Shown: positions 1-64,000 of the stretch, in pieces | How positions within the stretch are numbered: position 1 is the stretch's first letter | How the letters are laid out: each line of letters begins with the position of its first letter | Source: Eledone cirrhosa | Taxonomy: Eukaryota | Assembly (NCBI GenBank): GCA_964016885.1 | Contig: OZ024740.1 | Location: 193,502,001-193,566,000, forward strand | Reading direction: 5' to 3' | Length of the DNA: 64,000 nt | The notes under the pieces: generated by a model | The model's input: only the letters and a program-made list of their open reading frames with translations | Database searches by the model: none | What the model was told of the DNA's origin: nothing | Position numbers and translations under genes: made by a program

Positions 1-166
1 GTCACAAGGCATGTAAATATGCGCAATGCGAATATGAGTGCAGAGGCGTAGCAGTCTGCCGTTCTTAATTTCAATATGACCCTCACTAAGGCAGCTTTCA
101 CTTGATGACAGCATACAGATTATCAGAGAAAGACGCTATGGGAATAACCAGAATACACTATTCGCT

Positions 167-320
<154 letters not shown>

Positions 321-1889
321 AAGAAAATTAACAAAAAAAGTACAAGACAACGAATGGAAACAAAACAAAACGAAACACAATTTCTAATTGGAAACCTTAA
401 AAAAATGTTTTTTAAAAATAAATATGCAAACGAATGACACAGAACTCCACTTTCATATGCTGTTGAGATGGACTTGGGCAGTTTCCATCCCTACCAACTT
501 TACTGCTGATCCATCCGGGATCACAGCCTCTTACATAACCCAACGATGTGCAGGGGAGTAACAGACGAGAGACAAAACAATAATTTATAGCTTTAAGCTA
601 CAAAATTCATAGAAAATTTTATGACGGCAGGGAAAATCTTGGTGCCTCAGAGCACGAGAAATGAATGAAACAAGATAAAAGGAAGAAACAAGGAAGAAAA
701 AATCCAGGGACGGAGTAATATCGCCCAGTTAACGGGAGAAAGGTAATTCTCGTAAGCCCTTTTACGTCTCTGTGTCATAAAAAAGAAGAGATTTTCTAAG
801 AGCAAAGAAATGGTGCTCGGAATGCTCGCAATATGTTGGAATTCATGGATATAAATTTAGTCTACTGTTAAACAAATTTCATAGGATTGTTTACGTGTCC
901 AGAGACAAATATAATGAAATAGCCTCACAATATTAAAAGTAGTTATATATGTATCTGAAGCTCAATACCTAATTAGTTTGATCATATTCCTTCTTATGAA
1001 CTAATTTGAATATCCTGTTATTAATATCTTACTTCTTGATTCACCACTGAGGCAGGTTGGGAAAAGTTTTCCCTTCCAAGGATGCACATTTTCAGAGAAG
1101 GAAACAGAGGAGCGAGGGGGAAATCGGCACTACTTCTTTATGTAGGGATCGAAAGTAATGTTGACTTAGGCAGGATTTAATATCCAAGCGCAAGGGCTAT
1201 AGCAGATCTTGCAACAAAAATCATTCTTTTCGAAGATCTTAGAACTCTATTAGTTTACAATTTCGATTCAGAGCTGAACAACATACCCTTCCTTCACTCT
1301 TTACAGCCTTTCTATTTCGACTGGCTTCAAGCAACGGTGATACCACATGAGCATAATTAACCCAGATGGGCAGCAGTGAAGACCGATAAACGTTACGTTG
1401 AATAAATTAATTTTCGTAACAAATGATTGGATGAATCCTCACTGGTAGTAAAACAACCATGGAACTTATAATAACGAGTTTATGAGATTCTTACCATGGT
1501 ATATTCCTTTATGCATATAATTAAAATACGTTGTTTAATACATTTTAAATACATAGAAAGGACAAGTATGAATTGATATGAAAGCCATAATTAACGACAA
1601 CGTTATACAGATTAACGGATGTCATAGATTTGCAATTAGGTAACGTTGTGTGTGTATGTGTGTGTGTGTGTATGTATGTGTGTGTGTATGTATAGTTATA
1701 TATATATATATGTATATATATATATACTCTTTTACCTGTTTCAGCCATCCGACTGAGGCCATGCTACCAGCACCTCAGTATGCAGATTGGAGCACTCGAC
1801 GAAGTGCGCAGGTTGGTTCGGTTAATCCGGATTAAAGTAAAACAAAATAAAATAAATAAGTCAAACGTTAAAATTTGGCTTCGTTTATT

Positions 1890-1944
1890 ACTGCTATATA
1901 TATTTCGGTGACAACCATCTTTGGCTGTGACCTCTTCAGGCAGT
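1890..1944 (-). ncRNA. Type I hammerhead ribozyme motif (PLE-type, palindromic stem III)
   Basis: Minus strand reads ACTGC-CTGAAGA-GGTCACAGCCA-AAGA-TGGTTGTCACC-GAAA-TATATAT-A-GCAGT. Stem I is ACTGC/GCAGT, stem II is 11 positions with one mismatch and one G-U, the CUGANGA/GAAA core is intact, and stem III is a short self-complementary AT run. Confidence 0.8.
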
Positions 1945-1975
1945 CCGAATTAGTGTTATTAGTGATATTATAACT

Positions 1976-2135
1976 GTTTCTACTTCTGGCACAAGGCCAG
2001 CAATTCCCCAGTACAATACTGGTACTCTATTCTATCGACCCCGTAAGGATGAAAGGCAAAGTGAACCTCGGCGGGATTTGAACTCAGACCGTAAAGCATG
2101 ACGTCCGAATCTCTACCGATACTGCCAATCCACAT
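1976..2135 (-). mobile_element. tRNA-derived SINE (octopus OK-like, MetaSINE-like central domain)
   Basis: Minus strand has A box TGGCAGTATCGGT, B box GAGTTCAAATCCC, core TTTGCCTTTCATCCTTACGGGGTCGATA and tail GGCCTTGTGCCAGAAGTAGAAAC. Five more copies are in the window. Confidence 0.85.
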
Positions 2136-2272
2136 CGTTCCAGTGTCAGTGTTGAACAAAAAGGTGACGATGGTTGCCTGAACACTGTAAGGTGTAATTC
2201 GGGCTCTTTGTTGTTTAAAAAACAAACCGAGCATTATAATAAATGTTCGGTAAACCCATACGTACATATATA
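2132..2272 (-). repeat. Interspersed repeat fragment (probable PLE pLTR), homologous to 16727-16900
   Basis: Its reverse complement matches 16727-16860 (TACGTATGGGTTTACCGAACATTTATTATAATG...GTTCAACACTGACA). Confidence 0.7.
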
Positions 2273-2402
2273 AGTGTGCATGTATGTATATATATACATA
2301 CTAGTGTACGTCTGTATACATATATGTACGTATACATACATACTTACATTTAAGTACCACCCGTACTAAGTGTGAGACATGAATTTTCGTTTCATTCTTT
2401 CA

Positions 2403-2404
<2 letters not shown>

Positions 2405-2470
<66 letters not shown>

Positions 2471-2496
2471 CTTATATATATATATATATATATAAG

Positions 2497-2546
<50 letters not shown>

Positions 2547-2572
2547 CTTATATATATATATATATATATAAG

Positions 2573-2662
<90 letters not shown>

Positions 2663-2683
2663 CTTATATATATATATATATAT
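2405..2683. repeat. Interrupted (TA)n microsatellite
   Basis: TA run punctuated by TACA, TACTTA, TAAGTA and TGTA variants. Confidence 0.95.
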
Positions 2684-2859
2684 GAACACAAACACGCACA
2701 CATATATATAAACACACACACACATATACAAGTACACACATATATACATACACAGATACACAATTTAAAGACATTCGTTCATATACACACCCACTTTTTT
2801 GCGAAACCTAATATTAATCCATTTTCTTCCCTCTTACAATAATTTTGTCATTCCCTATC

Positions 2860-3935
2860 CAAATATTACCCCTCTCTCACTAAAACATAATACCGTTCTC
2901 ACCCTCTCTACATATTGCTACATGCCTCACCCTCTCGAAATAGACCAACATTCTCCCTCTCACTCTGAAACAACAAATTATCACCCCCTCTCTATAGCCG
3001 ACTACGTACCCCACTCTCTCACTTTCATAATTCCCCCCCTCTTACTAAAGCACAAATATCTCTCCCTCGCCCTCTATTCCAGTACATACCTCACGTTCTA
3101 TCACTCTCACTTTTCCCCCTTTCTCACTAAACCAACAAACTCTCTGCCATCCTCTATATCGCACTACATACATCACTCTCACACAATTCCTCCTCTCACA
3201 CTAGCTGACTAAATTCTCTCACCTCTCTATATACCAGCACATACATCACTTTCTATCTCACTCATAATTCCCACTCTCTCACTAGCATACTAAAATCTCT
3301 CCCACTCACTATATCACGCAGCATGCTTCACTCTCTATGGCTTTCACAATTACCTCTCTCTGACTATATCACCAAACTCTCTGCCCATCTCTAAATCCCA
3401 CTACATAACTCACTCGCTCTCACAATTTCCCCTCTCTCGCTAGACTACCAACTTCTCTTACCCGCTATATAATCCACTACATACCTCACCTTTTCCCCTC
3501 TCTTTATTCCCCCTCTCTCACTAAATCGACAAATTCTCTACCCTCTCTATATTCCACTAAATACCCCACGCACTCTCACAATTACCCGTCTCTCACTAAA
3601 CCACAAAAATCCCACTCCCAATATGCATCTCACTACATAACTCACTCTTTCTCTTACAATTACTCCTCTCTCGCTAAACCACCAATCAATCTCCCCCTCA
3701 ATATATCCTACTAGATACCTCACACGCTCTCTCAATTGTCCCTATCTCAATAGAACACCATATGTACACCCCTCTCTATAAACCGCTAAATCCCTCACTC
3801 TCTTCCTCTCTCTTAATTCACGCTCTTTCACTGAGGTAACAAATTATCTCCTGCTCTCTATATCCCGCTACATACAGCCCTCTCGCTCAGAACCGCCCTC
3901 TCTCACTAGACCACCAAATTCTCTCCATATATCCG
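2860..3935. repeat. Degenerate pyrimidine-rich minisatellite, unit roughly 70 bp
   Basis: Recurring motif CCCCTCTCTCACTA(A/G)ACCACCAAATTCTCT...CTCTATATCCCACTACATACCTCACTCTCTCACAATT, about 15 diverged copies. Confidence 0.8.
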
Positions 3936-4226
3936 GATACTTTCATAAATAGAGAGATAATGGTTGTGAGAGAGTAGATTGAAAGAGAGACATAGAGAGT
4001 GAGAGAGGACACAGAGAAAGAAAAAGGAAGAAAGGGAGAGAGCTGGTGGTGTTGTTGAATGAAATTGTAACAGGTGACTTCAATGAAACCAATACAGCAT
4101 TACTGTATCCAACTAAAGTTTGGTGAGTTATTATTCAGTCATATTTATTATATTATTTATGTTAGGACAGGATGTGTGAAGCAAAAATGTACTGCTAAAT
4201 AGGAAAGGTTTCTAAGTTTGTGTGTA

Positions 4227-4318
<92 letters not shown>

Positions 4319-4678
4319 GACACACACACACACATATAAATATATATTATGGGCGTTCCAATTTCATTTTACGTGTGTATCTTTTAATTATTTTGAAATT
4401 ATTGTGAACATGATTTAAAAAAAAAGTATTTTTAAGTGAACGTGACCCAACAGGTCACGGGTGGTCTTATATATATATATATATATATTTATGTATGCGC
4501 GCGCGCGCGCGCGTGTGTGTGTGTATAGGAGAGACAGTGAACACTTGATTAGATTGTTTATTTATCATTCACGCTGTCTCCTTTCATTCCTGCAATACCG
4601 TGGATTAATTTCACCTGGTTTACAAATTGGTGATCCGGTTCGTTTTATTTTCAGAGTCTAGATACACACATATTCACA

Positions 4679-4802
<124 letters not shown>

Positions 4803-6274
4803 ATATTAACAAATGGAAACTATATTTATAAAACCATTATACATATTTCAAGGGCCACCAAGGCAAACTATGGTGCGCTTTCATCAAATAAAATATAATA
4901 TAGGTTAGTTTTATAAATAAATATTGACATACCCTGAAAAAATGCAACCATTCTGGCTGGAATCTCCTGGTTTTATAAATGTAATTTCCATTTGTTAATA
5001 TATTGTATATTTACTCCAATAATTTGTTGAGTGCTTTATATCAGTTATAAAAATATTTTGCAACAAATTAAATATAACCTCTCTATATATATATATATTT
5101 AATATATATATGAGCGTGTGCGTTTGCTTGCATATGTTAACGTGCTCTCGTGCGTGTTTATATGTGTGTGTATTTGTATGTATACGCAAAAGGGACAAAC
5201 ACGATAAATAACATGCTGTGAACACTATAGATGTAGCTATTTATTAATGTTTTGTTTGACAATTTTTTGGGGAGGCATATATTACACGCACTCTCACACA
5301 CATACCCATAATATAGGTGACGCTTACTAACATTGAAACAAAAACACTAGACAAAATTCAGTCGTAGAATGACTCAGTTTAGAAGGTTTCAGGTATCTTT
5401 GACAAAACACTTTTGACACAACCAACCAAAAAATCAATATGAAATGGATTTTTTACCAGTAGCTCATTGAACTCTAACCGTTGCATGTTTTTTTTTCTTC
5501 CTTGACGAACCACACACCCTCCATAATATGACTGTATCTGTTTAACGTTACGTTACGATTTAGCATAAAAATACGTTAAAACAAGGTAATTGAAACATTA
5601 GATAAAACAGACACAGATGGTATTCCATACAATTGCACGGCACACGCGGGTGTGTGTCAGAGAGAGAGGGAGAGAGAGATGGAGAGAGAGATTGTATGTT
5701 AGAAAAAGTATATACGCATAGTAACAAAACCTCTCACAAACACATACGAATATATACACATATGGACGCTCATACATACAGGCAACCAATTACACAAAAA
5801 CACGTATATGTACAAGCTTGCGGTTATATAATGCATAATATAATAGTAGTTGAAAAAATTAATTCTAGAATAAAATCGGTTACAAACTGGGGTAATGTAT
5901 CGACCTTTCATACCAAACTCTATTATCTCTATATCTCTCTACTCATCATTCTATCTATCATTTGTACTCGATCTATCTATTTTTCCATCTCCTTAGCTAG
6001 CTTACAATTTACCTGCCAAATTATCTATCCATTTATATTGATCAATTTATGTATATTTACCAATATATCCATCATTGGACAAGAAAAACAACACTAAAGA
6101 CAACAAAGTATTAATCCAAACAGTAGTTTAAATATTGTTAGGTATGTAGATAGAGAGATAAATAAATAGAAAGAAAGAAAGATAGATAGGTAGATAGATT
6201 TTTTTTTACTATAAAACCCCGTCATATATTGACAGGTACTGTTAGAATATACATATATATATATATATATATAT

Positions 6275-6384
6275 GAACGAGTAGGACCCAAACGGCTGAG
6301 CTCAAGCCGTTTCGACGGCTAATTCTGAGTCCAGAATTAGCCGTCGAAACCGCTTGAGCTCAGCCGTCGGGGTCCTATTCGTTC
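6275..6384. repeat. Near-perfect palindrome built from the 3' half of a hammerhead (PLE pLTR fragment extends to about 6465)
   Basis: Arms of about 53 bp flank an AGTC loop (6328-6331). Each arm reads ...AGCCGTC-GAAAC-(G/C)GCTTGAGCTCAGCC-GT(C/T). Confidence 0.85.
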
Positions 6385-6461
6385 CTATTACCCACTCTAC
6401 TACCCTAAGTATTGAGTACTTTGGTGCGTTATGGTCCACCTGGTTCCTTACCACATTTCCT

Positions 6462-6532
<71 letters not shown>

Positions 6533-6739
6533 GTGTGTATGTGTGTGTGTGTGTGGAATACTTCAGTTTATAGGGGAATTTCGAACGTGCGCATAGTGAA
6601 ATGTATGATGTATGCATGTGTGTTTATGTAGTGCAAGATGTGTGCGAATATGTATATAATAAAACTGAAAAAATATGTGTGCGATATATGTATGTTTGTG
6701 TGTGAGTCTAAGTGTGTTTTCCTAATGAGGACATATATT

Positions 6740-7830
6740 TAATTTGAAAGAAAGAACTGGCCGCTGGGATGTTGGACTACAGGCTTTTAAATTAGCCAAT
6801 CTGGTGCACTTTTTTCCATTCGATTATTGATCATAGGTTTTAATTTCTAGATTAAGAGGGCTTCCTTAATTCTCAGCGTGTCTATACTGCATTTGATAGC
6901 TAAGATTGTGGAAATCATCTGGAAGCCGGTTTCTTGATGATTTACTAAGTATTCTTTTGTTGTCCCGGTTTCCACATTTTATTATGTGTTTGCGGAAGAA
7001 AGGAGAGTTGGGGTTCACATGCTCTTTAATAAGGAGATGTAACGGTCGAATAGTGCTACGTACGTAGAATAGATTGCACTTGTTGTATTCTAGCCTGTAT
7101 GCGGATAGGGCAATTGGCTAGGATGCATTCGTTATCCTCGTCGGGGGTTGTCTTTGTAGAGAGACATCTTTGCAGCGAAAGTGCAGAGTGAGCTAGTTTG
7201 ATATTGAGGCCCTTTCTTCTGATAGCTTTGCGTATGGCGTTGGTGGTTTCCTCGCTGATTTGTGGGATTTTGAAGAAGCAACTGTTGTTTGCGTTGGTCC
7301 GATCTCTGGGTCTGTGGATTCGTCGTGGGGTGGAGAGAAAGCTGGGTAGCCGTCTAATATAAGAACGTTGCTGACGAAGGTGAAACTGGAGGAGATTGAA
7401 AAGAGTAGGCAGACAGTGCCAGATTTAAAGTGGATTGGATGACTAGGCCACCGAACCTCGCTGGAAGCTTTGCCTGTTACCAGCTGGCGCTGTCGAAACT
7501 GATATGGCAGATTATGTGGGGTCGAGTTAACCGAAGTGATTTACGTGGGTGAGAAGGCGCACTGCGCAGCGTGAACAAAAATTTAGGGAAGGTGAAGCAG
7601 TTCCTCACGAGGAAGAGTGTCAATGAGGTGTAGCCTCTATGCCATTCGCGATAAGAATGCGTACTTGGTCTCCAGGCAATCAGTATTATGGCTTTCGTGA
7701 GAATTGGAGAGCCAGGAATGCAGACGGCATCATTCGGCGTTAGCGCAGCCCCTGGCAAGACGAAATCATAGCTGAGTACGGCGTCATAATATTCAAATTC
7801 TCCGTAGCTATGGGTTATCACACAGCCTTT
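6740..7830 (-). mobile_element. Decayed Penelope-like element (RT remnant, linker, GIY-YIG)
   Basis: Minus-strand translations include VLILDGYP, FFKIPQISEETTNAIRKAIRRKGL, CILANCPI, AYRLEYNKCNLFYVRSTIRPLHLLIKEH and LRIKEALLI, with frameshifts. Confidence 0.8.
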
Positions 7831-8140
7831 AAAATGGTGATTCTTCTTTCAATCACTTGCCTATTTTCTACATCGTTTCATCACCACAAACTATCAATTT
7901 TGGACGCTTAAGAAAATTATATTATTACGGGTATTCGGCCAAAACTATTGCTGCTGATGATCCGAATCATTAGCAGTTTAGTATTTATACTATTCTAATT
8001 TTGCCCAAGGGAATGGGTTAAACAGTTTACATATTTATTTGAATAAGTTACTCCGTGGATTAATATTCTGTTTTAATATGATAGATCTTGAGAAACGATC
8101 GTTCTAAGTCATCTTTCGAATTATTGATTTCCTCTGATAA

Positions 8141-9120
8141 CACCGTGTGACATATTTTTTGTTCCCCGGTTCTAAGTGTCATTTCATGGTTTATTATGAA
8201 AAAAACAGTATTATTTAATCAGAAGTTTGGGTTTGTGATCAGGAGTTTGATATTTCGAAATTTTCATATTTTTCAAGAAAAAACACATTTTTTTAAAATT
8301 TATCAGTTCATATAATTAAATCAACAGAGTATATATTTATTTTATTACACAGGCTTATCAAAAGCAAACAAGTAAAAACAAATAACACTTATAAATGAAC
8401 TTATACACGTCAGAAATGACTGGATTTCCTGGATTTGCGGTTGTAGCCCAGGTCGCATTCCAGCACTAGCCCCCAGATATAGTCCCCCATTATTTTTTCA
8501 TTGCGGTGGCCCTGTTACCTCCGCTCTATCTCTTTCACATCTTGGTGGAATCCTTCGCCTTGTTCTTCTGAGTAGGTGCCCATATTGTCCTTGAATTCTT
8601 CCAGGTGAGCATCCAGCGTATGGAGTTTAAGCGACATCCTGCATCCCATGGCGCCAAAAGCCTTTATCAGATCCTGCACCAGTTGCTGGTAGTTTTCTGC
8701 TCTGTAAGCCCTTAACAACTGTCTTGAAACAGTTCCATGCAGTTCTCTCAATCCTATGGAGCTTATTGGAGAACTCGGTAGACTCAAACACCTTCTTCAT
8801 CTGAGGTCCAACAAATATTCCACCTTCGATTTTGGCCTCAGATAACTTGGGGAAGAACTCAAGAAAGTACTTAAAAGCGGCTGATTCTTGGTTGAGAGCC
8901 TTCACAAACTGCTTCATCAACCCCAACTGAATGTGCAGTGGCGGCATGAACACAATCCCGGGATCAACACATGGCGTTACGGGTCCCAACTACAAATTCT
9001 GTTCACAAACCCAAACTTTTAACTGTTTAATAGCACTTTTTTTTTATTTAGGACCTAAGCAACACAAAAAAGTGATTACAAACCAGGAAAAGAGAAAAAT
9101 AAAAGTCTTGTTACACAGTG
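8141..9120 (-). mobile_element. Internally deleted Chapaev3-type (CMC) DNA transposon, 980 bp
   Basis: Termini are CACCGTGTGAC and GTTACACAGTG, with TAA TSD on both sides (8138-8140, 9121-9123). Imperfect subterminal inverted similarity (GTTTGGGTTTGTGA / TCACAAACCCAAAC). A transposase remnant lies inside. Confidence 0.8.
8430..8989 (-). pseudogene. Chapaev3-like transposase C-terminal remnant (frameshifted)
   Basis: PPLHIQLGLMKQFVKAL...FPKLSEAKIEGGIFVGPQ, then MGCRMSLKLHTLDAHL...SEEQGEGFHQD in a second frame. Confidence 0.8.
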
Positions 9121-9349
9121 TAATCACTGATTTAGCAATCAAATTCAACGAAAAGTACAGCCAATTAATCTGATTCGCTTAAATAATGTTCTTTACACTT
9201 TCGCATTTCGACAAGTCTAAACGGAAATTATCGGATTGAAAAGCACTTTCATAGTGTAGTAAAACAGTATTCGTTAATTCAAATATCCCTATGATAGAAC
9301 CCTAAGGAGTATTCGCTTATTCAAATATCCCTATGATTGAACCATTAAT

Positions 9350-9592
9350 ATTCTGTTTAAAAGAGCATGTTAACACCGACTCCTCTTCCTTCAGCAAACA
9401 CATCATCAAATGTGGAAAGCGGGACAACAAAAGAACATTTAGTAAATCATCAAGAAACCAGCTTCCAGATGATTTCTCCCTAATGAAACAGTTTCAGTCC
9501 TGTAGAAGCCATTTCTATATTAAATATTTATACTCTGCTATGTATTGAGTACCTTCCTTATTGTAGTTACCCCTGATTGAACCCGGAATAAA
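9350..9592 (+). mobile_element. PLE fragment: GIY-YIG end fused to a hammerhead-containing pLTR
   Basis: KEHVNTDSSSFSKHIIKCG matches the 6.9-7.0 kb PLE. It is followed by GCTTC-CAGATGA-TTTCTCCCTAAT-GAAACAG-TTTCAGTC-CTGTA-GAAGC (9461-9509). Confidence 0.75.
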
Positions 9593-9804
9593 CATATATA
9601 TATATATGTATATGTGTGTGTGTGTATGTGTGTGTATATATATATATGTGCATGTGTTTATATGTATGTATATGTATATGTATATATAGATGTGTTTGTA
9701 TGGATGTATGCAGCACACATGTGGGCGTTTGTGCGTATGTTTGTTTTGGTGTGCAGGTGTGAGTAGGTGTGTATGTGCGCGATTATAAAGACCTGGCCAT
9801 TATG

Positions 9805-10001
9805 TATACTTTAACACAGCATGTTAACACAGCAACTTACAACATCCCCTTTCTTTAAATCCATCAACCGATGACCCCCGCCCATCCCAATCACCACTCT
9901 CTCCTTCCACAAGAAAATGTATAAATATCACCTTATTACTTGGACATTCGGCTTCCTGATGATTTCTCCCGAATGAAACAGTTCTAATAAATATATCTAT
10001 A

Positions 10002-10066
<65 letters not shown>

Positions 10067-10295
10067 ACATATATATGTATACATATATATATATTTATTT
10101 ATTTATTTAACATAGAACATTTAACATTCGGGAGAAATCATCAAGAAGCCGAATGTGCAAGTAATATGGTGATATTTATACATTTTCTTGTGGAAGGAGA
10201 GAGTGGTGATTGGGATGGGCGGAGGTCATTGGTTGATGGATTTAAAGAAAGGGGATGTTGTAAGTTGCTCTGTTAACATGCTTTGTTAAAGTATA
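9805..10295. repeat. Inverted pair of PLE pLTR fragments (9805-9985 / 10113-10295) around a (TA)n spacer
   Basis: The two ~180 bp arms are reverse complements; the ORF track gives near-identical peptides on both strands. The left arm ends in the HHR 5' part GCTTCCTGATGATTTCTCCCGAATGAAACAG. Confidence 0.9.
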
Positions 10296-10329
10296 TATAT
10301 ATATGTGTAAACATGTATATATATATTTA

Positions 10330-10372
<43 letters not shown>

Positions 10373-10517
10373 GTTATATATAATTATAAATATGTAGGGT
10401 AGTACTAAGCACTAGCCAATTACCAGTAAGAGACAAGGCTCAATGTAAATTATCAAATGTATTACAAAGCCGAGACACAAAATATAAAACATTCAAATCT
10501 TAGTTTAATATATTCAA

Positions 10518-10566
10518 TTGTTGACAATTGTTTCTTCCAGACGAATGTCTGGATTCATTACAAAAA
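10518..10566 (-). ncRNA. Degenerate hammerhead motif
   Basis: Minus strand reads GTAATGA-A-TCCAGAC-ATTC-GTCTGGA-A-GAAACAATTGTC-AACA. It has a 7-bp stem II, palindromic stem III ACAATTGT and a GUC site; the CUGA box is mutated. Confidence 0.55.
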
Positions 10567-11095
10567 GATGTTATGTTACAGATATCTCAGTACAAGGAGC
10601 AGTGGTGAAAAGTGAAAAAATGTTGAGCATATTATATATAAAAATATCCTTTAAGGTAATACAAGTGCAAAAGATACGAAGCAAAAAAGGTGTTAGATAG
10701 ATAAAAGATAGATAAAAGATATCATAGCATTGAATATCAGGTAATATTAAAAGTATATGATGCAAAAATTAATAAAGGCATGCATGAGGTAGGAATTATA
10801 AAATGTATGAATCAAGCATATTTCATACAGAATATTAAAGCATGTTAAAATTGTTAAAAATGTTTAAAATGTTAAAAATGGCATACATTATGGTAAAGAA
10901 ATATGTAATGATAAAATGAATAAATGTTGTGTAATGTATATTGCAAAAAACGTAAGTAAATGAGATAGGTAATTGTCATTCAAGAATTTTCATATTACAT
11001 GTAATGTTTTTAATTTTAGTTTTAATATGTTTGAGATGTGTACAGTATAAAAGTGTGTAGTGAAGATTAATTCCACATGTTAATATAGGAAATAT

Positions 11096-11220
11096 ACTAG
11101 TAGAATGGCCCGGCGTTGCTCGGCTTTCTAAATATAGATTGGCATATTTATCCCTCCATTTTGAAACAGTTTCCTCGTATGTTCACCAATTGATGCAGAA
11201 GTCCTAACAAAACGTGAAGT
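11096..11220 (-). mobile_element. Helitron 3' end
   Basis: Minus strand ends ...GCCGAGCAACGCCGGGCCATTCTACTAG|T, a GC-rich subterminal hairpin followed by CTAG. The 5' boundary is not determined. Confidence 0.6.
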
Positions 11221-11411
11221 CGCATTAGGTGAATAGGCAAATCATTTTCCATTAAGAATTTTCAAAAGCATGTAATTGCGTTCCCTCTCTTTTCTGTTGT
11301 TGTTTTTGCTGCTATTGGTGTGATAGCACCCGTTGGTCGTAATACTAACACAGTCTCGTCCTTCTTCAGCCAATCGTGTATATGCCCTTCTGCCTCGTCA
11401 GAATTGAGAAC

Positions 11412-11617
11412 AATATTTGCTCTAGGGTTCTTATATATTTGATACATATTTATCCTTATCGAGCCTCGTGAAATAAATACGTTTGATTATATGTTGTTAT
11501 TGTGTATGCAAAAATACCTGTACACGAATATATAATTATATATATATATATATATATTTATTAAAATAACAGATTAAAGTTTAAGCAAAGAATCGCTGCT
11601 TTCACCCTTAACGGGAT
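11412..11617. repeat. pLTR fragments of the 16.9-19.1 kb PLE family in both orientations
   Basis: 11412-11465 matches 19098-19150 directly. 11565-11617 is the reverse complement of 19038-19090 (HHR 3' half). Confidence 0.8.
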
Positions 11618-11709
11618 ATATATATATATATTATATATTGAGTTATAAACTCGAAATAGTCTTTTGCAATTAAATAGCCCAAAGAAGGGAAAATTTCCGA
11701 GCCGTGTAA

Positions 11710-12002
11710 TACAAATGAATATATGAGAGGGCTGAACACTGATACAAGTATACATGTGTTCGAATTGCAAATAACCAAGTTAGCTAGATTGAAAAATACT
11801 AATTTAAAATAATATGGTTTGCCTCTCTCGATTTAAAATAATAAATCAATAGGTTTGTTATTTTTATTGATTTATTATTTTAAGTCGAGACAGGCAAACC
11901 ATATTATTTTAAATTAGTATTTTTCAACCTAGCTAACTTGGTCATTTGCAATTCGAACACATGTATACTTGTATCAGAGTTCATCCCTCACATATATCCA
12001 TT

Positions 12003-12006
<4 letters not shown>
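11710..12006. repeat. ~300-bp imperfect palindrome (arms ~140 bp)
   Basis: TACAAATG...GATTTAAAATAATAAATCAATA / TATTGATTTATTATTTTAAGTC...CATTTGTA. A related single-arm fragment lies at 14737-14790. Confidence 0.9.
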
Positions 12007-12052
<46 letters not shown>

Positions 12053-12057
<5 letters not shown>

Positions 12058-13355
12058 GTAGAACACTGGAAGGTGACATCCGTAGTGGTAGAACACTCAG
12101 TCCAGGTGACGAGTTAGATAGAAGTGGTTACTAAACAGCTAGTTCACCATACCGAGAAAAATTGTTTCACCTTGGCGGATCCTCTGCACGTAAAGCACAT
12201 GGTTATACGGAAGAGGAAGGACAGCCGTACGAACGCGCATGCGCAGAAACGATCACTTCACACAGGCAAAACTAAATTGCCACGGGCCAGAGGTGTAAGG
12301 GAGGTAACTGCAAAAGTCCGAAAGTTTCTAGTTGATAAGAAAATTATGATGTTGTTGTAATTCAATCCGGATCTTTGTAGTTATGTAAGAGGTGTTTCAA
12401 GACGTGTGGACAACGTGTGAAGAATACACTTCTCGTGTTTAGGCAATCACTATTGCGTAATCTCTTTAGAATATTTATTCGTTCACCAATACATAGTCCA
12501 CACGACGGAGTGCCCCTTGCGTATGGCTTGGACTTAGTGATGGCTTTCCATTGAATGGAGTAGTCTATACTTGAGTCCTTGAGAGACCATACGTGGCTCG
12601 TGAGTTTTGTGGATGAACGTGCTTCCGGGTACCTAAAGGTCGACTGGTGGTTCAGGAAGCGTTCCTTAAATCGGCCCTCCGACATACCCACATAGGGTTT
12701 GACCTCCTGTGGTTTGATTTTGTCGGTTGGAAGTGACCACAGCTTCATAAACTACGGCAAGTGTGTTCATTGCTGTTGAAGGGGACAACCTTCAAGCTTA
12801 CGGCAAGAGCACTCTGGTGGGGTGTTGCTCTTAGGGCTGTTGGTGATGTGGGCCTTCAGGTTCTTAGCGCTGGAGATGAGAACGAGATAGTTTGTCTATT
12901 GTTATGCTTTCTTTTCTTATTGCTGTTATTGTTAGTGGGAGAGTAAGTAATAGGATGCGAGAAGCCGCTGTTAGCTAACGCCGTGTTACAGTAGGGTGCC
13001 GCCCTGTCAAGGATAGCCTTATTAGAGGAGAGGTTTGAGATTCTAGTACTGATATTATTTACGAAGTTTCTAAAAACAGTGGGAGGGTGGCATGTGTTCT
13101 TGTGAATGTAATTGAGTTTTTCGTTTAGCTTATGGAAGGGTCTGTGGGTGTTTGTGCGAAGGTCTAAATTAATGTCTAAGAAATGTACGCTAGAGAGGTT
13201 GGTAGCTACTGTTATCCTAAGTCCTAACTGATTGAAGGTAGAATCTAAGTCTTTTTTAAATCGGTCGAGTTCGTGACCACTTTTATGGCTCGATGAGGTC
13301 AGTCCATAGTCGCGGTATATTCCCGTGTGGAAGTCCGGGAATCTAGCACGTAATA
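12053..13355 (-). mobile_element. 5'-truncated Penelope-like element (RT C-term, GIY-YIG, pLTR with HHR remnant)
   Basis: GIYRDYGL (YRDDGL-like), VHFLDINLDL and HPP motifs. ORF 12362-12748 has YVGMSEGRFKERFLNH...CGLCIGE. HHR remnant CAGAGGATCCGCCAAGGTGAAAC at 12151-12190. Confidence 0.9.
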
Positions 13356-13391
13356 TGTATCCTTTGACAGTGCTGGCGTAGGCGACTTGAC

Positions 13392-14679
13392 CTCATATCG
13401 AATTTCGTTTATCGTGAACTCGTGCGCCGATTTTTCGATACTCGATCTTTCTAATATATTTAGCTCTGGACATAGCTATCCACCAGTTAATTTTATTGCT
13501 CATTTTTTGTCGATTCTATTGAGTGATGAATAGCTTTTGTTTTATTTTAACATGTCTATTGAGCACTCTAATTCGATATGTGTATTTCCACATTCACTCG
13601 AATTGTTTTCGCGGATATAGGGGTCATCTCCCTTGTCTAATGCCATGTGCGTTTTTCACCGCTAGTTGACTCCTCTGCCGCCAGGAAAAAACTCGTTGAT
13701 AACGTAAACTCCGTTCCACTTACTCTAGTAGGCTTTTATATTTATATGTGAGCTGATAGAGTACAGTCTAAGGATTTACAGAAACCCATGAAGCTAGATT
13801 TAACACCTTTCTAGTGGGTCCGGGTATGATTTTACATTCATTTAAATTATTGACGTATTGTTTTTATTGATATTTTTTATCTGTTTGGCCCGAATCTTCC
13901 TTTATCGATTTTAAATCGTATGGTTGATTGTAGACTTGTTCTATATGTGACGGTATTTTAACGATAGTTATAGCTCTGATTCATCTGAATTATTGAGCCC
14001 TCTGCCGCTCATATCGAATTTCGTTTATCGTGAACTCGTGCGCCGATTTTTCGATACTCGATCTTTCTAATATATTTAGCTCTGGACATAGCTATCCACC
14101 AGTTAATTTTATTGCTCATTTTTTGTCGATTCTATTGAGTGATGAATAGCTTTTGTTTTATTTTAACATGTCTATTGAGCACTCTAATTCGATATGTGTA
14201 TTTCCACATTCACTCGAATTGTTTTCGCGGATATAGGGGTCATCTCCCTTGTCTAATGCCATGTGCGTTTTTCACCGCTAGTTGACTCCTCTGCCGCCAG
14301 GAAAAAACTCGTTGATAACGTAAACTCCGTTCCACTTACTCTAGTAGGCTTTTATATTTATATGTGAGCTGATAGAGTACAGTCTAAGGATTTACAGAAA
14401 CCCATGAAGCTAGATTTAACACCTTTCTAGTGGGTCCGGGTATGATTTTACATTCATTTAAATTATTGACGTATTGTTTTTATTGATATTTTTTATCTGT
14501 TTGGCCCGAATCTTCCTTTATCGATTTTAAATCGTATGGTTGATTGTAGACTTGTTCTATATGTGACGGTATTTTAACGATAGTTATAGCTCTGATTCAT
14601 CTGAATTATTGAGCCCTCTGCCGCTCATATCGAATTTCGTTTATCGTGAACTCGTGCGCCGATTTTTCGATACTCGATC

Positions 14680-14690
<11 letters not shown>
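13392..14690. repeat. Tandem duplication, 616-bp unit, about 2.1 copies
   Basis: CTCATATCGAATTTCGTTTATCG starts at 13392, 14008 and 14624. I saw no differences between copies by eye. Confidence 0.95.
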
Positions 14691-14739
<49 letters not shown>

Positions 14740-15098
14740 GTAAACACTGATACGAGTATACATGTGTTGGTATTGCAAATGACCAAGTTATATATATATA
14801 TATATACAGAAATTCGTAATAGTTTTACATAAGCAATTTTGTTAAATCACTTCCATACGATTTAACTTATTGTCAGACAATTCAATAATTTATAAATCAT
14901 GAACTTGAAGGATGAAGATAATATACAAATTAGAAGTGTTTAGACATTATGAGATTCCCGAATCCAATTTCAAATATCACAATATTTTATTATGTATGAA
15001 TATCTGTAGATGACAACTTGTAAACGCTTTAGTTTTTTGAATGAGGCTTTTAAAAATGTAATATTAGACGATATTTTATTTCTTTATGTATCATTATT

Positions 15099-15197
<99 letters not shown>

Positions 15198-16377
15198 TTG
15201 CGAGTGCGCGCGCGCGGCTGTGTGTTATGAATTAATATACAATTTCAATTGAGCCAGATTTCCTACGATATTATGTAAGCTGTCAAGAAACTATGTGGCA
15301 ACTGGAATTCTATTCACGTAAAACACTATTTGCTTCCATTTGCCTTATTAAAGTCCATTCAAACGAATGAATATCGCATGTGTATATTAGATGTGCCTAA
15401 AGGACAACTGATCTGTTAAGCTAAATAATAGCAATATATATATATATAACAACAAGTACACATGGAATAATATGGACATCAATTTACAATCAAAGCAACT
15501 ACAGTGTTAAAATATTTTTGTTGACAAAAGTATTCGTAAGGACAAATACACTGATACCACGTAATGGTGCCCCTTCAAGCAAAAATGAAATCTGCTATGA
15601 ACACACAACTAAGACGTAGACTAGACGCCCACACTACAAATACAATAGCCTTCGGATTCAACCCATATAACAATAACAATCGCCAAATAGATAGAAACGC
15701 CCTCGTAAGCTAACCAGTCGCAGTGTTTAAACCTTTCCTGTTGAATAATGATTATGTAATGATAAGTATAACGATACAACATAATTAATCACCAACTTGA
15801 ACAGTATTAAGCGTTAGCGAAGACAAATTATAGAATAAACAAAAGGCATAACCACAACAACCGCACTAATTCAAATTATATACCAAATACAGATCTATTC
15901 AGTTACTCCTAGAAAATTATTACACCAACATAAAGTTTTCTTTCCTTTTTCTCAAACATTTATGAACAGAGAGTAACAATAACATTATGTTTAATAACCT
16001 GACCTTACAGATGCAGAAGCTTGGGTGTCAGAGGCAGGTCTGTATTAACAAACTACCAGAGCCATAAAAATAATCAAGCTAAGAAAGCAAGGAAATAAAC
16101 ATTAGCCAACTCCACCACCGTAGAAATAAATATATCTATAACAATCTAGATGGCCAAACCACAAGAGTCAATGACCTAGTGTCTGTTACATTTCCCTTTC
16201 GATCTTGCTCTGTTTTTTATTATGAGATTTGATCTTTCTTACAATGTTTTTATTGTCACTATTTCCTTTTCTTCGCCAATATACTCTTTCAATCAGATCA
16301 GCCTCCAAATAAATAACTTGAATGAAATTAATTTAACAGTTTAGGTTTAGTCTTCAAGCAAAGAATCCATATAATAA

Positions 16378-16534
16378 TTGTTTCTACTTTTGGCACAAAG
16401 CCGGCAATTACCCAGTGCATTACTAGTACTTTAGTTTATGGACCCCATAAGGATGAAAGGCAAAGTTAACCTCGGCAGGATTTGAACTCAGAATGGCAAG
16501 GGCCGTAACTCTACTGATACTGCCGATCACCCGC
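16378..16534 (-). mobile_element. tRNA-derived SINE copy with probable TSD CATATAATAAT
   Basis: Same core and tail as 1976-2135. CATATAATAAT flanks both sides (about 16368 and 16535). Confidence 0.85.
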
Positions 16535-18679
16535 ATATAATAATAATTGCAATTTGCTTTCCTTAGGAAAGAGTACTACGTCCCTACAATTGTTTTACTG
16601 CTCTGAATCAGTTACATCTAATCTCTTCCCTCTCTCACACAGACACACACACTCTCTCTTCCACACACATACTCTCGCGCACGCACACACAGACAGACGC
16701 ACACATACACACACACACTCACAAATATATATGTACGTATGGGTTTACCGAACATTTATTATAATGTTCGCTTTGTTTGTAAACAAACAGACCGAATTAC
16801 GCCGTACAGTGTTGGGCAACCATCGTTGCCCTTTTGTTCAACACTGACAAAGGAACGATGAACTTGTTTCAAACTTATTAGCTATCGTCAGCATCGTATA
16901 CCTTCCTGTCAGATGATTGAACGTTTGAAAGTATATACTTTCCTTATGCAGATTAAAGTTTAAGCAAAGAATCGCTGCTTTCACCCTTAACGAGATCTTC
17001 TGAAGCTAACAAAGTCAATCTGTAAACGCAGAACTGGATATTTCAAAAAACGTTTCAACCGGAGGAAGACAAGAAGACGATATTTTGCTTCAACCTCTCT
17101 ATACAGGTTGAGGCCAATCTCTCGGTCGTTAATTACCTCGACGTTACCCTCAATTTATTCAATGGGTTGTATTACCCGTATAGAAAGCCGAATGATACGC
17201 TTAATTACATAAGTAAGCATTCCAACCATCCTGCCAGCATAACCAAGAACCTGGTAAGAAACGTTTCGTTGAGGCTTTCCCGTCTTTCCACCAACGAGCG
17301 CATTTTCAACGACCATTCCACTTATTACAATGAAGCTCTTGCTCGAAGTGGATTTGTCGATAAGCTAGCATATACAGAGTACGAAAATAGGCCTAGAAGA
17401 AATAGATCCCGTCGCATTTGTCGGTTTAACCCACCATATAATATGGAGGTGGCCACACCATTAGCTTAGATCTTTCTTTCCCTTATTACGAAGCATTTTC
17501 CCCCTACACATAAATATAGTAAAATTTTTAATAGAAATACTATTAAAATGTCTTACTCTACGACTCCTAACCTTGCACATAATATCACAGCTTCAAATTT
17601 AGCTAAACTACCTAGCCGTAGGAACACGTGCAACCCTGTAGTTAGTACTAACTGTAATTGTAGGAATCGCGCTGATTGCCCCCTATCCGGGAAATGCTTC
17701 TCTAGTAACGTTGTCTGCAAATGTAAGGTTGTAACACCCACGTCCCGTAGGGCCTACATAGGGCTAACCGCCAATAGTTTCAAGCAGCGTCTTTACATGC
17801 ATACCCATTCTTTTCGTTACCCTCTAAGAAGGAATATGACGTCACTTTCAGCTTATATCTGGAGTCTAAAAGACAACCACACCCAATATAAGTTACACTG
17901 GGAGATCCTAGCTAGGGCTAGATCGTATAACGGAAATAAAAGACCATGTGACCTCTGCGCCGCTGAGGCCCTGGAAATACTCTACGCCACAGACCACATC
18001 TTAAACAAAAAAATATGAGGCAATTTCGGCTTGTAAACATAAATTGCACAAAACTTTCCTGTATTACAGCCCCACGTTATACCCTAACGGATAGTACGAT
18101 CTATACGTGGATATTTTACGTCTTGATGTGGGAGCTAAGTATATGTTTTGTTTATTCCTTTACTTATCTGCATAGGTAAGTATATATTACCCGTATGTTT
18201 TGTGAAGGTATGTATACCTTCTCGTACGTATTTTTAATTGTTATGGCGTATAATTTTTATATTCTGGTATTTAGGGTTTGGCTATGTGTATACGGGAGTT
18301 TTGCGTCTGCGTGAGTATGCAGGTTCGTACGTATGGTGGGTGTGTGTATATGTGTACTTCTTGTTTTAGTTGACTTACGTCTCCGAACATTCGTGTATTT
18401 ATTGTAGGTATGTGTGTGTGCGCTTGTTATATACGTATTTATTTACTTATATACGTTTATATAATTATTTATTTATTTGTACACAAGCATACACACACAC
18501 ACACACACATATTTATATGTGCGTGGTTTTGTATACCTATGGTAAGGTTTTGCGTATGCTTGTGTATGTACGTACTTGTTTGCGTGTATGTATTTATTTA
18601 TTTCTATTACTTCTGTATTGTATTTATTTACTTTGTTCTTAACTCTGTAGCAGAGATTCATTTGGTCTCCTAGTTAGAA

Positions 18680-18948
18680 TTTTAGTCTACGACTTCTGCT
18701 ATACCATTTACGTGGTTTTGTCTTTGCGTGCTATTGTTCTCCACGCTCTACATATGACTTATTATCTTCGTTGTTTCGTTCATTGCCAGAGAACGTCTCT
18801 ATGCACCACCTAAGAGAACATTAGTCTACGACCTCTTTTATACCACAAATGTGGTTCTGTCTTTGCGCGTAATTGTTTTTCACCGCTCCTATTAATGACG
18901 TATTATTCGCTTTTTCCCGTTCTTTGCCAGCGAACGTTTCCACGAACC
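18680..18948 (+). repeat. Diverged ~139-bp tandem duplication in PLE 3' UTR
   Basis: TAGTCTACGAC...TGCCAG(A/C)GAACGT occurs twice (about 18683 and 18822). Confidence 0.75.
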
Positions 18949-19027
18949 AAAGTATCGTCTTCTTGTCTTCCTCTGGTTGAAACGTTCTTTGAAATATCCA
19001 GTTCTGCGTTTACAGATTGACTTTGTT

Positions 19028-19078
19028 AGTTTCAGAAGATCCCGTTAAGGGTGAAAGCAGCGATTCTTTGCTTAAACT
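19028..19078 (+). ncRNA. Hammerhead-like motif in PLE pLTR (variant core)
   Basis: AGTTT-CAGAAGA-TCCCGTTAAGGGT-GAAAGCAG-CGATTCT-TTGCT-T-AAACT. Stems I, II and III are present; the core is CAGA instead of CUGA. Confidence 0.65.
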
Positions 19079-21029
19079 TTAATCTGTTATTTAATAAATA
19101 TTTGCTCTACGGTTCTTATATATTTGATATATATTTATCCTTATCGAGCCCTCTTTGGATTTTAGTCTTCAATTTTATTATTATTACTATATATATATAT
19201 ATATATGTGAATATATATAGATAATAATAAGTATTGTTTAATGTTTATTCGTATAACTATTATTCTAATGGTCTACCTGAACAAATTAGCTTATGCTTAA
19301 AGGATATCGTTATATCCACGTCAGAGATAAGTACCCAAAATTTGAAATGCAGTTTTCCTTCATGTTATGTTAATTATTATATAAATAAAGCGCTTAATTT
19401 TAACATCGGAAAAGAAGCCATGCATCGTAGACAGTAGTGCAATTCAGTATATTTTGTATGAAATAAAGTGGAACCCATGGGAAATATACAAGATGCGTCT
19501 CCCTCACCATCATCCGGGGTTACACTTTCTCTATTCTGTCCGCAGGGCGGCCAGCGCGTGGGCCCCTATTTGCTCACAATAGTGAAATTTGGGAAGAGCG
19601 GGAGAGAAGGAAGTAGTAACAGTGAGAGTTTGGTTCCTTTGTGTTTGGACCTGGTAGATATGTATATGGTTCACAGACACACACTCACACTAATATTGAA
19701 GGTTCAAATTTCAACCCCTGTCTTTATTAAATATCTTTAATACTATTTCAACAGACGACCAGTTGTTCGCAACAGTTTGTAAATTGTTATTCTTCTGAGA
19801 TAGTACCAGTTGTAATCTAACTATATAGAATTTTATTGAAGCTATCTGTCTATTGATATTTTACTTTTGTGTCTATTTCTTAATACCATATGTGCGGGTG
19901 TTGAGCACATACATTCTTGTTGTAATTCATGTTTGGTGTTCATGCAGTGTGTTCCTGTATATTTTTCTAGTGTTAATGCCAATATATGGGAGCCAAAACA
20001 CGTATCTATAACATAGGCGTGTGTGCATGTGTGGATGTGTGTAAATGTATTTGTGTGTTTATTTATGCGTGTATGTATGTGTGTGTATGTGTGTGTACGT
20101 GTTCATGTGTGTGTGTGTCTGTGTGTGTTACTCTTTGTGTATGATAATCTAAAATATAAAGTTATATGGCCTGATATCTAGACACATTACTTTATTACGT
20201 TACTACATCACACCTTCTTTAACTTGTATTTAAACAAAATAACACCCAGTGTGTATGTCACACTACATCTGAATTTAAATCATTCATAAAGATAACGCAT
20301 ATGCACAGAGGTGGAAATCGTTCATCGAAAGCTGTGAGTTTAACAGCAAATTCTTCTCTATGTGTTAAGCAAGGCTGATATCGCTAAAGATCTCACTATT
20401 GATTTTACTACAAATTCGATGACTAACATAATATAAACACCACACCCTTAATAGAGAATATACTGTTTTACGAGTTGCTTCTCATGATTTATAATTCAAT
20501 TCATTCTATGTTGTAAAATGTAGCTGTTGTGCATATCATTGTACTCGTTGTCTGCCTAAGGGTCTTAATAAATTGTTTACTATGTTGGTTTCACATTGAT
20601 TATACAGTTTCAAATTTAGCCACCATCTGATTTGGTTAGTACAAATAGAAATAAAGGCGGATTATAATAATATAATCTGAAAATTAAAGTACACATCACA
20701 TTTGCGAGAGGGACATGGAAACTTGTGTTTACATTATAAGATAAAGTGAATGAAATGAAAGAGAAATCTGAAGCGGCTATGTTGAAATATGCATTTGGAC
20801 CATGATGTGGCTAATGAAAATAGCTGAAGCACGTATCAGGGTCTTCAATCAATTGCTCAACAATTGGTCTAGAAGCAGACGTTTTTAAATAGGGGATGTT
20901 AACATTACAGAGTATCATCACTGTTGAATCTCCAGTATTATATATTATCCATTCTGTTAAATTATGGTGTTATTGTATGTTAAACATTGCTTAAAACGAT
21001 AATCATGAGTCTGCCCTGCGTTGCAGCTT

Positions 21030-21170
21030 GGAGTTACGGACTTTATGATATGTGTTCAAATCCTGCCGAGGTTAACTTTGTCTTTCATTTTTACAGGGTC
21101 TATAAAATAAATCACCAGTAATGCGCTGGGATAATTGCTGACCTTGTGCCAAACGTAGAAACAATTATTT
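21030..21170 (+). mobile_element. tRNA-derived SINE copy (5'-degenerate)
   Basis: GTTCAAATCCTGCCGAGGTTAACTTTG...GACCTTGTGCCAAACGTAGAAACAATTATT. Confidence 0.8.
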
Positions 21171-23002
21171 CAATGAGGTAACATACATGATAGAAGCCAG
21201 GTGGTAACGTTAATATTGATCACGTATTACCATTTATCAGCATCATATTTGGCGTAACTATAATTGCATGTGATTTTATATGTTTCTGACATCGGGAATC
21301 ACAGTGTAAAATACATTGATCCACCTTATATTTCATTCCAATTATATTTCATTCTATGTTAGACGATTTCGTATCTACATGGCAGCTCTGATTTTGCAAT
21401 ATGCGACTACTGTCACACATGTTTAAGATTACGTCGTTCTAGAGATTATAAAGCATAGCATGCCGACTGTGGCAGCATATAATTTAACTTTTCTTTAAAG
21501 TATATGCTTTTAGTACACTGTCCGAAAGTGTTTGCTGAATAGTTGTATCTGAGACGATTTGTGTCTTTACTGCTATTGATTTTGTTAAAGATAATTTACA
21601 GGGCCAAACCATACTTGTACATCTCTTCCAACAACAACAAGTAAATGCAAACTCAAATATTATATCTAAAAGATTGAAAGCATTAAAGCACTGTTTATGT
21701 TAATTGAATACTGCAATAATTGTATTTTAAAATTGAATAAGATGAATATAGGCAATAAAGTATTTCACGTTGCTTATTTAATTGATCATATGTGATAACA
21801 TCGTTATCAATTTGCTTTCATTAACGTAGTAAATGTGACAATTAATCATAAAACCAAGGTTTGTTAAACGAAGTTGAGATAATGATACATACTTGATGAT
21901 AATGAACAGCGTAAGTGTAACTGAAATACTTTTAAAATAGAAACGATTCGTTAACATGATTAGTCTACTGACTAATCTTTCTGGCACAAAACAGTCAACT
22001 TTATTGCAATAATATTTAGGTATTGAATTTCAAACAATGTTCGTGGCGACAGTCATCAAAGAATCTTTATGCCAAAATATTCTTATCGACTGATTAGTTA
22101 TCCGTTAGAAGTTGGCCAAAACGTACATATTGTGTACAGCGCTATTGTGAAAAGAAAAGAAAAAAAGCAAGAGAGAAAATAAAATAAAAAAAGATTAGAA
22201 CAAATGAAAGCGATTTCAGCAAATATTTGGAAATACCATTTTTTCTCATGATTAATTTGGTTTGCTCCAGAGAATATCATTAATCTTTGACGAAATACAG
22301 ACAATAAATAAAAAAATTGAAAATATGTTTCAAAGATTCTGAATAATAAAGGTGGTATATACTCGAAACGTATGACTGGACTAATAATTGTATATGTGCA
22401 TATATGTTTATTTGTATACGTAAAACGATATTGTGGTTTGATAACTATGTTTATGCTTTTATGTTCAACGCCTTGTGTGTGAGACTATTTTGAGCTACTA
22501 TGGCGAAGTTATTACTAATTTGTACACATGTACACGCATCAGAATGAAATGGTTAAGAAATTCGCTTTGCAATCAATAGGAATCGGATTCGACTTCACCA
22601 CGTTTCTTTTACCTAAGTTCCAGGTTAACCCATCCCATTTAAGTAAAATTGAGTAGTTAGAAACTGTACTGAATAATTTCAGACGCACTGTACCTGTAAT
22701 TTACAAAGTCAATTATGTCATATACAATGACATGCTGACTCATCCTCAGAATGACGTAAACAAGGCTATTACGTTATTCGAAAACCTGGAATATTCACAT
22801 TTAAAACTGATAGAGGTCCATTCCCTCATCCCTCTCCCTCCCCACCTATCACATTTTCTAACTCACTCACTTGCCCTCTATCACACTCTGTTTTTCTCTC
22901 TTCCTTATATATATATAGAAAGAGATAGATATAGATATATAGGTATATACCTATAGAAATGTGAACACTCATCGCTAAAACAGTCGTCAGAACAGTCAAA
23001 AA

Positions 23003-23056
<54 letters not shown>

Positions 23057-23491
23057 CCCACTAACACAGAGAAACAGGCACAGATGTTATCCACGCACAC
23101 ATACACATACACGCACAAACACACACGCACGCACACACACACACACACTAATATATATCGTAAATATAAGGCAGTTGATTGCAATGAACTGCCTTATATT
23201 TATGATATATATTTATGTGTGTGTGTGTGGGTCTGCGTGTGTGTTTGTGTTTGTGTGTGTATGTGTGCGTGAATAACGTATGTGCCTGTTTCTCCGTGTT
23301 TGTGTGGTGCATACGTAAAAGAGAAGAGAGAAAAAAATGTATTTCTCACATGTGTGAATTTAAATCAATTTATCTTACACACTGTTAAATGCGTAATCAC
23401 CTAATAGTGGTTCTGTATATGGACATATGCTTGAAAATCAATGCGTGTTTATGTCAATATGTATATGCACATATATATTCGCATGGATATA

Positions 23492-23535
<44 letters not shown>

Positions 23536-25189
23536 ACATACATACATGTGTGTGTGTGTATATATATATATGCTTATGTATAAAAGGTCTTCTTGGCGTC
23601 ATTTGATATCAGTATTAGTTATAAAATAAAGTCCCATATATCTTCTTTGTCTGCATCGGTGAGATTCCGTATCGAGGCTGTATAGCAGAAGCGACAAGAT
23701 TATTGGTATTGATTTTTATATATAAATAACTGCAAAATATCATATTTATTACATTAAAGTACATGAATTTATCATATATAAGTAGTAAATATTTTCGTGC
23801 ATACAAACCTTTCCAATCCTTATTATAAAGCAAACAGTTCACTTCATTATTTGATCGCTAATGCGGGTTACTATGTATTTTAGTGATTTGGCGCCTAATA
23901 TTTTTAGATTTCTGTTTCAAATATAATCGAATGTCATATATGATTCATGTGAGCCATAATTATTTTGTTGTTGGAGCTTTACAGAAAATTCAGCTCACAG
24001 TAGGTGCTGTGTCATGGTCTTTGAGTTAATACTGTTTCGAAGACTATACACTTCATAATAGTCGCATATCATTTCGACGTCTCCTACAGTGATTAACATA
24101 GTAGTGAATATTGTTTAAATAGGTATTATACATTAAATAGGTATTATACACGAGAGATTATGTAAGATATAAGAGTGCAAATCCGGTTATATCGCGAATT
24201 TGGTTATCATGAAATCTAGTAGCTACTTGCCGATAAGATGTGTTAAACACTTACATCACATTCGGTTTTGTGTCGGGCTTACGATATATACTTCCATACA
24301 TAATTGTTTTCAATGCTCATCAATAACGTTTGTATTAGCTTTGCATGAACGAACTACTTGCGTGACATTTGGATGAATATCGGCTATTCCAAAGTTACTC
24401 CCACCATTAATAAGAACGGCTGCAACAGCAGCAATAACAACACAAATTACAAGTAATGTATACAGAGACAATAAATGTAAGCTAACTCATATATTAAATA
24501 CGCTTCCAAAATCAATCATCACAAACAAAACAGAGAAGACAAACGGAAATCACAAATTCTACTCCATCTCCATTGGCCTTGCCTTTCCTATATGTATTCC
24601 AACAGTTATCAAGAATGCAATAGAGGAATCTGAAGTGTCATATTGCTCAATGCCTGTTAAATTTAAACATAATTTTACTTGCCTACGACTTGAGAAAATT
24701 ATTTCATTCACTACACAGGAAACTACTCACATCAACACTACTGATTTTGAAGAATTTAAGAAAATTCTAAGACCTAACAAACAAACAAACAAGCATTTCG
24801 GGTTAATATAATTTATTTATCAATTCTATACAGAGAATTCGTGAAGACTATAGCAACACTAAATCTCGACGAGTAATTTATACAAAATAATCTACGCAAA
24901 CAAATTATTTAACCCCAATCCTTCTAACTTCTTATACATATATTGCTTGACGCCTCATAAAAAATATATATAACGCCTTGCCTAAAAAGCACTCAGGTTG
25001 AAGAATATTTATAATTATAATTGTAAAAATCCATCATATTATAGAATTTGGAATTTTCCTGTATCCTGTAACTGGCACTTTCTTTACCATAACTCCATCA
25101 ACTGCCTGCATTTAAAAGAAAACGAACGTTGCACAATTATTATTATATACAAGTCTACATATATTGACTCGATAATTTTTTATTATTAT

Positions 25190-26405
25190 TACCGTTGTGT
25201 TATTTCGTTTAGATCACTTCTGTTTCACTATTGCAATGTTCAGGCCGGGAACCTAGGGCAATAGAGACGTTCATTGTAGATAGAGAACTAGTCTGAGAAT
25301 GTGTGTTGATCCTAGTAACCCAATCCTTTGTAGCTCATATTTGCAGATCTTGCAGGGAAGGACGCTGAAGTGCAGATCTAAGTATTCGGCTATTAATCCT
25401 AATGCTTCTATTACGACAGGGATGGTGTTTGTAGTCATCCTCCATCTGCGGTTTATCTTTATTTACAGGTCTTTGTATTTTAACAGTTTTCCATTGTTTT
25501 TACAGATGTATTCTTGTTTTTTTATGATGAAATCTGGTCTGTTGGCAGCAATTTCCCGATCACTGATCAGAGGCATATCCCGCAAGAAAGATATACTTCC
25601 CTTTTCCATTAATGTTTTTGGTCCATACCATTTGTCAGCATTTTGGATATCATGAGAGCGGCAAAGCCTCCAGATTACATATTTGGCAACGCGGCTGTCT
25701 TTAAATATAGTCAGTTTTTGCCAGCTATGGACACCCGGACATATCATGATCTACCGTTTTTTCATATTTGTAACATATTCTGCATAGAGTCTCATCTTTC
25801 ACTATTCTGTGTCTATAGGCCCGAGCGATTAGAGATTGTTCTTGTGCAGCAACTAAGATTCCCTATGTCCTTGCTTTCAAACCAACACTTCTGAGCCAGG
25901 AGTGTGAGCCATGCTGATCGATATCATTGTCAGAAAGTCGTTCTGGGAATCTACCATGTACAGATTTTGCATTCCATTCACGTTTCATCGTTTGGAGTTT
26001 TTTGCTTTGATCTTCACAACCATAGCTATCTGTGCAGTACTCTATAGTTGATTTTATATGGGTATATATTGTTCCATGGTCAGTTTTTGCCTAAATTTGC
26101 TTGCCTGATTTGTTAGTGAGTGCGATTTATTATTCGTTCATGCTTGAGTAAAGGCTTAAAAAGTCGATAGTTGGATGTGTTGGAGGTAGCTATCTAATTC
26201 AATGGTTGTTGTTTTGTATGCAGCTTCCAGTAGTAGGAGCCCCATCCACATTATTTCATTAAGATATACACCCTTATACATGGGGTTTAGGGTGGTACAA
26301 CTTTTTTTCCTTTGTCAATAGTTTCCTTGACTTAGTGTCCAACCTTTGTAGTTTTTGCAGATTCCATTTTATGATGTCAAAGCTGTGTTACGACTGGTAG
26401 TGCTA
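25190..26405 (-). mobile_element. Old 5'-truncated R4/Dong-like RLE non-LTR element
   Basis: DMPLISDREIAANRPDFII, KLLKYKDL and TIPVVIEALGLI (restriction-like endonuclease). Bounded by short TTA tracts at about 25180 and 26408-26437. Confidence 0.75.
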
Positions 26406-26652
26406 GTATTATAATTATTATTATTATTATTATTATTGGTTGGTGAAGCCACGCTTCTTATCGCCTCCAGTCTTTTTCAATGTTTTACCTCTTTTTCAAC
26501 CGTTCTAAACCTTGTATTCAAGTTTTAAATTTGATAAAAGTTTAGAAGAAGTGACCCACCTAATACAGGGGTTCACTAGTAAATAATACGGCACCCCTTT
26601 ACGGGGTGTCGTATTCGTATTTGCGTAAAAATAGTTTTTGAAAAATTTCAAC

Positions 26653-28610
26653 ATGGATAACACAAAAAAGAGAGAGAACGCTGTCAGACAACAGAGAGAG
26701 AGGGAGACTTTATCAGCATGTCAACAAGACAGCGTTCCAGCAGAGGTAAATATAAACGAAAATATTACAAAGGAAAAAAAGATTGTTACAGATTTAAAAT
26801 TAATAAATATTTCTAACACAAACAACACCAACAATAACACCAACAACATCACGAACAACAACATCAAAAATAACAGCGGTAAAGTCGAGAACGACAATAA
26901 CAAAAATAACAGCGGTAAGGTCGAGAACGACAATAACAATGACAATAACAACAGCCACAACAACAATAATAATAAGAATAGTATCAACAAAAACAACAAT
27001 AATAACAACAGCCTCAATAACAGTAACAGCAGCAACAGTATCAACGAGAACAACACCAACAACTGTACCAGCGAAAAGAACAACAATGACACCGATACCT
27101 GTAATAGCGAGCTCAGCACCACCAGTAAGATCAGTAGCGGCAGCAATAGTGGTGCTGCTGAAAAAGGGACCACTTCTTTTGCAGGTGTGGCCCGAAATAT
27201 CGAGACAGTGTTAGTCACAGAGGAGGAGATGGCAGTCGCAAGGGCCATGGTGACAAGAAGCGCAAATAGAGTTTCCCTGAAACCTCCACCCGATTTTTTC
27301 AAGGACCAGCAGCTACGAACGTTGACTTACCGCACCGTAAGCAAAATCTCACATCGAGTGGAGAGAGCCACGGAGGCTCAAATCCAAAAGGCCTTGGGGT
27401 GCGTCTGGGCACGCAAAACCCACATCACCCGAGGCAGAAAGTACGCCACAGTAGACGTACTTTTCGCCACCCCCCAGGAAGCAAAGTCTCACTCTTTGGA
27501 AACCCTAAAGAGTGAGGAGTTAGTCTTGGTGCCCTCCTAATGCGGGCAGAAAATTGTGAGGGTCAAAGTGACCCAGGTCCCACCTGGCATGCTATACCTT
27601 GGCTGGCCGCGTCTGTCCTTGCTGGAATTGTGAACAGGGCGACCATGCTGCAAGTAGAGAAAATAGGGAGAGAGAACTGGTCAGGTATAGGCATGCAAAT
27701 GCTTATACAAACTGACCAGGAATGTATCGAGGCTATCCCCGATATCATAGACTTTCAGGAAGGACCCCAACTCCCTATAAGTGTAGAAGGAAGACGGCGA
27801 AAATGTTATCTCTGTGGGTCGAAAGGTCACCTCACGGTCTTTTGCCCGCAGAAGATACCGAAGAGGGCCCCTCTCCTTCCAATACCTGGTCCGCTGCTAC
27901 CAAGAGTAGGACAGGCATCAAACGAAGAAGCCCCTTCCACTGTGAGTAGGAGGGCAACGTCCGTAGCACCCGTACCAAGGCCACGGATATCTAAAGCAGC
28001 ATCATCAGTAGCGGCAACACCAATATCTACTTTTGAAATAGCTACACCAGCAACAACATTGCCGAAGAGGGCTCCACCTCCACCACCAACAGCCGTGGAG
28101 CACATACCCCTCCCAGACGCCACAGAATCCGACATGGAGTTTGAGGCGGGAGTGACGTGGCAAACAGTCTGCCACAAAGAACAAATAAGAAAAAAACCCT
28201 TAGATTCACCCTCCAAAAGCGAAGGCATACAAAGAGGGGTAAAAGCAGCAAGGAAACTTGCAACAAAACCACCACAAACACCAACAACGCAAACACAACA
28301 AGACACACACACCAAACAGCAACAAGAAGAAAACGGCAACAAAATCACCCCTCCCCAAAAAAAAGTACACAGCCATAAACATACCAAAAAAAGAACTCAT
28401 AAAATATATAAAGCAGCTCACAGACATCACGGAAAAAAATTACTACACCCCACCAACACCAAGAACTCTCCCGACAAACATAAGCATCATCGAAATCTCA
28501 ATAGAACAATACAAACCTTTAAAACAAAAATTCCCCAACGCAGTTGAAGTCTTCAGAGGGACGGTTACCAAGAGGATATACACTGACATCCTCTTGGAAA
28601 CACCCATGAC
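26653..28610 (+). pseudogene. Tx1 ORF1 (gag-like, CCHC zinc knuckle), interrupted
   Basis: ORFs 26638-27540, 27540-28547 and 28258-28635 are homologous to ORF1 of copies 2 and 3. Confidence 0.85.
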
Positions 28611-28611
28611 C

Positions 28612-31600
28612 TGCTCAATGACATCAGATCACTAAACATAGATGTGGTGGCCATCAGTCAAACCAGAATCTCCGAGGCACGGGCCTTCGCACCGATCTTC
28701 GGCGGCTACGATGTATACGCATCTCCCAGCCGTCCAGGATCGGGGGGAGCGTTTGCCGTCCTTTTTCGGAGAGGCTTGGATCTCGCGATACGGGCCATAT
28801 TCCTGGACCCAGAAGGTAAGTCGGTGGTGCTGGACGTGACCGGCAGCGAAGGCAATGCTTTCAGGCTAGTAGGATGGCCAGATTTCTTCAGACGTCTAGA
28901 GACCTTTCTTGGAACGTCCCGCTCTTTAGTGTTAGTGGGCGACTGGAACGGTATCTTGGATGCACGCTGGGATCGTATGCGGTTAGTGGATAGGGGAGGA
29001 GGGTGCAAGAGCCTCACCAACCTGCTCATACGTTTTGAACTGTCTGACAGGTACCGACTGGATCACCCGATGTGCCAATGTGGACATGGACAAACCGCAT
29101 CGGGTCATCCAGATCGTATCTAGATAGGCTATTCTGCAGGGAACTAGATAAGGCTAGTATAAGTTGTACACAATTTAAAATAGTCGACTACACAGAACAA
29201 ATTTGTGATCTGTGAGATCGACATAGACAGACTTCATAGACAATGGCCTGGTTACTGGAAGCTGAACGCGTCTTCCCGGCACGCAAGGCCTACAGAGACC
29301 GGATTAGCGTATTAGTTAAGCGGGCGTTGACGGGAGCGGTCGTCAACAACAGGTGGTGTTTCGCCCTGAAAAGACCAATTAAAGTAGAGTTGATTAGGTT
29401 TAGCAAAGGAGTAGTTATAGAGGAAAATAGAGTAGAGGGAGAGCTAGTCAGAAAGCTAGAAGAGGCGTTTAGGACAGGCATCGCAACCGACGCGCTTGTG
29501 GCGAGATTGGCACTCGACCAATTCTTCAACGCAAAACACGAAGGCTTCGTTTTCAGAGCTAGAGCGCGTGCTCTGAAACACGAGGGGACAAACGCCGTCC
29601 AATGGGCCCGGGTGGCAGAGGCGCGACGTGGCAATAAAGCCACAATTCGGTCTTTGTCTGACCAAAAGGGGTGCGTGATGCTCGAACCCGAGCGGATGTG
29701 TGAAGCTTTTCAGCAGCACTTTGCTGAACTGTTCGGGAGCGGCGGCGGCCCGGATCGGGACATGGACTTCAGTGCATACCTCGACGGACTGCCTCTGCTC
29801 TTGACGACCGCAGCACAGTGTTGCGAAAAGCCAATGAGAGCTGGTGAAATACGGGAAGCGATGGCTAACTGCACAAGAGGTAAATCGTCAGGTATAGATG
29901 GTCTGCCCTACGAGCTTTATGCATTTATGCCACACTTGTTCGGTGACCTCTTGGCAGACGTATACTGCAACTGGCAGCAGAACGGGAGCATTCCCAGTTT
30001 TGTGAGCCGGGGAACAGTGGCGCTGCTGAGAAAAGACCCGAACAAGAGGGATGTTATTGATAATTCCAGGCCCATAACTCTGCAAAACGCAGAGTTCAAG
30101 ATTTTGGCCAAGGTGTTAGCAACGATGTTGGCACTTGTCGTCAAGGGTCTGGTGGGAGAGGCGCATACATGCGCCATCCCGGACAGATCCATACACGACA
30201 ACCTCCACCTCATGCGATACATCATAGAGAGGGTGGTTAAGGAACCTGGCAAGGGTGGGGCCCTGATCAACTTGGATCAATCCAAAGCATTCGATAGGGT
30301 CGACCATCGGTACCTGGCGGCGGTCCTAGGGGCAGCCGGTTTCGGGCCCGTTTTCAGGTGTTGGATCGCAGCAATGTACAGCGACATCTGCTCAGTTGTG
30401 AGGGTGAACGGTCACCTGTCGCAGCCGTTCAGCATCATGCGCTCAGTCCGCCAGTGTTGTCCCCTCTCGTCCCTCTTGTACGTATTGACTCTCGAGCCGT
30501 TACTGCACAAACTGGGGGCGATGAGGGGCGTCCCACGCGAACTAGGAAATCCGAGTCGGCTTATGCTGACGACGTCACCGTGGTGGTGTCGAGCACCAGA
30601 CACGTTCAGATGCTCGGTACCGCACTCAAGGAATACGAAACGGTGACAGGAGCAAAGATAAACCAGGAAAAGTCGGTGGGCTTGCAGCTAGGCACCTGGA
30701 GAGGCAAGTCCATGGCGTCCGACAGCGTCATGGGGCGTTGGAGGGACGGACCGGCTAAATTGCTCGGGGTCTGGTTCGGACCAGACTTCCAAATGGAGAA
30801 ACACTGGAACGAGGTGACGAGCAGCGTGGCCTCCCTCACCCAGAAATGGGCTGAGAGGAAGCTGTCCCTGAAAGGCCGGGCGGAAGTGGCGAATGCGTAC
30901 ATCGCATCCGTCATCTGCTACCGCCTCACCGTCATCCCTTGCTCCAGCCCAACTCTCACCAAAATGGAGCGCCTCCTCTTCCGCTTTTTGTGGAAGGGAC
31001 GCGCTCCCATGTTCAGACGATCCATTTGCTCTCAACACCCGTTGCGTGGAGGACTGGGCGTGCCATGGCTGATGATGCGCAAAAAGCGCTGTAGCTGCGA
31101 CATCTCTGGTGCTTTCTTGATGGTGAACGGGTGTGGTCGCCGTTCGCCAGGCACATTTTCCCACAGCTCGTCTCCTTGACGGAGCTGCAGTCCTGGGTCA
31201 GAAAAAGACCGAGGGATAGCGCTTGGAAACTGGAATGTCTCCAGGCGCTCACTGCCCTCTCCCAGCTGGGCACCAGTATCGGTGGAACATCCACCTCGGC
31301 GTTCTATAGAGGTCTAGGGAAGAGCGACGAGATTCTCGGAGAGATCCTGGGCGTCAAAGAATATCAGCTGTTTGCTCTCGTCTATGGATAACTTCCAAAA
31401 ATCCCTGGCCTGGCAGTGCTACCGGGGAGCGCTGCCGGTTCGAGATAAGCTCAACAGGCACGGAAGTGCGTCAGCCGAGCCTGCGTGAGATGCGCGCATA
31501 GCGACGAAACCGTTGTGCACGCACTCGTTCAGTGCCCGAACATTACTGACTTGTGGAGCTATGTCGAACAGTTGCTGTCACGTGTGGGACTGATCCGGTT

Positions 31601-31865
31601 GTCGACTGAGTCCATTGTGCAGATGGTCTCGCCGTCTTCCTTTGAGGAGGAAGGACAGGCGGTTTTCATCTGCCTGGTGGCCATGGCGAAAGAGATTGTA
31701 TGCTTGACAAGGTTAAAGGGATTAAAGACAAACACTTTACTCTTCGGCGAATCCCTGATTAACTTTTTCAAGTTTCACTTGAAGAGGAAAATGAGGGTGG
31801 AGAGGCAAGTGCTGCTTTCTAGCAAGTTTGTTGAAAGGTGGGTGAATGTAGCGAGAATATACGTC
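28612..31865 (+). pseudogene. Tx1 ORF2 (APE-RT), frameshifted, start deleted
   Basis: ORFs 28644-29123, 29243-30646, 30358-31179, 31131-31391 and 31485-31913. Confidence 0.9.
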
Positions 31866-32156
31866 TGTAGTTTGAGAGATGGAAAAATTGAGAGAGTGCG
31901 CTTGCCCTGGTAGTCAGGGTGGTCGTGGTCTTTTGTGTGGTTTTCGCCACGAGTAACCCTGGGAGGTTTCCCCCCTATTGGGGAATTTTTCATTGTTTCA
32001 ATTTTCATTTTATTGTTTATATATATATATATGTTTTATGTCTTTTTTTTGTTATATAATTAATAAAAATATTTACACGCACAAAACCCACATCGGACTG
32101 TCCTGTTCCGTCTGTGATGTTTTTCTTGATGTCAGCCCTTGTGGCCAATAAAGAAA

Positions 32157-32200
<44 letters not shown>

Positions 32201-35200
32201 GAATGCTATGGTTGACGGAGGCTCGGCTCTGTAAGGTATTGTAAATTTTGACCGCTATAACAATTGTAAATTGTTTAAAACTTTAACCAACTTGTAGACA
32301 AAAACACCTACTCCTCGTGAGAGGGGTCTTTCTGCCCGTTATTTGGCCCTTTGGGTTAAATAACCGCTTATTGGGGTTTTGTGGCCAATATTTATTTTAA
32401 ACAAAAAAAAAAAAACATGGCTACGAAAAATAATTTTCATAGGTCACTCCCACTCATTCCGTCTTCTTCTTCCTCAATCGTCACTACAGCAGAGAGAAGA
32501 TTGTCTCTATACCCTCCCTTCTCTAAATGTGTCTCTCTCCCTCCCTTCTCTTTCGCAAGCGACGCCAGAAAAGAAAGATCACGTGCAAAGCGTGCAAGAT
32601 TTCTCCACGACGACGACGACAGCGACGAAAAAGGTGTGCGGGAAATACGAAAACCCATTTCATTCGTCTGACTCAGGAATAATAGCAGTAGGACCGTAAT
32701 AACAGCAGCAGCAGCAACAGTGACAAGGAAAACAACAGTAGCAGCAGCAGCAACAACAACAACAACAACCACAGCAACAGCGGCGGTGGCAGTAGTCGTA
32801 GTACCTGCAACATCAGAAGTAGCATAAACAGCAACAGCATAAGCAGCAACAGCAACAACAACAGCAGCAGCAGCAGCAACAACAACAACAACAACCACAG
32901 CAACAGCGGCGGCGGCAGTAGTCGTAGTACCTGCAGCAACAACAAAAGTAACAGCAGCTCTGACGACAACAACAACAACAGCAGCAAAGAAAAACCAATC
33001 TCGTTTGCAGGTATCGCAAAGAACCTGGAAACGATCCTCATAACAAATGAGGAATTAGAGGAAGCGAAGAAGATGGTGACGAAAACCGGACACCGAGCAA
33101 TCTGCAAGGCAGCCGAAAAATGTTTCGAAACCCAACAGCACTGTACGGTTACGTACCGTACAGTAAGCACAAAATCCCGTAGGGTTGAAGGAGCCACAGA
33201 GGCTCAAATACAAAAAGCCTTAGGGTCTGTGTGGCAGCGGAAAACGCACATCACCCGAGGCAAGAAATATGCCACCGTAGACGTGCTTTTTGCCACACCC
33301 CAGGAGGCAAAGGCTCAATCCTTAGTGACCCTAAGGAGCGAGGAAATGGTGCTGGTGCCCTCCTACTGCGGGCCAAAAATTGTGAGGGTCAAACTGACCC
33401 CCCCCCCCCCCGGTGTTGCCCCATCTTGGCTGGCCGCGTCTGTCCTCGTCGGAATCGAGGACAAAACAACTGTACTGCAAGTAGAGAAAAAAGTAAGAGA
33501 AGATTGGGTCGGCACCTCCATTGAGATGTTAATCCAAACCAACCTTGAGTTCATCGAAGCTATCCCGGTTGTGATAGACTTTGATAACGGCACCCAACTG
33601 CCAATAAGTGTTGAGAGCAAACGCCCGAAATGCTTTTGCTGTGGATCGAAGACTCACATCAGGGCCTTCTGCAACGAGAAGACCCTGAGAAAGGAGACCC
33701 CCCCTCCTTCCGAAACCGGCTCCACGGCTATCAGCAACAGAACAAGCGGCAACCAGGAATGATAGGTTCGGGGCACCCATACACACGCCACGGAAATCAA
33801 AAACAGAAGCAGCAGAGGAAGTATTAACAACAACAACAGAAATACCAAATCCAGTTGCAACAGAGACTCCAGTACAAACAAACATCACCAACAACAACAA
33901 CAAGTGAAAGAGTGGAGCTGGTACCCCTCCCCGACCTCACAGAATCAGACATGGAGTGTGAGGTGGGAGAGGGATGGCAAAAGATCGTAAGAAGGCACAA
34001 ACGCAGAAGCAGCGCATCGTCGCCTTCGAAAAGGGAGGAAAAAAATGAAAAAAGGGTAAAGGCTAGTGCAAAGAGACTCACAGTAGCAACACCACCAACA
34101 CCATCACCACCCACACTAGCACCACCATTACCACCGGCGACAACCCCACCGCCAACAACAACAACACCTTCAACACGACCACCACAGCACCAACATCGCA
34201 AACACAACAAAACACACACACCCAGCAACAACGACAAGAAGATAGCAGAACCACACCCCACCCCCAGAAAAACAAATGCACGGCAATAAATACACACAAC
34301 AAGAAACTAATGATTTACATAATTGAACACACATACATTTCACAGCACGACAACATAATACCAGCACCAATCAAAACGCCAACTAACATAAGAGTGCTAA
34401 AAATAGCACAGAAACAATACACAAACATTAAAACGAAATTCCCCAACGCAGTTGGTGATTTCAGAGACCTAGGAGGGCCTCTCAATCGGAGAGTATATTC
34501 GGACATACTCATAGAAGAGCCGACGACCAGCCGAAGGGACGATTCAACGGTCCCTTCACCAGACGATCAAATGAAAAGGGATGGAAAAACCATCCTTCCC
34601 CTAAGAAAAGTATGGTAATTGGTCTTTCCCATCTTTTCCACTCTATTTTAAACATGACCTCACTCAGAATAGGCAGCATAAATGCGCGTGGCTTGGGGTC
34701 GTCATGGAAGCAGGGTTACCTGCTCAACGACCTCAGGTCACTAAACATAGATGTAGTGGCCATCAGCGAGACCAGAATCTCCGAAGCACGAGTGTTCGCA
34801 CCGATCTTAGGCGGCTACGATGTGTACGCATCTCCCAGCCGTCCTGGATCGGGAGGAGGAGTTGCTGCGCTTTTTCGGAGAGGTTTGGTATCGCCATACG
34901 GGACATCTTCCTGGACCCAGAGGGTAAGTTGTTGGGGCTGGACGTGACCAGCGGAGACGGGCAAGCTTTCAGGCTAGTGGACGTCTATGCCCCAACAGGA
35001 GCAGGGCGGCTTGACTTAGATAATCTTCATAGACGAGGACCCGGCTACTGGAAGCTAAGCATCTCCTTACCAGCGCGCAAAGCCTACAGAGACCGGATTA
35101 GCGAACTAGTTAAGCGGGCGTTGATGGGGGCAATCGTCAACAACAAGTGGTGCTTTGCTCTTAAAAGAGCAATTAGAATAGAATCCATTAGGTTTAGTAA

Positions 35201-37972
35201 GGCTTTAGCAATAGAGCAAAATAGAGCAGAGGGAGAACTAGTTAGAAAATTAGTGAGGCGCTTAGCAAAGGCATCGCGACCGACGTGATTGCGATGAAAT
35301 TGTCCCTTGACCAATTCTTCAATGCAAAGCACGAAGGCTGCGTTGTCAGAGCTAGGGTGCGTGCTCTCAGACACGAGTGGACGAAAGCCGTTCAATGGGC
35401 CCGAGTGGCGGAGGCGCGTCGTGGCAACAAAGCCACGATCCGGTCTTTGGTGGACCACGACGGGCGCATGCTACTCGATTCCGGGCAAATGTGTGAAGCT
35501 TTTCAGCGACACTTCGCTCAGCTGTTCGGGGGCAGCGGTGGGCCGGGTTGAGGGATGGACTTTAGTGTCTACCTCAACGGACTGCCGCGGCTCTCGGCCA
35601 CTGAGGCGGAGTGTTGCGAAAAGCCGATAACAGCCGCTGAGGTCCGGGATGCAATGACTGGCTGCACAAGGTGTAAATCGCCTGGTTTGGATGGTCTGTC
35701 CTATGAACTTTACGTACAGATGCCAGACTTGTTCGGATGCCTCTTGGCGGACGTCTACTGCAACTGGCAACAGAACGGGAGAATTCCCAGCTCTGTGAGC
35801 CGAGGAGCGGTGCCACTGCTGAGAAAGGATCCGAACAAGGGGGAAAACATAGATAATTTCAGGCCCATAATTCTGCTAAACACAGAGTTAAGGATTTTGG
35901 CCAAGCTGCTAGCAAAGAGGTTGGCGCTTGTCATTGGTGGTCTGGTGGGAGAGGCGCAGACATGTGCCATTCCCGACAGATCCATCCACGACAACCTTCA
36001 CCTCACGCGATACATCGTAGAGAGGGTAGCTAGGGAACCTGGGACGGGTGGGTCCTTGATCAATTTAGATCAGTCGAAAGCTTTCGATAGATTAGACCAT
36101 CGTTACCTAGCCGCAGTCCTCAGGGCGGCTGGCTTTGGGCCTGTCTTTAGAGGCTGGATCGCTGCCATGCACAGCAACATCTGCTCTGTGGTGAGAGTGA
36201 ACGGTCACCTTTCGGAACCGTTCAACATCATGCGCTCGGTCCGCCAAGAATGTCCTCACTCGTCCCTCTTGTACGTATTGACTCTCGAGCCATTACTGTA
36301 CAAATTGGAGACGTTGAGTGGCGTCCCGCGCGAACTAGGATGCGGAAGTTCCGCGTCAGCATATGCGGACGATGTCACCGTAGTGGTGTCGAACGCCAAA
36401 CACACCGAGGCGATCGGCGCTACACTAAGAGAATACGAAACGGTGACAGGAGCAATGATCAACCAGGAAAAGTCAGTGGGCCTGCAGCTCGGCACCTGGA
36501 GAGGCAGGTCCATGCCGTCCAACAGCGTCGTCGGACGCTGGACGGACGGTCCGGTTAAATTACTAGGGGTCTGCGTCGGTCCGGACCTCCAGACGGACAA
36601 AAACTGGGACAAGGTGACGAGCAGGGTGGCTTCTCTCACCCAGAAATGGGCCGAGGGGAAGCTATCCCTGAAATGTCGAGCGGAGGTGGCTAACACGTAC
36701 ATCGCGTCTGTCATCTGCTACCGCCTGACCGTCGTACCTTGTCCTAAGCCCCGCCTGACTGCGCGGAAGCGTTTGCTTTATCGCTTTTTGTGGAAGGGAC
36801 GCGCTCCGATGGTCAGTCGGTCCATCTGCTGTCAACACCCGCTACGTGGAGGGCTAGGCATGCCGTGGCTGATGATGCGCAGACATGCGCTCAGGATACG
36901 ACATCTCCACCTCTTCCTCGACGTTGATCACGTGTGGTCGCCGTTTGCTAGACACGTATTTCCCCAGCTTGTTTCCTTGACAGAGCTGCAGTCCTGGGTC
37001 AAGCGAAGACCGAGAAGGAGCGCCTGGAGACTGAAATGTCTTCAGGCGCTCACAGCCCTCGACCAATCGGGCAATGTGATCGGTGGAAACTCCATCTCGG
37101 CGTTCTATAGAGGATTAGTGGAGGGGAAGAGCGACGACGTACTTGGGGAAAATCTAGGCGTCGACCAAAATCAACTAGCCAATCTCTTCGGAAGAACTGT
37201 CGGGCCGGGACCTATGGACAACATCCAGAAATCTCTGGCCTGGCAGTGCTACCGAGGAGCCTTGCCAGTTCGGGATAAACTCTACAGGCATGGAGGTGAG
37301 TCAACCGAGCATGTCCGAGATGCGCGCAGGGTGACGAAACCGTCCTGCACGCACTCGTCCAGTGTCAGAGCATTGCTGACTTGTGGGTTTATGTCGAACA
37401 CCTGCTGTCGCGTGTGAGACGGATCCAGCTATCAGCTGAGTCCATCGTGAGTATTGCCCCGCCTTCTTCCTTTAGCCGGGAAAGAGCAGGCAGTTCTTAT
37501 CTGTCTGGTGGCCATGGCGAAAGAGATAGTATGGTGGACACGTTTGAAAGGGCTGAAGACGAGCACTTACCTCTTCGGTGATGCCCTGACTATCTTTTTC
37601 AAATTTCATTCGAAAAGCAAAATCAGGGTAGAGAGGGAAGTGCACTCTTCCCAGCATTTTGTTGAAAGATGGGTGAGAGAAGCAAGTATGGCCCGAGTGA
37701 ATGGGCCTACTCTGAGTACGTATCTGTAAATTAAAGGTGGAAAACTGGGAGAGGGCACTTGCCTTGGCGGTCAGGGTCACTGTGGCCTTTTACTGGGCTT
37801 TCTCCACAAATGTCCCTCGGAAGTCTCCCCGCTATTGGGGAATTTTTCTTTGTTATTTTATTTCAACCTCTGTTTTTTTTACACGCAGAAATGCCCATTT
37901 GTACCGTCCTGTATTGCCCTGTACTGTCCTTAATGTCTACTTTATGTAAACCCTTGTGGTTAATAAAGAAAA

Positions 37973-37973
<1 letters not shown>
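32201..37973 (+). mobile_element. Tx1/L1-clade element, copy 2 (second family)
   Basis: 5' end GAATGCTATGG directly follows (ATT)n. ORF1 has CFCCGSKTHIRAFC; APE starts RIGSINARGL. It ends AATAAAGAAAAC+(ATT)n, with an internal deletion in APE near 35010. Confidence 0.93.
35555..37417 (+). pseudogene. Tx1 reverse transcriptase domain (620-aa open stretch of a disrupted ORF2)
   Basis: KSPGLDG, NFRPIILLN, LDQSKAFDR, AYADDV, GGLG motifs. Confidence 0.92.
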
Positions 37974-38015
<42 letters not shown>

Positions 38016-41000
38016 TGAGTCTCAGTCATTGATGTTAGTTAACTTGAAAATTTGTTGAAATAAATATCAAGCCACGACCTGCAGCCTCAGATATTCAGGA
38101 CGTATCGGAGGGTTCTTGCTGTTCCCAGCAAGCATGCCTTTTGAAGCGTTTCAAAAAGCGTGAAGGCGCCAATTTTCTTTAACCATCCCTGGAAACTTTT
38201 TGAGATAGTCCCTAGTGCGCCTATGACAATGGAGATCACTTTGCCTTCAAGGCACTTCCAAATCCTTTTTACCTCCCACTTTAAGTCCTGGTATCGTTTA
38301 ATTTTCTCCCTCTCCTTCTCTTGCACTCTCGTGTCGAATGGGCAGGCCACATCCACAATCAGGCGCGATCTTTTTTCTTTGTCCACAACCACCAGGTCAG
38401 GTCTATTGTGTTCCAGTTTCTTGTCTGTCTGTATCCTAAAATCCCACAGCACCTTCACCTGATCGTTTTCTATCACCGCCTCTGGCTTATGCTCATACCA
38501 CTTCTCAGAATGTGGTAAATTGTTTACTTTGCATAGGTGCCAGTTGTTTACTTTGCATAGATGCCTTATAGTGAGTCTGGGCTAGGTGTTTACACTCGGA
38601 TACAATGTGAGCCACAGTCTCCTCTCACTCTCCACAGATCCTGCACAGTGGGCTAGCCTCCTCCTTGTAAATATGGTGTTTCAACCACTTCGTTTTGAGG
38701 GCCTGCTCCTCCGCAGCCATTAACATTCCTTCTGTAGCCTTTTTAAGGTCTCCTCTTTTCAACCAGTTCCATGTCTGTGGATCTCTAAATTCAGTTTTCT
38801 CAAAGAAGGGACTATGAAGGGATCTTTGCTGAAGGCTGGTCTTTCTCCTTGATGTTATTTCCTCCTTAGACATCCCCTGGCCTATTGTCCCCTCCTTCAG
38901 TACAGTCACGTATTTGTGTAGGTTGCTTTTCTACATCTGAACACAGTTCTATGCTGATAAGACCTCTTCCACCCTCAGATCTCCTTAAGTAGAGTCTATC
39001 GACATCACTCCTCTTGTGGAACATGTTGTAGATAGTCAATAGCTTCCTAGTCTTCCTATCCATTTCTTTTTGTTCAGCAACATTCCAATAAGAATTCACG
39101 CACTGTACCTAATAATAGACACAGCTCGGAAATTTACTGCACTTATGGCATTCCTACTGTTCAGATGTGACTTTAATACTGTCCTTTCTCTCCGAATGTA
39201 TTCAGTTCTTATTAATTCCTTCATTTTTTTGTTCTTGATGTCATCAGCCTCCAGAACGCCCAAAAACTTGTATCCTTCTTCAGTGTCAATTTCCATTATC
39301 ATCTCACCTGTTGGTACCTGGATTCCATTACTTCTGCTCAATTTACCCCTCTTCATCACAAGGACTCCACACTTACTAATACCAAATTGCATACATATTT
39401 CATTGCTGAAAATACGGACAGTGTCAACAAGCACATCCAACTCCTTCTCACTCTTCCCGAAGAACTTAAGATCGTCCATGAAGAGGGGTGATTGATGGTA
39501 AGCTCTCCCTTTCCCAACTTGTATCCTGCTCTCACCTTTCGCAGTATAATGGTCAGGGGTATCAAGGCAAGGACAAAAAACAGAGGGGACAAGCTATCTC
39601 CCTGGAAGATAACTCTCTTGATCTTCACGCCTCCCAAGGATTCTCCACCCGATGTCATCTCTGTTTCCCAGGACTTCATGCTATTGCTCACCAACTGGTT
39701 ATCCAAGAATTAGGTACCATGTCGAATGCCTTTTTGTATTCTGTCCATACCATGGCAAGACCAGTGTGTCTCCTCTTGCAATTCCTCATTACCATATTAT
39801 CAATAAGTAGCTGGTCCTTTGTACCACGGGACTTGTTTCAGCATCCTTTTCTGTTCGTCCGGTAACAAATTTGTTTATGTGGAGGTGATGGTAGAATTCC
39901 TCAGACACAATGCTTGTCAACAGTTTCCACATTACGGACAGACATGTGATAGGTCTATAGTTGCTAACATCATTACCCTTGATTCGGTCTTTCATTACCA
40001 GAACTGTGGAACCTTTTGTCAACCACTCTGATACTTCACCGGACATCAAGCAGTCATTGAACATGGTTGTCAGTTTCGGTTGGAGGGATGTTGTATTTTT
40101 AATCCAATACCCTTGCACACCATCTGGGTCTGGTGATTTCCAGTTGGTTATTCTTTTAGCCTGCCCTTTAAGAGTTTCAACTGTGATACCCAAATCAGTT
40201 TGTTGGTGTGCTTGTTCACTAATCTCCTTTCGTACTCTCTCACTCCACAAAGCTGTCCAAACAATATCTTCTGGTTGTTGTCAAACATGCGGTTCTGTCT
40301 ATACTGACTGGCTCTGCTCTCATACCGCCTAATCTTTGCACTCTTTGCTACAATGCGTTGCTTCAGTTCCTCTATGATAATATTTAGCTTTTTTCCTCCT
40401 AGATTTATACTTTAATTCCAGTCTATTGTTAGTGTCTATGTTTTGTAGTGTCCCATTCGGAAGGGACTCAAGCTTTCCAATGTTATTTCTCATTTCCTTG
40501 ATTTGACCAGTCAGTCGTTTCTTCCACCAAGGTTCTTATCTTTCTTGTTTGTTGTTTCCTCTCGTTTTCATTCAAAGTAACTTCCTCACCGCATTTGCTG
40601 TTGCTTTGAGGATATTGTTGCATTGGTGAAGATTCCTCGCCTCAAGGTATGGGATGACTTTGTTTATCTTAGTTGTTGTTTCTTTTAACTTGTTCCTGTC
40701 TACAAATCTTAGGTTCATAGGTTTCCCACTATCATTGTTCATTTCATCTACAACTAAGTTTAGGATGTCAACCAAATCTCGTCCTAGCCCGTCAGCATTC
40801 ATTTCCTCAATGGACGTATCTTTGTTCCAGATGTTATTTATTTCAGCATTCAGGTCGTTGTCTGCTTCTGATGCTTCCTCCGTTCTCTCAACCTCTTCAC
40901 CCTCATTTCCCACTGGCTCGTTTGCATGGCATACTCCACTCTCCATTTCCAACGTAATCTCTCTGCTGACTTCCTTCAGTTCCAGCTCGCTTATCCACCT

Positions 41001-41450
41001 ATTAGTTCTTATTACCTTAGCCTGCCCGGCCAATTTTTGTTCATCTAATTTAAATAGACCAATCTCGTTCCAGATGTTATACATCCGTTTCCTATAGCCC
41101 TTTTCCTTGGGGTTACTCTTCAGGTAACATTGCATAACAGTTCTATTCAATTCTTTCGTCCAGTTGGTTCTTGTCCCTTTCCTTCTTCTTCTTCCTCCAA
41201 TACCAGCAGTATTTGGATGACAGCCAGGTCCGTGCTGCTGGGCCAGGGAGCACTTGCTAGATGAGAGTCTTTCACATGACGTTCCAGTCTCCTTTCACCG
41301 TTATTCGAACTGCTTAGGTTCGACATTTAAACACTCATATCGAGGATTGGTGAATGTATGGTTACATAACCATCGGTGATTTCATCACCCCCAGTGATTT
41401 CATCACCCCTGGTGATTTTAGCGTGGCACTGTCACGCTGTAGACGAACAT
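38016..41450 (-). mobile_element. R4/Dong-like RLE non-LTR element, family A (decayed; may extend to about 42708)
   Basis: VMQCYLKSNP, KSPDPDG, NYRPITCL, IFQGDSLSP, MDDLK, CRICGE...H, HNRPD, KYQDL-like and GALG motifs. The 3' end abuts (TAA)n at 37974-38015. Confidence 0.9.
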
Positions 41451-41755
41451 AAATAAATAAACAAATAAATAGATACAAACTTTAAAAAATAAACATCAGT
41501 TTCATTGTAATGTTTGAATGTCTGACTTGTTTTTTTTTTTTTTTTTTTTTTCCTTTACGTTTAACGTTTTTCAAGGCCAGTAATATCGGTTACTAGTGCT
41601 GTTGTTGCTGCTGCTGCTGTTTTTGATTTTAGCTTCGAGGGAAGTAGGGGTTGTTGCGTTCAAAACGTTTTAAATTTGTTTTTGTTGTTGCGTTTGTATT
41701 TGTCTATGTTCTGTTCCATAATTTTTCGACTTGTTGCTTATCATTATTATTATTA

Positions 41756-41945
41756 TGTGAATTGGCAGTATCGGTAGAGGGTTGAACGCCATGCTTTCTA
41801 GCATAGTTACGTCCCTTTACAGTCTGAGTTCAAATCCCGCCGAGGTTAACTTTGCCTTTAATCCTTACGGGGTCGATAAAATAAAGTACCAGTAATGTAC
41901 TGGGTAGTTGCTGGCCTTGTGCCTAAAGTAGAAACAATTATTATT
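41756..41945 (+). mobile_element. tRNA-derived SINE, full length, (ATT)n tail
   Basis: TGGCAGTATCGGTAG...GAGTTCAAATCCCGCC...GGCCTTGTGCCTAAAGTAGAAACAATTATTATT. Confidence 0.9.
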
Positions 41946-41972
41946 ATTATATTATAGTATTATATTATGATA

Positions 41973-42096
41973 TTCTGAGTTCAAATCCCACCAAGGTTAA
42001 TTTTGCCTTTCATCCTTACGGGGTCGATAAAATAAAGTACCAGTAATGCACTGGGGTAATAGCTGGCCTTGTGCCAAAAGTAGAAACAATTATTAT
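41973..42096 (+). mobile_element. tRNA-derived SINE, 5'-truncated adjacent copy
   Basis: CTGAGTTCAAATCCC...GGCCTTGTGCCAAAAGTAGAAACAATTATT. Confidence 0.9.
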
Positions 42097-42189
42097 ATTA
42101 TAGTTTAGATTTGACATCGTTTAACCTAAACATTTTGAGAGAGTTTAGAGATACAGCAACAATAATTATTTTGGTGCTGTTGTTGTTTC

Positions 42190-42708
42190 CTGTTTGACCG
42201 GGTCACTAAATCAGTCTATTTATATCTTTTGGTGACTTTCTCGCTTCTATTCATGTGCAGTGGCACTCCTACCATCCCTCTCTTAACAGGAGGTAGTGAG
42301 GGAATAGTGATGGTAGCGATAATGCAGTGGTGGCGGTGGTACTGGGATAGTAGTACTATAGTGATGGTGTTGCTGCAGCCGTTGGTTTGTATTTGTATTT
42401 GGCTAGATTGTTTGTGGTAGTGGTGATGGCGGCGGCGGCGGTGGTGGTGTTGGTGGTGAAATTATTTGGCTGTTATTTGTAGCCAGTTTCTTTTTTTACT
42501 ATAAATGTCTGATACAAAATTAAATATTAAATATTGGAGCCCTATGCCATAATGTGATGCGTTTTCACTTCCTAAGAATTAAGACTGGTATCTTATGTTC
42601 CATTTGTAATAACAATTATTCTATCATAATTGTTTTAAATATGTAAAAAATCAAAAATTCACGGGAGCGATTCCATAACACACTATCCACCATCTGCGTA
42701 ACTTCCCT
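42190..42708 (-). repeat. Conserved non-coding leader upstream of R4 element A (homologous to 51045-51756)
   Basis: Shared blocks include CCGGGTCACTAA.TCA.TCTATTTATATCTTTTG, GGGAATAGTGATGGTA and AAAAATCAAAAA.T.ACGGGAGCGATT.CAT.AC...CTATCCACC...TGCGT...TCCCT+(TTA)n. Confidence 0.8.
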
Positions 42709-42709
42709 A

Positions 42710-42749
<40 letters not shown>

Positions 42750-45700
42750 GAATGCCATGGTTGACGGAGGCTCGGCTCTGTAAGGTATTGTAAATTTTGA
42801 CCGCTATAACAATTGTAAATTGTTTAAACCTTTAACCAAACTGTAGACAAAAACACCCTCCTCCTCGTGAGAGGGGTCTTTCTGCCCGTTAATTTGCCCT
42901 TCGGGGTTAAATAACCGCTTGTTGGGGGATTGTGCGCAATATCTATTTTAAACCAAAAAAAACATGGCTACGAAAAAGAACTTTCACAAGTCACTCCCAC
43001 TCATTCCGTCCTCTCCTTCCTCAATCGTCATTACAGCAGAGAGAAGATTGTCTCTCTCCCTCCCTTCTCTAAATGTGTCTCTTTCCCTCCCTTCTCTTTC
43101 GCAAGCGACGCCAGTAAAGAAAAATAGTTTACAAAATAACGTGCAAATCAAGGAACATTTCTCCACGAAGACGACAACGACGAAAAAGATGTGCGGGAAA
43201 TACGAAAACCCATCTCATTCGTCTGACGTCATGAATAATAGCAGTAGCAGCCGTAATAACAGCAGCAGCAGCAACAGTGACAAGGAAAACAACAGTAGCA
43301 GCCGCAACAGCATCAGCAGCAGCATAAACAACAACAGCATTAGCAGCAGCAGCAACAACAACAACAACCACAGCAACAGCGGCGGCGGCAGTAGTGGTAG
43401 TACCTGCAGCAACAACAAAAGTAACAGCAGCTCTGACGACGACAACAACAACAGCAGCAAAGAAAAACCAATCTCGTTTGCAGGTATCGCAAAGAACCTG
43501 GAAACGATCCTCATAACAAATGAGGAATTAGAGGAAGCGAAGAAGATGGTGTCGAAAACCGGACACCGAGCAATCTGCAAGGCAGCCGAAAAATGTTTCG
43601 AAACCCAACAGCACTGTACTGTCACGTACCGTACAGTAAGCACAAAATCCCGTAGGGTTGAAAGAGCCACAGAGGCTCAAATACAAAAAGCCTTATGGTC
43701 TGTGTGGCAGCGGAAAACGCATATCACCCAAGGCAAGAAATATGCCACCGTAGACGTGCTTTTTGCCACACCCCAGGAGGCAAAGGCTCAATATTTAGTG
43801 ACCCTAAAGAGCGAGGAAAATGTCGTAAGAAGGCGCAAACGCAGAAGCAACGCATCGTCGCCTTCGAAAAGGGAGGAAAGAAATGAAAAAAGGGTAAAGG
43901 CTAGTGCAAAGAGACTCACAGCAGCAACACCACCAACACTATCATCACCCACACTAGCACCATCATCACCACCGGCGACAACGCCACCGCCAACAACAAC
44001 AACGCCTTCAATACCACCACCACAAGCACCAACATCGCAAACACAACAAAACACACACACCCGGAAACAACGACAAGAAAATAGCAGAACCACACCCCAC
44101 CCCCAGAAAAACAAATGCACGGCAATGAATACACACAACAAGAAACTAATGACTTACATAATTGAACACACAGACATTTCACAGCACGACTACATAATAC
44201 CAGCACCAATAAAAACGCCAACGTACATAAGACTGGTAAATATAGCACAGAAACAATACACAAACATTAAAACGAAATTCCCCAACGCAGTTGGTGATTT
44301 CAGAGACCTAGGAGGGACTCTCAACCGGAGAGTATATTCGGACATACTCATAGAAGAGCCGACGACAAGCCGAAGGGAAGATTCAACGGTCCCTTCGCCA
44401 GACGATCAAGTGAAAAGAGATGGAGAAACCATCATTCCTCTATGAAAAGTACGGTAAGTGGTCTTTCCCATCTTTTCCACTCCATTTTAAAAATGACCTC
44501 ACACAGAATAGGCAGCATAAATGCGCGTGGCTTGGGGTCGTCATGGAAGCAGGGTCACCTCCACAACGACCTCAGGTCACTAAACATAGATGTAGTGGCC
44601 ATCAGCGAGACCAGAATCTCCGAAGCACGGGCCTTCACACCGATCTTCGGCTGCTACGATGTGTACGCATCTCCCAGCCGTCCAGGATCGGGGGGAGGAT
44701 TAGCTGTGCTTTTTCGGAGAGGTTTGGATCTCGCCATACGGGCTATCTTCCTGGACCCAGAGGGTAAGTTGGTGGTTCTGGACGTGACCAGCGGAGACGG
44801 GCAAGCTATCAGACTAGTGGCCGTCTATGCTCCGACAGGAGCAGGGCGGCCTGATTTCTTCCGGCGTCTGGAGAACTTTCTTGGAACGTCCCGCTCTTTA
44901 GTGTTAGTGGGTGACTGGAACGGGATCTTAGATGCACGCTTGGACTGTGTGGGATTAGCGGATAGGGGTGGAAGGTGCAAGAGCCTCACCAACCTGCTCA
45001 GGCGTTTTGAACTGTCTGATAGGTACCGATTGGATTTCCCGAATGTGCTAATGTGGACTTGGACAAATCGCATTGGGTCATCCAGATCATATCTAGATAG
45101 AGCATTTTGTAGGGAAATAGATAGCTCTAGCATAGGCTGTCCACAATTCAAGATAGTCAGCTACACGGACCACAAATTCGTGATCTGTGTGCTTGACTTA
45201 GATAGGCTTCACAGACGAGGACCCGGCTACTGGAAGCTAAACGCGTCCTTACCAGCGCGCAAGGCCTACAGACACCGGATTAGCGAACTAGTTAAGCGGG
45301 CGTTGACGGGGGGGCCATCGTTAACAACAAGTGGTGGTTTGCTCCGAAAAGAGCGATTAGAATAGAATCCATTAGGTTTAGTAAGGCTTTAACAATAGAG
45401 AAAAATAGAGCAGAGGGAGAACTATTTAGAAAATTAGAAGAGGCGCTTAGCAAAGGCATCGCGACTGACGTGCTTGCGGCGAAATTGGCCCTGGACCAAT
45501 TCTTTAATGCAAAGCACGAAGGTTGCGTTGTCAGATCTAGGGTGCGTACCCTCAGACACGAGGGGACGAAAGCCGTTCAATGGGCCCGAGTGGCGGAGGC
45601 GCGTCGTGGAAACCAAGCCACGATCTGGTCTTTGGTGGACCACGACTGGCGCATGCTACTCGATTCCAGGCAAATGTGTGAAGCTTTTCAGCGACACTTC

Positions 45701-46930
45701 GCTCAGCTGTCCGGGGGCAGCGGTGGGCCGAGTCGAGGGATGGACTTTAGTGTCTACCTTGACGGACTGCCACAGCTCTCGGCCAATGAGGCGGAGTGTT
45801 GCGAAAAGCCGATAACAGCCGCTGATAATTCGCCGATGCTGATAATTCGCCGTGGCTGATAATTCGCAGACACGCGCTCAGGATACGACATCTCCACCTC
45901 TTTCTCGACGGTGATCAAGTGTGGTCTCGGTTTGCTAGACACGTCTTTCCCCAGCTCGTCTCCTTGGCGGAGCTGCAGCCCTGGGTCAAGCGAAGACCGA
46001 GAGGGACGGCTTGGAGACTGGAATGGCTTCAGGCGCTCACAGCCCTCGACCAATCGGGCAATGTGATCGGGGGAAACTCCAGCTTGGCGTTCTATAGAGG
46101 ATTAGTGGAGGGGAGGAGCGACGACGTACTTGGGGAATATCTAGGCGTCGACGAAAATCAACTAGCCAGTCTCTTCGGAAGAACTTTCGGGCCTGGGCCT
46201 ATGGACAACTATGGACAACTGGCAGTGATACCGAGGAGCTTTTCCAGTTCGGGATAGACTTTACAGGCATGGAGGTGCCGTCACCCGGGCATGTCCTGCA
46301 CGCACTCGTCCAGTGTCCGAGCATTGCTGACTTGTGGGTTTATGTCGAACACCTGCTGTCGCGTGTGGGACGGATCCAGCTATCAGCTGAGTCCATCGTG
46401 AGGATTGCCCCGCCCTCTTCCTTTAGCCGGGAAGTACAGGCAGTTTTTATCTGTCTGGTGGCCATGGCGAAAGAGATAGTATGGTGGACACGTTTGAAAG
46501 GGCTAAAGACGAGCACTTACCTCTTTGGTGATGCCCTGATTAACTTTTTCAAATTTCATTTGAAAAGGAAAATCAGGGTAGAAAGGGAAGTGCTCTCTTC
46601 CCAGCATTTTGTTGAAAGATGGGTGAGAGAGGCAAGAATAGCCCGAGTGAATGGGCCTACTCTGAGTACGTATATGTAAATTAAAGGTGGAAAACTGGGA
46701 GAGAGCACTTGCCTGGGTGGTCAGGGTCACTGTGGCCTTTTACTGGGCTTTCTCTACAAATGCCCCTCTGAAGACTCCCCCCTATCGGGGAATTTTTCAT
46801 TGTTGTTTTTTTGTTACATCCTCAGTTTTTGTTTTTTACACGCAGATATGACCATTAGTACCATCCTGTATTGTCCTGCACTGTCCTTAATGACTATTTT
46901 ATGTAAACCCTTGTGGTTAATGAAGAAACC
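42750..46930 (+). mobile_element. Tx1/L1-clade element, copy 3 (same family as copy 2), two internal deletions
   Basis: 5' end nearly identical to 32201. ORF 42964-44445 lacks the zinc knuckle; APE is intact (44442-45365); the RT core is deleted at about 45830. Flanked by (ATT)n. Confidence 0.93.
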
Positions 46931-46949
46931 ATTATTATTATTATTATTA

Positions 46950-49900
46950 CAGCTGCATTTATCTTGCCTTATGTTCATACGAGTTATCACCAAGTCACAA
47001 CCAGTGACCTCAATAGACCACAAGGTCCGCCATGTTCAAGAAAGAACATACATACTCACACATGCATCTTTAGGTGTTTAGACTTGTGATGTACTTATAT
47101 TGACAGAATCTTCCTTAGTATATGGGCAGTTCCCATTAGTACTATCTTTTGTATTTTTCCTATACGCGGGTTTCCTGGGATTTGCGATAAGTAATCATTA
47201 GACCCCTTAGGTATCATTCCTAGAGCGCCTACAACCACTGGTATTGTTTTAGTTCTCAATTTCCACATTTTTCCAATTTCTATCTCCAGGTCCTTATACT
47301 TGCTCAATTTTTCAAATGTTTTTATAGATACATTCTTGTCTATTAGAACGGACATATCAATTAGCAGGCATACCCTCTTTTTAAAGTCCTTCAATATTAT
47401 ATCAGGTCTATTTGCATCTATTTTTCGGTCTGGTTGGATGTTAAAGTTTCACAAGATTGCGATGTGATCTTTTTCAAGTATGGGAGGTGATTGATGCTCC
47501 CACCAATTCTTTTGATGAGGCAGGTCAAAATGCTTACACATTATCCAATGTATGTATTGTGCAGCTCTGTCATGCCTGTTTAGGTATTCGGTTGGATCTA
47601 TAGGACTGCACATTGAAATTATATGGTCAATGGTCTCTGGTTGTTTTTTACATATACGGCATAATGGGCTGCATCCATTTTTATTATGTTGGCTTGGTAA
47701 TTTTTTGTTGGCAAACACTGATCTTGTGCTGATATAATCAGTCCATCAGTCTCCGATTTCAGTCCAGAGGATGCCAACCACTGATGGGTTAAAGTTTTGT
47801 CAACATCAGGATTGTTAGCTCGTTATGGGTATTTTCCATACAGTGGCTTTTCTTGCCATTTCTTGGCCAGTTTCTGTAGCAGTTCTTTCTTTGCAGTTAC
47901 TTTTACCTGCTTTGCTTTTTCTGTGTTTTCCATTTCAGCAGTAAATGGGACTTCTGAAATTTGTACTCCATTACTGTATTTTTGTGCATCATTTGTAATG
48001 GAATATGATCTTTTGATGCATTCGTGTTTCAAAACGAGTTTGATCATCCAATCATGTGATTCCCTTAGATATGTAGATAATCCAATTGTTGCAGTTTTCA
48101 ACGCAATGTCTAACTGGATTAACCCACGTCCTCCTTCTTTCCTAGGGAGATATATTCTATCTGTATCTGCCTTAGGGTGATGCATTCTGTGCATGGTTAA
48201 GAATTTTCGAATTTTTGTATCGAGCCTACATATCTCTGTGCTTGACCAGTTGATGACATTGTAACTGTAGGTTACTACTGGTAGTGCAAGCGTGTTTATG
48301 GCATCGATCCTATTCTTTGCATTCAATTCCGATCTTAAGATTGCTCTTACTCTGCGGTAACATTCCTTCCTTATCCTTTCCCTCATTGTCGAGTGCTTGA
48401 TTCCGTCTCCTTCACAAACACCTAGATATTTGTAAGTTTCCTCTTGATCAAGTTCTCTTATCACATTCCCCCGATCAAGATTAATGTCTGAACTCTTCAG
48501 CAGCTTTCCTCTGGTGAACGTTGCATTGGCGCATTTATCTAGTCCAAACTCCATTTTAATATCATCACTGAACTGCTCCACAGTGGATAATAGCCCTTGT
48601 AATTCTTCATCATTTTTTGCAAATAGTTTCAGGTCATCCATGTAGAACAAGTGATTAATGGTTTTGTCATAGACTTTATATCCATGCTTTGTTTCATTGA
48701 GCATTTTACTTAATGGTATAAGTGCGATGCAGAATAAAAGCGGTGATAAAGAGTCACCCTGAAAAATTCCACAATTAATATTAACTTCTCCATCTTCCAG
48801 TGATTTTGTTTCACTAATCAAAAGGAGTGCCGTTTTCCATGTCTTCATACTGAATGACAAAAACCTCCTGACAACGGGAGATATTTTGAAAATCTCTAAA
48901 CATTTTTCAATCCAACTGTGTGGCAAACTATCGAATGCTTTTTTATAATCTATCCAAGCAATTGATAGATTTTTGTGTCTATTATGACAATCTTCCAGTA
49001 TCATTTTGTTAGCCAAAAGCTGATCCTTACAGCCATATGAGCCTTGTTTACACCCTTTCTGCTCAATGGGAAATAGGTAATTTGTTATCAGGAGGTCAAA
49101 TGTTATACATTGTGGTCAAGCAAGTTATCGGTCTGTAATTTTGGGGATTGTTTGTTTCATCATTCTTCGGAAGCAGGAATGTAATGCCGTTAACTAGCGA
49201 TGATGGTATCTTTTCTGGCTCGTTAACTATTTCATTGTAAAGTTGGGCTAACAGCTCATGAGATTCTGTGAAGGCATTTATCCAAAAATTTTGTATTTTG
49301 TCTTTTGCTGGGGATTTCCATTTGCTGGTTTTTCTTAGAGCCAAACGCAACTGTTCAACTGTATTTGTCTGTCTATCCATGCGGCATGTATATTATGAAT
49401 TTTTTCTTCGGCCCTGATCTTTTCCCAGAATTCTTGCACTTTCTTCTTGGGTGGTATTAATTTAGCAGTTATTGTTGACGTACCAATTTTTCTGTAGAAG
49501 TTTCTTTGGTTCTTTTTGAACATATTATTGTCCTTATAGCATCTAGATCGTTTTTCAAAGCGACTTATACGAGCAGCTTTGGCCGACACTTTTTGCTTGA
49601 TTATTTCTTTCAGCATGTCTATGTCACTTGTTGATTTTATACTGTACTTTCTTTTCAATTTTCTAAGTTTAGTTTGTTTAACATGTTCACCTACTTTATA
49701 GTTTGTTAAAATTTCTATGTCAGATCGGAGAAGGTTTATTTGGCGATTGATGTTCTCTTGCCAAGTAGATTTCTTGTGGGAATTCCTTTGTTTTTTCATC
49801 TCCATAAGTGAGTGGTGACTTTAGCCGATGCATAATAGAGATGATTTAAATCAGTAATGTTTAGTTTGTTTGTGATGATAATGCTTTTGAGAATTATGTT

Positions 49901-50830
49901 AGTCTTGTGTATTATCTTTTGGTTCTGTTTGGATTTCTGGATCTTAGGGAGGGTTTCTCGTTACCCCGTGTCAGATTCTTTCATTTTCATACATTCGATC
50001 ATAATTTCATCCTTTAAGTTGGCAAGTTCATTCTCATTCATTTCTTTATCATTTACGATCTCATTGTTTTCATTTGGAGTTTCATCTTGAGCAGGCACTC
50101 CCTACACTTTTTCGATCCGTTATTTAATTTGTTCTGTTGTCAGTGATTCCGACTCCACGCTGGAATTCGAAGTGCTACAATTTACCTCCTTTTCACTGAC
50201 ACATGTTTCATTTTCCCTTCGCTGACTTTGTGCTAATAGCTTGATCTGATCAATTTCTATATCAGTTAGTAACTTTTTTTTTTACAATATTTCTTCGTAT
50301 ATTGGCTAGTTTGTTACTGTCAATATAGCCTCTGTTTTCGGGATGTTTCTTTTTCCAGTTGATATATGTCTGTTCTGTATTCGATTTATTTGATGGGTAG
50401 TACATGGCAGTGTAGAAAGCCTCAAGGACTTCTTTATTATCTTCCCTTGACCATTTTTCTCTCTTTTTCTTTGGATTTCTTGGTGGTGAGCATGGAGGGC
50501 CAACAGTAGGAGTATTCCGGTTATGGGAGATCTCCAGCTCCGAAGTGATGGGAAGGTTTGAACCATTAGCTGATGTTTCGACCCCAGTCTGGTTCCTCTC
50601 TGAGGGACGCTGCCCTTTTTTACCCGGGTGACGGCCGATCCGGTATGAGATTTTATCATTAGACATTTACTTTATTTTGTCGCGTTTTATCCTTATCCGC
50701 CAAGGGGTAATCATTTCGTGTTACCACTTCTAGGTCGAGTGTCAACCAAGACTAGAGGGATCGTCATTCCCTAGAAACACGGCTATTCCCCGCCGGCCGC
50801 CATTCCGGTATTTCTTGGTCACGAGGTTTT
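46950..50830 (-). mobile_element. R4/Dong-like RLE non-LTR element, family B (near full length; may extend to about 51756)
   Basis: IGRHPG, KWSREDN, NYRPITCL, WIDYKKAFDS, GIFQGDSLSP, LFYMDDLK, CRICKKQPETIDHI, NRPD, KYKDLEIEI and GALG. The 3' end abuts (TAA)n at 46931-46949. Confidence 0.92.
47823..49016 (-). pseudogene. R4-type reverse transcriptase core (397-aa open stretch)
   Basis: DYKKAFDS, QGDSLSP, YMDD, YKYLG and GGRGL motifs. Confidence 0.92.
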
Positions 50831-51044
50831 CTTTTTTGTTGTTTTTTAAATTGTTATTATCATGAGTGGTTCCTTAATGTGAGCATTGCGTGGCTTAAGA
50901 ATGAAATTATTAATAATATAATATAATTTTTGCTGAAGTTGCCTATTATTGTTGTTGGTTATGTCGGTGGTGGTGCTGGGGCTTTTTCTATTGTTGGTGG
51001 GGAAGAGGGGATCCAGCAGTGCCATAGTCCTTGACGTTTGGCCG

Positions 51045-51754
51045 GTGGCCGGGTCACTAAGTCAATCTATTTATATCTTTTGCTAGCCTCCCCTTGTCTA
51101 GTGATACCGCCACCTTCCCCTTTCTTAAGTTAACAGAAGGTAATGGGGGAATAGTGATGGTAACAATGAAGGAGTGGTGGCGGCGGTGACTATAGTGATG
51201 GCGTTGTCGTTACTGAGTGTTGTTGAATAGACTGTAGTTTTGTTTGATGTGTATATATGCGTTTGTCGTGTATGTTTAATATATATGTTGACATATTTCC
51301 TTAATATTGGATTTAAACATTTTGTTAAAACTTGAGACAATAATAATAGTAATTATTATTATTATGCTGAGATTGGTGGTGGTGGTGGTGAATTGCCGTT
51401 ATCTGGCTGTTGTATTAGTGTACACAGAGGGGTGATGGGGTAGGTGGTGTATCTAGTTTCTGGTGTTGGTGAAATTGCTGTTATTTGGCTGTTCTATATA
51501 GTGTAGACAGAGGGGGTTTTCTTCCATTTATAACCATTTTCTTTTTTGAATATAAAATGTATAATACAAAATTGAATATTTGAGCGATATAACAATATAT
51601 TATGGATCCGAATTTTTCTGAGACTTGAGTCGGATGCTTTATTTATCATTTGTACTAAGAATTTTTATTTCACAATTGATTTAAATATGTTAAAAATCAA
51701 AAACTTACGGGAGCGATTTCATGACCTTCTATCCACCCCGTGCGTCTTTATCCC

Positions 51755-51756
<2 letters not shown>
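51045..51756 (-). repeat. Conserved non-coding leader upstream of R4 element B
   Basis: Homologous to 42190-42708 and starts directly at the (TAA)n tract 51756-51811. Confidence 0.8.
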
Positions 51757-51811
<55 letters not shown>

Positions 51812-51812
<1 letters not shown>

Positions 51813-52636
51813 TTTGAATCTCAGTCATTGATGTTAGTTAACTGGAAAGTTTGTTGAAATGAATATCAAGCCACTACCTGCAGCCTAAGATATTCAGGAC
51901 TTATCGGAGGGTTCTTGCTGTTCCCAGCAAGCATGCCTTTTGAAGCGTTTCAAAAAGCGTGAAGGGGCCAATTTTCTTTAACCATCCCTGGAAACTTTTT
52001 GAGATAGTCCCTAGTGCGCTTATGACAATCGGGATCACTTTGACTTCATGGCAGTTCCAAATCATTTTTAACTCCCATTTTAAGTCCTGGTATCGGTTAA
52101 TTTTCTCCCTCTCCTTCTCTTGCACTCTCCTGTCGAATGGGCATGCCACATCCAAAATCAGGCACGATATTTTTTTCTTTGGCCACAACCACCAGGTCAG
52201 GTCTATTGTGTTCCAGTTTCTTGTCCGTCTGTATCCTAAAATCCCACAGCACCTTCACCTGATCGTTTTCTATCACCGACTCTGGCTTATGCTCATACCA
52301 CTCCTCAGAATGTGGTAAATTGTTTACTTTGCATAGGTGCCAGTGGATCACCCTGCCCATCGCAACATGTCTCCAGCCCCTATAGTTAATCTGGGCTAGG
52401 TGTTTACACTCGGATACAATGTGAACCACAGTCTCCTCTCTCTCTCCACAGATCCTGCACAGTGGGCTACCCTCCTCCTTGTAAATATGGTGTTTCAACC
52501 ACTTCGTTTTGAGGGCCTGCTCCTGCGCAGCCATTAATATTCCTTCTGTAGCCTTTTTAAGGTCTCCTCTTTTCAACCAGTTCCATGTCTGTGGCTCTCA
52601 AAATTCAGTTTTCTCAAAGAAGGTACTATGAAGGGA
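51812..52636 (-). mobile_element. 5'-truncated copy of R4/Dong family A
   Basis: Highly similar to 38016-38822 (CRICGE, HNRPD, same 3' UTR). The 3' end sits at (TAA)n. Confidence 0.93.
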
Positions 52637-52859
52637 CAAACTTGAGACAGACATTTTTTTATCGTTGTATGAAACAATCAATTGTATATTCCAGGTTGCT
52701 TATACTTAATGAAAAAAACAAAGAAATGGAAATGTAAAGTAATGATAAAACCAACAGAAAACTTATAAGCAAATCAGTAAAACAGATGCAACATACAGAA
52801 GCAAACGTCTAAACCCACTACTCACATAAAATGTTGTTACTATAAATATTTAGGAACAT

Positions 52860-54050
52860 CTAGATGAACACCACTTGTAAAAATGGACGCCTATAACGAA
52901 GCTCCACGCAAGATCTGTAATAAATTGAACATCATAGACGAGCAATAATAAATAAAGCCAGGAAACGAAGAACAATATGTTAGAACCAACGAACCCTACG
53001 AAAAATATATTTTATATATAGATTATCACTATCATATAAATGTTATTGTTAACACTGAAACCACGTTCAAAAAATAGGAACTTAAGTGAGAATCTGCCCG
53101 AACACAACGCGGAGAAAGTACAAGCCCCGAATAACAATGAGTAAAGCAAGAATAAACTAAAACAAAACCGAAAAAATGAAAAACAAACACAAAAAGGTAA
53201 TACCGATGCAGCATAATATTTATTGATTGTATTACAAAAGTTCATATAAAAAATTGTGAAAGATGTACACAAAAGAATCACATAAATGCACGGATGTTCA
53301 AAAACGTACACATTTCGAAGCGCAAATACCGGGAACAAAAATGATAACATTGTAAATGATAGCCCTTAAGTGCCACAAATAATATCAAAAAGACACGAAT
53401 GCACACGAGTCAAATATTCTTCGAATCTATATTTTACTGCAACACTCTAAGTTAAAAAGGAAAGCAATACATACATAAAATCTGGAAAAAAAATCTTGAT
53501 GCGAATCTAAATGTTTTACTACACCAAAATCAATGTTTAGTGAAAGATTGACTCTGTACAAAAATGCACTTCTCATACTGATAGTGTCCAAAATTACTTC
53601 AAACTTAAAAGTGGATGTTACGGCAATGAAAATTACATTAAAATGTAATATTTCTCCCACGCGTGGAATAATTCTAGAAGTGCGGAATCGAGAAAAAAAA
53701 ATGGCGATGTATGAAGAATATGAAATGAATGAACATACAGAGAATCATCATAAACAATTCTAAGATTAACAAACAATGAAATATTGAAATATGAAAACAA
53801 TATATTCCAGTACACCTGAAATGCATAAAGCTCCAAAGAACAACACAGCAGAAATAAACTGCAAGCAATAAATGAGCCTCAACATAATGGAAACACTGCA
53901 GAACGCACCAAGCAAGGAAGAAACAAAGCAAATCAAATACAGTAAAGGGAAAAAATGACCTTATAGCCATGAAGTTCATAGTAGCCCTCAAGGGGATATT
54001 CAAATAAATACACTGATAAAAGTTTACCTTCCTCACACCTAAAACAAACC
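52860..54050 (+). mobile_element. Highly decayed L1/Tx1-like RT remnant
   Basis: Weak collinear motif echoes: IDYHYHINVIVNTE (cf. IDNFRPIILLNTE) and TLYKNALLILIVS...AMKITLK...NREK (cf. AYADDVTVVVS...AIGATLR...NQEK). Confidence 0.35.
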
Positions 54051-55722
54051 GAATAAAACGTACATTAAAACACACATGACAGATCAAACAGATTCGACAT
54101 GAAGGAAGATCTTATAGAAACAATAAATAAAATTGGAGGGGAAAGTACAAATAGATATACATAAACCACCGGAAACCTCCGAGGAATGTATATACGAACA
54201 TACAGTTAGATTAACGAAAGAACAATGTAAGAAGGTCTTTTATCTCAAAATAGAGGAATATCGAGAGAATAACTTTTTCCAGTAGCTAAACCTAACAAAA
54301 TATAAAGAAAATATGCTACATACAATTGAAAAGTTCACCTGTAAGACCTATCTTTATTTAACGAAATGCATTAGTGGCGAGTCCCATCCCTGAAAGGTAA
54401 ATGAATATACATAATCTATAATAAAACGCCTCGTGTAGGTTCATATATTTATTTTTCTGACCGTAAAATCTTAAATAATATCTCTTTTCTTTTCATTCTC
54501 CCGTCTGACTTTAAATTTTTTTTTTTTTACCGCTACTTCAGCCTTCCATTTCGTGATTGTACGTTTATAATCAAATGTTCTCCTCCTGTCCATCACAGGT
54601 GCATTGCTACTAGGCTAAAAATGGACTGAGAAGGAGTATCAGATGTACGATGATAATGTGTATTAGAATATAATTTTCATTATGGCAAGAGAATGAGAGA
54701 AAAAAAAGAGATAAACAAAGAGGAGTTTGACGTCAACAGTACTAAAACGGAGATTACAGAGATTGAAAGAGACACAAACCAAGAAAGAGAAAAGGAGGTG
54801 CGAGAAAGACAGGTAGGTGGTTGAAATTAAATAAAAACTGTTTATTTAAAACGATACACGTTAATATAATATTGAATATTGGCCTCTAGCAAAGAACTCA
54901 ATAACTCTTTAACAGTAATCAACTGAGAAGCACATGTGTTTAAGAAATATTATAATTACTGGCTGAATCACCTGCCACCTTGAATCTACACCAACAGCAA
55001 CATTCAGGTAACTAGGGATTATCTATAAATTACGACCACAATTGGTATTGGAGCGGAAAATATGAGATTACCACAAAACAAATCACGTATAGTAGCAATG
55101 CAAACACAATTCTACATATAAAAATCAATATTGCGTAAACAACAGGAAGATCGCTGTATACCAATTAGAATATATGAACTTCTATTAACAAGAGAATAAT
55201 TGTTCAATATTAGTAGAAACGATTCTCATAAACTAGAATAAGACATTTATGATACTTCAATTCTCAACTAAATGGATCTTTAAAACAATTCCGACAATTA
55301 TCTAACAAATATAATTCAAGTGAAATCTCAATATAATTCTATAAACTGAATCACATTTAAACTCGAAGTCTGAAACTGTATAATATGACAAAAGATAAAT
55401 ACAAGTACATGAATTGTAAATTATGAAAAAAGAATCCACAGATACATATATTTAACGAGAGAACGCATGATAATGGTCGTTTCAAGAGCCTATCTGAGAT
55501 TCTGGTGCTTGTCAATTATAATAGGTGTAATTTAATAATGTCGGCAACAGAATGTGCAACCGGTTTCATTTATTCCATGGCCTGATATGGTCATCCTTTT
55601 CTTTCTTCGAATCCAGGACCCAGATGAGAAACATCTGCACGATATCTTTACGAAGTGTTTTCTTCTGCAGATTACAACTTATGGGTAAATTATATAGGTG
55701 ATGTGTAAAATCGTATTGTAAT

Positions 55723-55774
<52 letters not shown>

Positions 55775-55797
55775 ATATGTGTGTGTGTGTGTATATA

Positions 55798-55874
<77 letters not shown>

Positions 55875-56289
55875 GTGTGTGTGTGTTACACTAAGATTTT
55901 ACATATATATATATATATTCAGGGCTTCTGAAATCAGAATACAGACTACAGACTAATCAAAGGGTTACTGTAGTTGATGAGACCGAGAGAAATAATATGG
56001 TTGTTGAAATGCTGGAGAAGAGGGAAAACAACCCAAACTTTCAGAATCTGTCGTAGACCTCTGATGAAGATAAACACAAAGACCAATGTGTTCTGTTGGT
56101 CTAAGAAACCCACTGAAGTGGTTGTGTAGCCTCTCTCCTACTCCTATATTTACCGCCTGGGCTGCCATTTCTGAGAGAGTGTTTATTGGCCTATTCTTCT
56201 TCCAAGAAAATGTTGTCACTGTTACAGTCACCTCTAATGAATATATTCTTCTTCCACCAAGAATGGGCAAGCCCTTACACCTCGAATAA

Positions 56290-56632
56290 GTCGCAAGTAT
56301 GGCTGAAAAAGAACTTCAGAAATCGTTTAAAAATGTGATGACGGATTTTGAATTGAGCCCAAAGACTCCTGATTTAAGCGCCTATGTTTCTGGCAATGGA
56401 TCTCTCAGAATGGTAGGGTGTATATCAACAGAGCCAAGACAATTACTGAACTAAAGCAACACATCGAAGCCATCCGCAGGTTCCTTTGTAAAGACATCAT
56501 TCTAAGCCTCACCATGCGCCTCGAAAAAGGCAAGAATTTAAATGGGGACCCGTTGAACATATACTGTAAATCTGGGCAGAAATGTCATAAGTAAATGTTT
56601 AAAATGTCCGTTTCTATGGGTTGAACTAAGTA
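56290..56632 (+). mobile_element. Tc1/mariner-superfamily transposase 3' remnant
   Basis: Translates as ELSPKTPDLSA (cf. WPPRSPDLNP), then VYINRAKTITELKQHIE. Confidence 0.55.
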
Positions 56633-56687
56633 TATCCAGTCTTTCCTCAGTTGTTTGACAAAAAGTGAGTGATGTAGACAATATATA

Positions 56688-56766
<79 letters not shown>

Positions 56767-56795
56767 TCTCTCTGTATATATATATATATATATAA

Positions 56796-56968
56796 TAGTA
56801 GAACACTCGAGGGTTATATCCATAGTAGTAGAGCACTCAGTCCATAGGACGAGTTTGGTAGAAGTAATTCCACAAGAGTTAGTTCACCAGACAGAGCTGA
56901 AGATCCGCATAAAGCGAAACATTTGTTCTTTGAATTGTGAACTAATTGTTGTAGAACTACTGCTACTT
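56796..56968 (+). mobile_element. Hammerhead-centred hairpin mini-element from the pLTR family of the 12.0-13.4 kb PLE
   Basis: HHR CAGAG-CTGAAGA-TCCGCATAAAGC-GAAACATTTGT-T-CTTTG at 56892-56932. Arms 56857-56896 and 56928-56967 are imperfect reverse complements. 56796-56896 matches 12053-12156. Confidence 0.75.
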
Positions 56969-56974
56969 ATATAT

Positions 56975-57096
<122 letters not shown>

Positions 57097-57169
57097 AACA
57101 TGGGGAGAAAAATACTGCATGGTTGCACATGGATTACATATTATAAAATTAGTCCCTCATCAGTGATTT

Positions 57170-60100
57170 GCCAACGATCATTGGTATTTCATCGCAAAGA
57201 ACGAATGCTGGTGACACATGATCTTGGATCAAAATGCGATCAATCAACCGGTGCTAGCATTTGACACGGAAGAGTCAAGGTGGTAGCGTAAAGAAGTTCA
57301 GCTGAGGAGAAACCCAAATCTGTGTTAACAGCAGAACGACAACCAAGAAGCACGATTGGCAAAAAATTCGGTCCAACTTTGCGGATCGGGAGTAGCGCAG
57401 AGTGCTGCTTTCAACTGTCTGTGAAACCTCTCCACGATTCCGTTGGAGGCTGGCTGATAGCTGGTCGTATGAATGTGATGAGCACCCAAACGTCGTGATA
57501 TTTCATGAAATAAGGAAGCCTCGAACTGACGTCCCCGATCCGTGGTTATTTTAGAAGGAACACCAAAGCGAACAACCCAATTGGAAATGAAAGCTCGGGC
57601 AACGGACTCGGCTGTTATGTCCACTAGGGTTATGGCTTCAGGCCACCGAGAGTAACGATCAATACAGGTCAATATATATGTGAACCCACGTCTAACGGGC
57701 CAAGGACCAACAATGTCCAAATGAATGTGACGGAAACGGGCGTCCGGCGGGCTGAATTTACCAAGAGGAGCGCGAACATGCCGATGAACCTTTGAGCGCT
57801 GACACTGCAAACAAGAACGTGCCCAACCGGTGATTAAACTACGCATGTTAGGCCAGAAAATTCGGGCCGTGATGAACTTCACCGTGGCAGCTATGCCGGG
57901 ATGCGACAAGGAATGAAGTGCATCAAAAATGGTACGCTGATGACAATCTGGAACAAGTGGTCTGGGTGAGCCGGTAGAAATATCGCAAAGAATTTTCTCT
58001 TCAGCAGAGGGAAGAGGTAAATATTCAAATTTACAGCAGGAAAACTGGGTAGAAGAAGTATCCAGAGAATCCATAAAGGTTGGTCAGTCGCAATGGCAAC
58101 CAAATCAATATGTGCAGGAGACGCAAGGAAGCACACAGGGAGTTGAGACAGTGCGTCCGCGGGTACGTTGGCAGCTCCAGCTATATGACGAATGTCACTG
58201 GTGTACTGGGAGATGAAATCCAAATGCCTGTATGCCTGGGGAGATTAATTGTCGGACTTGGATTGAAGAGCGAATGTGAGTGGTTTATGGGCAAGAAGAT
58301 GGTGGAAGTGTCTCACAGCAAGATAAACTGCTAAAGGCTCTCTGTCAAAAGTACTGTAACGTTGCTCTGCTGGTTTTAGTTGGCATTAGAAAAACGCCAG
58401 TGGTTGAAACTGGTGGTTGATTGTATGTTGCAAGACTGCTCCGACAACATGAACGACCGCATCGACAGTTAAGGATAGCCTCGCGTTCGCAAAAGGATGA
58501 ACCAGAAAGGAAACTTTAGCTATTTCGGACTTGACGGATTCGAAAGATTGCAACGCATCGGCAGAAAGTGAAATGGGAGCATCTTTCTTTTTCGCAGCCT
58601 TTAAAAATTGTGTCAAGGGAAACAACTTTTCCGCACAGTTAGGAATGAAACGACGATAAAAGTTGATTAATCCTAAGAAATGATGTAACTGCCTCAATGA
58701 GGTGGGGGGGGGGATTCGCTGAATCTCTTCCACCTTAGATGGTAAAGGTCGAATGCCTTCTGAAACTATCAGATGTCCTAGGAATTCCAGTGAAGCTGTA
58801 CCAAACACACATTTAGCTGGGTTGATTCTGACCTGGTACGATTGAAGACGTTGAAATAACTGAGATAGATGTTGATGATGATGTTCAGTTGTATCGTTGG
58901 CTATTAGGAGGTCATCCACATAAGCAAACACGAAATCCAATCCATGCATGACTTCATCGATAACACGTTGGAACGTGCTAGAGGCATTCCGCAAACCAAA
59001 AGGCATGGACAGGAATTCAAATGAACCAACGGAGGTGGTCACGGCTGTCTTTGGTATATACTCTGGATTCATTGGTATCTGGTGGTATGCACATATTAGA
59101 TTTATTTCGGAAAATATCGTGCATCCATGAAGAACGGATGAAAAATCCTGTAGGTTGGTTAAAGGATAAAGATCAGGTGTGGTGATAGCGTTAAGTCTTC
59201 GGTAATCTCCTACCGGTCTAAAATCCGCGTCACACTTTCGAGCCAAGTGCAGTGGGATGCCCATGGGCTGGTGGAAGGTCGTATTAGACCAAGCTGGAGC
59301 ATGTGCTCGAACTCGTCTCGGGCTTTTTTTAGTCTATCCGGAGCCAACCTTCGTGGACGAGAGAAAATAGGTGTACCAGTCGTTGTAATGAAGTGTTGAG
59401 TCGAGTGGACTGCCTGGGTAGGTTTAAATGACATCTACCAAAATTGAATAGTGCTGTTAGAAACCCGCACCGAAGATAGGTTGAAGTAGGTCGGCAATGA
59501 AGAAAATCCATTTAAAATCTCGTCGCCAAGCTAGGTCCAATGATAAATATATCTGTCCATAGGTTTTTATAGGAGACTGGTTCACTGCATACAACGAAAT
59601 GCTGGAAAAAGTTGGCCTGGTAGAGCTGAATTGTAAGGGCCAAATACTGCAACTTGATCCTGTGTCGATCATGAATGACTTGTTTGAGACTCAGTCTCTG
59701 ATAAAGAAAGCACGATAAGGTGAAATGTTAAGGGAGAGGTCTGCCGTGCCCAGGCTCTCCAAATTTAGTTTTCCGATGCCCCCAAAAGAGCAGGGCTTGA
59801 TACAATGATGTGCCTTATCACTGAAACACGCATGGTACCAACACAAAGAAGAACTGCTGGCTGGGGATTTGGTACGTCGGTGAGAAGAAAAAGACCGACT
59901 TCGTGAACGCCGCCTATGTGGCTCTCGATCACGACACAGTTTAGCTACTTCACGTGTTAACCCGTCAATAGTTCTCAACATGGCTTCCTCACTAGGTGAG
60001 GCAGGCTGTTTTTTAAGAATAGAAGAAGCAATTTCCGAATCAAACGAGGTAGGTCCCCTAGAAAATTCCATAATCCTGTCCGCAGAGGCAGCAATTTGTT

Positions 60101-61094
60101 CTATAGAACTGTTGTCAACCATATACGCCAATGTGGTTTGCACATTGGTTGGCAATCGGGAGAAGAATAAGTTCTTTACGAAGGAACTATCTTCGGGCGC
60201 AGCATCGGTGAGTTCTTGGATACGCCTCAAAAATTCTGAAAGTGTTCTGTCCCGCAGATTTTCATCTTCCAATAATGAACGAAATCTACTCTCAGACGAC
60301 CTACTGTTCCTACGCAGTACCTCTATCTTCAGAGACTCATAGGAGGCGCCTTGTGGACGGTCTGTTATGATGTCATTTACGGTAGTTGCCAGCAAAGCGC
60401 GAATTCCACTAATCAGCACGTGTAGTTTTTGCTGTGCTGCCTGTACTCCGTTGGCAGCAGAATACGCATCTAGCTGGGCAAACCACAATTTAGCATCGCC
60501 AGAATACCCGGTAACGATGTGTTGCTCATAATTGTGACACGGTGGATGCTGCGCGAGGAATGCTTATAGACAAAACTTGGTCGGATTAACAGAAGCGAGA
60601 GAGATGATTTTCAGGAGTAAATTTTATGTTCAAACATCGGGTCACCGCTTTAGTGGATTCGTCATAGGGTTATGTACTCCAGTAAATACCATCGCATGCC
60701 AACCACTAATTTAATTTGAAATAAGATATAGAAGAACTTTTATGTAATTTTCCTTCGTTAGAATTATCTCTCTACATTCGAAGTAATAATTGAAGCATAA
60801 CGAATATCTCAAAACGAGTATCAATAACAATTTCTATTTATTGTCGAACGTCTATTACAATTTGGTAGTAAAACGTACCTTGTTACATGATAGAAGTGTA
60901 ATACTGAAATACAAGATATGATTAGAAAAAGCTTAACATATTTGTGCTCGGTGTGGTCAGTTCGAGAGCCTGCTGCCAAATAGGGAGATTGCCCTTTTCT
61001 CTTTCTTTTATAATACCTGGAACGTAAGTTCAAGAAATGTTCCAGAAATTCTACTGGAGGTAACTCTAGCTACTTCCCTTTATCTAGAGAGTGC

Positions 61095-61098
<4 letters not shown>
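57170..61098 (-). mobile_element. Gypsy/Ty3 LTR retrotransposon (decayed; 3' LTR not seen)
   Basis: Gag (WFAQL, CWYH...AHHC), protease (IDTGS), RT (YHQIP, MPFGL, YVDD), RNase H (TVDA) and integrase (HPG...CLQC, IHLDIVGP, TTDRG, NGIVERFH), in RT-RH-IN order. Confidence 0.95.
60649..61098 (-). repeat. 5' LTR of the Gypsy element, followed by PBS
   Basis: Minus strand begins TGTAGCAC directly after (TA)n and contains TATAAA and AATAAA. It is followed by PBS-like CGGTGACCCGA at about 60637-60647. Confidence 0.65.
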
Positions 61099-61134
<36 letters not shown>

Positions 61135-61537
61135 ACAAAATACACGTTTCTTTTGTGAATGAATTGTTTTCCGATTCACCCTATTCTTACTCTCTATCTT
61201 TCTATTTCATCTTTCATTTTTCATTCTATATTCTCTATAAAAACTAGCGTCCTTAATCTTAATCTTTATTCCTGCTATTTCGGGTGTTAAAGTAATACAT
61301 TTCTCCGTTGTACTGTGTTATATCTGTTTATAATTTGCAAATATATATATATATATATTTAATACAATAACAGAGAAAGCTTTAAGCTAAACTCTGACTG
61401 GTAACCATCTCACTCAACAAACATTAGGATATACGTTAGTATAATCCCAATTTTGTGTTTGGGGTGCTAACTATATGTATTTTGTGGAAAGCCAGTTGTA
61501 TTATTTTATATGAGATATAATTAAAATTAAAATATAT

Positions 61538-61641
<104 letters not shown>

Positions 61642-61799
61642 TGTGTGTGTATGTGTGTGTGTGTGTGTGTACATATAATGTGTTTATAATATAAGAAGAT
61701 GTTCGATGCATTTATTGAGGGTCCGAAACTTTCTGCGAAAATATCCCTTGACGGCACAGATAATTGAAAGTGTGTCTCACCATATTTCACATTGCAAAG

Positions 61800-62810
61800 T
61801 CAAAACAGGCAGCCATTCCAAATGTCCTTAAAATCACAGTATGCTATATGATACATGATACTTTTATATATTCATGTTAGCTAAAGATTAATGTATTTCT
61901 ATATTTGGAGATATTCGACAAAGCATACGACTATAATTCACTTGTGAAATGATTTCAACGTCACAGTACCTATCTTAAAATGTACTTAATCTCTCTTGCA
62001 TACGAGCTATCAAGCATGTTCCCTAAAACGCGTTAGAATATTACAGGGTTGATTCGCAATGCAAGCAATTAATATACCCTTAAAATATTGGTATGAATCT
62101 CAGAGTATCATCACTTTTTCATTACATCTAAGGTATTTTATCCTTTCAGAACGAAAATAATAATATCATAATAATAGGAATATATAAGACAATGATTGTA
62201 CATTATTTCATTTTAAGCATTTTGTTTATAGCCTGAAATTCTACATGGTATTTCCTTCGTATTTCTACGAGTTAACGCAGATGTGCATAACAATTTAGAC
62301 ATTCCATTGCATATGATTTTTCCTACAGAATCTCCAGCTACGGTATGTAAGTATGCAACTGTGGATTGTTTAGTCAAGTAATTTTCTCTAGGTGGCATAC
62401 TTGTATCCATTTCTCCAAATTCACATTTGTTTTGATTTTAAATATTATGATATTAGGTAATAATTGTTTCTACTGTTGGCACAAGGCCAGCAATTACCCA
62501 GTGTATTACTGGTACTTTATTTTATCGACCTCATAAGGATGAAAGGCAACGTTAACCTCGGCGAGATTTGAACTCAGAATGGCAAGGGCCGTAACTCTAT
62601 GCGTAAAAGTATGGCGTCCGACCCTCTACAGATACTGCCAATACACCAGGTAATAATGTTTGCAAATCTATTTCTACGTTTCAACATCTAACGAAGAATA
62701 CAAAATATCAATGCATTGTAAAAACATATAGGTTATTGGATCAGACGATTCTAAACAGTTTCAAGACCAGTAGTGACCTGCAGTATGACAATATTTTTCT
62801 GTAAACTCTC
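61800..62810 (-). mobile_element. Highly decayed piggyBac-like transposase remnant interrupted by a SINE
   Basis: Weak motif echoes across frameshifts: LKLFRI...YV (cf. YGIKIF..CD..T.Y) and TRRNTKEIP (cf. GTLRKNKREIP). Confidence 0.35.
62463..62647 (-). mobile_element. tRNA-derived SINE, full length, TSD AGGTAATAAT
   Basis: Same family as the other copies. AGGTAATAAT occurs at 62455-62464 and 62648-62657. Confidence 0.9.
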
Positions 62811-62899
62811 TCCCTCTCTCCCTCTCTGTATGTATATGATTATTTGTAGATATGTATGTGTGATATAACACCTGCAACCCTGATGGTATCCAATGATGT

Positions 62900-63155
62900 T
62901 GACTTGTTCTTCTTTTTGGTAAATATCATCTTGGTTAAGAGAGTGGGACTGGCTTTGTGCAGTGCCTTTGCTCACTATAAAAGCTTCATGGCACAGGCAT
63001 TGCTTTATATCTGGAGATCTCTCTGCACTTGTCGTCACATGGTACCATGGGCCCAGCACTATGTGTCAATAATTGTCACAAGTGTAGTGTTTGTACCAGA
63101 GTTGTCAAGTCGCTGGCTGGACTAAAATGTCACACTCGTTCAGCGCATCGGTAGG
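62900..63155 (+). mobile_element. RTE-like LINE C-terminal remnant
   Basis: MAQ...WRSLC followed by the terminal C2H2-like CSVCTRVVKSLAGLKCHTRSAHR*. Confidence 0.5.
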
Positions 63156-63203
63156 TGTTCTCCTACTCGAAAACGAGTTGGCAGCCACCATATATATATA
63201 TAT

Positions 63204-63270
63204 ATTGTATGTAAACTTACCCCTTTATATTTGTCCCCTTCTTTTGTGCCCCTGTGGCTAATAAAGAAAC
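63204..63270 (+). mobile_element. Tx1-like 3' terminal fragment
   Basis: GCCCCTGTGGCTAATAAAGAAAC matches the Tx1 3' ends at about 32135-32158 and 37950-37973. Confidence 0.65.
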
Positions 63271-63273
63271 TTA

Positions 63274-63350
<77 letters not shown>

Positions 63351-63360
<10 letters not shown>

Positions 63361-63925
63361 CGTAAAATAAGAAAATTATAAAATTAACTTACTTACTAAA
63401 ATATCACTTCCAACTAATTAGTTTCTGGAATGGAGTAAATATATTTTCCGATGAAGATATATAGAAACATTCCGTCGTCAGGGAAGTCTATTCTCAGATA
63501 AGTTTCCAGGCAAAGCGAGGACTCTGGAAACTTATTAAAAAATAATTCAGTGGATAGGAAATAGCAAAGCGTGGAGTGAATTCCTAGCTATTGAGAAACT
63601 CACTGCCTCTGCGTCTGTGGCAAATTCAAAAAGAATCAATCACGTGACATCGAGGTCAATCAGTGGAAAGTGGTTTGCTAATAAGACAGCGGCCTGCCTA
63701 CTACCATAGCATCAGTCATGGCCAATATTGCTCGACAAAAAATTTGGAGATAATTATAAAGAATTAATATCTAGTAACATATATATACATACAGATGCAT
63801 ATCAATGCTAGCAAATATATAGGTTTTGTCTTAGTAACATTATGGTTCAATGCATGGAGTTGCAGAACAATAATATGAGAGACGTCAAATAAGAAAATTA
63901 TAAAATTAACTTACTTACTAAAGTA
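63351..63925 (+). repeat. 522-bp unit bounded by ~50-bp direct repeats, containing a degenerate HHR
   Basis: ATATGAGAGACGT(A/C)AAATAAGAAAATTATAAAATTAACTTACTTACTAAA at 63351 and 63873. TTCCGATGAAGATATATAGAAACATTCCGTCGTCAGGGAA at about 63446-63485. Confidence 0.7.
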
Positions 63926-64000
63926 TATATATGTTACTAGATACTAATGTATATATATGTTACTAGATATTAATTCTTTATAATTATCTCCAAATTATTT

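Follow-up and report, generated by a model that had tools for sequence, protein, structure and literature searches.

The region studied here is a stretch of 64,000 bp of the Eledone cirrhosa genome (GCA_964016885.1, contig OZ024740.1, positions 193,502,001 to 193,566,000; hereafter the window), in which positions 6275-6384 form a palindrome of two 53-bp arms, the right one at 6332-6384, with 4 mismatches and a loop of four bases (Table 1). Its perfect inner helix is 19 bp long, including the 14 bp pointed out in a preliminary description, and the fold has a z of -16.8, equalled by 0 of 200 shuffles. By comparison with the family majority, the 4 arm mismatches are private to this copy. Counting from +1 at A6328, the right arm contains GAAAC (+19, at 6346), stem III and GTC (+39 to +41, at 6366-6368) of a hammerhead ribozyme, a layout matching the Hydra hammerhead table in the accessible part of PMC8557442, File S2. 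CUGANGA is absent from the window copy, which lacks the 5' core half and has therefore an incomplete catalytic core, and an Rfam search with this copy returned no hammerhead match, only weak microRNA look-alikes. In the place of the missing half there is an inverted copy of the downstream sequence, as already described, but the palindrome is only a part of the insertion, since the earlier limits left out the tail (+59 to +137). The full order is (TA)n, inverted copy, direct copy, tail and (TA)n. G6327 can be read in two ways, as the final base of the inverted arm or as an extra G preceding +1. Judging from its sequence, a Hydra-clade Penelope-like element (PLE) gave rise to the hairpin as a stub insertion, and the insertion itself has an ordinary PLE build.

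Table 1. Components of the insertion, in window coordinates
Feature	Position	Strand	Basis or remark
Left (TA)n target tract	6253-6274		Sequence; 96 of the examined inverted arms enter TATATATA directly past +58
Inverted tail-less pLTR copy, +57 to +5	6275-6327	-	Outer end is the fixed tail-less 3' terminus of the family
AGTC, 5' end of the direct copy and putative start (+1) in the parent loop II	6328-6331	+	Clustering of arm ends, extra G and, in natural copies, a TATA-like box 29-31 nt before it
3' strand of natural stem II	6332-6345	+	GAATTAGCCG at 6334-6343; natural partner CGGCTATT absent from the window copy
GAAA core half, stem III with self-complementary loop, GTC	6346-6368	+	Predicted cut 6368/6369
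Stem I 3' strand (GGGGT...GTTCC); +58 is the tail-less terminus	6369-6385	+	Sequence and family termini
79-nt PLE tail, on a single arm only; leads to the ORF in full-length copies	6386-6464	+	Family comparison
Right (TA)n target tract	6465-6530		Sequence

A genome search with the hairpin gave 981 candidates, 30 loci of them at 98-100% identity, mostly of the same build with a centre that varies in each copy. Exact patterns of tail-bearing arms matched 13,418 times genome-wide (7,784 + 5,634), a lower bound on the number of copies, and a tail-only pattern with one base filtered matched 21,178 times. The family has two 3' ends, at +58 and at about +137, and since both run into (TA)n also in raw reads and contigs of other samples they are not an assembly artefact; the tail-less one is also found on direct full-length copies. 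The sequence past the tail in a tandem copy led to full-length elements; in the parent element (L139) the unit measures 3,533 bp and its open frame, 774 codons long, is intact. Read from its sequence, the motifs QFDIES, YRDD and VIY...YIG point to a reverse transcriptase (RT) with a C-terminal GIY-YIG in a single ORF. The nearest protein-atlas clusters (0.96-0.99) have HTH_animal, GIY-YIG and RVT_1 on some members, and a Pfam scan and a PDB search with this ORF returned no match. The features of EN+ PLEs are present: a pLTR, partial tandems, an inverted 5'-truncated copy and a one-sided tail. With the parent element and its pLTR recovered, the earlier proposal of an origin from a PLE pLTR with a hammerhead-type motif is borne out, as is that of a (TA)n target, seen on both flanks of the window copy and in copies of the family.

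The assignment to the Hydra clade comes from motifs, with the likeness to published Hydra proteins judged by eye. In the accessible text of Craig et al. (2021, PMC8557442, section 11), this clade of C-terminal EN+ PLEs is marked by DKT, an RW motif, a CxCx5C linker, the lack of CCHH, CxxC and CxH; the parent ORF has SDKT, LRWR, CNCPDGSIC, one Cys between VIY and YIG (no CCHH), CNLC and CKH. The (TA)n target, the hammerhead near the 3' end, the inverted 5'-truncated copy and the one-sided tail are also shared. The N-terminus of the ORF resembles Hydra-1_Obim by eye, but the family is not Hydra-1_Obim itself, since the ribozyme differs. Compared with the clade as described in the same text, our family has a 3.5-kb unit with a 1.2-kb 3' UTR, a U3-A8 or C3-A8 core instead of CUGANGA, a long loop II with a promoter-like site, a tail of 79 nt against 30-40, and mostly stubs. 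Head-to-tail units of ~257-280 bp without the ribozyme core were found at L054, L063/L064 and L083-L085, and at these three separate loci they join the same spot just within the ORF start to the pLTR at about -5, -26 and -22. A non-LTR retrozyme was considered and rejected, since the window copy is head-to-head and the tandem units seen start 3' of the core.

For the position of the inversion axis, all pattern matches in the first 54.86 Mb of contig C1 were taken, giving 151 copies (106 mini palindromes, 20 minis without the standard inverted arm and 25 long ones) in a set that demands intact +5 to +23 on the tailed arm. A tail-anchored search free of this demand gave arms starting at -6 to +7 in 55 of the first 100 matches listed, at +8 to +58 in 32 and past -6 in 13, counted by eye; several of the counts by eye cover the first 100 matches listed, all on contigs C1 and C2. 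Where arms end at +1 and the next base is unambiguous, it is G in 18 of 23 and A in 5 of 23, and in 85 solo arms placed directly on (TA)n AGTCC is preceded by G in 15, A in 4, C in 10 and T in 56 (by eye). Only G occurs in neither the template nor the target, so it is G that we count as untemplated, T (56/85) being uninformative. A jump to TTGAGT of the tail as the source of this base was rejected, since there is no TTG among the 15 solo G cases. The untemplated 5' G of LINE-1 and SVA insertions was interpreted as a copied cap (PMC4859970, as accessible); the same G would also arise without a cap if RT added an untemplated C.

In 58 of 60 natural copies a TATA-like word begins 29-31 nt before +1, and the sequences TTAGTC, TCAGTC and TCATTT near the start resemble what we take to be the initiator consensus. 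One ORF-bearing copy (L073), joined to an inverted stub, starts at the +1 region. That a start site lies within PLE pLTRs is known (PMC8557442). The +1 at AGTC is likely a capped transcription start inside loop II, and there are faint signs of a second one at -4. A start at this position would leave RNAs without the 5' half of the ribozyme, which would be why that half is missing from the stubs. Long T runs (A runs on the cDNA) extend the junction arms in L002, L024, L057, L110, L152 and L222, and T follows in each of the 17 arms that end at -3, possibly by RT slippage or tailing. A sharp peak of read ends near +8 in RAD runs, with a depth step, was discounted because AATT is found there, most likely a restriction site.

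We consider it probable that each stub results from two reverse transcriptions on opposite target strands, which run off the RNA 5' end and are joined head to head. RNA polymerase II would begin the PLE RNA at +1 inside loop II, the RNA would be capped, and the G would be a copy of the cap. Priming would take place by internal initiation at the pLTR-ORF junction, near the RNA 5' end, at +58 for one strand of the cut (TA)n and at +137 for the opposite one, and both cDNAs would run off the RNA 5' end after ~58 and ~137 bases. They would usually derive from the same RNA or RNP, and host end-joining would unite them head to head, making the centre. A start at +1 with priming at +58 and +137 would explain why there is a palindrome, why only one side has a tail, where the extra G comes from and why half of the core is missing. 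For another PLE, PMC11167929 describes initiation in vitro from two internal sites, with both cut strands being extended.

The other route to be weighed is that of a single cDNA snapping back at the RNA 5' end, not at stem II, and copying itself, with the tail-less end produced by an endonuclease cut and the centre scrambled by later deletions. Self-priming was proposed for head-to-head PLE junctions (PMC3846280), and the tail-less end lies at TATT, resembling the ATT cut motif of PMC11167929, both as given in the available parts of these papers. Both arms belong to the same subfamily in 85 of 90 pairs, with 24 expected by chance, so that the two arms mostly share one RNA or RNP as their source, or else one was copied from the other, and self-copying predicts the same. 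Junctions of the window type also exceed their mirror images (368 against 197 matches, 1.9:1). In the minis the tailed arm reaches further 5' in 60, the tail-less arm in 20, and both are equal in 26, a difference that is partly ascertainment, since the search demanded +5 to +23 on the tailed arm; that bias does not affect the 368:197 ratio, and the process is therefore asymmetric, with a possible contribution from snap-back. The junction of the window copy itself fits either route.

It is the mirror junctions that argue against self-copying, since in them +1 to +4 is present on the tail-less arm but absent from the tailed one, and thus neither holds all of the other. Even with all overlap credited to the tailed arm, the tail-less arm extends further 5' in 18 of the 106 minis (2 of which may be point changes), so these, like the 197 mirror junctions, have tail-less-arm bases missing from the tailed arm, with the tail on the tailed arm alone. 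Among the long copies, the tail-less arm is further 5' by hundreds of bases in L042 and L044; in L042 the direct arm goes to -90 and the inverted one to -1348, a difference of more than 1.2 kb, which a self-copying cDNA would hardly give. In L043 the direct arm reaches -357 and the inverted one -47, and L148 has arms of two subfamilies, again at odds with one cDNA. Contigs and reads of other samples show tail-less arms ending near +1 joined to points within the tail. The junctions of the 106 minis have overlaps of 1-4 nt in 50, blunt joins in 13 and insertions of 1-52 nt in 43, some copied from the arms, as end-joining would leave. From these counts, the sequences argue for two separate cDNAs over snap-back, and we regard the single-cDNA origin as unlikely. 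The snap-back of a nascent cDNA put forward in the preliminary description thus fails for many junctions, which cannot arise in that way, while its view that the inversion formed at insertion is supported.

The RNA end at +1 could also result from processing, either by splicing at TTTAG or by nuclease trimming, rather than from transcription initiation. The TTTAG ending at +2 resembles a splice acceptor, as a pyrimidine tract followed by YAG, and introns in the 5' UTR of PLEs are mentioned in the accessible part of PMC8557442. However, most arms retain the AG, sometimes with the T run, no common upstream exon was found, the TATA-like spacing recurs in two families, and the start of the sister family described below has no such acceptor among the matches listed. 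We find this explanation distinctly unlikely.

The preliminary description had placed the pivot on the hammerhead itself, the nascent cDNA snapping back on stem II. In uninverted copies the order is ACCCC, core, GCTCGGCTATT, a loop of ~35 nt, AATTAGCCG, TC and GAAAC, and natural stem II is formed by GAATTAGCCG pairing with CGGCTATT, ~35 nt upstream, which closes the long loop. GACGGCTAATTCTG is nothing more than the right arm's reverse complement. The 14-bp helix is real, but since natural copies pair with a different strand it represents the stem II 3' strand duplicated in inverted orientation and not stem II, whose natural partner is CGGCTATT and not the left arm. CUGANGA was expected to precede GACGGCTAATTCTG in intact copies; a genome-wide pattern search for this arrangement gave 0 matches, an outcome that the preliminary description had itself named as refuting its account, and a looser search for upstream CUGANGA gave 11, of which 7 are coincidences at junctions and 4 are chimeras involving other elements. 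In L032, L034, L036 and L037, other hammerhead-bearing families are joined to the 3' half of this PLE family; L036, where a complete-looking ribozyme was rebuilt from two families, was rejected as an intact ribozyme since it is a chimera with another family.

In 61 distinct natural pLTRs the core is TTGAGAA (23), TTGATAA (18), CTGAGAA (16) or other (4), with 0 of 61 canonical CUGANGA and 41 of the U3-A8 type, a hammerhead covariant described in PMC4209133 (as accessible). Stems I-III can all form in the parent pLTR, and for just 1 of 4 copies the natural fold is also the one predicted as the minimum. The same core covariation and paired motifs on opposite strands are found in the U3-A8 min-HHR of Schistosoma Cercyon (Cervera and de la Pena 2014, PMC4209133, in its accessible part), whereas here a 6-bp stem III can fold as a monomer and the putative start would split the ribozyme. 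The 16 pLTRs with a C3-A8 mismatch core (e.g. L042, L048, L140) are predicted to be inactive, and their subfamilies still made many copies.

A sister family with the same stub build and canonical CUGAUGA provides a comparison. Its core is kept in 16,766 arms, and 88 of the first 100 matches listed start within ~12 nt 5' of CUGAUGA (by eye), the search pattern having required the core, so that pivots inside its stem II could not appear. In 5 copies TATAAATA precedes the start by 29, 30, 30, 33 and 37 nt, and L258 starts at the sister axis and runs into an ORF 51% identical to that of the first family. Several sister arms also carry the extra G (uncounted). Across both families, the main axis follows TATA+30 and not a helix. 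The tail word TATTGAGYAC is common to both families and to a published Hydra element, being a candidate protein-binding signal. Three copies of this Hydra-like sister family with its hammerhead are found in the window, at 9458-9594 (+), ~9822-9995 (+) and ~10120-10296 (-); the last two lie tail-to-tail across a (TA)n tract and both keep the TATAAATA box.

Pivoting on the ribozyme helices is thus contradicted, the axis being in the 3' part of loop II, not at the stem II apex, in the first family and 5' of the whole ribozyme in the sister. A snap-back on stem II would agree with an axis that here lies near the stem II 3' strand, with the few copies centred on the natural AAAATTTT of loop II, and with a minor class pivoting at the ribozyme cut. 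However, there is no CUGANGA ahead of the left arm, the natural 5' strand and loop are not retained in the centre, the arms stop beyond the stem and not at its base, and the extra G is left unexplained, all of which makes it very improbable.

A weaker form of the idea survives in that small class, as the data suggest. The predicted ribozyme cut is between +41 and +42, and 8 of the 32 arms starting at +8 to +58 among the first 100 matches listed begin at +40 to +43 (p = 0.003). Arms starting at +41 or +42 gave 749 pattern matches, of which 64 of the first 100 listed are really truncated there (by eye). The class comprises palindromes with one extra base between arms both stopping at +42, as well as solo arms on (TA)n, and would amount to ~480 copies, about 2%, against a rough background of ~120, and CG overlap may explain part of it. 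These ends suggest that cut RNAs exist and are copied; under the two-cDNA mechanism, RNAs cut by a complete ribozyme likely yield this minor class folding at the cut.

The least credible possibility is that the hairpin is itself mobile, as a MITE or from an inherited palindromic master: thousands of similar short copies lie in TA and the arms of the 30 best BLAST matches (L001-L030) differ at one site, but this difference is an artefact of ranking by likeness to private mutations of the window copy, 80 parsed copies have 53 distinct centres, the unusual ones all single, 11 of 12 recurring centres occur in at least 2 subfamilies, and the repeat is not terminal, the 79-nt tail leading into an RT-type ORF. 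Among these 80 copies, we found no unusual centre common to many unlinked copies of one subfamily. The hairpins thus show no sign of spreading as units, contrary to the MITE-like mini-elements envisaged earlier, and the palindrome is not the fixed TIR of a DNA transposon, the alternative named in that same description, since the repeat is non-terminal and the interior not fixed. The (TA)n context makes any target-site duplication unreadable. For annotators, such hairpins should be taken as dead by-products and not as MITEs or ribozyme switches.

Beyond the two-cDNA mechanism, we tentatively propose, being slightly more inclined to doubt than to accept it as a whole, that the junctions record RNA 5' ends. 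A dimeric PLE protein would prime both strands, and internal initiation near the cap would normally yield stubs, with read-through or tandem transcripts needed for long copies. The cut-site class would be the first in vivo trace of cleavage by a PLE hammerhead (the U3-A8 variant) and of retrotransposition of the cleaved product. In a literature search that left subscription journals mostly outside, no statement of the start-site or two-cDNA reading was found. The reading bears on questions open in the literature, namely the origin of PLE head-to-head repeats and of the one-sided tail, and hammerhead cutting in vivo. The family supplies tens of thousands of junctions able to separate the models, and exact start and cut sites are predicted.

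The closest experimental parallel is the in vitro TPRT of PAc, a Poseidon element (Frangieh et al. 2024, PMC11167929, as far as accessible), in which RT starts at two sites inside the RNA, at the pLTR-ORF junction and on either side of the tail, while the target is AT-rich and both of its strands are cut and extended. That part of the study reports no reads at the ribozyme cut, whereas here genomic copies pile up at +1 and less at the cut; the joining of cDNAs and the inversion point are not treated there. The Penelope head-to-head pLTRs of Adineta vaga (Arkhipova et al. 2013, PMC3846280) likewise have an inverted pLTR, a tail, junction palindromes and TATA with an Inr-like motif. In the available text they are explained by self-priming on an antisense template, while our counts favour two sense-templated cDNAs. 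With LINE-1 (PMC4859970, in the part accessible) our copies share an extra G readable as a copied cap and an inversion from two primings, but twin priming inverts the 5' part of one copy, whereas here both arms start 3' and are head-to-head duplicates.

Several other retroelements are found in the window. Remains of other Hydra-like ORFs are located at 17077-18012 (+), 52% identical to P0001, and at 12395-13356 (-), 33-39% identical to it. An LTR-type retroelement with integrase, RT and RNase H occupies 57325-60563 (-), and LINE-type RT or endonuclease frames are found at 29240-30646, 35552-37417 and 44298-45365 (+) and at 47823-49115 (-). At 41823-42102 there is a 151-bp repeat in two tandem copies, presumably a SINE-like element.

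What the first reader, a model, noticed from the sequence alone, without database searches (positions are those of the whole stretch)
56796..56968. Complete hammerhead whose stem I is extended into a ~40-bp hairpin
Seen: an HHR core (56897-56927) is flanked by imperfect inverted arms. The left arm (56796-56896) is homologous to 12053-12156, which in the full PLE lies 3' of the HHR on the opposite strand. So sequence normally downstream of the ribozyme has been copied in inverted form upstream of it, pivoting on stem I. This is a second case, from a different family, of the fold-back pattern at 6275, and here the catalytic core is retained. Inference: it could be a ~170-nt non-autonomous ribozyme-bearing element (retrozyme-like) embedded in TA repeats.
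Basis: partly seen in the sequence, partly recalled or inferred. Interest (0 to 1): 0.75.

Follow-up and report, generated by a model that had tools for sequence, protein, structure and literature searches.

The report
Penelope retrotransposon stub with hammerhead
This 173-base hairpin is a short stub left by a Penelope-like jumping gene in a TA repeat, likely made when both cut DNA ends copied the same piece of the element's RNA; it is one of thousands of such stubs, not a new ribozyme element.

Summary
An inverted 101-nt arm (56796-56896), a hammerhead-like core (56897-56927) and a 41-nt arm (56928-56968) lie between microsatellites. The left arm is homologous to 12053-12156, the 3' end of a minus-strand Penelope-like element (PLE). 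The long stem I is not native to that element.

It is not a retrozyme-like mini-family with a fixed junction:
- The window's junction 22-mer occurs exactly twice in the 3.0-Gb genome.
- The un-rearranged 22-mer across the hammerhead cut site occurs 7478 times.
- The 30 best genomic matches show 20 or more different pivots.

In 90 tail-bearing copies taken in positional order, 44 are fold-back stubs of 130-331 nt. Of the 76 short copies, 75 end within -72..+47 of the cut site. Head-to-head pairs combine one long end (+104, with a 62-nt tail) and one short end (+42) in 25 of 26 cases.

This is the published PLE insertion signature: an inverted 5'-truncated copy, a one-sided tail, a (TA)n target and two reverse-transcription start sites.

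Rfam does not call the core a hammerhead, and this copy's helix II is mutated.

Earlier notes of this scan reached the same reading on other DNA of this genome.

Verdict: an ordinary, decayed PLE stub.

The parts
56693..56795 (.). Left target microsatellite: (CT)n followed by a short (TA)n
   Evidence: Sequence read. Of 90 sampled relatives, 51 have TA and 18 have GA in the 14 nt beside the tail.
56796..56857 (-). The 'tail': reverse complement of positions +43..+104 after the hammerhead cut site of the PLE, i.e. the long 3' end
   Evidence: Aligns to 12053-12117. Matches family reference +99..+1 over 56798-56896 at 86%. The tail is present at only one end of head-to-head pairs.
56858..56889 (-). 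Inverted 5'-truncated copy, about +42..+8, continuing from the tail
   Evidence: Forms the 5' half of the long hairpin.
56890..56896 (+). Start of the sense copy (about -37..-31): native 5' strand of hammerhead stem I (GACAGAG; family consensus GACCGAG)
   Evidence: Relatives L012, L014, L015 and L017 show the native upstream ...CAGACCGAG before CTGANGA. BLAST places reference -32..+42 at 56894-56969.
56897..56927 (+). Hammerhead-like core: CUGAAGA (56897-56903), degraded helix II and loop (56904-56915), GAAA (56916-56919), short helix III C-AUUU-G (56920-56925), then U16.1 and U17 (56926-56927). The predicted cut lies between 56927 and 56928.
   Evidence: Sequence read. No Rfam hammerhead hit. 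Relative L004 scores 17.2 bits against a gathering score of 34. It fits the cuganga N7-17 gaaa descriptor used for PLEs in PMC8557442.
56928..56968 (+). Sense copy +1..+42, ending at the short 3' end of the PLE
   Evidence: The same end ...CTTCTA|(TA)n closes 27 of 44 sampled stubs and the short-form long copies.
56969..57093 (.). Right target microsatellite, mostly (TA)n
12053..13392 (-). 5'-truncated long copy of a related subfamily of the same PLE. It has a tail and +42..+1 (12053-12156), a hammerhead remnant with U4 changed to A (about 12157-12195), a GIY-YIG-type endonuclease ORF fragment (12362-12751) and a reverse-transcriptase fragment with YRDYGL (12856-13392). It abuts (TA)n at 12006-12052.
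   Evidence: 91% over reference -659..+104. [quoted passage not shown]

Best explanation
Window 56796-56968 is a minimal head-to-head insertion of the 3' end of a Penelope-like retrotransposon (PLE) in a TA/CT microsatellite. It was likely made in one event in which both cut target strands primed reverse transcription of the same RNA from two different start sites.

Shown:
- The left 94 nt are an inverted copy of the element's last 104..8 nt, including a 62-nt tail.
- The right 79 nt are a sense copy from about 37 nt before the hammerhead cut site to position +42, the element's alternative short end.
- The two copies meet head to head beside hammerhead stem I.

Inferred:
- One cDNA started at +104 and the other at +42.
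- Both stopped within or just past the hammerhead region.
- Their 3' ends were joined at a 2-nt microhomology and filled in.
- As a result the 6-bp stem I appears extended into a ~40-bp hairpin.

The stub has no coding capacity and is old: its arms match at 30 of 41 positions and it is at most 89% identical to any relative. Its hammerhead-like core is mutated, so it is most likely inert. If it were transcribed it would form a hairpin RNA.
For: 1. The parent is a PLE.
- The arm sequence is the 3' end of a minus-strand element with reverse-transcriptase and endonuclease ORF fragments.
- The Atlas neighbours carry GIY-YIG, RVT_1 and HTH_animal.

2. There are two fixed 3' ends. Long copies end either at +42 or at +104 beside (TA)n.

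3. Long and short ends are paired.
- 11 of 11 resolvable head-to-head pairs are long plus short.
- 14 of 15 pairs chosen without regard to their ends are long plus short. One is long plus long and none is short plus short.
- If ends were chosen independently, at most half of the pairs would be mixed. At least 14 of 15 then has P about 5e-4 (my arithmetic).

4. Stubs are the commonest product.
- Of 90 tail-bearing copies taken in positional order, 44 are fold-back stubs, 29 are solo short copies, 3 are fold-backs with a long partner and 14 are long.
- 75 of 76 non-long inner ends lie within -72..+47.

5. The junctions are independent.
- There are 20 or more different pivots among the 30 best matches.
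- Exact junction 22-mers number 2 (window type) and 8 (stem-I type), against 7478 for the colinear sequence.

6. Each stub is one event. The two arms of a stub share subfamily variants; 0 of 10000 permutations reach the observed arm identity (using 19 of 44 stubs).

7. Published biology matches.
- Inverted 5'-truncated copies, a one-sided tail and a (TA)n target bias are described in PMC8557442 (passages).
- A purified PLE protein cleaves and extends both strands and starts reverse transcription at two adjacent internal sites. The tail is the stretch between them (PMC11167929, main text).
Against: - Pfam gave no hit on the window's two ORF fragments or on a 388-aa ORF of a relative, and PDB sequence search gave none. 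The PLE assignment therefore rests on homologues and motifs.
- Clade placement (Hydra) was not tested by a tree.
- 4 of the 30 best matches (L001, L002, L005, L008) share the window's junction, so small-scale copying of a stub is not excluded.
- No well-preserved long copy of the window's own subfamily was seen. Only the diverged L150 was found.
- The cause of the stop zone near the hammerhead is unknown.
- In vitro, the two start sites were used on both strands without preference (PMC11167929), so the strict long-plus-short pairing is not yet explained by experiment.
- The sample of 90 covers only the first 81 Mb of one contig and requires an exact 20-mer in the tail.
- Coordinates come from alignment to one subfamily's reference and are good to a few nt.
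Confidence: 0.85

Rival explanations
1. A non-autonomous, retrozyme-like or SINE-like mini-element of about 170 nt that is transcribed and copied as a unit by the PLE enzyme. The hammerhead would process its RNA.
For: - The own-genome search found 2477 first-look candidates. All 40 scored forward matches cover most of the 173 nt at 80-100% identity.
- 4 of the 30 best matches share the window's junction.
- The window's subfamily has few long copies in my sample.
- A 2026 preprint argues that animal retrozymes derive from PLE pLTRs (abstract only).
Against: - The window-type junction 22-mer occurs exactly twice, against 7478 for the colinear sequence.
- Pivots differ in most copies, including within the window's subfamily.
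- The copies are solitary, not tandem, whereas retrozymes are defined as tandem repeats with canonical type I hammerheads expressed as circRNAs (PMC7229834, passages).
- The motif is below the Rfam threshold.
Confidence: 0.07
2. A DNA-level rearrangement after insertion. One possibility is central deletion of a longer head-to-head PLE insertion, because long palindromes are unstable. Another is a replication fold-back at the microsatellite.
For: - Junctions show small overlaps or fillers (-10 to +7 nt in 41 of 44 stubs). End joining would produce the same pattern.
- Long palindromes are known to be unstable (general knowledge, recalled).
Against: - The 29 solo short copies have no partner, yet 28 of them end within the same zone (-62..+47; one ends at -87) and join the microsatellite directly. 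Palindrome revision cannot explain that.
- Arm lengths are bimodal rather than graded: 75 inner ends lie within -72..+47, 5 between -87 and -194, and 9 beyond -266.
Confidence: 0.06
3. A host-exploited hairpin RNA locus (small-RNA precursor) or a functional self-cleaving hammerhead with an extended stem I.
For: - The element folds as a long hairpin.
- Sub-threshold miRNA-model matches simply reflect the hairpin shape.
Against: - The arms have decayed to 30 of 41 matches, and the helix II positions are mutated.
- No conservation beyond neutral repeat decay was seen.
- No Rfam family reaches its gathering score.
Confidence: 0.02

Closest known systems
Insertion units of endonuclease-positive Penelope-like elements (Craig et al. 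2021, PMC8557442, passages read; Frangieh et al. 2024, PMC11167929, main text read)
   Same: An inverted 5'-truncated copy abuts a sense copy. A tail extension is present at one end only. The target is a (TA)n microsatellite. A hammerhead core motif lies near the 3' end or pLTR. There are two alternative reverse-transcription start points.
   Different: - Here both copies are cut down to about 80-95 nt, so the whole insertion is 173 nt and the hammerhead motif sits at the pivot.
- The tail is 62 nt, not 30-40.
- Long and short ends are paired almost without exception (25 of 26 pairs). The papers I read do not state this.
Hydra clade of C-terminal-endonuclease PLEs (Craig et al. 2021, section read in passages)
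   Same: Short elements with one ORF (homologues are about 670 aa), a C-terminal GIY-YIG, insertion into (TA)n, a cuganga...gaaa core, and presence in molluscs.
   Different: Clade membership was not tested here by phylogeny. The name comes from the paper and from earlier notes of this scan.
Metazoan non-LTR retrozymes (Cervera and de la Pena 2020, PMC7229834, passages; Li et al. 2026 preprint, abstract)
   Same: Similar size range (170-400 nt), a type I hammerhead-like motif, a highly self-paired RNA, and a proposed PLE origin.
   Different: Retrozymes are direct tandem repeats with canonical hammerheads and are expressed as circRNAs. This is a solitary inverted pair with a sub-threshold motif and variable junctions.
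[quoted passage not shown]
   Same: - Type I layout, a short helix I and a very short helix III.
- In the younger subfamilies helix III is palindromic (ACAAUUGU).
- Located in the PLE terminal region.
- Expected low activity as a monomer.
   Different: - Helix II is only 2 bp above a U-U mismatch, not 6-8 bp.
- There is no G10.1-C11.1 pair.
- In the window's subfamily the loop is AUUU, which is not palindromic.
Twin priming inversions of LINE-1 (Ostertag and Kazazian 2001; recalled, not read here)
   Same: Both strands of the cut target prime cDNA synthesis on one RNA, giving an inverted 5' part.
   Different: In L1 the second primer anneals internally at variable sites. Here both starts are fixed, at +104 and +42.

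Membership tests
Penelope-like element insertion unit | Sequence derives from an element encoding a reverse transcriptase plus a GIY-YIG endonuclease | tested here: met
   The arm is homologous to the 3' end of the copy at 12053-13392. ORF homologues carry YRDDGL and a Pfam GIY-YIG domain at 30.9 and 25.9 bits. Pfam is silent on the window's own decayed ORFs.
Penelope-like element insertion unit | An inverted 5'-truncated copy adjacent to a sense copy | tested here: met
   The same arrangement occurs in 47 of 90 sampled copies.
Penelope-like element insertion unit | A tail extension at only one end of the insertion | tested here: met
   The window has the tail on the left only. 25 of 26 head-to-head pairs have one long and one short end.
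Penelope-like element insertion unit | Microsatellite, especially (TA)n, as target | tested here: met
Hydra clade of PLEs | Reverse transcriptase and endonuclease group with Hydra families in a phylogeny; the endonuclease lacks the CCHH motif | not tested
   No reference Hydra sequences were available, so no tree was built. Only indirect traits fit: ORF length, (TA)n target and the hammerhead core.
Hammerhead ribozyme, type I (Rfam RF00163) | Conserved core CUGANGA ... GAAA ... U-H in type I order | tested here: met
   56897-56927 read directly. The same holds in relatives.
Hammerhead ribozyme, type I (Rfam RF00163) | Score at or above the family's gathering score (34 bits) | tested here: not met
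   No hit for the window copy at E<=10. L004 scores 17.2 bits, E 0.13. No hit for L058 or L082.
Hammerhead ribozyme, type I (Rfam RF00163) | A stable helix II closed by a 10.1-11.1 pair | tested here: not met
   The family consensus UCC-loop-GGU gives U-U plus two C-G pairs. The window copy reads UCC...AGC.
Hammerhead ribozyme, type I (Rfam RF00163) | Self-cleavage | not testable with these tools
   Needs a transcription and cleavage assay.
Non-LTR retrozyme | Direct tandem repeats of the hammerhead-bearing monomer | tested here: not met
   There is a single unit in the window. All 30 best relatives are solitary.
Non-LTR retrozyme | Many copies of one unit with the same boundaries and junction | tested here: not met
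   Outer ends are shared, but the inner junction is not: 2 exact copies of the window junction against 7478 colinear.
Non-LTR retrozyme | Expression as circular RNA | not testable with these tools

The most novel reading that the evidence does not exclude
The stubs are the default product of this enzyme, not random abortive copies. A dimeric PLE reverse transcriptase/endonuclease would copy one RNA from two fixed start sites (+104 and +42), one per cut DNA strand. It would usually halt at a boundary formed by the hammerhead region, in the manner of a telomerase template boundary. Hammerhead stem I and the GGATCC palindrome would then supply the microhomology that joins the two cDNAs. The hammerhead fold would thus set the length and pivot of most insertions.
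Probability: 0.2. Interest if true: 0.55.

Novelty: new member of a known kind. Interest (0 to 1): 0.3.

Why it matters
For annotation, thousands of TA-embedded hairpins with a hammerhead-like loop in this genome should be labelled as truncated PLE insertions. They are not ribozyme genes, miRNA-like hairpins or a new class of element.

For mechanism, two regularities seen here are in-vivo constraints on how PLEs integrate. Long and short ends are paired almost without exception, and stops cluster within about 120 nt around the hammerhead. PLE integration has only one in-vitro study that I could read (PMC11167929). The window's own copy adds nothing beyond being one clear, old example.

Tried and rejected
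- Rfam over the whole window at gathering score gave no family. Around the element at E<=10 it gave only microsatellite and hairpin look-alikes of miRNA models.
- Rfam on 20 relatives' loci gave no hammerhead at the stub cores among the 150 rows shown; 99 lower rows were not shown. It gave one unrelated Hammerhead_1 hit, L004:1299-1343, at 31.7 bits. That hit belongs to another fold-back family.
- Targeted Rfam runs: 17.2 bits on L004, nothing on L058 (whose CUGA is mutated), nothing on L082.
- Pfam on the window ORFs and on the L154 ORF, and PDB by sequence, gave nothing.
- I considered that hammerhead self-cleavage defines the template's 5' end. I rejected it as the main cause because only about 8 of 76 inner ends lie at +4..-6.
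- I considered a single snap-back cDNA. It predicts equal arms, but only L022 shows equal arms.
- I did not follow up the 'twin hairpin beyond each end' lead from earlier notes. I saw one hairpin at about +48..+65 but no sequence beyond +104.

Full report
**What is at the site**

The sequence reads, left to right:
- (CT)n then a short (TA)n;
- a 101-nt left arm (56796-56896);
- CTGAAGA-TCCGCATAAAGC-GAAA-C-ATTT-GTT (56897-56927);
- a 41-nt right arm (56928-56968);
- about 125 nt of (TA)n.

The left arm aligns with 12053-12156 at 80 of 104 columns. The segment 56890-56968 aligns with the reverse complement of 12114-12205. A BLAST of a family reference against the whole window finds only these two loci. 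It parses the stub as reference +99..+1 (antisense, 56798-56896) followed by -32..+42 (sense, 56894-56969). The inner left arm pairs with the right arm at 30 of 41 positions. The RNA folds as one long hairpin at -46.9 kcal/mol, z = -3.1; the other strand folds likewise.

**The parent element**

At 12053-13392 the minus strand carries two ORF fragments. One contains ...GIYRDYGL... and one contains ...YVGMSEGRFKERFLNH.... The copy ends at 12053 against a (TA)n tract.

- Pfam is silent on these decayed fragments and on a 388-aa ORF from a better copy, L154. PDB sequence search is silent too.
- The 388-aa ORF has 98 homologues at E<=1e-5, up to 672 aa long.
- Two of six homologues scanned have a C-terminal Pfam GIY-YIG domain, at 30.9 and 25.9 bits.
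- P0006 (671 aa) shows YRDDGL and VIY...YIGLTE...R..NH, preceded by a cysteine-rich linker.
- The Atlas neighbours carry GIY-YIG, RVT_1 and HTH_animal on some members.

A reverse transcriptase with a C-terminal GIY-YIG endonuclease is the Penelope-like element (PLE) architecture. An ORF of about 670 aa, (TA)n targets and a cuganga...gaaa core fit the Hydra clade of Craig et al. 2021 (passages). I did not test clade membership by a tree.

**Copies in the genome**

The 173-nt query has 2477 first-look candidates in the 3.0-Gb genome. All 40 scored forward matches cover most of it at 80-100% identity. Each of the 30 fetched copies is solitary and mostly lies in TA-rich microsatellite.

The centre differs from copy to copy:
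- Four, including the window (L001, L002, L005, L008), read ...CACCAGACCGAG|CTGA....
- About five read ...CACCATACCGAG|CTGA....
- The others each have their own pivot.
- Several have the left arm running into the core, so that the CUGANGA box is lost (L009, L019/L024, L028-L030).
- Several have more native upstream sequence retained (L012, L014, L015, L017).

- window-type junction: 2;
- stem-I junction: 8;
- colinear sequence across the cut site: 7478;
- reversed-pattern controls: 0.

**Two 3' ends**

Long copies of the family have 3246 first-look candidates; the 40 scored are 92-94% identical to 12160-12760. They end in one of two ways:
- 42 nt after the predicted cut site (...CCACTTCTA|(TA)n);
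- 104 nt after it, with a further 62-nt tail.

In the 11 resolvable head-to-head pairs, one copy is long and the other is short. I then took 15 head-to-head pairs from the positional list, chosen only because both arms keep the cut-site 22-mer. Of 17 pairs seen, one tail-to-tail pair and one duplicate locus were left out. Fourteen are long plus short. One is long plus long, with a microsatellite between the copies. None is short plus short. If ends were chosen independently, at most half the pairs would be mixed; at least 14 of 15 then has P about 5e-4 (my arithmetic).

**An unbiased sample**

A 20-mer in the tail has 4210 exact hits and 0 control hits. I analysed the first 90 by position on contig C1, using the loci, with a two-piece alignment to a reference taken unaltered from L058.

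- 14 are long: the tail-bearing copy runs more than 100 nt upstream of the cut site.
- 44 are fold-back stubs of 130-331 nt.
- 3 are fold-backs with a long partner.
- 29 are short copies without a partner.
- L082 and L083 are a duplicated locus.

Of the 76 non-long copies, 75 have their inner end within -72..+47. Only 5 of the 90 end between -87 and -194, and 9 run beyond -266. The stop distribution is therefore bimodal, with a hot zone around the hammerhead motif.

In the stubs:
- The partner ends at +42 in 27 of 44 and at +37, joined to (CT)n, in 6 of 44.
- Overlaps or fillers at the pivot are -10 to +7 nt in 41 of 44.
- The descriptor CTGANGA-N7-17-GAAA survives in 31 of 44.

The two arms of a stub share subfamily variants. 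The mean arm identity is 0.864 within stubs against 0.831 between stubs, and 0 of 10000 permutations reach the observed value. That test used the 19 of 44 stubs in which both arms span +1..+42. The two arms therefore come from one event and not from two neighbouring insertions.

**Fit to published biology**

Craig et al. 2021 (passages) describe PLE insertions as highly 5'-truncated. They often have an inverted 5'-truncated copy adjacent and a 30-40-bp tail at only one end, and they show a (TA)n bias.

Frangieh et al. 2024 (main text) worked with a purified PLE protein. They report that:
- the protein cleaves and extends both target strands;
- reverse transcription starts at two adjacent internal sites of the RNA;
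- the tail is the stretch between those sites;
- hammerhead mutants do not change insertion in vitro, and cleavage is protein-assisted.

The window's element is this structure at its minimum: a tail-bearing inverted copy (+104..+8) and a sense copy (-37..+42).

The long stem I is a by-product. In long copies the sequence upstream of the core is not complementary to +1..+42 (23 of 47 gapped columns), and the native stem I is 4-6 bp.

**The hammerhead**

All conserved core nucleotides are present, in type I order. In the two younger subfamilies helix III is the palindrome ACAAUUGU. That matches the palindromic short helix III described for PLE hammerheads (Cervera and de la Pena 2014, passages).

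Helix II, however, is only two C-G pairs above a U-U mismatch. That paper reports 6-8 bp and a conserved G10.1-C11.1 pair. A U-U mismatch at the base of helix II is mentioned for one axolotl retrozyme hammerhead (PMC7229834).

Rfam's type I model gives 17.2 bits (gathering score 34, E 0.13) for the well-preserved stub L004. It gives nothing for the window copy, L058 or L082. I therefore call it a hammerhead-like core of the PLE kind, with catalysis untested. The window copy carries two substitutions in helix II and mismatches in stem I.

**Mechanism and its limits**

Shown: the anatomy, the two fixed ends, their pairing, the variable pivots, the stop zone, and the single-event origin of both arms.

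Inferred: two cDNAs, one primed on each strand of the cut microsatellite, start at +104 and +42 on the same RNA. They stop near the hammerhead and are joined head to head by short microhomology. In the window that microhomology is a CA dinucleotide between +8 and -37.

Why synthesis usually stops there is open. Candidates are a short template RNA, a structural or protein-bound boundary, or low processivity. Self-cleavage at the cut site is not the main cause, because only about 8 of 76 inner ends lie at +4..-6. Secondary deletion of long palindromes does not explain the 29 partner-less short copies, 28 of which stop within -62..+47 (one at -87).

**Limits of the evidence**
- The sample of 90 covers the first 81 Mb of one contig.
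- It requires an exact tail 20-mer, so tail-less and decayed insertions are missed.
- Coordinates rest on one subfamily's reference.
- Four same-junction copies leave room for rare copying of a stub.
- Supplementary files of the papers were not consulted.

**Earlier notes of this scan**

After I had formed this reading, a look-up showed that other agents had described the same class on other DNA of this genome. They described stub insertions of Hydra-clade PLEs, priming from both ends, and one long plus one short end. My counts agree with them independently.

**Verdict**

The retrozyme-like interpretation is not supported. The feature is an old, inert example of a known kind of retrotransposon insertion.

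Noticed in passing
window 6270-6470: Another TA-flanked fold-back from a different family...GACCCAAACGGCTGAGCTCAAGCCGTTTCGACGGC... and its inverse, followed by a one-sided tail (TATTACCCACTCTACTACCC...CCTTACCACA). Copies of the same family lie in the flanks of L004, L037 and L042. One of them (L004:1299-1343, minus strand) scores 31.7 bits on Rfam Hammerhead_1, just under the gathering score of 34.
   Followed up: partly
window 11709-12007 and about 14606-14846: A 143-nt-armed palindrome, 94% complementary with a 13-nt spacer, lies directly beside the (TA)n that receives the PLE 3' end at 12053 (I5). A related sequence recurs near 14650-14800, where the ORF translations are similar. It is probably another fold-back stub family.
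   Followed up: no
window 13392-13691 and 14008-14307: Two 300-nt stretches are 100% identical and 616 nt apart, at the 5' edge of the truncated PLE copy (D13). This is either a recent tandem duplication or an assembly artefact.
   Followed up: no
window 26600-46700: Three large diverged direct repeats of about 6-10 kb with long open frames (for example 35552-37417 and 42952-44445, plus strand, and D8-D19). They are unrelated to the finding and were not identified.
   Followed up: no
L164 (G000:C1:43470748-43471420) and L171 (G000:C1:50033482-50034079): Long ends with internal deletions between the repeated ...ACCACT... modules of the 3' region (+35 joined to about +72 in L164). The three similar modules at about +28..+42, +62..+75 and +91..+104 look like a triplicated start-site motif, but no insertion ending at the middle module was seen.
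   Followed up: partly
L082 and L083 (G000:C1:35.17 Mb and 36.10 Mb): Identical stub with identical flanks at two places 0.93 Mb apart. This is a segmental duplication or an assembly duplicate, not two insertions.
   Followed up: no
tail, window 56835-56854 (sense positions about +48..+65): A small hairpin (CUCGUCC-CAU-GGACUGAG) lies a few bases beyond the short end at +42. Earlier notes of this scan propose such hairpins as start-site signals. No covariation was available within this family to test it.
   Followed up: no
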